Positions 1-47,256 of a stretch of 47,256 nt of DNA are shown piece by piece. The DNA comes from a bacterium (GTDB lineage: Bacteria; Patescibacteriota; CPR2; UBA1875; CAIMLA01). How positions within the stretch are numbered: position 1 is the stretch's first letter; each line of letters opens with the position of its first letter. The position numbers and the translations under genes were made by a program. Under the pieces are notes generated by a model. The model was not told the origin of the DNA and searched no databases. It saw only the letters and a program-made list of their open reading frames with translations. The stretch covers positions 1 through 47,256 of the forward strand of contig JBAXEY010000003.1 of assembly GCA_037140175.1 (NCBI GenBank), in the 5' to 3' direction.

Positions 1-1
1 T

Positions 2-622
2 GCTAATATTTATCTTAATGAATTTGATCAATTTGTAAAACGAACAGTCAAAATTCGTTATTATGGACGCTATGTTGATGATATGGTCTTTGTCAGTAAA
101 GATAAAGTTAGGTTGAAGGCGTTTATTGCTCAAGCCCGTTGGTTTTTATGGCATGATTTAGGCTTAAAGCTTCATCCAAAGAAGATTTACTTTCAAGCAG
201 TTAAAAAGGGTGTTAGTTTTCTGGGTGTTGTCATAAGGCCATATCGAATCCTGATGGGCAAACGGATAAAAGGGAATTTCTACAAGAAAATATATTGTTA
301 TAAAATGTATCTCAGTTTGGAGAAAATCTTAAAGAGGGATTCACCAAGTCAGAATAAATTGATAATTAAACTAGTGTCAGTCTTTAATTCTTACCTTGGT
401 ATGATGGTTCACTATCATTCATATAAATTAAGGAAGAAGTTAACAGATCTAATTTGTCTTATTTATAAAGGGGTGCTTACAAAAGACAAAGAGTATAAAA
501 AAATTATTATTTTAAAAAGAAAGATTAAGAAATTATACGAACCAACTCTAATTATTCATCTATCAACCAGCCAAAAAGTCAAAAAGCTTGGTCTAACTGG
601 AGATATTTGGCAATCTGCATAA
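2..622 (+). CDS. Reverse transcriptase, DGR-like (5'-truncated by window edge)
   Basis: Frame is open from base 2: ANIYLNEFDQFVKR...YYGRYVDDMVF...LKLHPKK...GVSFLG...SYLG. This gives the YVDD catalytic motif plus a DGR-like thumb. Confidence 0.85.
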   Translation, partial: ANIYLNEFDQFVKRTVKIRYYGRYVDDMVFVSKDKVRLKAFIAQARWFLWHDLGLKLHPKKIYFQAVKKGVSFLGVVIRPYRILMGKRIKGNFYKKIYCYKMYLSLEKILKRDSPSQNKLIIKLVSVFNSYLGMMVHYHSYKLRKKLTDLICLIYKGVLTKDKEYKKIIILKRKIKKLYEPTLIIHLSTSQKVKKLGLTGDIWQSA

Positions 623-655
623 AAAAAGGCCCAGGAGAATCTCACTCCCAGGCCT
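621..655 (-). terminator. Intrinsic terminator
   Basis: AGGCCTGGGAG-TGAGATT-CTCCTGGGCCT followed by a T-run on the - strand. Confidence 0.8.
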
Positions 656-770
656 AGTCTCTTAATACTCGCTTGCGAGCACGACCGTCAGGACTCGTCT
701 GCACTCAAGTGAGAGTGGATCAGTCCAACCTTTAAGGTTCTGATCGTAGTAAGCAATCTTCCAGAAGACA
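621..770 (-). ncRNA. Putative structured small RNA (several hairpins plus terminator), family unknown
   Basis: Hairpins at 666-681, 702-717 and 718-745. G-U pairs form only on the - strand. No ORF. Confidence 0.45.
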
Positions 771-803
771 TTAAACACATTAAATAAACTTTTTTTGGGG
801 AGC

Positions 804-1178
804 TTATTTGTATTTATTAATAATTGTTTTAATTTCGTTAGTGATCCTTATTTTTGCATCGGCAATTGCTATAATCATTAATTTCTTCGTTTCTAAATAA
901 GAACGTTCCAAAGTTATTTTTTCGCCACGTTTATTTTTAAAGAGGTCCATGGTTTCTTTGGCCATTGCTTCTGTAGTGCAGTCTTCTTTCTCGGACTCCT
1001 TTTCTATTTGCAGCCAATATCCTAATTCATTTCTCAGCTTTGCATAATGAACAGCGTCGGTTCCTGATACTTTCTTGTTAAACTTTTCCTTAAACTCTTT
1101 GATAACTTTCTTGATTTCTTCTTCGGTTGGCTCAGAAAGCTTAGGTTCAAGACTTTCTATTTCTATTGGTTCTTTCAT
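804..1178 (-). CDS. Hypothetical helical protein
   Basis: 124-aa ORF with SD-like AAGGT upstream; no family recognised. Confidence 0.65.
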   Translation of the reverse strand: MKEPIEIESLEPKLSEPTEEEIKKVIKEFKEKFNKKVSGTDAVHYAKLRNELGYWLQIEKESEKEDCTTEAMAKETMDLFKNKRGEKITLERSYLETKKLMIIAIADAKIRITNEIKTIINKYK

Positions 1179-1202
1179 CTTTTACCTTATCTAAATAATT
1201 AC

Positions 1203-1823
1203 TTAAAACATTTTGAATATAAGCAGAATACCTTTTAACAATATTATCATAACTTGGAAGACAATAGATAGCGACCATCTTATCGCCCGGTAGACCGTTT
1301 CAGTGAGAAACGTTAGTGATTTTTGACCAAAATTTATCGTTGCGCCACTGGTCAGATCCCTAAGTCTATGAGCCTCTATGAGCTTCTTACTTATTCCTAG
1401 AAAAGAGATGGTTTGCTCTGCGAGCTCTACGCCTGGCATTCTTCTCATCAGCTCTTTACTTGATCTTTGAGAAAGAATGTTCAGGCTTCCTTCCCAAAGA
1501 ATTTTACGATCAATAATTGCTAATTTTTCGTGCATAAAACCCTCAGGATAGAAAACACGAGCACCAAGTTCCTCATAATCCTTAACTGATGATCTAATCT
1601 TTTCTCTCATTAGTGGTTTACATTCCTCAAAAGGACGGGTAAATATAAAAACAGCGATATCTCTTTTCTTGAGCTTAAGTAGAGCGTTCCGAAAGAAATC
1701 GGCTCTAAACTTGTTTATGAATGGGCTATATATAATGACTTCTTTTTCAGCTTCAAACAAATCTTTAATAAATGCCGGATAAAAAGTCAGCTCACTATAT
1801 AGGTTACTTATTTGATTTGTCAT
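1203..1823 (-). CDS. Phospholipase D-like (HKD) domain protein, putative nuclease
   Basis: IIYSPFI, HEKLAIID (HxKxxxxD) and WEGSLN motifs; SD AGGAG. Confidence 0.8.
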   Translation of the reverse strand: MTNQISNLYSELTFYPAFIKDLFEAEKEVIIYSPFINKFRADFFRNALLKLKKRDIAVFIFTRPFEECKPLMREKIRSSVKDYEELGARVFYPEGFMHEKLAIIDRKILWEGSLNILSQRSSKELMRRMPGVELAEQTISFLGISKKLIEAHRLRDLTSGATINFGQKSLTFLTETVYRAIRWSLSIVFQVMIILLKGILLIFKMF

Positions 1824-1886
1824 GTATTCTCCTTTTTTTTAGTCAACCTAGAAATTTCTACTAAAGTTTGCTATTATTGTGCTTGT

Positions 1887-2093
1887 ATGAAAAGTAAAGA
1901 ATCTATAAAACTGGGAAACCAGTTAAGGAAGTCTAGAGAAGAGGCTGGTCTTAGCCAAGCAACGCTAGCAAAGAAAGCTGGCATTAATGTTAATTACTAT
2001 GCCATTATTGAGCGTGGCGAAAAGAATGTTTCCTATGAAAAACTGCAGCGAATTGCAAAGGTGCTTAATATAAAATCACTAGACATGCGTTAG
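1887..2093 (+). CDS. XRE-family HTH transcriptional regulator
   Basis: LRKSREEAGLSQATLAKKAGINVNYYAIIERGEKN; ATG at 1887 preferred over the TTG at 1812. Confidence 0.88.
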   Translation: MKSKESIKLGNQLRKSREEAGLSQATLAKKAGINVNYYAIIERGEKNVSYEKLQRIAKVLNIKSLDMR

Positions 2094-2186
2094 CCGTCGT
2101 CTAGTTTGTCATTTTGGGACTCATATATCAGTTTTAGGGTAGGTTCCCATTCAAGAGCAATTTCAACGAAGGTGTTCCAAGTTTTT

Positions 2187-2202
2187 CGGCTAGGGTCCAC
2201 CA
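2187..2202 (+). mobile_element. Putative att site: 3' fragment of tRNA-Ala/tmRNA marking an island boundary
   Basis: CGGCT-AGGGTCC-A-CCA reads as T-stem 3' strand, acceptor strand with U70, discriminator A and CCA. It has no 5' tRNA half and lies at the accessory/core gene boundary. Confidence 0.6.
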
Positions 2203-2237
2203 ATATAGAATAAAAAATTTATTCAAGAGAAGGAACA

Positions 2238-3488
2238 ATGATGAGCAATGTTTACAAAAATGCGATGAAGCAACTACATGAGGCTGCAAAATTAATTCAA
2301 CTTAATCAAGAGATTATTGGCATATTAGAAAGTCCAAAAAACACCATAGAATTCAATATACCGATAAAGATGGATGATGAGAGTGTAAAATTATTTCGAG
2401 GATATCGAGTCCAACATAATGATGCTCGGGGACCATACAAGGGTGGTATTCGCTTTCATGAAAATGTCGATATCGACGAGGTCCGTTCATTAGCTTTTTG
2501 GATGAGCATGAAAACAGCCGTTGCGGATATTCCATATGGTGGTGCCAAAGGGGGAGTAACGGTTAATCCAAAGGAATTATCAGAAAATGAAAAGGAGAAA
2601 ATTGCCAGAGGTTATGTTAGGGGAATCAAAGACAATATTGGTCCAGATCGAGACATTCCAGCACCAGATGTGAATACAACGCCTCAGATAATGGCCTGGA
2701 TGATGGATGAGTATTCTCAGCTATCGGGAAAACATGAACCTGCTTCATTTACTGGAAAACCACTTGAGGTTGGTGGTGCCATTGATCGGGAGCCAGCAAC
2801 AGGTCAGGGCGGTGTCTATGTTCTCGATGAATATATCAAGAATCAAAAAGAGAAAAACAAGGAATATAGTATTGCCATCCAAGGCTTTGGTAATGTCGGC
2901 CGATATTTTGCGGAAATTATCCATTATTTAGGAAAGCCATACAAAATAGTAGCAGTTAGTGATTCTTCTGGTGCGATATACAATAAAAATGGTTTAGATA
3001 TACCATTTGTTATTGCTCATAAAAATGAAACAGGAAAAGTCACCGGTTTTGAGGGTGCAAAGATTATAAGCGAAGAAGAACTTTTTGAACTTGATGTTGA
3101 TATATTTGTTCCCGCCGCATTAGAAAATGCAATTTCAAAAGAAAGGGCCACAAAGCTAAAAGCGAAAACTGTTTTAGAGCTTGCCAATGGTCCAGTTACT
3201 GGCGAAGCCGAAGAAGTGTTATTGGAAAAGGGAGTTACAATTTTACCTGACATCTTAGCCAATGCTGGTGGAGTAACAGTTAGTTATTTTGAATGGGTCC
3301 AAGGAAAGACAGGGGATAGGTGGGATTCTGAGGAAACTCAAGATAAGTTAAGAAAAATTCTAGTTAAATCCTATAACGATATAGATAGGATTCGGGGGCA
3401 GTACAAGACTGACTTTAGGAAGGCGGCCTACATTTTGGCCATCTCTCGAATCTCTAAAGCTATAAAAATCAGAGGGGTAGAAAATTAA
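2238..3488 (+). CDS. gdhA: Glutamate dehydrogenase (Glu/Leu/Phe/Val DH family)
   Basis: GPYKGGIRFH, GGAKGG, DIPAPDV, IQGFGNVG, ANAGGVTVSYFEW. Confidence 0.93.
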   Translation: MMSNVYKNAMKQLHEAAKLIQLNQEIIGILESPKNTIEFNIPIKMDDESVKLFRGYRVQHNDARGPYKGGIRFHENVDIDEVRSLAFWMSMKTAVADIPYGGAKGGVTVNPKELSENEKEKIARGYVRGIKDNIGPDRDIPAPDVNTTPQIMAWMMDEYSQLSGKHEPASFTGKPLEVGGAIDREPATGQGGVYVLDEYIKNQKEKNKEYSIAIQGFGNVGRYFAEIIHYLGKPYKIVAVSDSSGAIYNKNGLDIPFVIAHKNETGKVTGFEGAKIISEEELFELDVDIFVPAALENAISKERATKLKAKTVLELANGPVTGEAEEVLLEKGVTILPDILANAGGVTVSYFEWVQGKTGDRWDSEETQDKLRKILVKSYNDIDRIRGQYKTDFRKAAYILAISRISKAIKIRGVEN

Positions 3489-3507
3489 CTATGAGTGCTC
3501 ATAAAAA

Positions 3508-4014
3508 ATGAAAAAGATCTTAGAGGTCCCACACCGAATTCAATACTATGATATCGATGATGATAAATGGCAGGGTCGATCGTGTGGCATTGTCTCCTTA
3601 TCTATGATTCTGGAATATTATGGTATCCAGGTTGATATAGATGAGTTAATCAAGCTAGGGTTAAAAAAAGACGGATACATCGATAAAATTGGTTGGAAGC
3701 ATCAAATAATTTGTGATTTAGCAAAGCATTATGGGCTGGTGGCCTATCGGACCGAGGACGATACGGTCGACAGTCTAATGGAAGCTCTTGAAAAGGATGA
3801 GCCAGTTATTATCTCGATCCACAAAAATTTTGATCTAGAAAACGGTGGACACTTAACGGTTCTAAACGGCTATTTTGTTTCAAACCAAGAGCTTCTGGGT
3901 TTCTATGTGAATGATCCAGTCGGGGCATCATATAAGCATCAAAATCAGTTTATCGAGATTGATAAGTTTCTTAATGGCTGGAAAAAGCGAGCTATTTATG
4001 TTAAAAAAGTATGA
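3508..4014 (+). CDS. C39-family papain-like peptidase
   Basis: Q..SCGIVSLSMIL, GHLTVLNG and NDP motifs. Confidence 0.8.
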   Translation: MKKILEVPHRIQYYDIDDDKWQGRSCGIVSLSMILEYYGIQVDIDELIKLGLKKDGYIDKIGWKHQIICDLAKHYGLVAYRTEDDTVDSLMEALEKDEPVIISIHKNFDLENGGHLTVLNGYFVSNQELLGFYVNDPVGASYKHQNQFIEIDKFLNGWKKRAIYVKKV

Positions 4015-6422
4015 GAATGACTAAATATAATCACAAAAGGATAGAAGAGAAGTGGCAGGAAATATGGGCCAAAACAAAGCTATATCAGGTAGATTTAGAG
4101 AAAGCGGATAAGCCTTTTTACAATCTAATGATGTTCCCATATCCAAGTGGTGAATACCTTCATCTAGGACACGGGTATTCGTACTCCGGAGCAGATGTTT
4201 ATGGTCGCTATATAAGGCTATCAGGCAAAGATGTCTTTGAGCCGATTGGTTATGATTCCTTTGGCTTGCCTGCAGAAAATTATGCTATTAAAGCAGGTGT
4301 TCATCCTAAGGTTAGCATCGCCAAGAATATAGAGATAGCTAGAGAGCAACTAAAATCATTTGGTTGTATGTTTGATTTTGAAAAGGAAGTAATCACAAGT
4401 GATCCATCATATTACAAATGGACTCAATGGGTCTTCCTCAAACTATATGAGCAAGGTTTGGCATACCAGAAAGAATCTCCTGTAAACTGGTGTCCAAAAT
4501 GTAAAACCGTTCTGGCAAACGAGCAAGTAATATCGGGTAAATGTGAGCGTTGCGATAGTGAAGTAATTCAAAAAAAGCTTAAACAATGGTTCTTCAAAAC
4601 TACAAAATATGCCGAAAAGCTAATCAACGACCTTGACAATGTCGACTGGCCAGAATCATCCAAAGTAAAACAAAAAAACTGGATTGGGAAATCATCTGGT
4701 GTTGAGTTTGAGATGGAGATAGATGGTTTTGCCGAAAAGCTTGGTGTTTTTACCACGCGAATTGATACTGTATATGGTATGACTTATGTGGTCATTGCTC
4801 CCGAACACCCATTAGTTGAAAAAATTACGACAAAGGAATACGGGAAAGAGGTTAAAAATTATCAAAAAACAACTCAAAAATTAGCCGAAATAGAGCGCCA
4901 ATCAACAGAAAAAGAAAAAACGGGCGTGTTTACTGGAGCGTATGCCATTAATCCTTTCAACAAAAGAAAGATTCCGATCTGGGTCGCTGATTATGTTATT
5001 TCTTCGTACGGAACAGGAGCAGTTATGGCGGTTCCGGCTCACGATGAGCGTGATTTTGAATTTGCCAAAAAATTTGGTTTGGAAATAATCACATCTGTTA
5101 TACCTAAAGTGGCGAAAAAAGGGATAAAGGTTTTTGTTGAAAAAGGAGTTTTAGCCGAATCAGATCATTTTACGGGGCTAACATCAGACGAGGCCATAAA
5201 AAAAATGGCAGAATGGCTTAAGAAAAAAGGGATTGGGGACGAGAAAACTACTTATAGATTACGGGATTGGTCATTTTCAAGACAGAGATATTGGGGCGCG
5301 CCAATACCAATAGTATATTGCAATCAATGTGGGGCAATCCCTATACCAGAAAAAGATCTACCCGTCGAGCTTCCTGAGGTTAAAGAATTTCGACCAACAG
5401 GATTGGGAGAAGGGCCTTTGGCGACTGCGATTGATTTTGTGAATACAAAATGTCCAAAATGTGGCGAGCCGGCAAAGAGAGAAACAGATACTATGGACAC
5501 CTTCGTTGACTCAAGTTTTTACTTCATGAGATACCCAAATGCTAGAGATGATAACGAGATGATGAACAAAAATATTACTCAAAAATGGTTACCGATAGAT
5601 ATGTATATAGGTGGAGCTGAACACGTAACTATGCATCTTTTATATGCAAGATTTGTCACAAAAGCTTTCTTTGATGCTGGGCTTATAAATTTTGATGAGC
5701 CATTTATGAAGTTGCGCCACCAGGGGATGATTCTAGGGCCAGATGGTAAGAAAATGAGTAAATCAAAAGGTAATATCGTTGTTCCGGGTGAAGTTATGAA
5801 AGAGGCAGGGGCGGATGCATTTCGTACTTACATCTTATTTATGGGCCAATTCGAAGACGGAGGTCCCTGGAATTCGAGTGGACTTTCTGGCATAGTTCGA
5901 TTCCTGGAAAAAGTTTGGCGACTATTTGACGGCGTAATAGATGAGAATAATCCTGAAATTGAGATTGAAAGAATTCTAAATAAAACCATTAGGAAAGTAG
6001 GGCAAGATATCGAAGATTTTAAATTTAATACAGCAATTTCTTCATTAATGATCTTAGTGAATTCTCTGAGTGACAGAAAAGTACAAAATAAAAAATCACT
6101 CGAGATACTTACTATATTAATTTCACCTTTTGCGCCCCATCTAGCAGAGGAGCTTTGGGAGAAGCTAGGTAACACAGAGAGCATTTTTGATGGTGTCTGG
6201 CCAAGATTCGATAAAGGCTTAATAGGAGATACAATCATAACTATGGCGGTCCAAATAAATGGCAAGGTACGTGATCAAATATTGGCAACGCCAGGGTTAG
6301 GTCAGGAAGAAATATTAAAATTAGCAAAGGAGTCGGACCGAACAAAAAAGTATTTAGCAGGCGCAGAAATCACTAAAATAATATACATACAAGACAAGCT
6401 TTTGAGCCTTGTCTTAAAGTAA
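4011..6422 (+). CDS. leuS: Leucine--tRNA ligase
   Basis: MFPYPSG..HLGH, editing motif GTGAVMAVPAHD, KMSKS. Confidence 0.97.
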   Translation: MRMTKYNHKRIEEKWQEIWAKTKLYQVDLEKADKPFYNLMMFPYPSGEYLHLGHGYSYSGADVYGRYIRLSGKDVFEPIGYDSFGLPAENYAIKAGVHPKVSIAKNIEIAREQLKSFGCMFDFEKEVITSDPSYYKWTQWVFLKLYEQGLAYQKESPVNWCPKCKTVLANEQVISGKCERCDSEVIQKKLKQWFFKTTKYAEKLINDLDNVDWPESSKVKQKNWIGKSSGVEFEMEIDGFAEKLGVFTTRIDTVYGMTYVVIAPEHPLVEKITTKEYGKEVKNYQKTTQKLAEIERQSTEKEKTGVFTGAYAINPFNKRKIPIWVADYVISSYGTGAVMAVPAHDERDFEFAKKFGLEIITSVIPKVAKKGIKVFVEKGVLAESDHFTGLTSDEAIKKMAEWLKKKGIGDEKTTYRLRDWSFSRQRYWGAPIPIVYCNQCGAIPIPEKDLPVELPEVKEFRPTGLGEGPLATAIDFVNTKCPKCGEPAKRETDTMDTFVDSSFYFMRYPNARDDNEMMNKNITQKWLPIDMYIGGAEHVTMHLLYARFVTKAFFDAGLINFDEPFMKLRHQGMILGPDGKKMSKSKGNIVVPGEVMKEAGADAFRTYILFMGQFEDGGPWNSSGLSGIVRFLEKVWRLFDGVIDENNPEIEIERILNKTIRKVGQDIEDFKFNTAISSLMILVNSLSDRKVQNKKSLEILTILISPFAPHLAEELWEKLGNTESIFDGVWPRFDKGLIGDTIITMAVQINGKVRDQILATPGLGQEEILKLAKESDRTKKYLAGAEITKIIYIQDKLLSLVLK

Positions 6423-6460
6423 AAAACGTGCTATAATCACTCACACTAAGTCATTTGAAA

Positions 6461-6952
6461 ATGGAAAAAATTGATACCAAAAAATTATTAACAGCTGAGA
6501 TTGGCACCAAAAAATCAGTTGAAGTCAGCGAAACGATTAAGGGCCTAGAACTATCTGATTCTATCGAAGGTAAAAGGGTAATTGGGAAGCTTAAAATAAC
6601 TAAACTCGATGACAGCCTAATAGCAAAAGGAGACTTTGTCGCAGGGGTTGTGCTGATTTGCGATCGTTGTCTAGAAAATTTTAAGGCTCATGTCCCGTTT
6701 CGGTTGGAGCGTGAATATAATACAGACCGTTCCGAACAGGCGGCAGAAGGATTATTCGTCGACAAATATGGTCAGATCGATATAACTGAGCCAATCAGAG
6801 AAGAAATTATTTTGAATATACCTCTAAACAATTATTGTGAGAATGGGTGTTTGGGGATTTGTCAGGGTTGTGGAGTAAATCTTAATCAAGAAAAATGTTG
6901 TTGTAAGAAAAAGAAAAAAGATCTCAAGCGAGGATCTGAAGGGAGAGAATAG
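6461..6952 (+). CDS. yceD: DUF177/YceD 23S rRNA accumulation protein
   Basis: CDRCLE and C..GCLGICQGCG.NLN; directly upstream of rpmF. Confidence 0.88.
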   Translation: MEKIDTKKLLTAEIGTKKSVEVSETIKGLELSDSIEGKRVIGKLKITKLDDSLIAKGDFVAGVVLICDRCLENFKAHVPFRLEREYNTDRSEQAAEGLFVDKYGQIDITEPIREEIILNIPLNNYCENGCLGICQGCGVNLNQEKCCCKKKKKDLKRGSEGRE

Positions 6953-7185
6953 TGGCGGTACCAAAAAAAAGAAAAACTTCAGCAAGAGGAAAGCAGAAAA
7001 GAAGTCATCACGCTTTAGTGAAGCCAAATTTGATCAGCTGTCCGCAATGTGGTGACAAAAATTTGTCACACACCATATGTGCGACTTGTGGTCGTTATGA
7101 TGGCAAGGAAATAATTCACGTTGAAACAAAACTGGATAAAAAGCTCAAAAAAGAAGCCAAAAGCAAAGAAAAACAAGAGGGATAA
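6952..7185 (+). CDS. rpmF: 50S ribosomal protein L32
   Basis: MAVPKKRKTS, CPQCG..H.IC.TCG.Y. Confidence 0.96.
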   Translation: MAVPKKRKTSARGKQKRSHHALVKPNLISCPQCGDKNLSHTICATCGRYDGKEIIHVETKLDKKLKKEAKSKEKQEG

Positions 7186-7665
7186 ATGGCATCCAATCGG
7201 CACCTTTCGAGAATAATTGCCTTCCAAACGCTATATGAACAGGAATTTATAGCAAAAAAAGTTCCTGGTCATGAGTCTGAGAGTCAGAAAACACTAGAAG
7301 AAATATTGGAGCGCAATTATCAGGAATTTGCTAAGGCCCTAGAGGGTCGAGAGTTTATTGACCAATTAGTTTGGGGAATACGGGAAAACAAGGACAAAAT
7401 AGATACAATTATTGTCCCAGCGGCCCCGGAGTGGCCAATTGAACAGATTGCCATGATTGACTTGATCATATTGAGAATGGGAATATTCGAACTTTTGTTT
7501 GCCAAGGAAGTCCCTCCTAAAGTGGCTATTAACGAAGCAGTTGAGCTGGCAAAAGCCTTTGGTGGACAAAATTCCTCGAAGTTTATTAATGGGGTGTTGG
7601 GTACTGTTTATAGGGCAAGCGATGTTTATAATCCCGACGACGATAAAAAACGCGAGAAAAAATGA
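7186..7665 (+). CDS. nusB: Transcription antitermination factor NusB
   Basis: [29 protein letters not shown]. Confidence 0.96.
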
Positions 7666-8354
7666 CAGACTCAGAAAGCCTAAAACAATTTTTAGAGAAA
7701 AACGACATAAAATATAACAACGAGCAGTTGTTGCTAACAGCACTTACTCATCGTTCATATTTAAACGAGCATCACAATATAAAAGAACACAATGAAAGAC
7801 TTGAGTTTTTGGGTGATGCGGTCTTAGAACTAGTCGTTACAGAATATTTATACAAGAAGTACTCTAACCCAGAAGGTGATCTAACAAACTGGCGAAGTGC
7901 TTTGGTAAAAACAGAAACGATTTCTGAAGTAGCCAAGGACCTGGACGTTGAGCAGTATATATTAATGAGTCGAGGTGAGGCAAAGAGCCTTGGCCGTAGT
8001 CGACAATTAATTTTGGCAAATGCTTTTGAAGCAATCGTAGGAAGTATCTACATTGACCAAGGCTTAGAAGAAGTCCAAAAGTTTATTCAAAAAAACTTGA
8101 TAGTAAAATTAGATAAAATTTTATCAGAGAAATCATATATTGACCCTAAGAGCTTATTTCAGGAACTAGTCCAAGACAAAGAAGGGATAACCCCCTGTTA
8201 TGAGGTTTTAGGGGAAGACGGTCCAGATCATGATAAAACATTTACGGTTGGCGTTTTTGTTGGCGAGACGATTTGGGGAGAAGGGGAAGGTCCTTCAAAA
8301 CAAGCCGCTCAAGCCTCGGCCGCAATAAAGGCTATAGAAAAGTATAATAAATAA
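7662..8354 (+). CDS. rnc: Ribonuclease III
   Basis: [19 protein letters not shown] and a C-terminal dsRBD. Confidence 0.97.
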
Positions 8355-8375
8355 ACAATAAATTTTATTTTGACT

Positions 8376-8404
8376 AAAGCGTTGCTTAAAGCGGCGCTTT
8401 TTTT
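8376..8404 (+). terminator. Intrinsic terminator after rnc
   Basis: AAAGCGTTGCT-TAA-AGCGGCGCTTT followed by a T-run. Confidence 0.7.
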
Positions 8405-8420
8405 GTACAATTATTCTGTT

Positions 8421-11400
8421 ATGCACTTAAAGAAATTGGAAATATACGGTTTTAAGTCTTTTGGGTCAAAAAGTACGCTAGACTTCGAACCAAATCAAAA
8501 AGAAGCAGAGATCACGGCCATTGTCGGTCCTAATGGGTCAGGTAAAAGCAATGTCGCGGACGCGATTCGGTGGGTACTCGGTGAACAAAGCAATAATATC
8601 CTAAGAAGCAAAAAAAGCGAGGATGTTATTTTTTGTGGAAGTGAGCTAAAAAGCCGTTCTTCATATGCTGAGGTCACCATAACCTTAACTCAGGAGAAAG
8701 AGATAGTTGTAGAAATAAATAATAAAAAACACTCATTTTCTGAGATCTCTCTTAGCCGTCGTTTGTATAGGTCAGGTGAGAGTGACTATTATATAAACCA
8801 GAAGAAGGCTCGTTTATTAGATATCCAGGAAATGCTAGCTTACCTTGGCTTTGGACAAACAACGTATACAATTATTGGCCAAGGTATGGTTGATCGTTTG
8901 TTATTTTTTAATGCGACAGAGCGCAAAGTATTATTCGATGAGGCGGCTGGCGTCAAACAATATAAGATAAAAAGAGATCAGTCGCTCAAGAGGTTGACTA
9001 AAACTGATGAGAACCTTATTCGTTTAAATGATATTCTGATGGAATTGGAGCCTAGAGTTATTTACTTGGGTCGGTTGGTAAAAAAAGCTGAGGGCAGAAA
9101 AGAGATAGACGTAGAATTAGAAAAATTGCAGACTAGTTTCTATAATTCAACTTTCTGGGAATTTGAAAAAAAGATTAACTTTTATAAATCAGAAAATTCC
9201 AAATATGAAACCGAGCTCGAGCTGATTAGTTCAAAGATTAATCTGGCGCAAAGGTCTTTGTCAAAACAAGCAGAGAAAAAAACAATTGCAGAAAAAGAAG
9301 AATCGGCCAACCAGAGACTTAGCCATCTATTTAAACTTAGAGACCAACTCATTAGAGATATCGCCTACCTAGAAGGACAAATATCGAATCAAGAACAAAA
9401 TGAAAAAATAGAGGAGGATCAAAAAGACTTGCTTACCAAGGAAAAGCCTCAACTTATAGATAAAATATCACATCTAGAGGTGCTAATAAAAAGTAATAGC
9501 ACTGAGGTAGGTGTCGTTAGGAAAAAAATAGAAAGCCTAGAAATAAATCTAGAAAAACTACAGCAAGAAGAAGAACTTTTAGAACTAAAAAAAGATGAAG
9601 TATCGAATAATGATTCCTCTGATAGTCTAGCCACAATTGAGGGGAGAATTATCGGCCTTGAGAGAAATAAGATGGAGTTGAGGGACAAGGCCTTTTTGCT
9701 TGAAAGAGGAAAAGACCTATTTGCTAAACAGGCGGATGAAAGCAGAGGGCTTAAAGCTCAACTGCAATTATTGGACAAGCAAGCATTTGACTTGTCTAAA
9801 GAGCTAAAAGAACTAGTTATAAAAAAACAAAAAGAAAAAATCAAAATAGAAGATAAAGAAAAATTGATCAAAAATATTGTACAGGAGATTAATAAAAAAG
9901 AAAAAGAAGTCTTGCAAGTTAATGACCAAATTGGTCAAGAAAAAATAACTGAGATTGAAGCTACTCTTACCAAACTTCAGGAGCAAAAAGAAATTTTTTC
10001 AAATACATTGATTGGTTCAAACAAAACGAATATCAAAAAATCTTTTGATATGTTCTCTCAACTTTTTTCGACATCAGTTAAACGAATTTTGGATTTTACA
10101 AAATCTCTAGACCCTATAAATCGCAAGAAAATTGAAGGTGTGCTCCAAAGTCTACGTTTGAAATTGGAAAATGAAAAAGAAAACTTAACAGATCTAGTCC
10201 TTACTTTTAATAAATTGGGTTCTGAACTTGAGATAAACGAAAATAAAACTAAAGAAATTGAGAGTAAAATAAGGAGTCTCAATCAAGGATTAGCTCAACT
10301 TTCAAGACAAACTGATCAAGCCAAAATCAAAGAAAATATGGAGAAAGTAGAATCGGATTTGGAATTAGTTGAAGATCAGATTCGTTTGCTTAAAGAAGAA
10401 AAAGAGCCATTCTTAGAAACAGAGCTTGAAAAACAAAAAACATATCTCACGAAAAAGAATAATATATTAAATAGTATTAGGGATCTTAATAAATCAATTT
10501 ATCAAGAGAATCTACTCTTAACGAAAACTACAAATATCTTAGAAAACCAGCAAAACGAAAAAGTAAATTCAGAAAAAAGGCTCCAAGAACTGTCAAAAAA
10601 GATAGATAGTTTCACCAATCATAAAGAACCTAATCAAGACGAATATCGTCTACAGAAACATAGGTTTGAGATGGGAGGACTAGAACAGAAAATAAAGAGA
10701 TTAAAAGACGAGTTAGAATATATTGTCGCAGAAAAAAAAGAGCTGGAAGAAAAGGAAAGAACCAAAGAGCAAGAAGTCAGAAGTTATGAAAAACAAGTTT
10801 TTGAGATAAATCAAAAGTTAAATGAAATAATTATGAATCTAAGCCACTTTCAAACAAAAAAAGAAGGAATCATTGAAGAAGCTAAGGGTCTTTCGCTCGG
10901 CAACGGACAGATTTCTGAAGCAAAAGAGCTCTCTCAAGAAGAAAAAGATATATTGAAAGCCAAAATAGAAAACCTGAAACGGAAAAAGGAAACTATCGGC
11001 GGAGTAGACCCGGAGACAATATTAGAATATGAAGAATTAGACAAAAGGGCTTCAGAAATGAGACAACAAGTGGACGACCTAACGTCAGCAAAGACTGATT
11101 TAGTAAAGATAATTTCTGAATTAGATCAAAAAATAAAAAATCAATTTACCGAAACATTTTCTGAGATCGCTAAGCAATTTAATTATTACTTTAATATCTT
11201 GTTTACTGGAGGTCGCGCCAAACTTGAGCTAGGAGAAGACGAGGAGAAGAATTTGGGAGTTGAGATTTCGGCAAGTCCTCCAGGTAAAAAAAATCAAAGC
11301 TTAAACGTTCTTTCTGGTGGCGAGAGAACGTTGACTTCGCTGGCTTTACTTTTTGCCATTCTCTCAGTCAACCCAAGTCCTTTCTGTGTCCTGGACGAAG

Positions 11401-11609
11401 TCGATGCGGCCCTTGATGAATCAAATACTATTCGGTTCCTCGACATTCTTCGTAAGCTAAAAGAAAAGACGCAGTTTGTTATCATCACTCACAATCGGGA
11501 GACGATGAGTGTGGCTAATCTTTTGTATGGGGTTACAATGTCAGAGAACCATATCTCTAAACTAATTTCAGTCAAATTAAGTGATGCGAATAAAATCGTA
11601 GAGGATTAG
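8421..11609 (+). CDS. smc: Chromosome segregation protein SMC (no recognisable hinge)
   Basis: GFKSF, GPNGSGKSN, LSGGE and LDEVDAALD with a long coiled coil between. Confidence 0.9.
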   Translation: MHLKKLEIYGFKSFGSKSTLDFEPNQKEAEITAIVGPNGSGKSNVADAIRWVLGEQSNNILRSKKSEDVIFCGSELKSRSSYAEVTITLTQEKEIVVEINNKKHSFSEISLSRRLYRSGESDYYINQKKARLLDIQEMLAYLGFGQTTYTIIGQGMVDRLLFFNATERKVLFDEAAGVKQYKIKRDQSLKRLTKTDENLIRLNDILMELEPRVIYLGRLVKKAEGRKEIDVELEKLQTSFYNSTFWEFEKKINFYKSENSKYETELELISSKINLAQRSLSKQAEKKTIAEKEESANQRLSHLFKLRDQLIRDIAYLEGQISNQEQNEKIEEDQKDLLTKEKPQLIDKISHLEVLIKSNSTEVGVVRKKIESLEINLEKLQQEEELLELKKDEVSNNDSSDSLATIEGRIIGLERNKMELRDKAFLLERGKDLFAKQADESRGLKAQLQLLDKQAFDLSKELKELVIKKQKEKIKIEDKEKLIKNIVQEINKKEKEVLQVNDQIGQEKITEIEATLTKLQEQKEIFSNTLIGSNKTNIKKSFDMFSQLFSTSVKRILDFTKSLDPINRKKIEGVLQSLRLKLENEKENLTDLVLTFNKLGSELEINENKTKEIESKIRSLNQGLAQLSRQTDQAKIKENMEKVESDLELVEDQIRLLKEEKEPFLETELEKQKTYLTKKNNILNSIRDLNKSIYQENLLLTKTTNILENQQNEKVNSEKRLQELSKKIDSFTNHKEPNQDEYRLQKHRFEMGGLEQKIKRLKDELEYIVAEKKELEEKERTKEQEVRSYEKQVFEINQKLNEIIMNLSHFQTKKEGIIEEAKGLSLGNGQISEAKELSQEEKDILKAKIENLKRKKETIGGVDPETILEYEELDKRASEMRQQVDDLTSAKTDLVKIISELDQKIKNQFTETFSEIAKQFNYYFNILFTGGRAKLELGEDEEKNLGVEISASPPGKKNQSLNVLSGGERTLTSLALLFAILSVNPSPFCVLDEVDAALDESNTIRFLDILRKLKEKTQFVIITHNRETMSVANLLYGVTMSENHISKLISVKLSDANKIVED

Positions 11610-11615
11610 TTTTGA

Positions 11616-11644
11616 TTGACAAAAGCTGATATTTTTATTAATAT
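11616..11644 (+). promoter_or_regulatory. Sigma70 promoter for rpsP
   Basis: TTGACA-17 nt-TAATAT. Confidence 0.6.
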
Positions 11645-11683
11645 TATCAAAGTTAAAGGACAGTATAACCGTAAGGAGAGAAA

Positions 11684-12115
11684 GTGGTAGTAATCAGATT
11701 ATCCCGGGGGGGGAAGAAAAAACAGGCCTTCTATAGAATAGTAGTGGCAGACTCGAGGCGCCCCGTAACGGCAAAATTTATCGAAATATTGGGTTGGTAT
11801 AATCCTCATACTAAAGAATTGAATATAAAAAATGAAAAGCTTGAAACTTGGTTTGAAAATGGAGCGAAGCCATCTAACTCAGTGGCAATTTTATTAGAAA
11901 AAAATAAGATTAAGCTTCCGACTTGGGTCAAAATTAAGCAAAAAAACAAGAAATCTAAAAAGCCTGAGATAGCTGAAGAAGCTAAGGATGCCCCTGCCAA
12001 GAATGAAAAAAATGAAAGTTCAGTCGAGAAAGAGAAAAGTAATAGCGATATTGAAGTGAAAGAAGACGATACGAACAAACCAGATGGTGCAGAAGCACCA
12101 GCTGATAATAATTAA
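11684..12115 (+). CDS. rpsP: 30S ribosomal protein S16 with charged C-terminal tail
   Basis: VIRLSRGGKKKQAFYRIVVADSR...GWYNP; SD AAGGAG with GTG start. Confidence 0.96.
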   Translation: MVVIRLSRGGKKKQAFYRIVVADSRRPVTAKFIEILGWYNPHTKELNIKNEKLETWFENGAKPSNSVAILLEKNKIKLPTWVKIKQKNKKSKKPEIAEEAKDAPAKNEKNESSVEKEKSNSDIEVKEDDTNKPDGAEAPADNN

Positions 12116-12131
12116 GAAAGGGAGTATTATT

Positions 12132-12512
12132 ATGCCAGCAAAAGAAGCAGATCAAGAGTTTGTAGAGTATATTGTAAAGCAACTTGTTAATAGTCCAGAA
12201 AAAGTCGAGACGACAAGGAAAATTGATGAACTTGGTGTCTTGGTAGAATTGGTTGTTGACCGTGATGATATGGGTGTTGTTATTGGCAAAGAAGGCAAGA
12301 CAGCTAAAGCGATTCGAACTCTGTTGCGGGTTATGGGGGCCAGGAATGACGCTAGGATTAATTTAAAAATTATTGAGCCTGATGGTGAATATAAAAAAGC
12401 CGAGAAGGAACTCGACCAAGACGTAGAAAAAGAAGCAGAGGTTGAGAAAGAAGTTGAGCCAAAGGAACCTGAGAAGGAAGACGAGGCACCAATGGCAGAT
12501 CTGGAGCTTTAG
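12132..12512 (+). CDS. khpA: KH-domain RNA-binding protein KhpA/YlqC
   Basis: DMGVVIGKEGKTAKAIRTLL; lies between rpsP and trmD. Confidence 0.9.
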   Translation: MPAKEADQEFVEYIVKQLVNSPEKVETTRKIDELGVLVELVVDRDDMGVVIGKEGKTAKAIRTLLRVMGARNDARINLKIIEPDGEYKKAEKELDQDVEKEAEVEKEVEPKEPEKEDEAPMADLEL

Positions 12513-12536
12513 TTTTAACAAAGATAATTATACAAT

Positions 12537-12563
12537 AATGGGGTCACTACGTGGCCCCATTTA
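12537..12563 (+). terminator. Hairpin, probable terminator after khpA
   Basis: AATGGGGTCAC-TAC-GTGGCCCCATT. Confidence 0.6.
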
Positions 12564-12577
12564 ATTAGGTCTAGAAA

Positions 12578-13249
12578 ATGAAAATACGCATTATAACTTT
12601 ATTCCCAGAAATGTTTCGTGGTCCGTTTTCTTGTAGCATCTTAGGGAGAGCACAAGAAAAAGGCACCATTGAGATAGAATATATTAATTTACGCGATTTC
12701 GGAGTTGGCCCCAGACGTCAAATTGATGATACACCTTATGGAGGCGGTCCGGGAATGATTATAAAGGTTGATGTGATGGCCAAAGCAATCGAATCTGCCA
12801 AAAAAAACTTTCAACTGGCCCAAACAGTTTTGTTGACACCTCAAGGGAAAGTTTTTAACCAGGAGACTGCAACCAATTTTGCTGCGGAAAAAGAGATTAT
12901 CTTTATCTGTGGACACTATGAGGGCTTTGATGAAAGAATTAGGACTATGGTTGATCATGAAGTATCAATTGGTAAATATATCCTGACGGGTGGTGAAATC
13001 CCAGCGATGGTTATAGTCGATAGTATCAGCAGGTTGGTGCCAGGAGTGCTTGGCCAAGATAGTTCGAGCGTCTCGGAGTCATTCTCTGCCGACCACTTGC
13101 TCGAATACCCTCAATACACGAGGCCAGATGACTACAACGGTCAAAAAGTACCGAACATATTAAAATCAGGCAATCACCACGAGATTGAAAACTGGAGAGC
13201 ATCACAGGCATCAATAAAAAGCAAAAAATATAAAAAAATTGATGGTTGA
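12578..13249 (+). CDS. trmD: tRNA (guanine-N1)-methyltransferase
   Basis: DDTPYGGGPGM, CGHYEGFDER, GGEIPA, LEYPQYTRP. Confidence 0.97.
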   Translation: MKIRIITLFPEMFRGPFSCSILGRAQEKGTIEIEYINLRDFGVGPRRQIDDTPYGGGPGMIIKVDVMAKAIESAKKNFQLAQTVLLTPQGKVFNQETATNFAAEKEIIFICGHYEGFDERIRTMVDHEVSIGKYILTGGEIPAMVIVDSISRLVPGVLGQDSSSVSESFSADHLLEYPQYTRPDDYNGQKVPNILKSGNHHEIENWRASQASIKSKKYKKIDG

Positions 13250-13290
13250 AAGAAGCGAAATTTGATATTATATAAACAACAAGGAGGAAC

Positions 13291-13476
13291 ATGGCCAAAT
13301 TTAAAGTTAACCAAGAAGTGTGCATAGGATGCGGAACCTGTGTTAGTTTGTGCCCAGAATGTTTTGAGCTAAATGATGAGGGAAAATCGCAAGTAAAATT
13401 AGATGAATGCAAGAGTGATTGTGATAGCGCAGAAGTTGTAAGCGATTGTCCGGTGCGGGCGATAGCAATAGAATAA
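13291..13476 (+). CDS. Single-cluster ferredoxin
   Basis: CIGCGTCVSLCP...CPVRAI; SD AGGAGG. Confidence 0.9.
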   Translation: MAKFKVNQEVCIGCGTCVSLCPECFELNDEGKSQVKLDECKSDCDSAEVVSDCPVRAIAIE

Positions 13477-14154
13477 ATGGATGATTTAGAAGAAAATTCG
13501 AATAATAATGACAAGATCTGGAAGATAATCACTGGATTGGTGGCTGTTCTTTTTGTTGCATCTGTTGTCTTCACAATAATCTTTGGCGTACGAGTCAAGA
13601 ACAACAACAAAGTGAAAGACAAAGAGATTCAAGATAACCTAGTGGTGCAGGAAAAAGTTTTAAGAAACGAATTCCAGCAAGAAAAAGAACAAGATGATAT
13701 CCAATACACAACAAGCGATTATTTTGGGAACCTTAAATTTAACTTTCCGAAAGTTTGGGCTACAAATATCGTCATAAATGAAGGTGGCGGAGAAGAATTT
13801 ATTTTTATGACTGACCCTAATCTAATCGTAATTGACAAAAAGACTCCCTATACACCAACAGCTCTTAAGGTAGTGGTTTATAAGAACAGATATGAAGAAG
13901 TTCTCAAAGACTGGGAAAGCAAAAATAAAGGGTTTAAACCTCCATATAAATTAAAAGAAGAGGACACAGTAGTTTCTGAGATACAAGGCAAAAAGTTTTC
14001 TGGCCTGTATAAGGAAACCAAAAACCTCTACACTATGACCATTATTCCATACCGAGATAAAACTTTATTAATTAGCACTGATGGCACTCAAACGGAAGAC
14101 ACTTATAAGCGTCAATATGAAAAGATCTTAAGCTCATTTGAACTTAGGAAATAA
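13477..14154 (+). CDS. Membrane-anchored extracytoplasmic protein (possibly PsbP-like)
   Basis: N-terminal TM, F.FPK.W and terminal KILSSF; fold is an inference. Confidence 0.65.
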   Translation: MDDLEENSNNNDKIWKIITGLVAVLFVASVVFTIIFGVRVKNNNKVKDKEIQDNLVVQEKVLRNEFQQEKEQDDIQYTTSDYFGNLKFNFPKVWATNIVINEGGGEEFIFMTDPNLIVIDKKTPYTPTALKVVVYKNRYEEVLKDWESKNKGFKPPYKLKEEDTVVSEIQGKKFSGLYKETKNLYTMTIIPYRDKTLLISTDGTQTEDTYKRQYEKILSSFELRK

Positions 14155-14195
14155 TTGATATATAATTGAGCACTCATAACCTCCAGGAAGATAAA

Positions 14196-16265
14196 ATGGA
14201 GAGAAAAATTTTTAAATTAGAAAGTATTTTCCAGCCACAGGGCGATCAAAGCCAAGCGATCGCTAAACTTTGTGATGGGCTGGACAAGGATTTTAGATAT
14301 CAAACACTTTTAGGGGTGACTGGCTCCGGAAAAACATTTACTATGGCTAAAGTTGTTGAAAAAGTCCAGAAACCGACTTTAATCATCTCTCACAACAAAA
14401 CATTAGCTGCTCAACTTTATAGTGAATTTAAAGAGTTTTTCCCTAACAATGCAGTTCACTATTTTGTTAGCTATTATGACTATTATCAGCCAGAGGCATA
14501 TATTCCGAGAACGGATACATATATTGAGAAAGACGCTTCCATAAATGAAGAAATTGATCGACTTAGGAATGCGGCAACAAGTGCTCTTCTCTCACAGTCA
14601 GATACACTTATTGTAGCAAGTGTATCCTGCATCTACGGATTAGGCGACCCCGATGATTATAATGAACTAGCCCTTACCTTAAAGGTTGGAGAAGAAATGA
14701 ATCGGGAGAAGATTGTTCGAAGATTAATCGACATTCAATATAGCAGAAATGACAAGGTCTTTGAGAGAAGCAATTTTCGGGTACGAGGAGGAGTGATTGA
14801 TCTGTGGCCGAGTTATGAAGAAATTTGCACTAGGATAGAACTTAATACTCAAAACAAGATTGACTCTCTAAAAGTCTTTAACCCTTTAACCGGCGAGATA
14901 TTAACTAGCAAGGAATCAATCACAATCTTTCCGGCAAAACATTTTGTGACGACAAAGGAGAGAATCAAATCAGCAACTTTAAAAATTAAGGCCGACCTTG
15001 AAAAAAGAATTTTTGAACTAAAACATGAGAACAAATTGCTTGAAGCTGAAAGGCTGTCTCAGAGAACCAATTACGATATGGAAATGCTCGAAGAGGTTGG
15101 GTATTGTTCTGGTATTGAGAACTATTCTCGATATTTGTCCAATCGACCGGAAGGAGTCGAGCCAGCCACACTTTTGGATTATTTCCCGGATGACTTTTTA
15201 TTAATGGTTGATGAATCTCATATGACCATACCACAGATAAGAGGTATGTATCGGGGAGATTTCTCGAGAAAAAAAACACTTGTTGATTTTGGTTTTAGAC
15301 TACCGAGTGCCTTCGACAATAGACCCCTAAGATTTCCAGAATTCGAAGATCACATAAAACAGGCTATTTTTGTTTCAGCGACACCCGGTGGATATGAGAT
15401 CGAAAAAAGTACAAACGGCAAAGTTCTTTCCGCCGAAGAGTTTTATCTAAAAGTAAAAAAGGGGCATAATTTTGCTGAAATTAGTGAACAGGTAATCAGG
15501 CCAACAGGACTATTGGATCCTTTGGTTGAGATTCGAAAAACAGAAAATCAGATTGATGATCTGATTACGGAGGTCAGAAAGACAGTAAAAGCCGGGCAAA
15601 GGGTTTTGGTTACCACATTAACAAAAAGGATGTCAGAAGAGTTGGCTCAATATTTATCTGAGATGGGAATTAGGGTAAAATATCTACATTCTGAAATCCA
15701 TACTCTAGATAGGCCAGAGATAATAAGGGAATTAAGGTTGGGCATATACGACGTGCTAGTAGGGATAAACTTGTTGAGGGAGGGGATTGATTTGCCAGAA
15801 GTCTCATTGGTTGCAATTTTGGACGCTGATAAAGAGGGCTTTTTACGGAGTGAGCAAGCTCTAATCCAAACCATTGGTCGTGCGGCGCGACATCAGGATG
15901 GTCGAGTAATAATGTATGCTGATAATAACACGGGCTCAATGCAAAGAGCTATTTTTGAAACCAATCGGCGGCGAAAAATACAAGAAGAATATAATGTTTT
16001 GCATGGCATAACACCAAAAACGATTAAAAAGAAAATTTCTGATTCTATGTCAGCCATCAAAAAAGATGATCAAGAAAAAGGTGGAATTGACATATCAGGG
16101 ATTCCGAGCGATGAACTTGCTCGACTTATTAAGGATCTAGAAAGAAAAATGAATTTTGCAGCCAAAAATCTAGAATTTGAGAAAGCCTCAAAAATACGAG
16201 ATCAGATTTTTGAAATAAGGTCTGAAATCGAGCAAATAAATTTTAAGAATAAAATGAAAAGTTAG
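14196..16265 (+). CDS. uvrB: Excinuclease ABC subunit B
   Basis: [35 protein letters not shown]. Confidence 0.97.
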
Positions 16266-16277
16266 ATATTTAGTTTT

Positions 16278-16308
16278 CCTGCCGACTAGGAAATTCCTAG
16301 TCGGCAGG
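16278..16308. terminator. Perfect inverted repeat, bidirectional terminator
   Basis: CCTGCCGACTAGGAA-A-TTCCTAGTCGGCAGG between convergent genes. Confidence 0.75.
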
Positions 16309-16755
16309 TTTTGGTTTGAGTTTTTTTGGAGTGGGGACTTCAATCGTTGTGATGTAAAAATTGTCTTTCTTTTTGAAACAAATCGTTCCGCCTATCCTCT
16401 TGAGGAGACTCTTGGCTAGGTCTAAGCCTCGTCCATGACACTTTAGCTCATCGTCTGGCTTATCCTCACCTTTTGAGCAGTCGAGGTCTCGATCATTTGG
16501 GGCACTTGGGTTGGCGATCTCAATTACTAGACCATCGTCATCCCGAGTTATCGTGGCGATAATATCATCTCCACCATAGAGGAGGCCATTACTAGCCACT
16601 TCACTTACGGGTACGGTCAGGCAGAAGATTGCATCTGGTTCGAGGATATGGGCCGCTTCTTCTTCAGTGGCGTCCCTAATGACACCAACTGGGCTTCTAC
16701 CTTCTTCGTTTTTTGGGGGTAGTTTGTCAAGTCTAAAACGACGTGTGATTGTCAT
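16297..16755 (-). CDS. Stand-alone GHKL/HATPase domain protein (anti-sigma/Ser kinase-like)
   Basis: [11 protein letters not shown] (N-box), GRGLDL (G2 box), GGTI; SD AGGAGGGG. Confidence 0.7.
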
Positions 16756-16837
16756 CTAACCCCTCCTTTGTTGGATTGTAAAAGATCAAACCTATCTTCA
16801 TTGTCTCTTATTGGGAGAATTTGTCAAATCAAAAGGC

Positions 16838-16866
16838 TTGAGTTTTACAGACAAAAAGAGTACAAT
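16838..16866 (+). promoter_or_regulatory. Sigma70 promoter for uvrA
   Basis: TTGAGT-17 nt-TACAAT. Confidence 0.55.
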
Positions 16867-16899
16867 TTAAAAGTTTCTGACACTAATTTGAAGGACAAG

Positions 16900-19719
16900 A
16901 TGCATAATAATATTGTAATTACCGGAGCTCGTGAACATAATCTAAAAAACATAGATGTTACTATCCCGCGAGATAAATTAGTCGTAATCACGGGTCTTTC
17001 AGGCTCTGGCAAATCGTCTTTAGCCTTTGACACAATTTATGCTGAAGGTCAAAGACGCTATGTCGAGAGCCTATCAAGTTATGCACGTCAATTTCTGGGA
17101 TTGATGGAGAAGCCTGACGTCGACCAGATTGAAGGTTTATCTCCTGCTATTTCAATAGATCAAAAATCGACAACGAAAAACCCGCGCTCAACTGTTGGGA
17201 CAGTTACAGAAATATATGACTATTTAAGGCTACTTTATGCTCGAATTGGGATACCTCATTGTCCAATTTGTAATCGCGTAATAACCAAACAAACAACTTC
17301 ACAAATCGTTGAGCAAATATTGTCAAAGAAATCCGAAACAAAGTTTATGATTTTGGCACCAATTATTAAAGATAAAAAAGGCGTTCATAAATATGTTTTT
17401 GATGGCTTAAAAAAGGCTGGATATGTTCGAGTAAGGGTTGATGGAAAGATTTTCGACATCGATGATGACATTGATTTAGACAAGAACAAGAAGCATACGA
17501 TAGAGGCAGTCATCGATCGGCTTATTGTCAGTCAAGATATTAACAAAAGACTTATTGAATCAGTAGAAACAGCCTTGAATCTGGGCGAAGGGATGATAAT
17601 ATTTTTGGATAATGAAACCCAAAAAGAAGAAATATTTTCACAGAACTTTGCTTGCCCAAATTGTCATATCAGTTTGCCGGAAATATCCCCAAGAAGCTTC
17701 TCTTTTAACAGTCCCCACGGTGCTTGCCCTGTTTGCACAGGCCTTGGATCAAGACTAGAAATTGACCCTGAACTAGTCGTTCCAAACAAAAAACTGACAA
17801 TTGCTGAAGGGGCAATCAGATACTGGAACAGAACAACCGATAAGCTTAATTGGTACACTAGATTATTGAAAACTGTGGGAGAAAAATATGGGTTTACAGT
17901 AGATCAGCCGATAGGCGATTTATCCAAAAAGGCTCTAGATGTCATTATGTATGGTAGTGGCGACGAGCTTTTCAATTTTCAGTTGGGTACCCGTTCCTAT
18001 GAGTCAACCTATGAAGGGGTAGTTGCTAACCTAGAAAGACGATACTTAGAGACAGATTCGGATTATATTCGTAATGAAATCAAAAAATATATGGCTGAAA
18101 AAATCTGTCCAAAATGTCAGGGGAAACGGCTAAAACCTGAATTTTTAGCCGTGACAATTGCAGACAAATCAATTGTGGACCTGACTAATTATCCGATAAA
18201 TGAATGTATAGATTTTTTTGATAAACTTTCTTTGAGTAGCAGAGATACTAATATTGCGAAACAGATATTAAAGGAGATAAAAGCTCGACTTCGGTTTTTA
18301 ATAAATGTAGGACTTGACTATTTAACACTAGACCGGAGTGCTAGTACTCTGTCTGGAGGAGAAGCTCAGAGGATTAGGCTCGCGACTCAGATTGGATCAT
18401 CTTTAATGGGGGTAATCTACATTCTCGATGAACCCTCGATCGGTTTACACCAGAGAGATAATTATCGGCTTATCGACACTCTAAAAAACTTAAAAAATTT
18501 AGGAAATACAGTAATTGTTGTTGAGCATGACAAGGATACGATGGAAGAGGCTGACTGGCTAATTGATATTGGTCCCGGAGCCGGGGAGAAGGGTGGAGAA
18601 GTGATAGCCGCAGGCACTCCCCAGCAAGTAAAAAATAATCCAAAATCCTTAACAGGGCAATACCTTAATGGCGATAAAGTGATAAACTGTCCTACAAAAA
18701 GACGGGGCGGAAATGGCATGGAAATTGTAATTGTAGGCGCCGCAGAAAATAACTTAAAAAATATTAATGTATCGATACCTTTGGGCAAACTGGTTTTGGT
18801 AACTGGAGTATCGGGATCAGGCAAGTCTAGTTTAGTGAATGATATTTTGGCGAAAAAATTAGCTCAAGTCTTCCATCGAGCCCAAGAAACAGCTGGATTA
18901 CATAAGGAAATCTCCGGATTAAAAAACCTTGATAAGGTTATAAATATAGACCAATCTCCAATTGGTCGAACTCCTCGGTCAAATCCGGCTACATATACTA
19001 AGGCCTTTGATGATGTGAGAGAACTATTCTCAAATGTACCAGAGGCAAAAATAAGAGGCTACAAGAAGGGACGATTTAGTTTCAATGCAAAAGGTGGCGG
19101 TCGTTGTGAGGTTTGTCGTGGTGAAGGAATTCTCAAAATAGAGATGCATTTTTTACCTGATGTATATATTACATGCGAAGAATGTGAAGGTAAAAGATAT
19201 AACAAAGAAGCACTTGAGATTCATTACAAAGGTAAAAATATTTCGGATGTCTTAAATATGACTGTTGGTGAAGCTTTTACATTTTTTCAAAACATCCCAC
19301 AGATTAAAAGAAAACTAGAAACCCTGGTTGAAGTCGGCTTAGGCTATATCAGACTAGGGCAACCAGCAACGACTTTATCAGGAGGAGAAGCGCAGAGAGT
19401 AAAGTTAGCTTCTGAATTGGCGAGGAGATCGACCGGAAAGACTCTTTATATATTAGATGAACCGACTACCGGGCTTCATTTTGACGATGTGGATAGGCTA
19501 ATGCATGTCTTAAATAAATTGGTGGACTTAGGGAATACAGTCTTGGTTATCGAACATAACTTAGAGGTTATTAAATGTGCTGATTGGATAATTGACCTTG
19601 GCCCTGAAGGTGGGAATAAGGGCGGGGAAATAATTGCACAAGGGACCCCTGAACAGGTTGGGAAAGAGACAAAGTCATACACAGGGCACTATTTGAAGAA
19701 AGTTCTCTCTCAAAAATAA
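16900..19719 (+). CDS. uvrA: Excinuclease ABC subunit A
   Basis: GAREHNLKN, two [10 protein letters not shown] Walker A motifs, two LSGGEAQR motifs, zinc fingers. Confidence 0.97.
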
Positions 19720-21149
19720 TGACAATAAAGAACAAAATAATTGTTCAAAAAATAAAGCAATTGCCTCAAGATCCTGGAGTATATATTTTTCGAGATAAAA
19801 ACCGAAAAGTCATTTATGTTGGAAAGGCTATTAGACTTAAAAGCCGAGTCAGCAATTATTTTCAAGAGAGAGGGCATGACGCTAAAACTAAAAAATTAAT
19901 AGCCAACATAGCAGATTTAGAATATCTGGCATGTGATTCTGAAATTGAAGCCTTGATATTAGAGTCAGAATTAATAAAGCGTTATAAGCCAAAATATAAC
20001 ATTGATTGGAAAGACGACAAAAATTATTCTTATATCAAAATTACCAATGAAGATTACCCAAGGGTTTTTGTAGTAAGAGATACGAATGATGTGAGCAGCC
20101 GGTATTTTGGCCCCTTTGTTGACACCCCAGCCTTAAAAAAGTCTTTAAAGGTGTTGAGGAGAGTTTTTCCTTTTTGTACTTGTTCTAAACCCTCTGATCA
20201 GGTCTGTTTATATTATCACTTACATCTTTGTTCTGGTCATGGTGATAAATATCAAAAAAGTAATGAATATCAAAAAACAATTAAGCAATTGATCAAATTT
20301 CTTGACGGCAATCGGAGTAAGATAATATTGGAGCTTACTCGAGAAATGAAGAAAGCTTCCAAAAATCAAGAGTTCGAACAGGCGGCAGCAATTCGAGATA
20401 AGCTAAATTATCTAGACAATCTAAAATTTATCCCTATAGAAGAACAAAAAAGGGATACTGACCAAGACCGTGCCTTAAAAAATCTGCAAAATATTTTAGG
20501 CCTAGCGAAGACTCCAAATCGTATTGAATGTTTCGACATTTCAAATATCTATGGCCACTTGTCGGTTGGGTCAATGGTCGTTTTCTCAAAAGGGATACCA
20601 AATAAAAAAGACTATCGAAGGTTTGAGGTAAAAACGGTAAATAAAATAGATGACTTTGCGATGTTGAAGGAAGTAATTGGTCGAAGGTTAGCCAATCTAG
20701 GCCAAGGCAAAGATTGTTCATTCAAGGAAGTGCCAGATGTGATTATTGTAGATGGAGGAAAAGGGCAATTGTCGACAATTGTAAATTCTTTTCATGAAAG
20801 TTACCCATTAATTAGTTTTGCCTCTCTGGCGAAAAAAAACGAAGAGCTATTTATAGTTATAGACAACAAAATGGAGAGGAACTGCTTGCCCAAAGATTCA
20901 TCTACTCTATACCTATTGCAACGGATTAGAGATGAGGCACATCGTTTTGCGATTAGCTACCATAGGAATTTGCGCTCTAAAGAGATTACAGCATCGATTT
21001 TGGACTCAATACCTGGGATTGGACCAAAATCAAAAAAAGATCTTATTAAAGCATTTGGTACAATAGAAGAAATCAAAAAAGCTTCATTGTCAGCTTTGTC
21101 ATTGGTGGTCGGACGGAAAAGGGCCGAAAGGCTAAATGAGGATTTATGA
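19719..21149 (+). CDS. uvrC: Excinuclease ABC subunit C
   Basis: GIY-YIG (PGVY..YVGKA), RIECFDIS, DGGKGQ, RDEAHRFA, HhH. Confidence 0.96.
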   Translation: MTIKNKIIVQKIKQLPQDPGVYIFRDKNRKVIYVGKAIRLKSRVSNYFQERGHDAKTKKLIANIADLEYLACDSEIEALILESELIKRYKPKYNIDWKDDKNYSYIKITNEDYPRVFVVRDTNDVSSRYFGPFVDTPALKKSLKVLRRVFPFCTCSKPSDQVCLYYHLHLCSGHGDKYQKSNEYQKTIKQLIKFLDGNRSKIILELTREMKKASKNQEFEQAAAIRDKLNYLDNLKFIPIEEQKRDTDQDRALKNLQNILGLAKTPNRIECFDISNIYGHLSVGSMVVFSKGIPNKKDYRRFEVKTVNKIDDFAMLKEVIGRRLANLGQGKDCSFKEVPDVIIVDGGKGQLSTIVNSFHESYPLISFASLAKKNEELFIVIDNKMERNCLPKDSSTLYLLQRIRDEAHRFAISYHRNLRSKEITASILDSIPGIGPKSKKDLIKAFGTIEEIKKASLSALSLVVGRKRAERLNEDL

Positions 21150-22072
21150 AAAAACTAGTTGCGATCGGAGGGGGAACAGGTTTGGCAACACTTTTGCGTT
21201 CTATCCGAGATTATCCGATTGAAATTGCGGCTGTGGTAACGATGACTGATGACGGTAAAAGTACTGGGAGATTACGCAAGGAATTTGACCTATTGCCACC
21301 TGGTGATATTAGAAAATGTATAGCGGCTTTATCAGATAACGAAGATATCCTTCTCGACCTTTGGCAATACCGGTTTAATAAAGGAGTCGGTCTAAAAGGG
21401 CATTCCTTAGGAAATCTTATCATAAGCGCAGCAAAGGATTTATATGATGGAAATTTCGAACTAGCAATAGAAGGGATGTGTGAACTTTTTTCGACTAAAG
21501 GCCGTGTTTTACCCTCGACTTTAAAAGATGTCCAACTATCAGCGATCTTTGATGACGGCAAGGAAATTAGGGGCGAATCAAAATTAAGGAAGTACGGCTA
21601 CAAGCACCAAATTGAAGAAGTTAAAATTGGTGGAAAAATAGAGGCTAACCCAAAGGTATTATCAGCGATAGAAGGTGCCGATTATATTTTTATTGGTCCT
21701 GGGAGCCTTTTCACTAGCATAATCCCCAACTTTTTGCTCGAAGAAGTTACTGAATCATTTAATACATCAAAGGCACAAAAAATATATATATGTAATGCCT
21801 CAACAGAAAGAGGGGAAACAGAAGGGTTTACAGTGAGTGATCATGTAGAGGCTTTGGGTAAATACAATATTTTTGTCGATTTGGTGCTTATAAACAATAG
21901 AAAATTCAAAAAAGGGTCCGGGGACGGTTTTGTTATGCCTGTTTCGATCGGGCAAGGAACAAAATCGAAATATAATATCCGTGAAAGTAACTTAGTTAAT
22001 AATGTTAATCCACTTTATCATGATGTCGAAAAGTTAGGAAAAGAAATTTGGCAAATAATAATAAAACGATAG
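21146..22072 (+). CDS. yvcK: YvcK/UPF0052 family protein
   Basis: IGGGTGL, DDGKSTG, PPGDIR, GPGSLFTSIIPN. Confidence 0.92.
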   Translation: MKKLVAIGGGTGLATLLRSIRDYPIEIAAVVTMTDDGKSTGRLRKEFDLLPPGDIRKCIAALSDNEDILLDLWQYRFNKGVGLKGHSLGNLIISAAKDLYDGNFELAIEGMCELFSTKGRVLPSTLKDVQLSAIFDDGKEIRGESKLRKYGYKHQIEEVKIGGKIEANPKVLSAIEGADYIFIGPGSLFTSIIPNFLLEEVTESFNTSKAQKIYICNASTERGETEGFTVSDHVEALGKYNIFVDLVLINNRKFKKGSGDGFVMPVSIGQGTKSKYNIRESNLVNNVNPLYHDVEKLGKEIWQIIIKR

Positions 22073-22130
22073 TTAGCTTTATTTTTCTTTATTTATATAG
22101 TAAAATTAGCGGGCAAAAAGAAAGGTATAA

Positions 22131-22349
22131 ATGCGAACGATTCTGACAATTATTTTATTAGTAACGGCTTTTTTAGTAATAGCAGCTATCCTTTTACAAC
22201 AAAAAGGAAGCGGTCTATCTGGAGTTTTTGGTGGTGACAGTGCTTCATACCTGACTAAAAGAGGGGCTGAGAAATTTTTAACGATTTTTACGATAGTATC
22301 GGCGGCTGCATTTATCTCATCGGCCTTATTGTTATTAATCCTTAAATAA
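22131..22349 (+). CDS. secG: Preprotein translocase subunit SecG
   Basis: ILLQQKGSGLSGVFGG, RGAEK, two TMs. Confidence 0.93.
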   Translation: MRTILTIILLVTAFLVIAAILLQQKGSGLSGVFGGDSASYLTKRGAEKFLTIFTIVSAAAFISSALLLLILK

Positions 22350-24121
22350 TGAAAACTCGCAGACTTAGTATCAAGTTCAGGCTTGTTCTAAAAAAAACAT
22401 TTATTGAAATTAAGCAGACACGGTTCAAAGATTTGCGTAATGATTTTTTTCATTATCTAAAAAAAATCCCGGATATTATACATCTTAAAAACATGGTTTT
22501 GGTCACGGGAATTTTATCTGGGGTGGTTTTAATTATGTTCTTTCAACGTTTTTCTACACTTGGCCAATATTTCGAAAAAACGATTCCAGCAAATGGAGGA
22601 AACTATACAGAAGGAGTAATCGGCCAAATTGATAAAATAAATCCTCTTTTTGTTAATAATGAAGCTGAAGCTACAGCAAACAGCCTAGTTTATTCAGGGT
22701 TGGTTAAAATTATGCCCAACAATAAAATTGTGCCCGATTTGGCTGAAAGTTGGACTGTTCAGGATAATGGCAAGGTTTATCTTTTCAAATTGAAGAAAAA
22801 CCTTAAATGGCAAGACAAAGCACAGTTAAAGGCTGATGATGTTAGATTTACTATCAATCTGATTCAAAATCCTGATACTAGAACCAGCTTGAGCTCCATC
22901 TGGCAAAACATAGAGGTGTCAAAAGTTAACGACAATGAGATAAAAATAACACTACCAAATAACTATAATGATTTTTTGAGAGTGGCATCTCAACCAATTT
23001 TGCCCGAGCATCTTTTAAAAGATCTCGATCCAAGTAGTTTCAAAATTTCTGAGTTTAATACAAAGCCGGTTGGTTCTGGTCCATACAAATTTGTGCGGTT
23101 TGATCAAACAGGTAAAGAAACCATTGCTGTTTTTGATGCCAACGAATTTGCTCAGCCCCATAAGCCGTTTATTAATCGAGTCAGATTACGTCTCTATGAT
23201 AACTTTAACGATTTATATTCCGCGGTTTTGAGAAAGCAAGTTAATGGGATTAGTCAAATACCATATAGCAAGATTGACGACGTCAAAAAATTAGGTTCTA
23301 TGACAGTTTACAGCCAGTACCTGCCTCGGTATAAGGCGGTCTTTTTTAATCTAAAAAATGAACTTCTCTCAAAGAAGGAGATTCGACTAGCTCTATCAAA
23401 AGCGATTGATCGTGATAAAATCATCAATCAAAGCCTGGGAGACAAGGCAATGCCAATTTTTGCCCCAATTTTGCCAGGAAAAGAAGGGTATAATAATAAA
23501 CTTAACATTAGTCAATTTGATTTAAACAAGGCAAATGCTGAGCTTGATGCGGCGGGTTGGATTAGTGGGCAAAATGGAGTCAGGGCTAAGGATGGCAAAA
23601 AATTATCTTTTAGAATAGTAGCTAGTAATGATTCTGAAGGCGTTAAAACAAGTAAAATAATTAAGGATAATTTCAAAAAAATTGGCGTGGCAACAGATAT
23701 AATTATTTCTGAGAATGATCTACTTCAGTCTGACTATATTAGACCGCGAAACTTTGATTTGGCAATAGTCGGTCAAAACGTTGGGGCAACTACGGATCTA
23801 TACAGTTTTTGGCATTCATCTCAAAAGACAGATCCTGGCCTCAATCTAAGTGGACTTAGTGATAGAAAAACTGACAAGTTAATTGAATTGGGCAGAAAAA
23901 GCAACGATAGAAAATATCGTGATGATAAATACCGACAGGCTCAGGAATCTATTATGTCAGAAGCCCCAGCTGTCTTTCTATATAGTCCTATTTATTCATT
24001 TGCTGTAACAAAAAATATAAAAGGATTTAATCAGGGAAGATTATCAAATCCGATCGAAGCCATAAATGATATTTCAAATTGGTATATTTACGAAAAAATA
24101 AAAAATAAAAAACTTCTTTAA
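22349..24121 (+). CDS. Peptide ABC transporter substrate-binding protein (family 5), membrane anchored
   Basis: PDLAESW, DDV.FT, PVGSGPYKF, R.ALS.AIDR. Confidence 0.9.
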   Translation: MKTRRLSIKFRLVLKKTFIEIKQTRFKDLRNDFFHYLKKIPDIIHLKNMVLVTGILSGVVLIMFFQRFSTLGQYFEKTIPANGGNYTEGVIGQIDKINPLFVNNEAEATANSLVYSGLVKIMPNNKIVPDLAESWTVQDNGKVYLFKLKKNLKWQDKAQLKADDVRFTINLIQNPDTRTSLSSIWQNIEVSKVNDNEIKITLPNNYNDFLRVASQPILPEHLLKDLDPSSFKISEFNTKPVGSGPYKFVRFDQTGKETIAVFDANEFAQPHKPFINRVRLRLYDNFNDLYSAVLRKQVNGISQIPYSKIDDVKKLGSMTVYSQYLPRYKAVFFNLKNELLSKKEIRLALSKAIDRDKIINQSLGDKAMPIFAPILPGKEGYNNKLNISQFDLNKANAELDAAGWISGQNGVRAKDGKKLSFRIVASNDSEGVKTSKIIKDNFKKIGVATDIIISENDLLQSDYIRPRNFDLAIVGQNVGATTDLYSFWHSSQKTDPGLNLSGLSDRKTDKLIELGRKSNDRKYRDDKYRQAQESIMSEAPAVFLYSPIYSFAVTKNIKGFNQGRLSNPIEAINDISNWYIYEKIKNKKLL

Positions 24122-24138
24122 TAAAAAAGAAGTTTCTA

Positions 24139-24225
24139 TGGTGCCCGAGGCGGGACTCGAACCCGCAAGATGTTACCATCAACGGATTTTAAGTCCGTCG
24201 CGTATACCAATTCCGCCACCCGGGC
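24139..24225 (-). tRNA. tRNA-Leu(TAA)
   Basis: GCCCGGGTGGCGGAATTGG...anticodon loop CTTAAAA, long variable arm, GGTTCGAGTCC, CCA. Confidence 0.95.
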
Positions 24226-24294
24226 TCTAGGGCAGACATCTCTGGTATTATCCAGTGCTACTGTTTTTTAAGCTTGCTTTAGCGAAAATATATT

Positions 24295-24369
24295 TGGAGG
24301 CCTCGCCCGGAATTGAACCGGGGTGAACGGTTTTGCAGACCGCTGCGTAAACCACTCCGCCACGAGGCC
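24295..24369 (-). tRNA. tRNA-Cys(GCA)
   Basis: GGCCTCGTGGCGGAGTGG...CTGCAAA...TTCAATT...TCCA. Confidence 0.95.
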
Positions 24370-24386
24370 GGGAAACTATAATATAT

Positions 24387-24462
24387 TGGAGCGAGAGACG
24401 GGGTTCGAACCCGCGACCTCAACCTTGGCAAGGTTGCGCTCTACCAGCTAAGCTACTCTCGC
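24387..24462 (-). tRNA. tRNA-Gly(GCC)
   Basis: GCGAGAGTAGCTTAG...TTGCCAA...GGTTCGAACCC...TCCA. Confidence 0.95.
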
Positions 24463-24520
24463 TCTAGTTTATTTCACCGAGTAAAATGTAAGGTATAAGC
24501 CTACATTTGATAAGGCGAAA

Positions 24521-24596
<76 letters not shown>

Positions 24597-24684
24597 GCAT
24601 TAACTTTCTCTAAAGCATTTTAAATATAACCTCAAATACAATCAATTGGAATACTTTACCTTTTAGTGCAATGAATTTGTCAAA

Positions 24685-24761
24685 TGGTGGGCGATGGGGG
24701 ATTCGAACCCGCGACCTCCTCGGTGTAAACGAGATGCTCTAACCAGCTGAGCTAATCGCCC
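24685..24761 (-). tRNA. tRNA-Val(TAC)
   Basis: GGGCGATTAGCTCAG...TTTACAC...GGTTCGAATCC...ACCA. Confidence 0.93.
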
Positions 24762-24769
24762 TTGTTTTT

Positions 24770-24857
24770 TGGTGGCTGGGTAAGTCTAATCCCAAGCCGT
24801 CAGATCACTGAAAAATATTTAATCTAGTCCGCGCTGACAGTCTGGGACTGCCCTGGC
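24770..24857 (-). ncRNA. Putative non-tRNA structured RNA ending in ACCA
   Basis: 16-position stem (24834-24849 with 24788-24803) in which 15 positions pair on the - strand; 3' end GCCACCA. Confidence 0.4.
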
Positions 24858-24861
24858 GTAT

Positions 24862-24948
24862 TGGTGCGGACGAGAGGACTCGAACCTCCAAGGTCTTTCG
24901 ACCACTAGTACCTCATACTAGCGCGTATACCAATTCCGCCACGTCCGC
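24862..24948 (-). tRNA. tRNA-Leu(GAG)
   Basis: GCGGACGTGGCGGAATTGG...ATGAGGT loop, variable arm GGTCGAAAGACC, CCA. Confidence 0.95.
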
Positions 24949-24984
24949 TTACCGAACAAAAAAAAGCGTGCCAAGCGCCAAAAT

Positions 24985-25013
24985 ATTATAGAATTTACTT
25001 TCCTATAAGTCAA
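24985..25013 (-). promoter_or_regulatory. Sigma70 promoter of the tRNA cluster
   Basis: TTGACT-17 nt-TATAAT on the - strand. Confidence 0.75.
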
Positions 25014-25063
25014 TCTTAAGTTTGGTACCAAAAATGTAACAATTGTTGTATAATGAACAAGCA

Positions 25064-25513
25064 ATGGCAGAAGCAGAAAAAGCAAAAAAATCAGTCACTT
25101 TATCAACAGACTTCCAAGTTGAATTAGAAAAAAATAAAAGAAAAACTAATTGGCTCGGGATAATAGGTCTTTTTGTGGTTTCTATATTTGGACTAACTAT
25201 ATTAGGCTTTGGTTCATATCAAATATTTTTTAAACCAGAAGAAGTTGAGCAGAACTCAGGGGTCAAGATAGAGTCAAAGCCGACCGAAAGCAAGGAAAAT
25301 CCTACCGGTGCAGCCAAACCAGAAAGCACGAACCAATCGGCACCTACCGTCAAGACTCAGTCTACACCAGAGGAGTATACTATTATGGAAGGCGACAATC
25401 TTGGTTCAATAGCGGTTAAGTTTGAGACAACTGTAGAAAAATTAAAAACGGCAAATAATATTCAAGATGAAACAGCATTACAAATAGGACAAAAAATTAA
25501 AATAGTTAAATAG
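25064..25513 (+). CDS. Membrane-anchored LysM domain protein
   Basis: TM, linker, then YTIMEGDNLGSIA...L..AN.I....LQIGQKI. Confidence 0.9.
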   Translation: MAEAEKAKKSVTLSTDFQVELEKNKRKTNWLGIIGLFVVSIFGLTILGFGSYQIFFKPEEVEQNSGVKIESKPTESKENPTGAAKPESTNQSAPTVKTQSTPEEYTIMEGDNLGSIAVKFETTVEKLKTANNIQDETALQIGQKIKIVK

Positions 25514-25525
25514 AAAGGAGTAAAA

Positions 25526-26071
25526 ATGGCATTATGGATTATTGTAGGAATAATTGCGATCTTAGCAATTTTCGTGATAGCGACCTATAATGGGCTGATC
25601 AAATTAAGAAATAGAGTTCAGGAGGCAGATAGCGATATCGATGTTCAGCTCAAAAGACGTTACGAACTAATACCGAACCTTGTTGAAGCAGTCAAAGGTT
25701 ATGCAAAACACGAAAAAGAATTATTTGAGAAAGTCACCAAAGAGAGGTCTAGCCTTGTTACGGGGTCAACTGCGGAAAAAGTAGAAGCAAGCAATGCTAT
25801 GACAGATACCTTGAAATCAATTTTTGCGGTTGCAGAAAGTTACCCTGAGCTCAAGGCTAATCAGAACTTCCTTCAGTTGCAATCTGACCTGACTGATACT
25901 CAAGATAAAATTATGGCTGCTCAAAGGTTTTATAACAGCAACGTTCGTGACTTCAACACGAAACTTCAGGTTTTCCCTACGAATCTATATGGGAAAATTT
26001 TGGGATTTACTGATTTCAGCTTTATAGAAGCCGGTAATGACGAAAAGAAAAACGTCGAAGTAAAATTCTAG
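25526..26071 (+). CDS. lemA: LemA family protein
   Basis: YN.LI.LRN, IDVQLKRR.ELIPNLV, AESYPELKAN. Confidence 0.95.
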   Translation: MALWIIVGIIAILAIFVIATYNGLIKLRNRVQEADSDIDVQLKRRYELIPNLVEAVKGYAKHEKELFEKVTKERSSLVTGSTAEKVEASNAMTDTLKSIFAVAESYPELKANQNFLQLQSDLTDTQDKIMAAQRFYNSNVRDFNTKLQVFPTNLYGKILGFTDFSFIEAGNDEKKNVEVKF

Positions 26072-26075
26072 AAAT

Positions 26076-26969
26076 ATGGCAACAGCCTACACTCACGCAA
26101 GTTCGAATAAGAGGAAAACATGGTTTTGGCTAATCGTTTTTGTTTTATTTGTTGTTAGTGTAGGTTATATATTTAGCCTAGCGCTGAATATGCCTTGGAT
26201 ATTACCCGTAGCAATTGCAATTGCAATCTTTCAATCAGGAATATCATATTGGAGTAGCGATAAGATAGTTTTGTCGATTTCAAGAGCAAAAGAGATAGAC
26301 AAAAAAACCAACCAAGGTCTTTATCGTTTGGTAGAAAACTTATCAATATCTTCAGGCTTACCTATGCCGAAAATTTATGTTATCTCAGATAGTGCTCCGA
26401 ACGCCTTTGCTACCGGTCGAGACCCAAAACATGCAGTAATCTGCGTAACTACTGGCCTTATTGAGAAGCTCGACAAACAAGAATTAGAGGGTGTTTTGGC
26501 CCATGAATTCTCTCACATAGGAAACTATGACATTCGTCTTCAAACTATCATAGTCATATTGGTTGGTCTAATTGCATTGATGGCCGATTGGTTTATTTAT
26601 TTACGATTTTTTGGCGGAGATGATGATAACGGTAACTGGGTATTTGTTTTGATTGGCCTTGTGCTCGCACTTCTTTCACCCTTAGCCGCATCTTTGATTC
26701 AACTTTCTATCTCGAGAAAGAGAGAATATTTGGCTGATGCTGATGGGGCCTTATTGACTAGAAATCCCGACGGTCTAGCCAGGGCTCTCGAAGATATATC
26801 CAAAGACACTGAGCCTCTTGAAGTCGCAAATAAAGCAACAGCACACTTGTATATTACGAATCCTCTTAAGGACCAAAAAGATTCAAAAAAAAGTCGTTTT
26901 TCTGGTCTTTTCGATACACACCCACCGATTGAGGAAAGAGTTAAGGCTTTGCGTGACATGGCTGTATAA
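26076..26969 (+). CDS. htpX: M48 zinc metalloprotease HtpX
   Basis: PNAFATG, HEFSH, SRKREYLAD, THPP. Confidence 0.95.
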   Translation: MATAYTHASSNKRKTWFWLIVFVLFVVSVGYIFSLALNMPWILPVAIAIAIFQSGISYWSSDKIVLSISRAKEIDKKTNQGLYRLVENLSISSGLPMPKIYVISDSAPNAFATGRDPKHAVICVTTGLIEKLDKQELEGVLAHEFSHIGNYDIRLQTIIVILVGLIALMADWFIYLRFFGGDDDNGNWVFVLIGLVLALLSPLAASLIQLSISRKREYLADADGALLTRNPDGLARALEDISKDTEPLEVANKATAHLYITNPLKDQKDSKKSRFSGLFDTHPPIEERVKALRDMAV

Positions 26970-27153
26970 TAATTGAGACATTGAGTACGAACAAAGTGAA
27001 AAGCCAATGATTTATGAATATCAAAAAAAGACAGTTGGTATCTGGGCATTATTTGGTTACAAATACTGAATGACAAGCAATAAAAAAACTGACCATTTTC
27101 GGAAGACTTTAGACCAGAAAAACGATTTAAAATTTCAAAGCAATAATTTCAAA

Positions 27154-27175
27154 TAAGGCCTCGAAAGGGGTCTTA
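27154..27175 (+). terminator. GAAA-loop hairpin, probable terminator before ligA
   Basis: TAAGGCCTC-GAAA-GGGGTCTTA followed by ATTTTT. Confidence 0.6.
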
Positions 27176-27195
27176 ATTTTTGGTATAATTTAAAC

Positions 27196-29181
27196 ATGAA
27201 GATGAACTTATCAGAGGCTAAGTCACGGGTAGGGAAACTCCGAGATTTACTCAATAAATATTCTTACGAATACCATGTTTTAGATAAGCCGACAGTCTCG
27301 GATGAGGTTTATGATTCGTTGTATGACGAACTTGAAGAAATCGAAAAAATTTATCCGGAGCTTATTACTCCTGATTCTCATACACAGAGAGTTGGCAGTA
27401 CCCCAGTCGAAAAATTCGAGAAAGTCCAGCACATTGCACCGATGTTGTCTTTGTCAGACGTTTTCACTGAGGATGAAATACGTGACTGGGAAACAAGACT
27501 AAAAAAACTGTCAGACAAGGAATCCCTAGATTACTTTTGTGAGCTAAAAATAGACGGCTTATCAATGATGCTAACTTATGAGGATGGGGTATTCACCAGA
27601 GGGGCGACTCGGGGAGACGGAACAACTGGAGAAGATGTAACCCAAAATTTAAAAACAATATCCTCTGTCCCGCTGAAATTGCAGAAAAAAAGGATTGGAC
27701 GGTTAGACGTTCGAGGTGAAGTATTTATGTCCAAAGAATCTTTTGATAAGGTTAACGAAGCGCAATCGAAGAAGGGCCTCCCAACTTATGCCAATCCCCG
27801 TAACCTGGCTGCTGGCAGTATTCGACAACTTGATCCGAAAATAACAGCCAAAAGACAGCTAGATTCATATATATATGAAGTTTATACGGATGTTGGTGCT
27901 AAAACTCATTCCCAAAAACATGAAATACTTGCCAGATTTGGCTTCAAAACTCCTAAACAGGTTAAACATTGCTGTAATATTGATGAAGTTATTGCCTACG
28001 TCAAGGAATGGGAAACGAAAAGAAACGATTTGGAATTCCAGGTCGACGGCTTAGTTATCAATGTAAATGACAATGAAGTATTCGACAAATTAGGTTTTGT
28101 CGGCAAAGCGCCCAGGGCTGCAGTCGCCTACAAATTTGCGGCTGAGCAGGTGACGACTGAAATTTTAGAAATTCGGGTCAATGTGGGGCGGACAGGTGCG
28201 GTAACACCATTTGCCGTCATGAAACCTGTCAGAGTGGCAGGGAGTACTGTTTCTAGAGCAACCCTGCACAATGAAGATGAAATAAAGAAAAAGGATGTTC
28301 GGATTGGCGATACAGTCATCATTCAAAAAGCCGGTGACATTATTCCTGAAGTGATAAGACCGCTTACGGAGCTTAGAACCGGTAAGGAAAAGAAATTTGT
28401 GATGCCAAAAACCTGTCCAATCTGCAGTAGCCCGATTGTAAGACCCATGGGCGAAGCGGTGGCTAGGTGCAGTAATCCTTTGTGTTTTGCGATCGAGAGA
28501 GAACAATTAATTCACTTTGTGGCCAGAGATGCTTTTGATATAGAGGGACTAGGTGAAAAGATAGTGGAACAACTTTTAAATGAGGGTATTATAGCAGATG
28601 CAGCTGATTTCTTTGCTCTAAGCGAGGGCGACCTAACACCTCTCGAAAGATTTGCGGATAAAAGCGCTCAGAACTTAATTGAGGCTATCCAGGCGAGGAA
28701 AAAAGTTACTTTGCCCCGTTATCTATATTCTCTTGGAATCCGTCATGTGGGAGCCGTTACGGCGTCAGTTCTGGCCGTTAACTTCCAGAATATCAATCTT
28801 ATTAAAAATGCCTCAGTCGAGAATCTATCTAGTATTGAGGGTGTTGGGACGGTTGTTGCTGAAAGTATATATAAATGGTTCCGCGAGGCGCGGAATCTAA
28901 AACTATTAAAGAAACTAGACTCACTTGGAGTCGGCTACGAAAAAGTGAAAATTCAAGATAAGCTTGCCGGTCTTACCTTTGTTATCACAGGGTCTCTGAC
29001 CAAAATGAGCAGAACAGAAACCGAAGAGGTGATTCGTAACCTAGGCGGAAGAGCCTCTAGCTCCATTTCAAAAGAAAGTAATTATCTGATAATCGGTCAA
29101 AATCCAGGCTCAAAATTAATGAAGGCAGAAAAACTAGGTATTAAAATTATCACAGAGGACGATTTCTCGAAAATGCTCTAA
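27196..29181 (+). CDS. ligA: NAD-dependent DNA ligase
   Basis: ELKIDG, TRGDG, NPRN.AAGS, VGRTG, zinc finger, BRCT. Confidence 0.97.
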   Translation: MKMNLSEAKSRVGKLRDLLNKYSYEYHVLDKPTVSDEVYDSLYDELEEIEKIYPELITPDSHTQRVGSTPVEKFEKVQHIAPMLSLSDVFTEDEIRDWETRLKKLSDKESLDYFCELKIDGLSMMLTYEDGVFTRGATRGDGTTGEDVTQNLKTISSVPLKLQKKRIGRLDVRGEVFMSKESFDKVNEAQSKKGLPTYANPRNLAAGSIRQLDPKITAKRQLDSYIYEVYTDVGAKTHSQKHEILARFGFKTPKQVKHCCNIDEVIAYVKEWETKRNDLEFQVDGLVINVNDNEVFDKLGFVGKAPRAAVAYKFAAEQVTTEILEIRVNVGRTGAVTPFAVMKPVRVAGSTVSRATLHNEDEIKKKDVRIGDTVIIQKAGDIIPEVIRPLTELRTGKEKKFVMPKTCPICSSPIVRPMGEAVARCSNPLCFAIEREQLIHFVARDAFDIEGLGEKIVEQLLNEGIIADAADFFALSEGDLTPLERFADKSAQNLIEAIQARKKVTLPRYLYSLGIRHVGAVTASVLAVNFQNINLIKNASVENLSSIEGVGTVVAESIYKWFREARNLKLLKKLDSLGVGYEKVKIQDKLAGLTFVITGSLTKMSRTETEEVIRNLGGRASSSISKESNYLIIGQNPGSKLMKAEKLGIKIITEDDFSKML

Positions 29182-29223
29182 TTATTGGATAAAACAAGCA
29201 TATTTGATATACTGTTTACGATT

Positions 29224-29517
29224 ATGAAAGAGATAACCAAAGAACAGGTAAGAGAGCTTGCAGTGTTGGCTCGACTAGGGCTGACAGAACAAGAGGTGGC
29301 GTCATTAGCGAAAGAAATGACTGCCTTTTTGGATTATTTCCAAACCCTTGAGGAAGTTGATACAGAAAAAGTGATACCTACTAGCCAAGTCTCAGATTTA
29401 AAAAATGTCTTGAGGGAGGATGTTAGAAGAGTTTCGAAGATTACTCTAAATGATAAATTGCAAAATGCACCATCGAGAGAAAAAGACTTTATTAGGGTAA
29501 AAAAGGTCCTAGAGTAG
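29224..29517 (+). CDS. gatC: Asp/Glu-tRNA amidotransferase subunit C
   Basis: LA.LARL, VDT..V.PT, NVLRED, NAP; upstream of gatA. Confidence 0.92.
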   Translation: MKEITKEQVRELAVLARLGLTEQEVASLAKEMTAFLDYFQTLEEVDTEKVIPTSQVSDLKNVLREDVRRVSKITLNDKLQNAPSREKDFIRVKKVLE

Positions 29518-29524
29518 ATATATT

Positions 29525-30988
29525 ATGCAAAATATTACAATCAAAGAATTGAATAAAAAATTTGAACAAAAAAAAGACAACTCTTCTTTTTACGTAAAAT
29601 CGTTTCTCAAAAGGATTGACGAAGTCGAAGACAACATTAATGCTTTCGTCACGGTGACAGCTCCTGAGGGATTAGTCTCTGCTAGAGAATCTGACCAGAG
29701 AATAGAAACCAATAAAAGACGGAGTAAGGTAGATGGAGTCCCCGCCGGGATAAAAGACGTTCTTTGTACAAGAAACATTCGGACAACGGCTGCCAGTATA
29801 ATGCTAGATACATTTATTCCGATTTTTGATGCTACGGTCGTAAAAAAGCTGAAAGATGCAGGGTGCGTCATTATTGGTAAGAATAATTGTGATGCTTGGG
29901 CGCACGGAGCCTCAACAGAAAACTCAGATTATGGAGTCGCCAAGAATCCTTGGGATCTATCCCGAGTGTCTGGGGGATCTTCAGGTGGGTCTGCGGCTGC
30001 TGTCTCAGCTGGAGAATGTGTTTTCTCTATTGGTAGCGACACTGGGGGCTCAATCCGTCAGCCTTCAGCTTTTTGTGGTGTGGTCGGGCTCAAGCCAACC
30101 TATGGTCGGGTTTCGCGATATGGGCTAATCGCAATGGGTTCATCCCTAGATTGCGTTGGACCAATTGCGAACACTAGCGAAGATATTGCCACGGTAATGG
30201 AAATAATAGCAGGACATGATGAAAAGGATGCGACGACAGTTGAGACGCCAGTCCCTGAATATAGTGAAGGTTTGAATAATTCAATCAAAGGAAAAAAAAT
30301 TGGTTGGGTTAGTGAATTTTCAGATATGGGGTTGGACAGAGAAATTACGGAAGCGTTAGCGAAGGCTCGTTGTGAATACGAAAAACTTGGAGCAGAATTT
30401 ATCGAGATAAATTTACCTCATGCTAAATATGGGATCTCTGTCTATTATTTGATCCAACCTGCAGAGGTAAGCTCAAATCTGGGTCGGTATGATGGTATAA
30501 AATATGGTTTTAGTGCTGACAAAAGCGAGAATCTGATTGATCATTATTTCAAGTCGCGCGATAAGGGTTTAGGGAGAGAGGCCAAAAGAAGAATTATGTT
30601 AGGGACCTTTGTTCTTTCGTCAGGATACTATGATGCCTATTATAACAAAGCTATGAAGGTAAGAACCCTAATCAAGGAGGACTTTGCAAAAGCCTTCGAG
30701 AAAGTTGATTGTATCTTGGCTCCGGTCACCCCCACAACTGCCTTTAGAATCGGCGAGAAAGATCAGGATCCGCTTCAAATGTATATGGCGGACATTTTTA
30801 CTGCTCTCGTAAATCTCTCTGGCAACCCAGCACTTTCATTGCCTTGTGGGCATGATAACCACAAGCTTCCGATTGGAATGCAGATAATAGGAAGAAACTT
30901 TGATGAAGAAACGATTTTGAATTTTGGTCACCAATATGAAAAGGCGACCGAAAAAGAAACATGGCGTAATTTAAAAACAGTTTTATAG
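29525..30988 (+). CDS. gatA: Asp/Glu-tRNA amidotransferase subunit A
   Basis: GGSSGGSAAAV, GSDTGGSIRQP, SSNLGRYDG. Confidence 0.97.
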   Translation: MQNITIKELNKKFEQKKDNSSFYVKSFLKRIDEVEDNINAFVTVTAPEGLVSARESDQRIETNKRRSKVDGVPAGIKDVLCTRNIRTTAASIMLDTFIPIFDATVVKKLKDAGCVIIGKNNCDAWAHGASTENSDYGVAKNPWDLSRVSGGSSGGSAAAVSAGECVFSIGSDTGGSIRQPSAFCGVVGLKPTYGRVSRYGLIAMGSSLDCVGPIANTSEDIATVMEIIAGHDEKDATTVETPVPEYSEGLNNSIKGKKIGWVSEFSDMGLDREITEALAKARCEYEKLGAEFIEINLPHAKYGISVYYLIQPAEVSSNLGRYDGIKYGFSADKSENLIDHYFKSRDKGLGREAKRRIMLGTFVLSSGYYDAYYNKAMKVRTLIKEDFAKAFEKVDCILAPVTPTTAFRIGEKDQDPLQMYMADIFTALVNLSGNPALSLPCGHDNHKLPIGMQIIGRNFDEETILNFGHQYEKATEKETWRNLKTVL

Positions 30989-30995
30989 GAGAAAA

Positions 30996-31754
30996 ATGGG
31001 CAAAGCACAAAAATTAAAAGAACAACGAAAATTAGAGAGGGAACAAAAACAAGTAAAGAAAAAAAACCGGAAGAAATTGATAGTTCGGATAGTCTTGGGA
31101 TTTTTTCTGCTACTTATTGTATTTTCCGTAATATTTTTTGGTAAAACATATATCAAAAACAATTGGTTTAACAAAGACAAAGCAACGAAAAGCGAGCAAA
31201 CAAAGGAGAAAGAAGTGAAAAATACAGAAAAAAAATACGACAAGGCCCCAGAAATGACGATTGATAAAAATAAAAAATATATAGCTAAGTTTGAGACAAG
31301 TAAGGGCAATTTTAGTGCAGATCTAGATGCAAAAAATGTTCCAGTTGCTGTAAATAATTTTGTCTTTCTTTCAAAGGATAAATTTTATGATGATCTGTCT
31401 TTTCATCGCATTGTGAAGGATTTTATGATCCAGGGTGGGGACCCCAAAGGAGATGGGACTGGTGGACCAGGATATAAATTTGATGATGAGAAAGTAGTTG
31501 GGGATTATTCGCCGGGAGTACTGGCTATGGCTAACTCTGGAGCCAATACCAATGGCTCACAGTTTTTTATTATGACGGGCGACTATTCAAACGGCAAATT
31601 ACCTAAAAATTATGTAATTTTCGGCAAAGTTATATCAGGAATGGATGTGGTCAAAAAAATTGCCGAAACACCAACAACTGCGAATGGGAGTGGCGAGCAG
31701 TCAAAACCCAATGAAAAGGTAATTATTAATAAAGTCACAATCGAGGAAAAATAA
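30996..31754 (+). CDS. Membrane-anchored cyclophilin-type PPIase
   Basis: FHRIVKDFMIQGGDP, AMANSG.NTNGSQFFI, N-terminal TM. Confidence 0.93.
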   Translation: MGKAQKLKEQRKLEREQKQVKKKNRKKLIVRIVLGFFLLLIVFSVIFFGKTYIKNNWFNKDKATKSEQTKEKEVKNTEKKYDKAPEMTIDKNKKYIAKFETSKGNFSADLDAKNVPVAVNNFVFLSKDKFYDDLSFHRIVKDFMIQGGDPKGDGTGGPGYKFDDEKVVGDYSPGVLAMANSGANTNGSQFFIMTGDYSNGKLPKNYVIFGKVISGMDVVKKIAETPTTANGSGEQSKPNEKVIINKVTIEEK

Positions 31755-32204
31755 ATGATTCAGACGGCCATTGTTGCATTTGTCGCCTTTATCCTAGCCT
31801 ATGTTATGGCCTTATTGATTTTGAGAAAGAAAAATAGGAAAGTGTTTCAGGAAAACCAATCTGTCAGATTGGATAAAATATTTGTTCAGAACAAATGGAT
31901 TGAAATCGAACAAACTTTTAACTTATCGGGGCCGAGTCATTTTAAGACCAGCATTATGGAAGCTGACAAACTGGTAGATTATGTTCTTAAAGGAAAAAAA
32001 GTAAGAGGAACAACCTTTGGGGAAAGATTAAAAAACGCGAAATCGGAATTTTCCAATTTCTCTGATTACAACAATCTTTGGTTTGCCCATAAGGTTAGGA
32101 ATAATATCGTTCACGAGTCAACGCACGACCTAAGCTCCTCTGAGGTGAAAAGGGCGATCGAGTACTATAAAAAAGCTCTGAGAGAGTTAGGAGCTTTATC
32201 ATGA
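31755..32204 (+). CDS. Membrane-anchored hypothetical protein with HEPN-like RxxxxH motif
   Basis: N-terminal TM; EADKL..., GERLK, AHKVRNNIVHE. Confidence 0.7.
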   Translation: MIQTAIVAFVAFILAYVMALLILRKKNRKVFQENQSVRLDKIFVQNKWIEIEQTFNLSGPSHFKTSIMEADKLVDYVLKGKKVRGTTFGERLKNAKSEFSNFSDYNNLWFAHKVRNNIVHESTHDLSSSEVKRAIEYYKKALRELGALS

Positions 32205-33682
32205 CTAAATACGAAACAGTTATTGGGCTAGAGATACATGCTCAGCTAAAGACCGAGAGCAAGATGTTTTGTTCCTGTGATAATTATTCAGTTGACGCTA
32301 AACCCAACGAAAATACTTGTCAAGTCTGTCTAGGAATGCCGGGAACACTACCTGTGCCCAACAAGAGAGCGATCGAATGGACCTATCTTTTAGGGCTTGC
32401 TCTAGGCGGCAAAATAGCAGCAAAGTTCAATTTTGAACGTAAAAATTACTTTTATCCTGACTTGCCGAAAGCATACCAGATTACTTCGAGTACAACACCA
32501 CCAGTGATTGGTGGAGTTGTTGAGGTTGAAAATGAGGGAACCTTGAGAAAGGTAAGAATTAATCACATCCATCTAGAGGAAGACGCAGGCAAGCTCGTCC
32601 ACCCTAGGACGGGTGATTACAGCTTAGTCGACTTGAATCGAGCCGGCACTCCTTTATTGGAAATTGTTACAGAACCTGATATGAGATCACCTCGTGAGGC
32701 GAGTGTTTTTATGCAAGACTTGCGATCGATTCTAAAGTATCTTGGTATCTCAGATGCTAATATGGAGCAAGGGAACTTAAGATGTGACGCAAATATTTCT
32801 ATTCGAAAGTTCGGAGAGGAGAAGCTAGGTACCAAGGTTGAAATAAAAAATATGAATTCCTTCAAAATGATTGAGCGAGCACTCGAATATGAAATCAAAA
32901 GACAGACAGAATGTCTACTGGAGAACAAAAATATTGTTCAAGAAACTCGAGGTTGGGATGATGCCAAGGGGAAAACTTTGGCCCAGAGAAGCAAAGAAGA
33001 AGCCAACGACTATCGCTATTTCCCCGAACCTGACATTCCGCCGATAGAGCCGTATCTAGGTAGGGCGATTGATTTGGATGAAATCAAAACCTGGTTACCC
33101 GAATTGCCAAAAGTCAAAAGGCTTAGATTCGAAGCAGAATATGATCTACCTAGCCAAAGCGCAGCGACTCTTACTAGTGATCTAAACTTGGCAAGATATT
33201 TTGAACAAACACTTGCAGAAATACCCGAAATAACGGAGAACGATGAGATTAAGAAGCAAAAGGCCCGAAAGGTTGCTAACTGGATTATTGGGGAGCTTCT
33301 GGCTAAACTAAATAATGCAAACATTGGAATAGATGATTGTTTGATCGACCATAAAGACTTGGCTAAATTGCTAGAAAAGACTGAGAGCGGGGAAATCAGT
33401 GGTAAGATTGCTAAGGAGATTCTTGCTGAAATGTTTGAGACCGGCAAGAGTACCGATGAAATAATAAAGATAAAAGGTTTATCTCAGATTAGTGACGCCA
33501 ACAAGGTGGAGGAAATAATTAAATCTGTGATTGCGGAGAATGATGGTCCTGTTCAAGACTATAAACAAGGAAAAGAAAAGGCTTTTGGATTTTTGATAGG
33601 GCAAGTTATGGCCAAGACGCAAGGTCAAGCCAACCCTCAGGTTGTAAATAGAATATTAAAAGAACATTTGAACAAGGAGTAA
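32201..33682 (+). CDS. gatB: Asp/Glu-tRNA amidotransferase subunit B
   Basis: IGLEIH, RKNYFYPDLPK, HLEEDAGK, DYRYFPEPD. Confidence 0.97.
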   Translation: MTKYETVIGLEIHAQLKTESKMFCSCDNYSVDAKPNENTCQVCLGMPGTLPVPNKRAIEWTYLLGLALGGKIAAKFNFERKNYFYPDLPKAYQITSSTTPPVIGGVVEVENEGTLRKVRINHIHLEEDAGKLVHPRTGDYSLVDLNRAGTPLLEIVTEPDMRSPREASVFMQDLRSILKYLGISDANMEQGNLRCDANISIRKFGEEKLGTKVEIKNMNSFKMIERALEYEIKRQTECLLENKNIVQETRGWDDAKGKTLAQRSKEEANDYRYFPEPDIPPIEPYLGRAIDLDEIKTWLPELPKVKRLRFEAEYDLPSQSAATLTSDLNLARYFEQTLAEIPEITENDEIKKQKARKVANWIIGELLAKLNNANIGIDDCLIDHKDLAKLLEKTESGEISGKIAKEILAEMFETGKSTDEIIKIKGLSQISDANKVEEIIKSVIAENDGPVQDYKQGKEKAFGFLIGQVMAKTQGQANPQVVNRILKEHLNKE

Positions 33683-33683
33683 G

Positions 33684-34235
33684 ATGGATATATTAAACGC
33701 CTTTCTACAGCCTTTTGTTACATTGGCCCCCAAAATACCAAATGCGATTATAAATCTTGTTATCGGTTACCTTATCATCAAAATAGTGATCTATATTCTA
33801 AAAAAATCACTAAGATATATGAGACTGACAAAATCTGTCCTAGGGCTGTTAGTCGCCTGTTGTAGTGCTTTTTTATGGGCTTTTTTGGCAATGCACCTAC
33901 TAGAAATTTTGGGCTTGAGCAGCCTTATCGTATTAATCTCCGGCTCTGCTGTGTTTTTGGGCTTTATTCTCAATCAAGGTTTGGCCCAAACAATTAGTGA
34001 TATTGCATCAAGCGTTTCATTGGCACGTGACAAAGACTTTAGAATTGGCTCAATAGTCTCACTAAATGAAGGCAAGACAGTCGGAGAGATCGTTGCTCTT
34101 GACATGAGAAAGGTTAGAATTTTGGCCAAAAACGGTAAATTACATGTCGTTCCTAACTCACTTGTAGACAAGGGCGAATGGATATTGCTGGAAAGACCAC
34201 CAAAACATGAAAGTCATAAACCAAAAAAACAATGA
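33684..34235 (+). CDS. Short MscS-family mechanosensitive channel
   Basis: Several TMs followed by FRIG..V...G.IV...R......G....VPNS. Confidence 0.8.
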   Translation: MDILNAFLQPFVTLAPKIPNAIINLVIGYLIIKIVIYILKKSLRYMRLTKSVLGLLVACCSAFLWAFLAMHLLEILGLSSLIVLISGSAVFLGFILNQGLAQTISDIASSVSLARDKDFRIGSIVSLNEGKTVGEIVALDMRKVRILAKNGKLHVVPNSLVDKGEWILLERPPKHESHKPKKQ

Positions 34236-34839
34236 TCCTTGGGCTGAAACAGAGCTAGCATTTAAGGAAGATACCTCATCTGGATACAAAATGGCCTGCC
34301 TAGAAGCTGAAAAAGTTTTTAAGTCCACTTTAAGAGACAAAGGCTATCCATCGAAGAACATAAATCAAACAATATTATATTTTGGCTGGCGCGTGTCGGA
34401 CAAGAATGGGCTAAAAAAAGCACTAACCAAGACGGCCCAAATCAGGGAAACTTTTGACTATCAGCTATCGAGCTTTGAAACGGAAGATATCATTGCTTCC
34501 TTCAAGCAGGCGAGTATAGATTTCTCAGAAAAAAAATCACTATCTTGGCAGAGAAAAGTAGCGCTTTTTTATAAAAATTACCTCTCGATTCGTACTTCTT
34601 TTCTGAAAAAGTTAATAATTACAGTCCTGCTATTTTTCTTGACTGTTAAATTTCTTTCCAGAACAGACCTTGGACACAAAATCGTCAATTTGGTTGTTGA
34701 TATTTCTGATTTATTCTTTTCTTGGTTTATGATTGTTTTAGCTTTGTTGTTAGTGATTTTGCTGATAACAATTATTTCTTTTGCTTTTCTAGAAAGCAAA
34801 AAGACAAAACCAAAAGAAAGTAGTGAAAAAAGGACTTGA
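34207..34839 (+). CDS. Hypothetical protein with two C-terminal TMs
   Basis: 210-aa ORF; N-terminal region resembles 31755..32204. Confidence 0.7.
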   Translation: MKVINQKNNDPWAETELAFKEDTSSGYKMACLEAEKVFKSTLRDKGYPSKNINQTILYFGWRVSDKNGLKKALTKTAQIRETFDYQLSSFETEDIIASFKQASIDFSEKKSLSWQRKVALFYKNYLSIRTSFLKKLIITVLLFFLTVKFLSRTDLGHKIVNLVVDISDLFFSWFMIVLALLLVILLITIISFAFLESKKTKPKESSEKRT

Positions 34840-34925
34840 GACAATCGAGTTAAATCTTTAAAATAATATTAGTTGGGATGAATTGATCTTTAAAGGAAGG
34901 CCATTCTCTTGTTGGGGGCCTTTTT
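34836..34925 (+). promoter_or_regulatory. Promoter plus leader hairpin/T-tract upstream of dnaE
   Basis: TTGAGA-17-TAAAAT, then AAGGCC...GGCCTTTTT before the SD. Confidence 0.5.
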
Positions 34926-34949
34926 AACTTGAAAGAGGGGATATAAACG

Positions 34950-37900
34950 TTGGCAAAAACAAAAACAAAATTTATTCATTTACACGTTCATACCCACTAT
35001 TCTTTACTCGACGGCATGGGGAAAATCCCAGATTATTTAGATAAAGCAAAGCAATTAGATATGCCCGCTCTCGCCATTACGGATCATGGAGTCATGTACG
35101 GGGCGATTGAATTTTATAAAGCAGCAAAAAAAAGAGACATCAAGCCGATTATCGGCTGTGAATGTTATGTTGCTCCGAGAAAACTCACTGATAAAACGGC
35201 CAGGATTGATACTAAGCCGTTTCATTTGGTTTTGCTAGCTAAAAACTTTGTTGGTTATCAGAATTTAATGCAATTAGTCACGACAGCTCATTTGGATGGG
35301 TATTACTACAAGCCCAGGGTTGATAAAGATTTATTGAAACTTCATTCTGAGGGTTTGATTGCTCTCTCAGCCTGTTTGCAGGGCGAGGTTGCCTCCCAGA
35401 TTGTTAATGTAAACCGTGAAGCAGCAAAAAAGGCTGCCCTTCAATACAATGAAATATTTGGACAGGATAATTTTTATTTAGAGTTGCAGGACCACCCCGA
35501 CCTGCCGGAACAGAAATTAGTTAATGATGAATTAATAAAGCTTTCTGGGGAGACAGGAATCCCACTAGTTGCTACTAACGACGTCCATTATGCGAACCTG
35601 GATGACGCCGAAGCGCAAGATGTCTTGATTTGTGTCCAGACCGGTAAGCTTGTTTCTGACGAAGACAGAATGCACATGACAACCGATAATAGTCTTCGCG
35701 ACATCGAAAACATGGAAAGAGCTTTCGGCCATGTGCCAGAAGCGCTGGAAAATACTCTCAAAATTGCAGATAAATGTAATTTGGAGCTTGATTTGGGCGG
35801 GATATTGATTCCAGATTTTCCTGTGCCGGATGGCTTTACTTTGCGTACCTATCTTGAAAAATTAGTTGATGAAGGGATAAAAGAGCGCTATGAGACTATC
35901 TCGCCAGAGATCAAAGATCGAATAAAATACGAACTCTCGGTCATAGAGAAAATGGCCTATGAAGGTTATTTTTTGATTGTCGCTGATTATGTGAATTGGG
36001 CCAAAGACAACGGTATTGTTGTCGGTCCAGGCCGTGGTTCTGGGGCTGGCTCTATTATTGCTTATGCTTTAAAAATTGTTGATATTGATCCGATCAAATA
36101 CGACCTTCTTTTTGAGAGGTTTTTGAATCCAGATCGAATCTCAATGCCTGACTTTGATATTGATTTTGCCGACGATCGTAGACACGAAGTGATTAAATAT
36201 GTTACCGGTAAATATGGACAAGACCACGTTGCTCAGATTATTACCTTTGGAACAATGGCGGCCAGAAATGCGATTCGAGACGTAGGTCGGGTTCTTGGGA
36301 TTAGCTATGCGGAGGTTGATAAAATTGCAAAGTCAATTCCAGAAAAAATGAATCTCGGAGAAGCCATCATTAATTCACCCGAGCTCTCTGGCTATGCTAG
36401 AGAAAACGATAGTTATCGGAAGCTAATCAATCTCGCCACAAAGCTGGAAGGCGTAGCTAGGCACTCTTCTACTCACGCGGCCGGAGTGGTTATTTCGAAA
36501 GAGCCACTGGTCCAATACGCGCCACTCCAAAAGGCGACCAAGGGTGAGCTAGCGATTAATACTCAATATGATATGGGTAGCCTAGAGAGCATTGGTCTGT
36601 TGAAAATGGACTTTCTGGGCCTTTCTAACCTAACAATTATCAAAAATACGATGAGAATTGTTAAAAAAGTTTATGGCGAAGAGGTCGATATCTACAGTAT
36701 CCCGATGGATGATAAAAAGACATTCAACCTATTAAGTAGGGGGGATACAACCGGGGTTTTCCAACTGGAATCAGCTGGAATGAAACGTTATATCAAAGAG
36801 TTAAAGCCAACCGCTTTTGAAGATATTATTGCAATGGTAGCCCTTTACAGACCAGGGCCAATGCAATTTATTGATGATTTTATTTCAAGGAAGCATGGTC
36901 GAAAGAAAATCCATTATGACCACCCTTTGATGGAAAACGCCCTAGATAACACCTATGGAATTATAGTTTACCAGGAGCAACTGATGCAGGTCGCCAAAGA
37001 TATGGCCGGTTTTTCTGGTGGAGATGCTGACACTCTCCGCAAAGCGATGGGTAAAAAAATAGCTGATTTGATGAAGAAAATGCGTGAAAAATTTATTACA
37101 GGGTCAGTTAAAAATGGAGTCGAAGAAAAAATTGCAATCAAGATTTTTAATGATTTTGAGAATTTTGCCCAATATGCATTCAACAAATCACATGCTTCCT
37201 GTTATGCTCTTATCTCATATTGGACCGCTTATCTGAAGGCTCATTATCCAGCGCCATTTATGGCGGCCCTATTGACGAGTGATTATGGTAACTCTGATCG
37301 GATTGCAATTGAGATAGCCGAGTGTCAAAGAATGAAAATAGAAGTTTTCCCACCGGATGTAAATGAGTCCTTCTCTGAATTTGGAGTCGTTAAAGACACA
37401 GGTAAAATTCGCTTCGGTTTGTCTGCGGTAAAAAATGTTGGAATGGGTGTTATCGAAGCTATCCTGGAGGCTAGAAAAGAGGGAGACAAATTCACCTCGA
37501 TTGAGGATTTTGCTCGTCGCGTTAATGCTGGTGAACTAAACAAAAAAGTAATCGAGAGTTTAATAAAATGTGGGGCTTTTGATTCTTTGGGGGATAGACA
37601 GACCCTTCTTTATAATATGGAAAAAGTCTTAAATTTTGCTAGTTTAGCTCAGGGGCATGCTGCAAGTGGCCAAATTGATTTGTTTGGAGGTTCAGGGGTT
37701 TCTCTTCCGCCACTGAATTTAGAAAAACCTGATCAGGAGTTAACTACTAGGGAGAAGCTAAATTGGGAGAAAGAGCTTTTGGGTATCTATATTTCAGAGC
37801 ACCCAACGACTGAGTTTCGAAATGTTTTTTTAAGGGCGGGGGCAAATCCGATTAGTTCGATTAACGAGGAAATGTCGAATAAAAACGTCTTGGTTGGAGG

Positions 37901-38423
37901 TGTTATTACAATTATCCAAAAAATCCAAACTAGGACCAAAGAGGCGATGTATTTTGCTACGCTTGAAGACACTTCTGGCCAAATTGAGTTAATCGTTTTT
38001 CCCAAGACGATCAAACAATACCCCGATATCTGGGAAGTGGGAAAGCTTCTTGTTGTATCAGGTCGGGTCAATACCAAAGACAGTCAGGGGAATCAAAATA
38101 ATCAAATAAAAATAATTATAGAAAAAGCCAAAGAACTGGAGGGAAATTTGGAGGAATTAGAAATAAAAATAACTGACCCATTGATAACACAATCAGTCAA
38201 ACAAGAGAGCGATGGGACAATTAGTATCTATATACCGCGGGGGACATCAGCAGAGGCGCTAAATGACATTAAACGCCAATTGGCCTTAAATAAAGGTGAT
38301 TTTTCGGTCGTTGTTTATGTCCCAAACGGTGCAAGTGGACCTAAAAAAGTTCGTTTACCCTTTGGGATTAACTACACAACAACTTTGGCGGAAGATATAT
38401 GCAAAAGACTAGCCGCAAACTAA
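34950..38423 (+). CDS. dnaE: DNA polymerase III alpha subunit
   Basis: PHP motif HLHVHT.YSLLDG, GPGRGSGAGS, MPDFDIDF, YAFNKSH; TTG start after GAGGGG. Confidence 0.97.
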   Translation: MAKTKTKFIHLHVHTHYSLLDGMGKIPDYLDKAKQLDMPALAITDHGVMYGAIEFYKAAKKRDIKPIIGCECYVAPRKLTDKTARIDTKPFHLVLLAKNFVGYQNLMQLVTTAHLDGYYYKPRVDKDLLKLHSEGLIALSACLQGEVASQIVNVNREAAKKAALQYNEIFGQDNFYLELQDHPDLPEQKLVNDELIKLSGETGIPLVATNDVHYANLDDAEAQDVLICVQTGKLVSDEDRMHMTTDNSLRDIENMERAFGHVPEALENTLKIADKCNLELDLGGILIPDFPVPDGFTLRTYLEKLVDEGIKERYETISPEIKDRIKYELSVIEKMAYEGYFLIVADYVNWAKDNGIVVGPGRGSGAGSIIAYALKIVDIDPIKYDLLFERFLNPDRISMPDFDIDFADDRRHEVIKYVTGKYGQDHVAQIITFGTMAARNAIRDVGRVLGISYAEVDKIAKSIPEKMNLGEAIINSPELSGYARENDSYRKLINLATKLEGVARHSSTHAAGVVISKEPLVQYAPLQKATKGELAINTQYDMGSLESIGLLKMDFLGLSNLTIIKNTMRIVKKVYGEEVDIYSIPMDDKKTFNLLSRGDTTGVFQLESAGMKRYIKELKPTAFEDIIAMVALYRPGPMQFIDDFISRKHGRKKIHYDHPLMENALDNTYGIIVYQEQLMQVAKDMAGFSGGDADTLRKAMGKKIADLMKKMREKFITGSVKNGVEEKIAIKIFNDFENFAQYAFNKSHASCYALISYWTAYLKAHYPAPFMAALLTSDYGNSDRIAIEIAECQRMKIEVFPPDVNESFSEFGVVKDTGKIRFGLSAVKNVGMGVIEAILEARKEGDKFTSIEDFARRVNAGELNKKVIESLIKCGAFDSLGDRQTLLYNMEKVLNFASLAQGHAASGQIDLFGGSGVSLPPLNLEKPDQELTTREKLNWEKELLGIYISEHPTTEFRNVFLRAGANPISSINEEMSNKNVLVGGVITIIQKIQTRTKEAMYFATLEDTSGQIELIVFPKTIKQYPDIWEVGKLLVVSGRVNTKDSQGNQNNQIKIIIEKAKELEGNLEELEIKITDPLITQSVKQESDGTISIYIPRGTSAEALNDIKRQLALNKGDFSVVVYVPNGASGPKKVRLPFGINYTTTLAEDICKRLAAN

Positions 38424-38435
38424 ATATTATTTCCA

Positions 38436-38464
38436 TTGACTCAAAATCGATATTTGGCTATAAT
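38436..38464 (+). promoter_or_regulatory. Sigma70 promoter for rplS
   Basis: TTGACT-17 nt-TATAAT. Confidence 0.75.
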
Positions 38465-38539
38465 TAGTCTCGCGTTTATACTTTTATTGGGGCAGAGATA
38501 TACATACCTCTAGTAAAGGTCTAAGGAAAGGCCAGTCAC

Positions 38540-39181
38540 ATGATTAATAAAATAAATGAAAACCAACTCAAAAAAGTTCCGGAATTAGCCCCAGGCGATA
38601 CTGTTCGTGTCCATGCCAAAATTATAGAGGGCGCCAAGGAGCGTATTCAGATCTTCGAAGGAGTTGTTATCAGGGTTAAAGGCGACGGGGTCAACACTTC
38701 TTTTACGGTTAGAAAAATTTCTTATGGTGTCGGAGTGGAGAGACTTTTTTTACTGCACTCTCCAAAACTAACTAAAGTACAAATAGTAAAAAGAGCCAAA
38801 GTCCGTCGAGCATATTTAACATATTTGAGACAGCTTCGAGGCAAAAGCGCCAAGCTACACGATAAACAGTTCGATGCGTTAGCAGTTAATGTGAAGGAAG
38901 AAGAATTAAAGCCCGAAGAATTAGCGCCGCCAACTGTTGAAGCAGGTGAGGGCGATGAAGTCAAGAACGAATCAGTTAATTTATCGCTTGTAGAAAGCAC
39001 GGAAGACATTGCAGACGAGGAGACAAAATCAGAAGAGACAGCGGAGTTGGCTGACATAGATGAATCGGAAGCGCCTGAGGTGGAGGTTAACTCTGGGCTC
39101 GAAAAAGCTCAATCAGACGGAGAGAAGCGCGAAACTCATGAAGGTGATCAAGCGGAGAAGGAAACAGAAGAAACCGCATAA
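38540..39181 (+). CDS. rplS: 50S ribosomal protein L19 with long acidic tail
   Basis: GDTVRVH.KI.EG.KERIQ.FEG, FTVRKIS.GVGVER. Confidence 0.96.
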
Positions 39182-39191
39182 ATTAGTTTGT

Positions 39192-39218
39192 AAAAAAAGA
39201 GCCGAAAGGTTCTTTTTT
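39192..39218 (+). terminator. Intrinsic terminator after rplS
   Basis: A-run AGAGCC-GAAA-GGTTCT T-run. Confidence 0.8.
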
Positions 39219-39264
39219 AGTACCATAAAATTAAGCTTAAGCAAATCGGTGTTATAATCAGATT

Positions 39265-39885
39265 ATGAAAAGAGAATCACCAGACATGAGTCAGGAGAAA
39301 GATCTCTGGCGTGGTGGAAGAAAGCTAATTGCCGGTATCGATGAAGTTGGCCGTGGAGCCTGGGCTGGCCCTGTGGTGGCCGCCTCTGTTGTATTCGGAC
39401 CTGATCATACTCAGCTAGAGTTGGTCAAAGATTCAAAGATGTTGACCTCCCTCCAGCGCGAAAAACTTTATTCTAAAATTGTTTCAGAATGTCTAGATTA
39501 TGGATTGGGCATTGTAAGTCACATTGTGATAGACCAAATTGGTATAGGCCAAGCAACCAAGCAAGCAATGCAAGAAGCCGTCACAAATCTGAAAAATTAT
39601 CCAGATTATATCTTGGTTGATGCGGTAAATCTTGATGGTTATTGTGATTGTGACTATCAGGCCATAATAAAGGGGGATCAAAAAATATATTCAATTTCTT
39701 GCGCCTCTATTATTGCGAAAGTAAATCGAGATCGACAGATGTCCTCCCTAGATGAAAAATATAAACATTATAAATTCGAACTTCATAAAGGCTACGGGAC
39801 AAAGATACACCAGGAGGCATTACTTGAATATGGGCCATGTGATTTACATCGATATTCATACCGACCTATTGGAAAATTAATATGA
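39265..39885 (+). CDS. rnhB: Ribonuclease HII
   Basis: GIDEVGRG..AGPV, DSK, KGD, ASIIAKV.RD, HKGYGT. Confidence 0.96.
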   Translation: MKRESPDMSQEKDLWRGGRKLIAGIDEVGRGAWAGPVVAASVVFGPDHTQLELVKDSKMLTSLQREKLYSKIVSECLDYGLGIVSHIVIDQIGIGQATKQAMQEAVTNLKNYPDYILVDAVNLDGYCDCDYQAIIKGDQKIYSISCASIIAKVNRDRQMSSLDEKYKHYKFELHKGYGTKIHQEALLEYGPCDLHRYSYRPIGKLI

Positions 39886-40238
39886 GCAAAGAAATTGGCG
39901 ATGAAGGCGAGAATCTCGCTTGTCAGATTTTGGAGAAAATGGGATATAAAATCTTAGAGCGAAATTATAGGAGCAGATTTGGCGAAATTGATATAATCGC
40001 AGAAATTTGCAAAGTAATTGTGGTGGTAGAAGTAAAATACAAAGAAGATCAAGGCTATGGTTTACCTCAAGAGGCAGTTACAAAACAAAAATTAAGAAAA
40101 ATAGTCAGAACAGCCCAGATATATATACGTGATAAGGAACTGGTAAACCCAGATTGGCGAGTTGATGTCCTGGCAATTGAGCACCCGAGTCAAAAATACC
40201 AGCTGTTAGAAAATGTTTATACGGAGGGATTAAGTTAA
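39882..40238 (+). CDS. yraN: YraN/UPF0102 family protein
   Basis: G..GE..A, RNYR...GEIDII, VEVK, R.DV. Confidence 0.92.
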   Translation: MSKEIGDEGENLACQILEKMGYKILERNYRSRFGEIDIIAEICKVIVVVEVKYKEDQGYGLPQEAVTKQKLRKIVRTAQIYIRDKELVNPDWRVDVLAIEHPSQKYQLLENVYTEGLS

Positions 40239-40240
40239 TG

Positions 40241-40269
40241 TTGACAGGACTGATACTAAAAGATATAAT
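40241..40269 (+). promoter_or_regulatory. Consensus sigma70 promoter for nusA
   Basis: TTGACA-17 nt-TATAAT. Confidence 0.85.
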
Positions 40270-40280
40270 TAACTTGTTGC

Positions 40281-40313
40281 AGTCGGATTTCGTGTCAGAA
40301 ATACGACTTTTTT
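40281..40313 (+). terminator. Terminator-like attenuator in the nusA leader
   Basis: AGTCG-G-ATTTC-GTGTCA-GAAAT-A-CGACT followed by a T-run, between promoter and SD. Confidence 0.7.
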
Positions 40314-40329
40314 GTTAAAAGGAGACGAA

Positions 40330-41913
40330 ATGGATAAACAATTTACATCAGCGATTGAGCAGATTTGTGCTGAAAAAAACCTATCGAAAGAGACGGTTCT
40401 ACTAACGATACAAGATGCACTAGCAGCGGCATATAAAAAGGATTATGGAAACAAAAAACAAGAAGTCCGAGTCGAAATCACAGAAGACGGGGCAATCGTG
40501 GCTTACATTAGTAAAGAAATAGTCGAGGATGTCGAAGATGACATGATAGAGATTAGCTTGACTGATGCCTACAAATTTAAAAAGAACGCCAAAGTTGGGG
40601 ATATGATTGAGATCAAGGACATCCCGAGTGATTTCGGACGGATTGCGGCTCAAACCGCCAAGCAGGTCATTATTCAAAGGATTCGTGAAGCAGAGAGAGA
40701 TATGGTTTTTGGCGAATATAAAGACAAAGAAGGAGAGGTTGTTAATGGTATTGTCCAAAGGATTGAGGGCAGTAATGTTATTATCGATCTAGGAAAAGCA
40801 ACCGGAATTTTATTTCCAAACGAGCAAATAAGGGATGAACGATATTATGTGGGACAAAGATTGAAGTTCTTCATTGTTCGAGTAGAGCAAAGTGCCAGAG
40901 GACCACAGATCGTTATCTCCCGATCACACCCTGGATTAGTCAAAAGATTATTTGAGCTCGAGGTGCCAGAAATTTTGTCCGGTGTTGTCGAACTAAAATC
41001 AATTGCCAGAGAAGCAGGGGAGCGAACTAAGATAGCGGTCACAAGCACTCAAGACGGCGTTGATCCAGTAGGTTCATGTGTAGGGCAAAGAGGGGTCAGG
41101 GTTCAAGCTGTTATGTCTGAAATTGGTGAAGAAAAAATTGATATCATCCTGTGGAACGAAGATCCAAAGGTGTTTATTGCAAATGCCTTATCTCCAGCCA
41201 AGGTAAGCAAAATCACAATTGATGATGTTGAAAAAAAGGCGGACGTAAAGGTTGCTGAAGACCAATTGTCCTTAGCTATTGGCCGTAAGGGCCAAAACGT
41301 TCGTTTGGCGGCTAAACTTGTTGGCTGGAACGTTGACATTCAGGGCGGTGATGAGGCCGGAGTAGAAGCTGTCGCAAAAATGCTTCACCCAGTAGAAGAT
41401 AAGAGAGATTTAGAGGATGAAATATTAAAAGCCGTCGAATCCTCCGACGAAGTAGCTTCAAGCCCAGAGGTGAATGACGATAAAAAAGTTGAAGCTGTAA
41501 TTACTCTGGATGAGAATATTCCTCCAAAAGAGACTAAAGAGACCACAAAGATTGAACCACCAGTAGCGGAAAATGAAAAAGCTGAGGGCCTAGAGCCAAA
41601 ACCAGGGGAAAAAACCACTGATGATAAATCAGATAAGATTGAGGACATTATTGAGGCCGAAGATTCATCTCCGGATCAAATAAAGAACCAAGACGTCAAG
41701 GCAACAGGTGTATTGGAATCCGCAAGCACAGAATCAGGCACCACCACTCCAGAGTCTACTCCACCATCTACAACTACAAATAAAATACATGATTTCCACT
41801 CAAGTGTCGACGAAGGTGAATCAGTAAAGACAACTGAACCGAACCCTAATCCAAAGAATAATGATGAGATTGCCGCCATCTTAGACCAAGAGACAGAACA
41901 AAAAACTCTTTAA
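40330..41913 (+). CDS. nusA: Transcription factor NusA with long acidic tail
   Basis: FGRIAAQTAKQ, LFELEVPEI, DPVGSCVG.RG, LSLAIGRKGQNVRLA. Confidence 0.96.
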   Translation: MDKQFTSAIEQICAEKNLSKETVLLTIQDALAAAYKKDYGNKKQEVRVEITEDGAIVAYISKEIVEDVEDDMIEISLTDAYKFKKNAKVGDMIEIKDIPSDFGRIAAQTAKQVIIQRIREAERDMVFGEYKDKEGEVVNGIVQRIEGSNVIIDLGKATGILFPNEQIRDERYYVGQRLKFFIVRVEQSARGPQIVISRSHPGLVKRLFELEVPEILSGVVELKSIAREAGERTKIAVTSTQDGVDPVGSCVGQRGVRVQAVMSEIGEEKIDIILWNEDPKVFIANALSPAKVSKITIDDVEKKADVKVAEDQLSLAIGRKGQNVRLAAKLVGWNVDIQGGDEAGVEAVAKMLHPVEDKRDLEDEILKAVESSDEVASSPEVNDDKKVEAVITLDENIPPKETKETTKIEPPVAENEKAEGLEPKPGEKTTDDKSDKIEDIIEAEDSSPDQIKNQDVKATGVLESASTESGTTTPESTPPSTTTNKIHDFHSSVDEGESVKTTEPNPNPKNNDEIAAILDQETEQKTL

Positions 41914-41927
41914 TGTGAGGCAGGCCA

Positions 41928-44432
41928 ATGAATAATCAATTTGACAGATTTAGCGAAAACGCTAAAAAAAGTTTATTATTTGCTCAAGACGTTGCCGCCC
42001 AAAATAGTAGTACTATTGATACGGCGATGATGGTTTTGGGATTTTTGAATACACCTGATTCAGTTGCTTCCAATATTCTAGAAAAAGTAGGTGTGGATGA
42101 GAAAACTTTTCGCAAACATCTTTTACCAGGACAAAATATTTCTACTTTAGCGGGCACTAGGGATGGTATGAGTCATCAAGCTCAGAAAGCAATCGAAAAA
42201 GCTTTAGCCTTCTCACACCGTCTGGGCGACAACTTTGTCGGCACCGAGCATCTTTTATTTGCGATTGTTGACCAAAAAAAATCGGAGGGCTCAATTCTGT
42301 TTGAAAAGATAAATATCTCAACTTTAAAAATAAAAGAAGCTTTGGATAATTATTTTATGGAGCCAGATGGGGTCGATAGTTTCCCTGGGCTGGAAGCGGA
42401 AGAAACCGGCAGTCAAACCCGACGGAAAAATGCTTCAGAATCGATTCTTGAGAAATTTAGCACGAATATCACAAAGAAAGCCAAAGAAGGTTTGCTTGAT
42501 CCTGTCGTTGGTCGGGAAAAAGAAAGTTCGAGAATAATTTCAATTCTAAACAGACGAACCAAAAACAATCCGGTTTTAATTGGTGAGCCAGGCGTAGGAA
42601 AGACGGCCATAGTTGAGGGCCTTGCTCAGCGGATTGTAGAAGGTCACGTCCCGGACATTTTGCAAGACAAGAAAGTTTTAATACTAGATTTACCAGGAGT
42701 GGTAGCGGGAACAAAGTATCGGGGAGAATTCGAAGAACGATTGATGAATATCATAAAAGAAGCAAAAAAGGACAAAAGTGCGATTTTATTCATTGATGAA
42801 ATCCATAACTTAGTTGGAGCGGGAGCCGCCGAGGGTGCGATTGATGCGGCGAGTATTCTAAAACCAGCCCTCTCCCGAGGAGAAATTCAGGTAATTGGGG
42901 CAACAACCCTAGACGAATACCGAAAATATATTGAAAAAGATGCCGCTCTAGAGAGGCGTTTTCAGCCAATTTTGGTTGCTGAACCCACAATCGATGAAAC
43001 AATAAAAATCTTACAAGGTTTACGGCTAAAGTTTGAGGAATACCATAAAGTAATAATTACAGATGAAGCTCTCGAAGAGGCAGCCCGTTCATCGAGCCGG
43101 TATATTCCTGATAGATTTTTGCCTGATAAGGCAATTGATTTGATTGACGAAGCAGCCAGTTTGCAACGCATAAAAAAGGGTGGTGTCCCGAAAAATATCA
43201 TTAATGTTCAGAAAGAACTTAAAATAATTGTCGCAAAGAAAGAAGACGCAGTTTTGGCGGAAGACTTTGAATATGCCGCGGAGTTAAAGCAACAAGAAAG
43301 CATTCTTTCTACTAAACTTAATAATTTAAAGAAAAGAGAAGGTTTAAGCGAAAATTCAACCCCCCTGATAGATCACGAAAACATTGCAGAAGTAATCTCG
43401 ATTTCAACGGGCATTCCTGTAACACGCTTGATTCAAAAAGAATCAGAAAGCTTACTTAACCTAGACACACTATTGAAGAAAAACATTATCGGCCAAAATG
43501 AAGCGGTTCAAGTTGTTGCAAGCGCTATCAGGCGATCACGAACCGGGGTTTCTGATACCAAGCGGCCGATCGGCTCATTTATGTTTTTGGGCCCAACCGG
43601 GGTCGGAAAAACTGAGCTGGCAAAAGTATTAGCAAACGAAGTTTTTGGCAGTGAAGAGGCTTTGGTCAAAGTGGACATGTCTGAGTTTATGGAAAAACAT
43701 AATGTCTCTCGATTGGTTGGAGCCCCAGCGGGTTATGTTGGTTACGAAGAAAGTGGCCAGCTAACAGAGATTGTTCGTCGCAAGCCGTATTGTGTGGTTC
43801 TTTTGGATGAAATTGAAAAGGCGCATCCAGACGTCTTTAATATATTGCTACAAATTCTAGAAGATGGCTATCTGACTGATGCAAAAGGAACGAAAGTTGA
43901 TTTTCGGAACACAATTATTATCATGACCTCAAACGTTGGGGCCTCGAGACTAAACAAAGAAGTTAAGCTCGGCTTCTCGGCGAAAACCAAGAGTGGGGAG
44001 CATGAGATCGAGGAGGAGCACCAAAAAAACACCGAGTTTATAATGGACGATCTCAAAAAACAATTTAAGCCTGAATTCATCAACCGGCTTGATAAGATTG
44101 TAGTTTTTAGAGCGCTGACCCAGTTGAGTATGAAAAAAATTGTAAGATTACAATTGCTGGAGTTAGCCAACAGATTAGCACTCAAGAATATAAATTTGAA
44201 AGTAACAGAACCGGCCAAGATGCTTTTGGTCGATCGTGGCTATGATCCTGAAAATGGAGCCAGACCACTTCGTCGAGTCATTCAGAATTTAATTGAAGAT
44301 CCTCTTGCGAATGGGATTCTTTCAAAAGAATTTGAAAATGGTGACACTATATCTGTTTTGAAAGAGAAGAAAGACCTTCGCCTTTTTGTTTTGGATACGG
44401 CAAACGCAAAGTCACTCAAAGCACAAAAATAG
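41928..44432 (+). CDS. clpC: ATP-dependent Clp protease ATPase ClpC
   Basis: Clp-N repeats, [11 protein letters not shown]-like middle domain, [11 protein letters not shown] loop. Confidence 0.95.
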
Positions 44433-44477
44433 ATTACCCAAAATACTATGTTATAATAGACATACCCGTGGAGGAAA

Positions 44478-45413
44478 ATGAACACGTTGTATGTCTTTAT
44501 CGCGATAGCCTTAGTGGCTATGGCAATCATCTTTGAACTTATTGAGCGGGTAGCTAAGCTTTCTATGCGTAGTTTTTTTATTGTTTTATCTGGTGCTTTT
44601 GTCGGGCTAGTGATGGGGGCGCTTTTGACTTTCCCATTAAGCAAAACTCCTGGAAATTTGGGTGAATGGCTTCCTCTGGCCTGCACTGCATTTTTGGTTT
44701 TTGGTTTTGTGACATTTTTCTGGCAACAAAAAGAAGCAGCCAATAAATGGCTTGACGCAATCAATAAATTCTTTACTATCTTCAAAAATAGCAACAATCA
44801 ACCCCACCAAATTAGCGGTGAAGCAATTGTTGATACCTCTGTTTTGATTGATGGCAGGATCTTGGATATTGCCAAAAGTGGCTTTTGGCAATATAAAATT
44901 ATTATCCCAAGGTTTATTTTGGCGGAGCTTCAAACAATTGCTGACTCGACCGACTCGGAGAGAAGATCCAAAGGCAGACGAGGCCTCGACGTTATCGAGT
45001 CTTTGAGAAAAACCAAAGGAATCAAGGTTGAAGTAATTAGCACTGATGTTGTAGATATTAAGGAAGTGGATGCCAAATTGGTCGCCATTACAAAAAAACT
45101 GGATTGTTATCTTTTGACGACTGACTATAACCTAAATAAAGTTGCCAAAGCGGAGGGGCTAAAAGTACTAAATATTAATGAACTTGCTCAAGGTTTGAGG
45201 CCGGTAATTTTACCAGGGGAAGAGTTAGAAATAAACATAGTGCATTTAGGCAAAGAAAAAACCCAAGGAGTCGGCTATTTGCCAGACGGCACGATGATAG
45301 TTGTAGAAAAAGGTGGGCACATGATCGATAAAAAAGTTAAGGTAAAAATTACTCGAACATTGCAAACCGCTGCGGGTAAGATGTTTTTTTCAAAGATTGT
45401 CGATGATAAATAA
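44478..45413 (+). CDS. Membrane PIN/TRAM domain protein (YacL-like)
   Basis: TMs, DTSVLIDGRI, T.DYNLNKVA, QGVGYL.DGTMIVVE. Confidence 0.92.
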   Translation: MNTLYVFIAIALVAMAIIFELIERVAKLSMRSFFIVLSGAFVGLVMGALLTFPLSKTPGNLGEWLPLACTAFLVFGFVTFFWQQKEAANKWLDAINKFFTIFKNSNNQPHQISGEAIVDTSVLIDGRILDIAKSGFWQYKIIIPRFILAELQTIADSTDSERRSKGRRGLDVIESLRKTKGIKVEVISTDVVDIKEVDAKLVAITKKLDCYLLTTDYNLNKVAKAEGLKVLNINELAQGLRPVILPGEELEINIVHLGKEKTQGVGYLPDGTMIVVEKGGHMIDKKVKVKITRTLQTAAGKMFFSKIVDDK

Positions 45414-46302
45414 TATACAAAAGAATGTCATTCTTGCACCATATACAACATATCGGATTGGAGGTAAAGCTGATTATTTTTTTATAGCAAAGACCAAGCA
45501 AGCCTTGATTAAGGTATTGGAGTGGGCGAAGGATGAAAGTGTGCCTTATGTCATAATCGGAGGGGGGAGCAATCTTTTAATCTCAGACGCAGGTTTTCGT
45601 GGGCTTGTTATCCTAAATCGGTTAAATCAATACTCAATAACCGACACCTCTGTAACAGTAGAAAGTGGGATGATTTTATCAGCCCTGGCTCGGAAAACGG
45701 TCGATCTAGGGTTAAGTGGTTTTGATTTTGCAGTGAATATCCCAGGTACTGTTGGTGGGGCGGTCGTCGGTAATGCGGGAGCTTATGGGACTGAGACCTC
45801 TAATTCATTTGTCTCAGCTCTTGTTTGGTCCGCCAAAGATGGCCAAAATAAATACGAGAAAGATGATATGAAATTTTCATACCGATCATCAGCCCTGAAA
45901 AACTGTCATGAAACAGTTTTAATCGAAGCAGAATTTCGAATGCAAAGAGGGGACAGAGAATTGATGCTGGAGAAAGCTGTAAGTGATTTAGAGAAAAGAA
46001 AACATGACTACCGAGGCTATTCCTGCGGTAGTTATTTCAAAAATCCGACTGATAAGAAAATAAAGATAAACAAAGAGACTATCGACAATCCTTCGGCTGG
46101 ATATTTGATTGATAGCCTAGGTTTAAAGGGATTGTTTGTTGGTGGAGCCAGAGTCAGTAAAAATCATGCCAATGTTATCGTGAACGAAAACAAGGCATCC
46201 GCAAAAGACATTATAGACCTTGAGAAGTTAATTATTAAAAAAGTCAAAAAGAGATACGATGTCGAGATACAACCAGAAGTGACAAAAATAGGCATATTTT
46301 AG
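45403..46302 (+). CDS. murB: UDP-N-acetylmuramate dehydrogenase
   Basis: T.RIGG.A, GGGSNLL, IPGTVGGA..GNAGAYG, GSYFKNP, HAN. Confidence 0.96.
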   Translation: MINNIQKNVILAPYTTYRIGGKADYFFIAKTKQALIKVLEWAKDESVPYVIIGGGSNLLISDAGFRGLVILNRLNQYSITDTSVTVESGMILSALARKTVDLGLSGFDFAVNIPGTVGGAVVGNAGAYGTETSNSFVSALVWSAKDGQNKYEKDDMKFSYRSSALKNCHETVLIEAEFRMQRGDRELMLEKAVSDLEKRKHDYRGYSCGSYFKNPTDKKIKINKETIDNPSAGYLIDSLGLKGLFVGGARVSKNHANVIVNENKASAKDIIDLEKLIIKKVKKRYDVEIQPEVTKIGIF

Positions 46303-46324
46303 TATTATCATTTATTTTGGTAAC

Positions 46325-46350
46325 AAAAAAGGTGCCAATTGGCACACTCT
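46325..46350 (-). terminator. Intrinsic terminator of the orphan transcript
   Basis: GTGCC-AATT-GGCAC followed by CTTTTTT on the - strand. Confidence 0.7.
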
Positions 46351-46418
46351 ATTTATAATTACTTAAATATTTATTTAATAGGGTTATGACAAAGCAAGGT
46401 TGGTAAAGTATGTTGGGA

Positions 46419-46451
46419 GGGCGGAGCGCACAGAATGTGTGCGCTCCGCCC
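46419..46451. repeat. 14-bp perfect GC-rich hairpin
   Basis: GGGCGGAGCGCACA-GAATG-TGTGCGCTCCGCCC. Confidence 0.9.
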
Positions 46452-46469
46452 GATGCTCACGCCTAACGA

Positions 46470-47015
46470 CTAGGCTTTCGCGCGCGACCTCTTGCGAGCG
46501 TTCTTGGTCTTGCCACCGGTGGGAGCCGGCTTGGCTCCGTTCGAGCCCTTCTCGGGCCCGGCCGTTGAGGTGGCGAGCTTCCTCGCCTTCTGGGCGGCTT
46601 TGCGAGCATCCAGGGTCTGCGGATCGGCCTTGGCTCTCTGGGGCCGGTCGTGGTTGCGAAGAACCTTCACCGCCTCAGCGAGGACCATGGGATTGAGGTA
46701 CCTTTCGGCGCCATCGACCCCGCGCTCCCGACAGAGGTAGAATGCCACCTCGGCAAGGAACCGTCGCGTCTGCTCGAAGTTGCCGAGCGCGACTTCCTTT
46801 CTCACTCCCCAGAGGTGGCAGTGGTAGGCCTTCAGTTTCATGATCTTGTCGGTTACGAAGCCGATCCTGACCCGGCTCTGGTTGGCCGTGAAGACCAGCC
46901 AAGCCTCGAGGCAGCCCATCAAGGCCTCCTCGGTGTCGACTCCGAGGGCCTCCTCGAACTCGAGGTAGGTCCGTGCGTTCGGCCCGAAGGCCTCGTTGGC
47001 GGTGGACTCGGACAT
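46470..47015 (-). CDS. GC-rich orphan protein with basic C-terminal tail
   Basis: SD AAGGAG before the ATG at 47015; the GC-rich block coincides with the ORF limits. Confidence 0.7.
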   Translation of the reverse strand: MSESTANEAFGPNARTYLEFEEALGVDTEEALMGCLEAWLVFTANQSRVRIGFVTDKIMKLKAYHCHLWGVRKEVALGNFEQTRRFLAEVAFYLCRERGVDGAERYLNPMVLAEAVKVLRNHDRPQRAKADPQTLDARKAAQKARKLATSTAGPEKGSNGAKPAPTGGKTKNARKRSRAKA

Positions 47016-47172
47016 TTTCGGCTCCTTTTTCATGGTTTTAAAACCGTTAACATATACTTTAAGGCTTTCGATGCACGACTATCTTTCGATAGAGTTACCT
47101 GAGCCTTTGATAACCTTGCTTTGTCAATGAACTTGGTACTTCGAAAGAGTATAATTCTCTCGAACAGCGAAT

Positions 47173-47201
47173 ATAATAACACAAAAGAAATAGAAAGTCA
47201 A
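47173..47201 (-). promoter_or_regulatory. Sigma70 promoter driving the orphan unit
   Basis: TTGACT-17 nt-TATTAT on the - strand. Confidence 0.65.
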
Positions 47202-47256
47202 TACTATTATCTAGGATGTGTATAGCTGTAATAGCTCAACAAACAAGAAGCCGCTC

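Follow-up and report, generated by a model that had tools for sequence, protein, structure and literature searches.

A protein gene enclosed by rRNA-type leader signals and a predicted leader-trailer helix in a Patescibacteriota genome

The contig JBAXEY010000003.1 of assembly GCA_037140175.1 (47,256 nt, analysed at its full length and called the window below) belongs to an 874-kb genome with a GC content of 39% and a completeness of 99.6%. On the minus strand of the window, a unit of about 880 nt, running from a promoter to a terminator, encloses one protein gene (Table 1). Its neighbours encode MurB, a PIN-TRAM protein and a class A PBP. The terminator is common to the unit and murB (45397-46302, plus strand), which are arranged tail-to-tail. 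An earlier reading of this DNA, made from the letters alone (the sequence-only reading), had listed the elements of the unit and likened them to an rRNA precursor; every element of that list was found on the minus strand in the place assigned to it. The boxA-like motif lies 7 nt after the 5′ hairpin and 106 nt upstream of the start codon. The two arms of the long-range complementarity are both located in the UTRs, the 5′ arm 96 nt before the start codon and the 3′ arm 68 nt after the stop codon. An alternative ATG at 47033 is not kept in the related locus L004.

Table 1. Features of the unit in the window, in the order of transcription
Feature	Position	Strand	Remarks
Promoter, TTGACT, 17-nt spacer, TATTAT, extended -10 TG	47173..47201	-	Kept in L004, L008 and L011
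5′-proximal hairpin, 9 bp, 7-nt loop	47140..47164	-	A few nt past the predicted start site
boxA-like element GTTCATTGACAA	47121..47132	-	Last 6 nt are part of the 5′ arm
5′ arm of the long-range (leader-trailer) helix, TGACAAAGCAAGGTT	47112..47126	-	Exact 15-nt complement of 46387-46401
Leader stem AAGGCU/AGCCUU	47061..47107	-	47107-47102 with 47066-47061; encloses the GNRA hairpin
GNRA hairpin CUAUC-GAAA-GAUAG	47079..47092	-	Inside the leader stem AAGGCU/AGCCUU
Shine-Dalgarno AGGAG	47022..47026	-	6 nt 5′ of the ATG at 47015
ORF, 181 aa	46470..47015	-	Start ATG at 47015
G+C-rich hairpin, 14 bp, without U-tract	46419..46451	-	18 nt past the stop codon
3′ arm (trailer strand) AACCUUGCUUUGUCA	46387..46401	-	Invariant in 6/6 loci that include the 3′ arm
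Intrinsic terminator GUGCC-AAUU-GGCAC and U-run	46325..46345	-	Stem 46345-46332, then CTTTTTTGTT

Comparison of six related loci (window/L007, L004, L008, L009, L010 and L011) shows that the non-coding flanks are nearly invariant and far more conserved than the ORF. Nevertheless, the few changes in the local hairpins are informative. In the 5′ hairpin, two of the nine pairs carry a one-sided change that preserves pairing (G.U to A-U in L008, G-C to G.U in L004). The GNRA hairpin of L004 carries one double compensatory change (C-G to U-A), together with a change of its loop from GAAA to GCAA, and the outer leader stem keeps five of its six pairs in all 4 loci. The 14-bp 3′ hairpin has two double compensatory pairs in L008 and a C-G to U.G change in L004 and L011. 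Overall, 57 pairs are 98.2% paired, versus 36-48% when the partners are slid, and three pairs change on both sides, a number reached by 3 of 500 shuffles. Because of these compensatory and wobble changes, and because the wobble changes fit only the minus strand, the three local hairpins are RNA structures of that strand. By its position the 5′ hairpin resembles a boxB, and it could stabilise the 5′ end; the 14-bp hairpin probably blocks 3′ exonucleases.

With a dN/dS of 0.2-0.3, the ORF is under purifying selection and is a real gene. Its dS is 0.6-1.3 among the loci of the window type and between the two types of locus, and 0.3 between L010 and L011. Identity in the N-terminal domain falls to 18% between the two types. 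The protein consists of a helical domain (about residues 12-121) and a conserved Lys/Arg-rich tail. Protein family matches are absent in Pfam, PHROGs and NCBIfam; the best match in a PDB sequence profile search has E = 0.08, Foldseek against PDB gives 0 matches at E <= 0.001, a wide VIA-align search gives generic helical bundles (best Z = 5.5), and the ESM Atlas holds no usable match. By searches of Pfam, PHROGs, NCBIfam, PDB and the ESM Atlas, therefore, the product is an orphan. Only one of five AlphaFold models is confident (mean pLDDT 74.8, versus 45-50 for the others), and for this reason statements about the fold are weak. The family is tiny, with 6 proteins found initially and 8 by profile search. 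Among 1.84 billion representatives there were four matches, including P0007, a 710-aa repeat protein whose membership is probably spurious.

The composition of the gene is unusual. The ORF has a GC content of 62-70%, versus 39% for the genome, and its GC3 (0.84 in the window) is 0.72-0.84 in six lineages, versus a genome mean of 0.365. The ORF RNA also folds better than shuffled sequences (z = -2.3 in the window and -5.2 in L011). Horizontal transfer from a high-GC donor is an unlikely cause of this GC island, because GC3 stays in the same range with dS up to 1.3 while the UTRs have the native AT-rich composition, and because no homologue was found outside the small family.

The two arms are complementary over 15 exact pairs, and an exact search of the 874-kb genome finds the arm 15-mer nowhere else. 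The complementary strands flank the entire product and pair in the predicted fold: the MFE and the centroid fold of the 842-nt transcript (z = -10.96) each contain the helix. The 5′ arm is invariant in all four loci that include it, and the UTR sequence neighbouring the arms is also nearly invariant. No covariation is seen in the 15 core pairs, which never vary in the four sequences; in such an alignment, RNA pairing would look the same as any other reason to conserve both arms. The sequence-only reading had proposed that the stem extends on both sides across internal loops. The related loci do not bear this out: the AAAG/CUUU extension is broken in L004 and L008, and the GUU/AAC extension loses one pair in L004, in both cases uncompensated. 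The 15 bp that are left when the extensions are dropped are short for a typical RNase III substrate. Helix length alone is not decisive, because 11 exact inverted-repeat pairs of at least 15 nt with a spacing of 300-3000 nt occur genome-wide. However, this arm pair is set apart from the other repeats by its frame context and by its invariance in the related loci. The 5′ arm scores as non-coding, with a longest frame of 55 aa; the 104-aa frame over the 3′ arm is ORF 46400-46696 (plus strand), on the strand opposite the GC-rich gene. Among the pairs of at least 15 nt, this is the only one that has both arms in frames below 110 aa.

Theoretically, the complementarity may have no function as a helix. 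The flanks would then work through local hairpins and sites for protein binding only, leaving the 15-nt match as a by-product, for example of one protein site present in both orientations. The absence of covariation in the 15 pairs, the poorly maintained extensions and the 11 inverted repeats of such length in the genome are all consistent with this explanation. We nevertheless regard it as quite improbable, since the probability that two UTRs of about 150 nt each share an exact 15-nt complement by chance is only ~2e-5 (150 x 150 / 4^15), neither arm varies in any locus, and the helix dominates the MFE and centroid folds.

The inverted repeats may also be read at the level of DNA, as the sites at which recombination inverts or exchanges a cassette. 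A promoter-less ORF segment would then be placed behind or away from a fixed promoter, or payloads would be swapped. Several observations are in line with this possibility. The ORF and most of the leader lie between the repeats, with the promoter outside; depending on the lineage, the same frame holds one of two very different N-terminal domains; Logan contigs from two runs part at precisely the inner boundary of the 5′ arm (47112); and a large serine recombinase is encoded elsewhere in the genome, on contig C21. In contrast, all six assembled loci have one orientation, and no strand-changing joint was found in the contigs of 4 runs (contigs drop rare forms). No recombinase adjoins the locus, that on C21 being the only one seen. 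That selection acts on the RNA is shown by the wobble-type changes of the hairpins, and the two payload types have kept in common the leader and the C-terminal tail that lie within the repeats. Thus, a recombination cassette appears very improbable.

The sequence-only reading had also called for a comparison with the rrn leader of the same genome, and as to architecture this comparison turned out in its favour. The rrn leader, located on contig C52, has the promoter TTGACT-17-TATTAT with TG (C52:651-623), followed by a hairpin and the boxA GTTCTTTGACAG. The cassette promoter, which fits 10 of 12 consensus positions, equals it in both hexamers, in spacer length and in the TG. It is among 7 promoter-like sites in the 1057-nt region, versus 0.7 expected. 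A second promoter starting at the TTGACA within the boxA-like motif was considered and rejected, as no -10-like hexamer is present 16-18 nt downstream. The motif GTTCATTGACAA shares 10 of its 12 positions with the rrn boxA. Its position 5 is A where the rrn boxA has U, which holds in 4/4 loci, and in L004 it reads GCTCATTGACAA. By chance, a match to the rrn boxA with at most two mismatches would occur 0.009 times in 150 nt. Genome-wide, 12-mers within two mismatches of the rrn boxA are not enriched (109, versus 102 in the reversed control). In the transcribed leader the motif is placed downstream of the promoter and after the hairpin, as in an rrn-type boxA leader.

In the 11 genomes of the family, GTTCWTTGACA has 24 exact matches, and eight of these are in a non-coding context. 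The eight include five rrn leaders, this cassette and the 5′ UTR of one protein gene: in genome G002 a metallophosphoesterase gene has the exact family boxA 19 nt ahead of its start codon. In the relatives G007 and G003, boxA is part of the 16S leader-trailer helix, on its 5′ strand. The motif of the cassette overlaps the 5′ arm and has the same relation to the helix as in the rrn operons of G007 and G003; as the 16S trailer of the genome itself is unassembled, the rrn helix used in this comparison is that of other genera of the family. The sole full 16S match in the assembly, on contig C44, was set aside as the genome's own rrn, being only ~72% identical to the 16S genes of the family and so probably mis-binned. 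The C44 rrn region contains no boxA that resembles the cassette motif.

The complementarity joins the 5′ UTR and the 3′ UTR of one mRNA, as in mRNAs with 5′/3′-UTR interaction. It is worth considering that the unit is simply such an mRNA. The paired arms would loop the mRNA and shield its ends from RNase J/Y-type decay or tune translation, Nus factors and RNase III would be uninvolved, and the likeness of promoter and boxA to those of rrn would reflect signals for strong expression. Arms in UTRs would form a helix that translation does not open. The 5′ hairpin and the G+C-rich 3′ hairpin, both with covariation, and a helix of just 15 bp also agree with this explanation, and control of ribonuclease access by a 5′/3′-UTR interaction has a precedent in the available text of PMC5737220. 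However, it leaves unexplained the 10/12 match of the arm-overlapping motif to the rrn boxA, the rrn-like place of this motif relative to the helix, and the identity of the promoters in hexamers, spacer and TG. We consider this explanation a real but somewhat unlikely one.

The comparison to an rRNA precursor is supported as architecture. The promoter, the hairpin, the boxA-like motif and its overlap with the 5′ arm all stand; the stem extensions and, in this genome, the idea of a second cassette do not. In the genome scan that the sequence-only reading had suggested, 10 of the 80 boxA-like motifs were non-coding and 78 pairs of long-range inverted repeats of at least 13 nt were found, and there is no second such cassette in the genome. 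Among 28 genomes of the order, the arm pair is restricted to the two genomes of this genus. Elsewhere in the order, single arm matches with one mismatch occur without a partner and without a GC island. The cassette has no DNA match in the other 9 genomes of the family, the pattern is absent from the viral contigs searched, and Rfam has no family over the locus, either at the gathering threshold or at E <= 10. The scope is narrow, covering one genus of an uncultured organism and close relatives in lake metagenomes.

The above observations leave an evenly balanced case for a self-contained expression module of ~880 nt which carries one protein gene and is built on the plan of the 16S rRNA precursor of its lineage. 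The wrapper layout suggests an mRNA that is made and protected like a stable RNA. A strong rrn-type promoter would give a transcript with a hairpin as its first element. A boxA-like sequence would follow 7 nt on, its 3′ half being the start of the 15-nt leader arm. A NusB/S10/NusA-type complex may recognise this element and hold the leader at the polymerase, as has been proposed for rRNA, while the structured 96-nt leader, the ORF and the G+C-rich hairpin are transcribed and until the trailer emerges. The trailer arm would then pair with the leader arm and close the whole coding region into a loop, and helix formation would hide half of boxA. A weak intrinsic terminator follows 41 nt after the trailer arm. 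We infer that RNase III, which is encoded in the window, could cut the helix and that exonucleases would be halted at the 3′ hairpin. Together, these steps would yield an end-protected, long-lived mRNA, possibly a circularised one. The extreme synonymous GC enrichment may serve the same end, leaving few A/U-rich single-stranded sites for nucleases.

The presence of nusB (7207-7614), rnc (7719-8108) and nusA (from 40342) in the window, to which the sequence-only reading had pointed, was confirmed. These are single-copy housekeeping genes located 6-39 kb away, and their presence in the window says nothing for the interpretation. SuhB (PF00459) and Rho (PF07497) were not found in the 99.6% complete genome. 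Antitermination in its classical anti-Rho form therefore cannot be the purpose of the motif. With neither Rho nor SuhB in the genome, a role of the boxA element would lie in folding or helix formation, or against pausing, and not against Rho.

It is tempting to go further and to regard the unit as a portable module in the style of stable RNA, with an rrn promoter and a hairpin, then a boxA set within a leader-trailer helix, and finally a 3′ hairpin and a terminator. Its payload would be co-regulated with rRNA synthesis, and RNase III would release an end-paired, very long-lived mRNA. Recoding to a GC3 of ~0.8 would resist A/U-directed nucleases, related lineages would carry different payloads, and the product with its basic tail would be a lineage-specific, ribosome- or RNA-associated protein. 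Taken jointly, these propositions are unlikely. Two unrelated N-terminal domains, and metagenome contigs that diverge at the inner edge of the 5′ arm, are cited for this portable module. If the rRNA-precursor plan is true, the Nus/boxA system of a reduced genome without Rho and SuhB would be a device for forming long-range RNA helices, reusable for mRNAs. It would also represent a natural design for stable, end-protected bacterial mRNAs, and RNA stability would be linked to the strong GC recoding, at synonymous sites, of a single gene of an AT-rich genome.

boxA elements, leader-trailer helices and 5′/3′-UTR pairing are each known already. In the literature searched, no description was found of a translated gene in the full rRNA-precursor layout. 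Three known systems are useful for comparison. First, the hbs mRNA of Bacillus subtilis is, in the available text of its source (PMC5737220), also the transcript of a small basic-protein gene with a structured 5′ UTR, and its ends are proposed to interact and to control the access of ribonucleases. In contrast to the cassette, hbs shows, in that text, neither a boxA nor an rrn-type layout, nor any compositional recoding of its ORF. The hbs and cassette proteins are unrelated by the searches done. Second, boxA elements upstream of protein genes are reported to recruit Nus factors (Baniulyte et al. 2017, PMC5725501, as far as the available text goes). According to the same text, the boxA of E. 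coli suhB adjoins the Shine-Dalgarno sequence, represses translation and promotes Rho termination. The cassette shares with suhB a boxA-type sequence in an mRNA leader outside rRNA, but its motif is 106 nt from the start codon and part of a long-range helix, in a genome without Rho and SuhB. Third, in pre-16S rRNA the leader-trailer helices are described as essential for 30S biogenesis (PMC10250234, available text) and NusB:NusE as binding single-stranded boxA (PMC2800207, available text). The cassette differs from a pre-16S leader in that its product is a translated 181-codon ORF with a Shine-Dalgarno sequence, its helix is 15 bp versus about 28-35 bp in rrn, its arms have no rrn-helix sequence in common beyond boxA, and it ends at its own terminator, with cleavage and Nus binding being predicted steps. 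It resembles the pre-16S leader in the promoter, in a hairpin followed by a boxA-type motif that overlaps the 5′ strand of the helix enclosing the product, and in the presence of nusB, nusA and rnc in the same genome.

The cassette lies in the final kilobase of the window, which is an entire contig (C3) of an assembly of 874 kb in 72 contigs (GC content 39%, completeness estimated at 99.6%). All the elements listed for it in the sequence-only reading are present in the DNA. The last 55 bases of C3 are the first bases of another contig, C4. A metagenome contig with 100% identity, L007, spans this junction, and therefore the upstream context of the cassette is known. In - strand order, a class A penicillin-binding protein gene is followed by a conserved non-coding stretch of ~350 nt, then by the cassette and murB. 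The latter converges tail to tail on the cassette, and a PIN-TRAM gene is found beyond it. The ~350-nt stretch is near-identical in L004, a locus from a genome of the same genus; two metagenome contigs, L008 and L011, carry other sequence there. It folds well (z = -4.35), ends in a terminator-like stem and U-run, and has no match in Rfam. It is a candidate small RNA gene.

Features of the cassette, of its surroundings and of the rrn leader in the same genome
Feature	Position	Strand	Remark
Non-coding stretch between penicillin-binding protein gene and cassette promoter	47202-47256 plus C4:1-~370 (L007:5440-5790)		~350 nt
Promoter	47201-47173	-	TTGACT-17-TATTAT with TG
Hairpin	47164-47140	-	9 bp
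boxA-like motif	47132-47121	-	GTTCATTGACAA
Leader arm	47126-47112	-	TGACAAAGCAAGGTT
GAAA-loop hairpin	47092-47079	-	
AGGAG and start ATG	47015 (ATG)	-	
ORF	47015 to 46470	-	181 codons
3′ hairpin	46451-46419	-	14 bp, without U-tract
Trailer arm	46401-46387	-	exact complement of leader arm
Terminator	46345-46325	-	
tRNA cluster	24142-24948	-	six genes
rrn promoter, contig C52		-	TTGACT-17-TATTAT with TG
rrn leader hairpin, contig C52		-	ACGCAUAAA...UUUAUGCGU, after promoter
rrn boxA, contig C52		-	GTTCTTTGACAG, three nt past hairpin

Comparison with the rrn of the same genome bears on the proposal that this mRNA is built like an rRNA precursor. The only full-length 16S gene in the assembly (contig C44, 897-2345; L012) was not taken as the host's own: it shares ~72% identity with the 16S genes of three members of the family, and these are ~91% identical to each other. 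Its leader does not align with the family leaders; C44 was probably binned into this assembly in error, and its leader is irrelevant here. A search for GTTCWTTGACA across the family genomes led to contig C52, which carries the true rrn start on its - strand, with the 16S 5′ end ~110 nt after boxA and the gene running off at the contig start. Its promoter agrees with that of the cassette in both hexamers, in spacer length and in the TG. The cassette motif is identical to the C52 boxA at 10 of 12 positions, with position 5 as the only mismatch in the 11-nt core; the chance expectation for so good a match is 0.009 per 150-nt leader. Moreover, the motif overlaps the leader arm, just as boxA lies inside the 5′ strand of the 16S leader-trailer helix in two relatives (G007 and G003). 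These parallels with the lineage's own promoter and boxA bear out the analogy as architecture, and more strongly than could be known from the window. Sequence comparison thus supports an architectural homology or analogy of the cassette to the rRNA precursor of this lineage. The suggestion that the cassette recurs within the same genome found no support, and neither did circularization of its RNA.

In 11 family genomes, GTTCWTTGACA has 24 exact matches (14 for the reversed control), 16 of which are within long ORFs. The other eight, in non-coding context, are five rrn leaders, the cassette, a tmRNA-like gene site (G004) and the 5′ UTR of a metallophosphoesterase gene (G002), the last indicating that boxA-type leaders of protein genes exist elsewhere in the family. 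At this locus, from another genus (G002:C1 ~3633-5100, - strand; L032 and L054), the hairpin CCACCAC-GAA-GUGGUG is followed after 10 nt by an exact family boxA, GTTCTTTGACAG, and 19 nt separate this boxA from the start codon of a gene for a 474-aa protein with a metallophosphoesterase domain. GC content is 52% for the gene and 44% for the region it lies in, and a hairpin past the stop codon has GCTCCGCCC(C)TCC in common with the 3′ hairpin of the cassette.

Among billions of sequences searched, very few relatives of the cassette protein were found. Six loci were compared: the window (identical to L007), L004 and four metagenome contigs, L008, L009, L010 and L011. murB is downstream in all six, as are the 3′ hairpin, trailer arm and terminator; promoter, hairpin, boxA-like motif and leader arm are kept in each of the four loci reaching far enough upstream. 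Since upstream conservation starts at the -35 hexamer and the upstream context differs in L008 and L011, the unit extends from promoter to terminator (~880 nt). Between the window and L004, ~1 in 10 positions differ in the non-coding flanks and synonymous sites are near saturation, which points to strong constraint on the flanks. The payload is an orphan, and the cassette is confined to one genus.

Substitution patterns indicate that the ORF is a real gene. Pairwise dN/dS is ~0.2-0.3 (0.07-0.2 in the C-terminal 70 residues), with dS of 0.6-1.3 among window-type loci and between types, and 0.3 for L010 vs L011. What the two payload types have in common is the leader, the initial residues (MSD/E) and the basic segment of 70 residues at the C terminus. 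Comparison of the window type with the L010/L011 type gives 18% identity in the N-terminal 110 residues and 73% in the Lys/Arg-rich tail. The more distantly related P0008 and P0009 are similar to the second type. We regard as most striking a feature absent from the sequence-only reading: the ORF has 62-70% GC vs 39% for the genome, and no other GC island in the assembly is as strong. Its GC3 is 0.84 vs 0.365 for 345 long ORFs of this genome. Because GC3 is 0.72-0.84 across all six loci, GC enrichment is maintained at synonymous sites and is no fading remnant of recent transfer.

In an alignment of four loci (57 specified pairs, 7 helices), 98.2% of cells are paired, a figure that falls to 36-48% on shifting the partners by 1-3 columns. 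Two-sided changes occur in 3 pairs, a value reached by 3 of 500 shuffles. They are one C-G to U-A change in the GNRA hairpin of L004, where the loop changes from GAAA to GCAA, and two pair changes in the 3′ hairpin of L008. One-sided changes are of the G-C/G.U/A-U kind, compatible only with - strand RNA. The ORF RNA by itself has a somewhat more stable fold than shuffled sequences (z = -2.3 in the window, -5.2 in L011). As for the long-range helix between the arms, all 15 pairs are invariant, and the alignment speaks neither for nor against pairing; the helix is in both the MFE and centroid structures of the 842-nt transcript (z = -10.96 vs 20 shuffles). The proposed extensions of this stem are not maintained: two AAAG/CUUU pairs are missing in L004 and two in L008, and one GUU/AAC pair is missing in L004. 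Genome-wide, exact inverted repeats of at least 15 nt at a spacing of 300-3000 nt number 11, so arm length alone is not exceptional. What is exceptional is that a single gene has the two arms in its UTRs, and that they are invariant. It is conceivable that the helix has no function, as the arm pairs show no covariation.

In other lake-water runs (X3-X5; window positions 47112, 47143 and 47185-47210), Logan contigs match the promoter-hairpin-boxA-arm segment and, in two runs, continue with unlike sequence exactly from 47112, where the leader arm has its inner edge. Further contigs branch at the promoter, and one low-depth contig has an altered yet self-complementary upstream hairpin. The 5′ module seems to be common to related lineages with other downstream sequence. 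The break at 47112 and the two payload types hint at modular exchange, and would also suit a DNA-level exchange cassette or inverton. We disfavor the latter reading: the orientation is the same at all six loci, the cassette has no recombinase next to it, and selection on RNA is visible. Separately, contig C21 contains a perfect 136-nt inverted repeat (11353-11488 and 13046-13181; L055). At the contig end, a large serine recombinase gene (Resolvase, Recombinase and Zn_ribbon_recom domains) contains one copy in its 3′ part, and the other adjoins a GC-rich stretch upstream. Possible readings are an integrated element and an invertible segment.

The window does encode nusB, rnc and nusA, but this location provides no link to the cassette. 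The customary explanation for boxA is that it shields transcripts from Rho. Neither Rho (PF07497) nor a SuhB-type inositol monophosphatase (PF00459) was detected in this genome (99.6% complete), although the rrn boxA of the family is well conserved. Therefore, the Rho-protection rationale does not apply, and the proposed antitermination needs rethinking. The other known role of boxA, in RNA folding and helix formation (PMC10250234; PMC5725501), would fit its position within the long-range helix.

By analogy with pre-rRNA, the rrn-type promoter would drive the gene, with the leader hairpin and boxA-like element transcribed first. Until the trailer arm has been transcribed, behind the ORF and the 3′ hairpin, the leader arm would be kept available, possibly by Nus factors. 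The arms would then pair, and transcription would end 41 nt later. NusB:NusE is described as binding single-stranded boxA (PMC2800207); helix closure would therefore bury half the motif, and might free the Nus factors shortly before the weak terminator. Translating ribosomes would leave the helix closed, as neither arm is within the coding sequence. RNase III may cut it, as with pre-rRNA, and the G+C-rich hairpin could stabilize the RNA by halting 3′ exonucleases. The maintained GC3 is consistent with selection for RNA with few A/U-rich single-stranded nuclease sites. The main alternative is a plain interaction between the 5′ and 3′ UTRs, with Nus factors and RNase III uninvolved, for which hbs provides a described precedent (PMC5737220). 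In its likeness to the rRNA precursor, the cassette is a variant on features already known: mRNA leaders with boxA, leader-trailer helices and UTR-UTR pairing.
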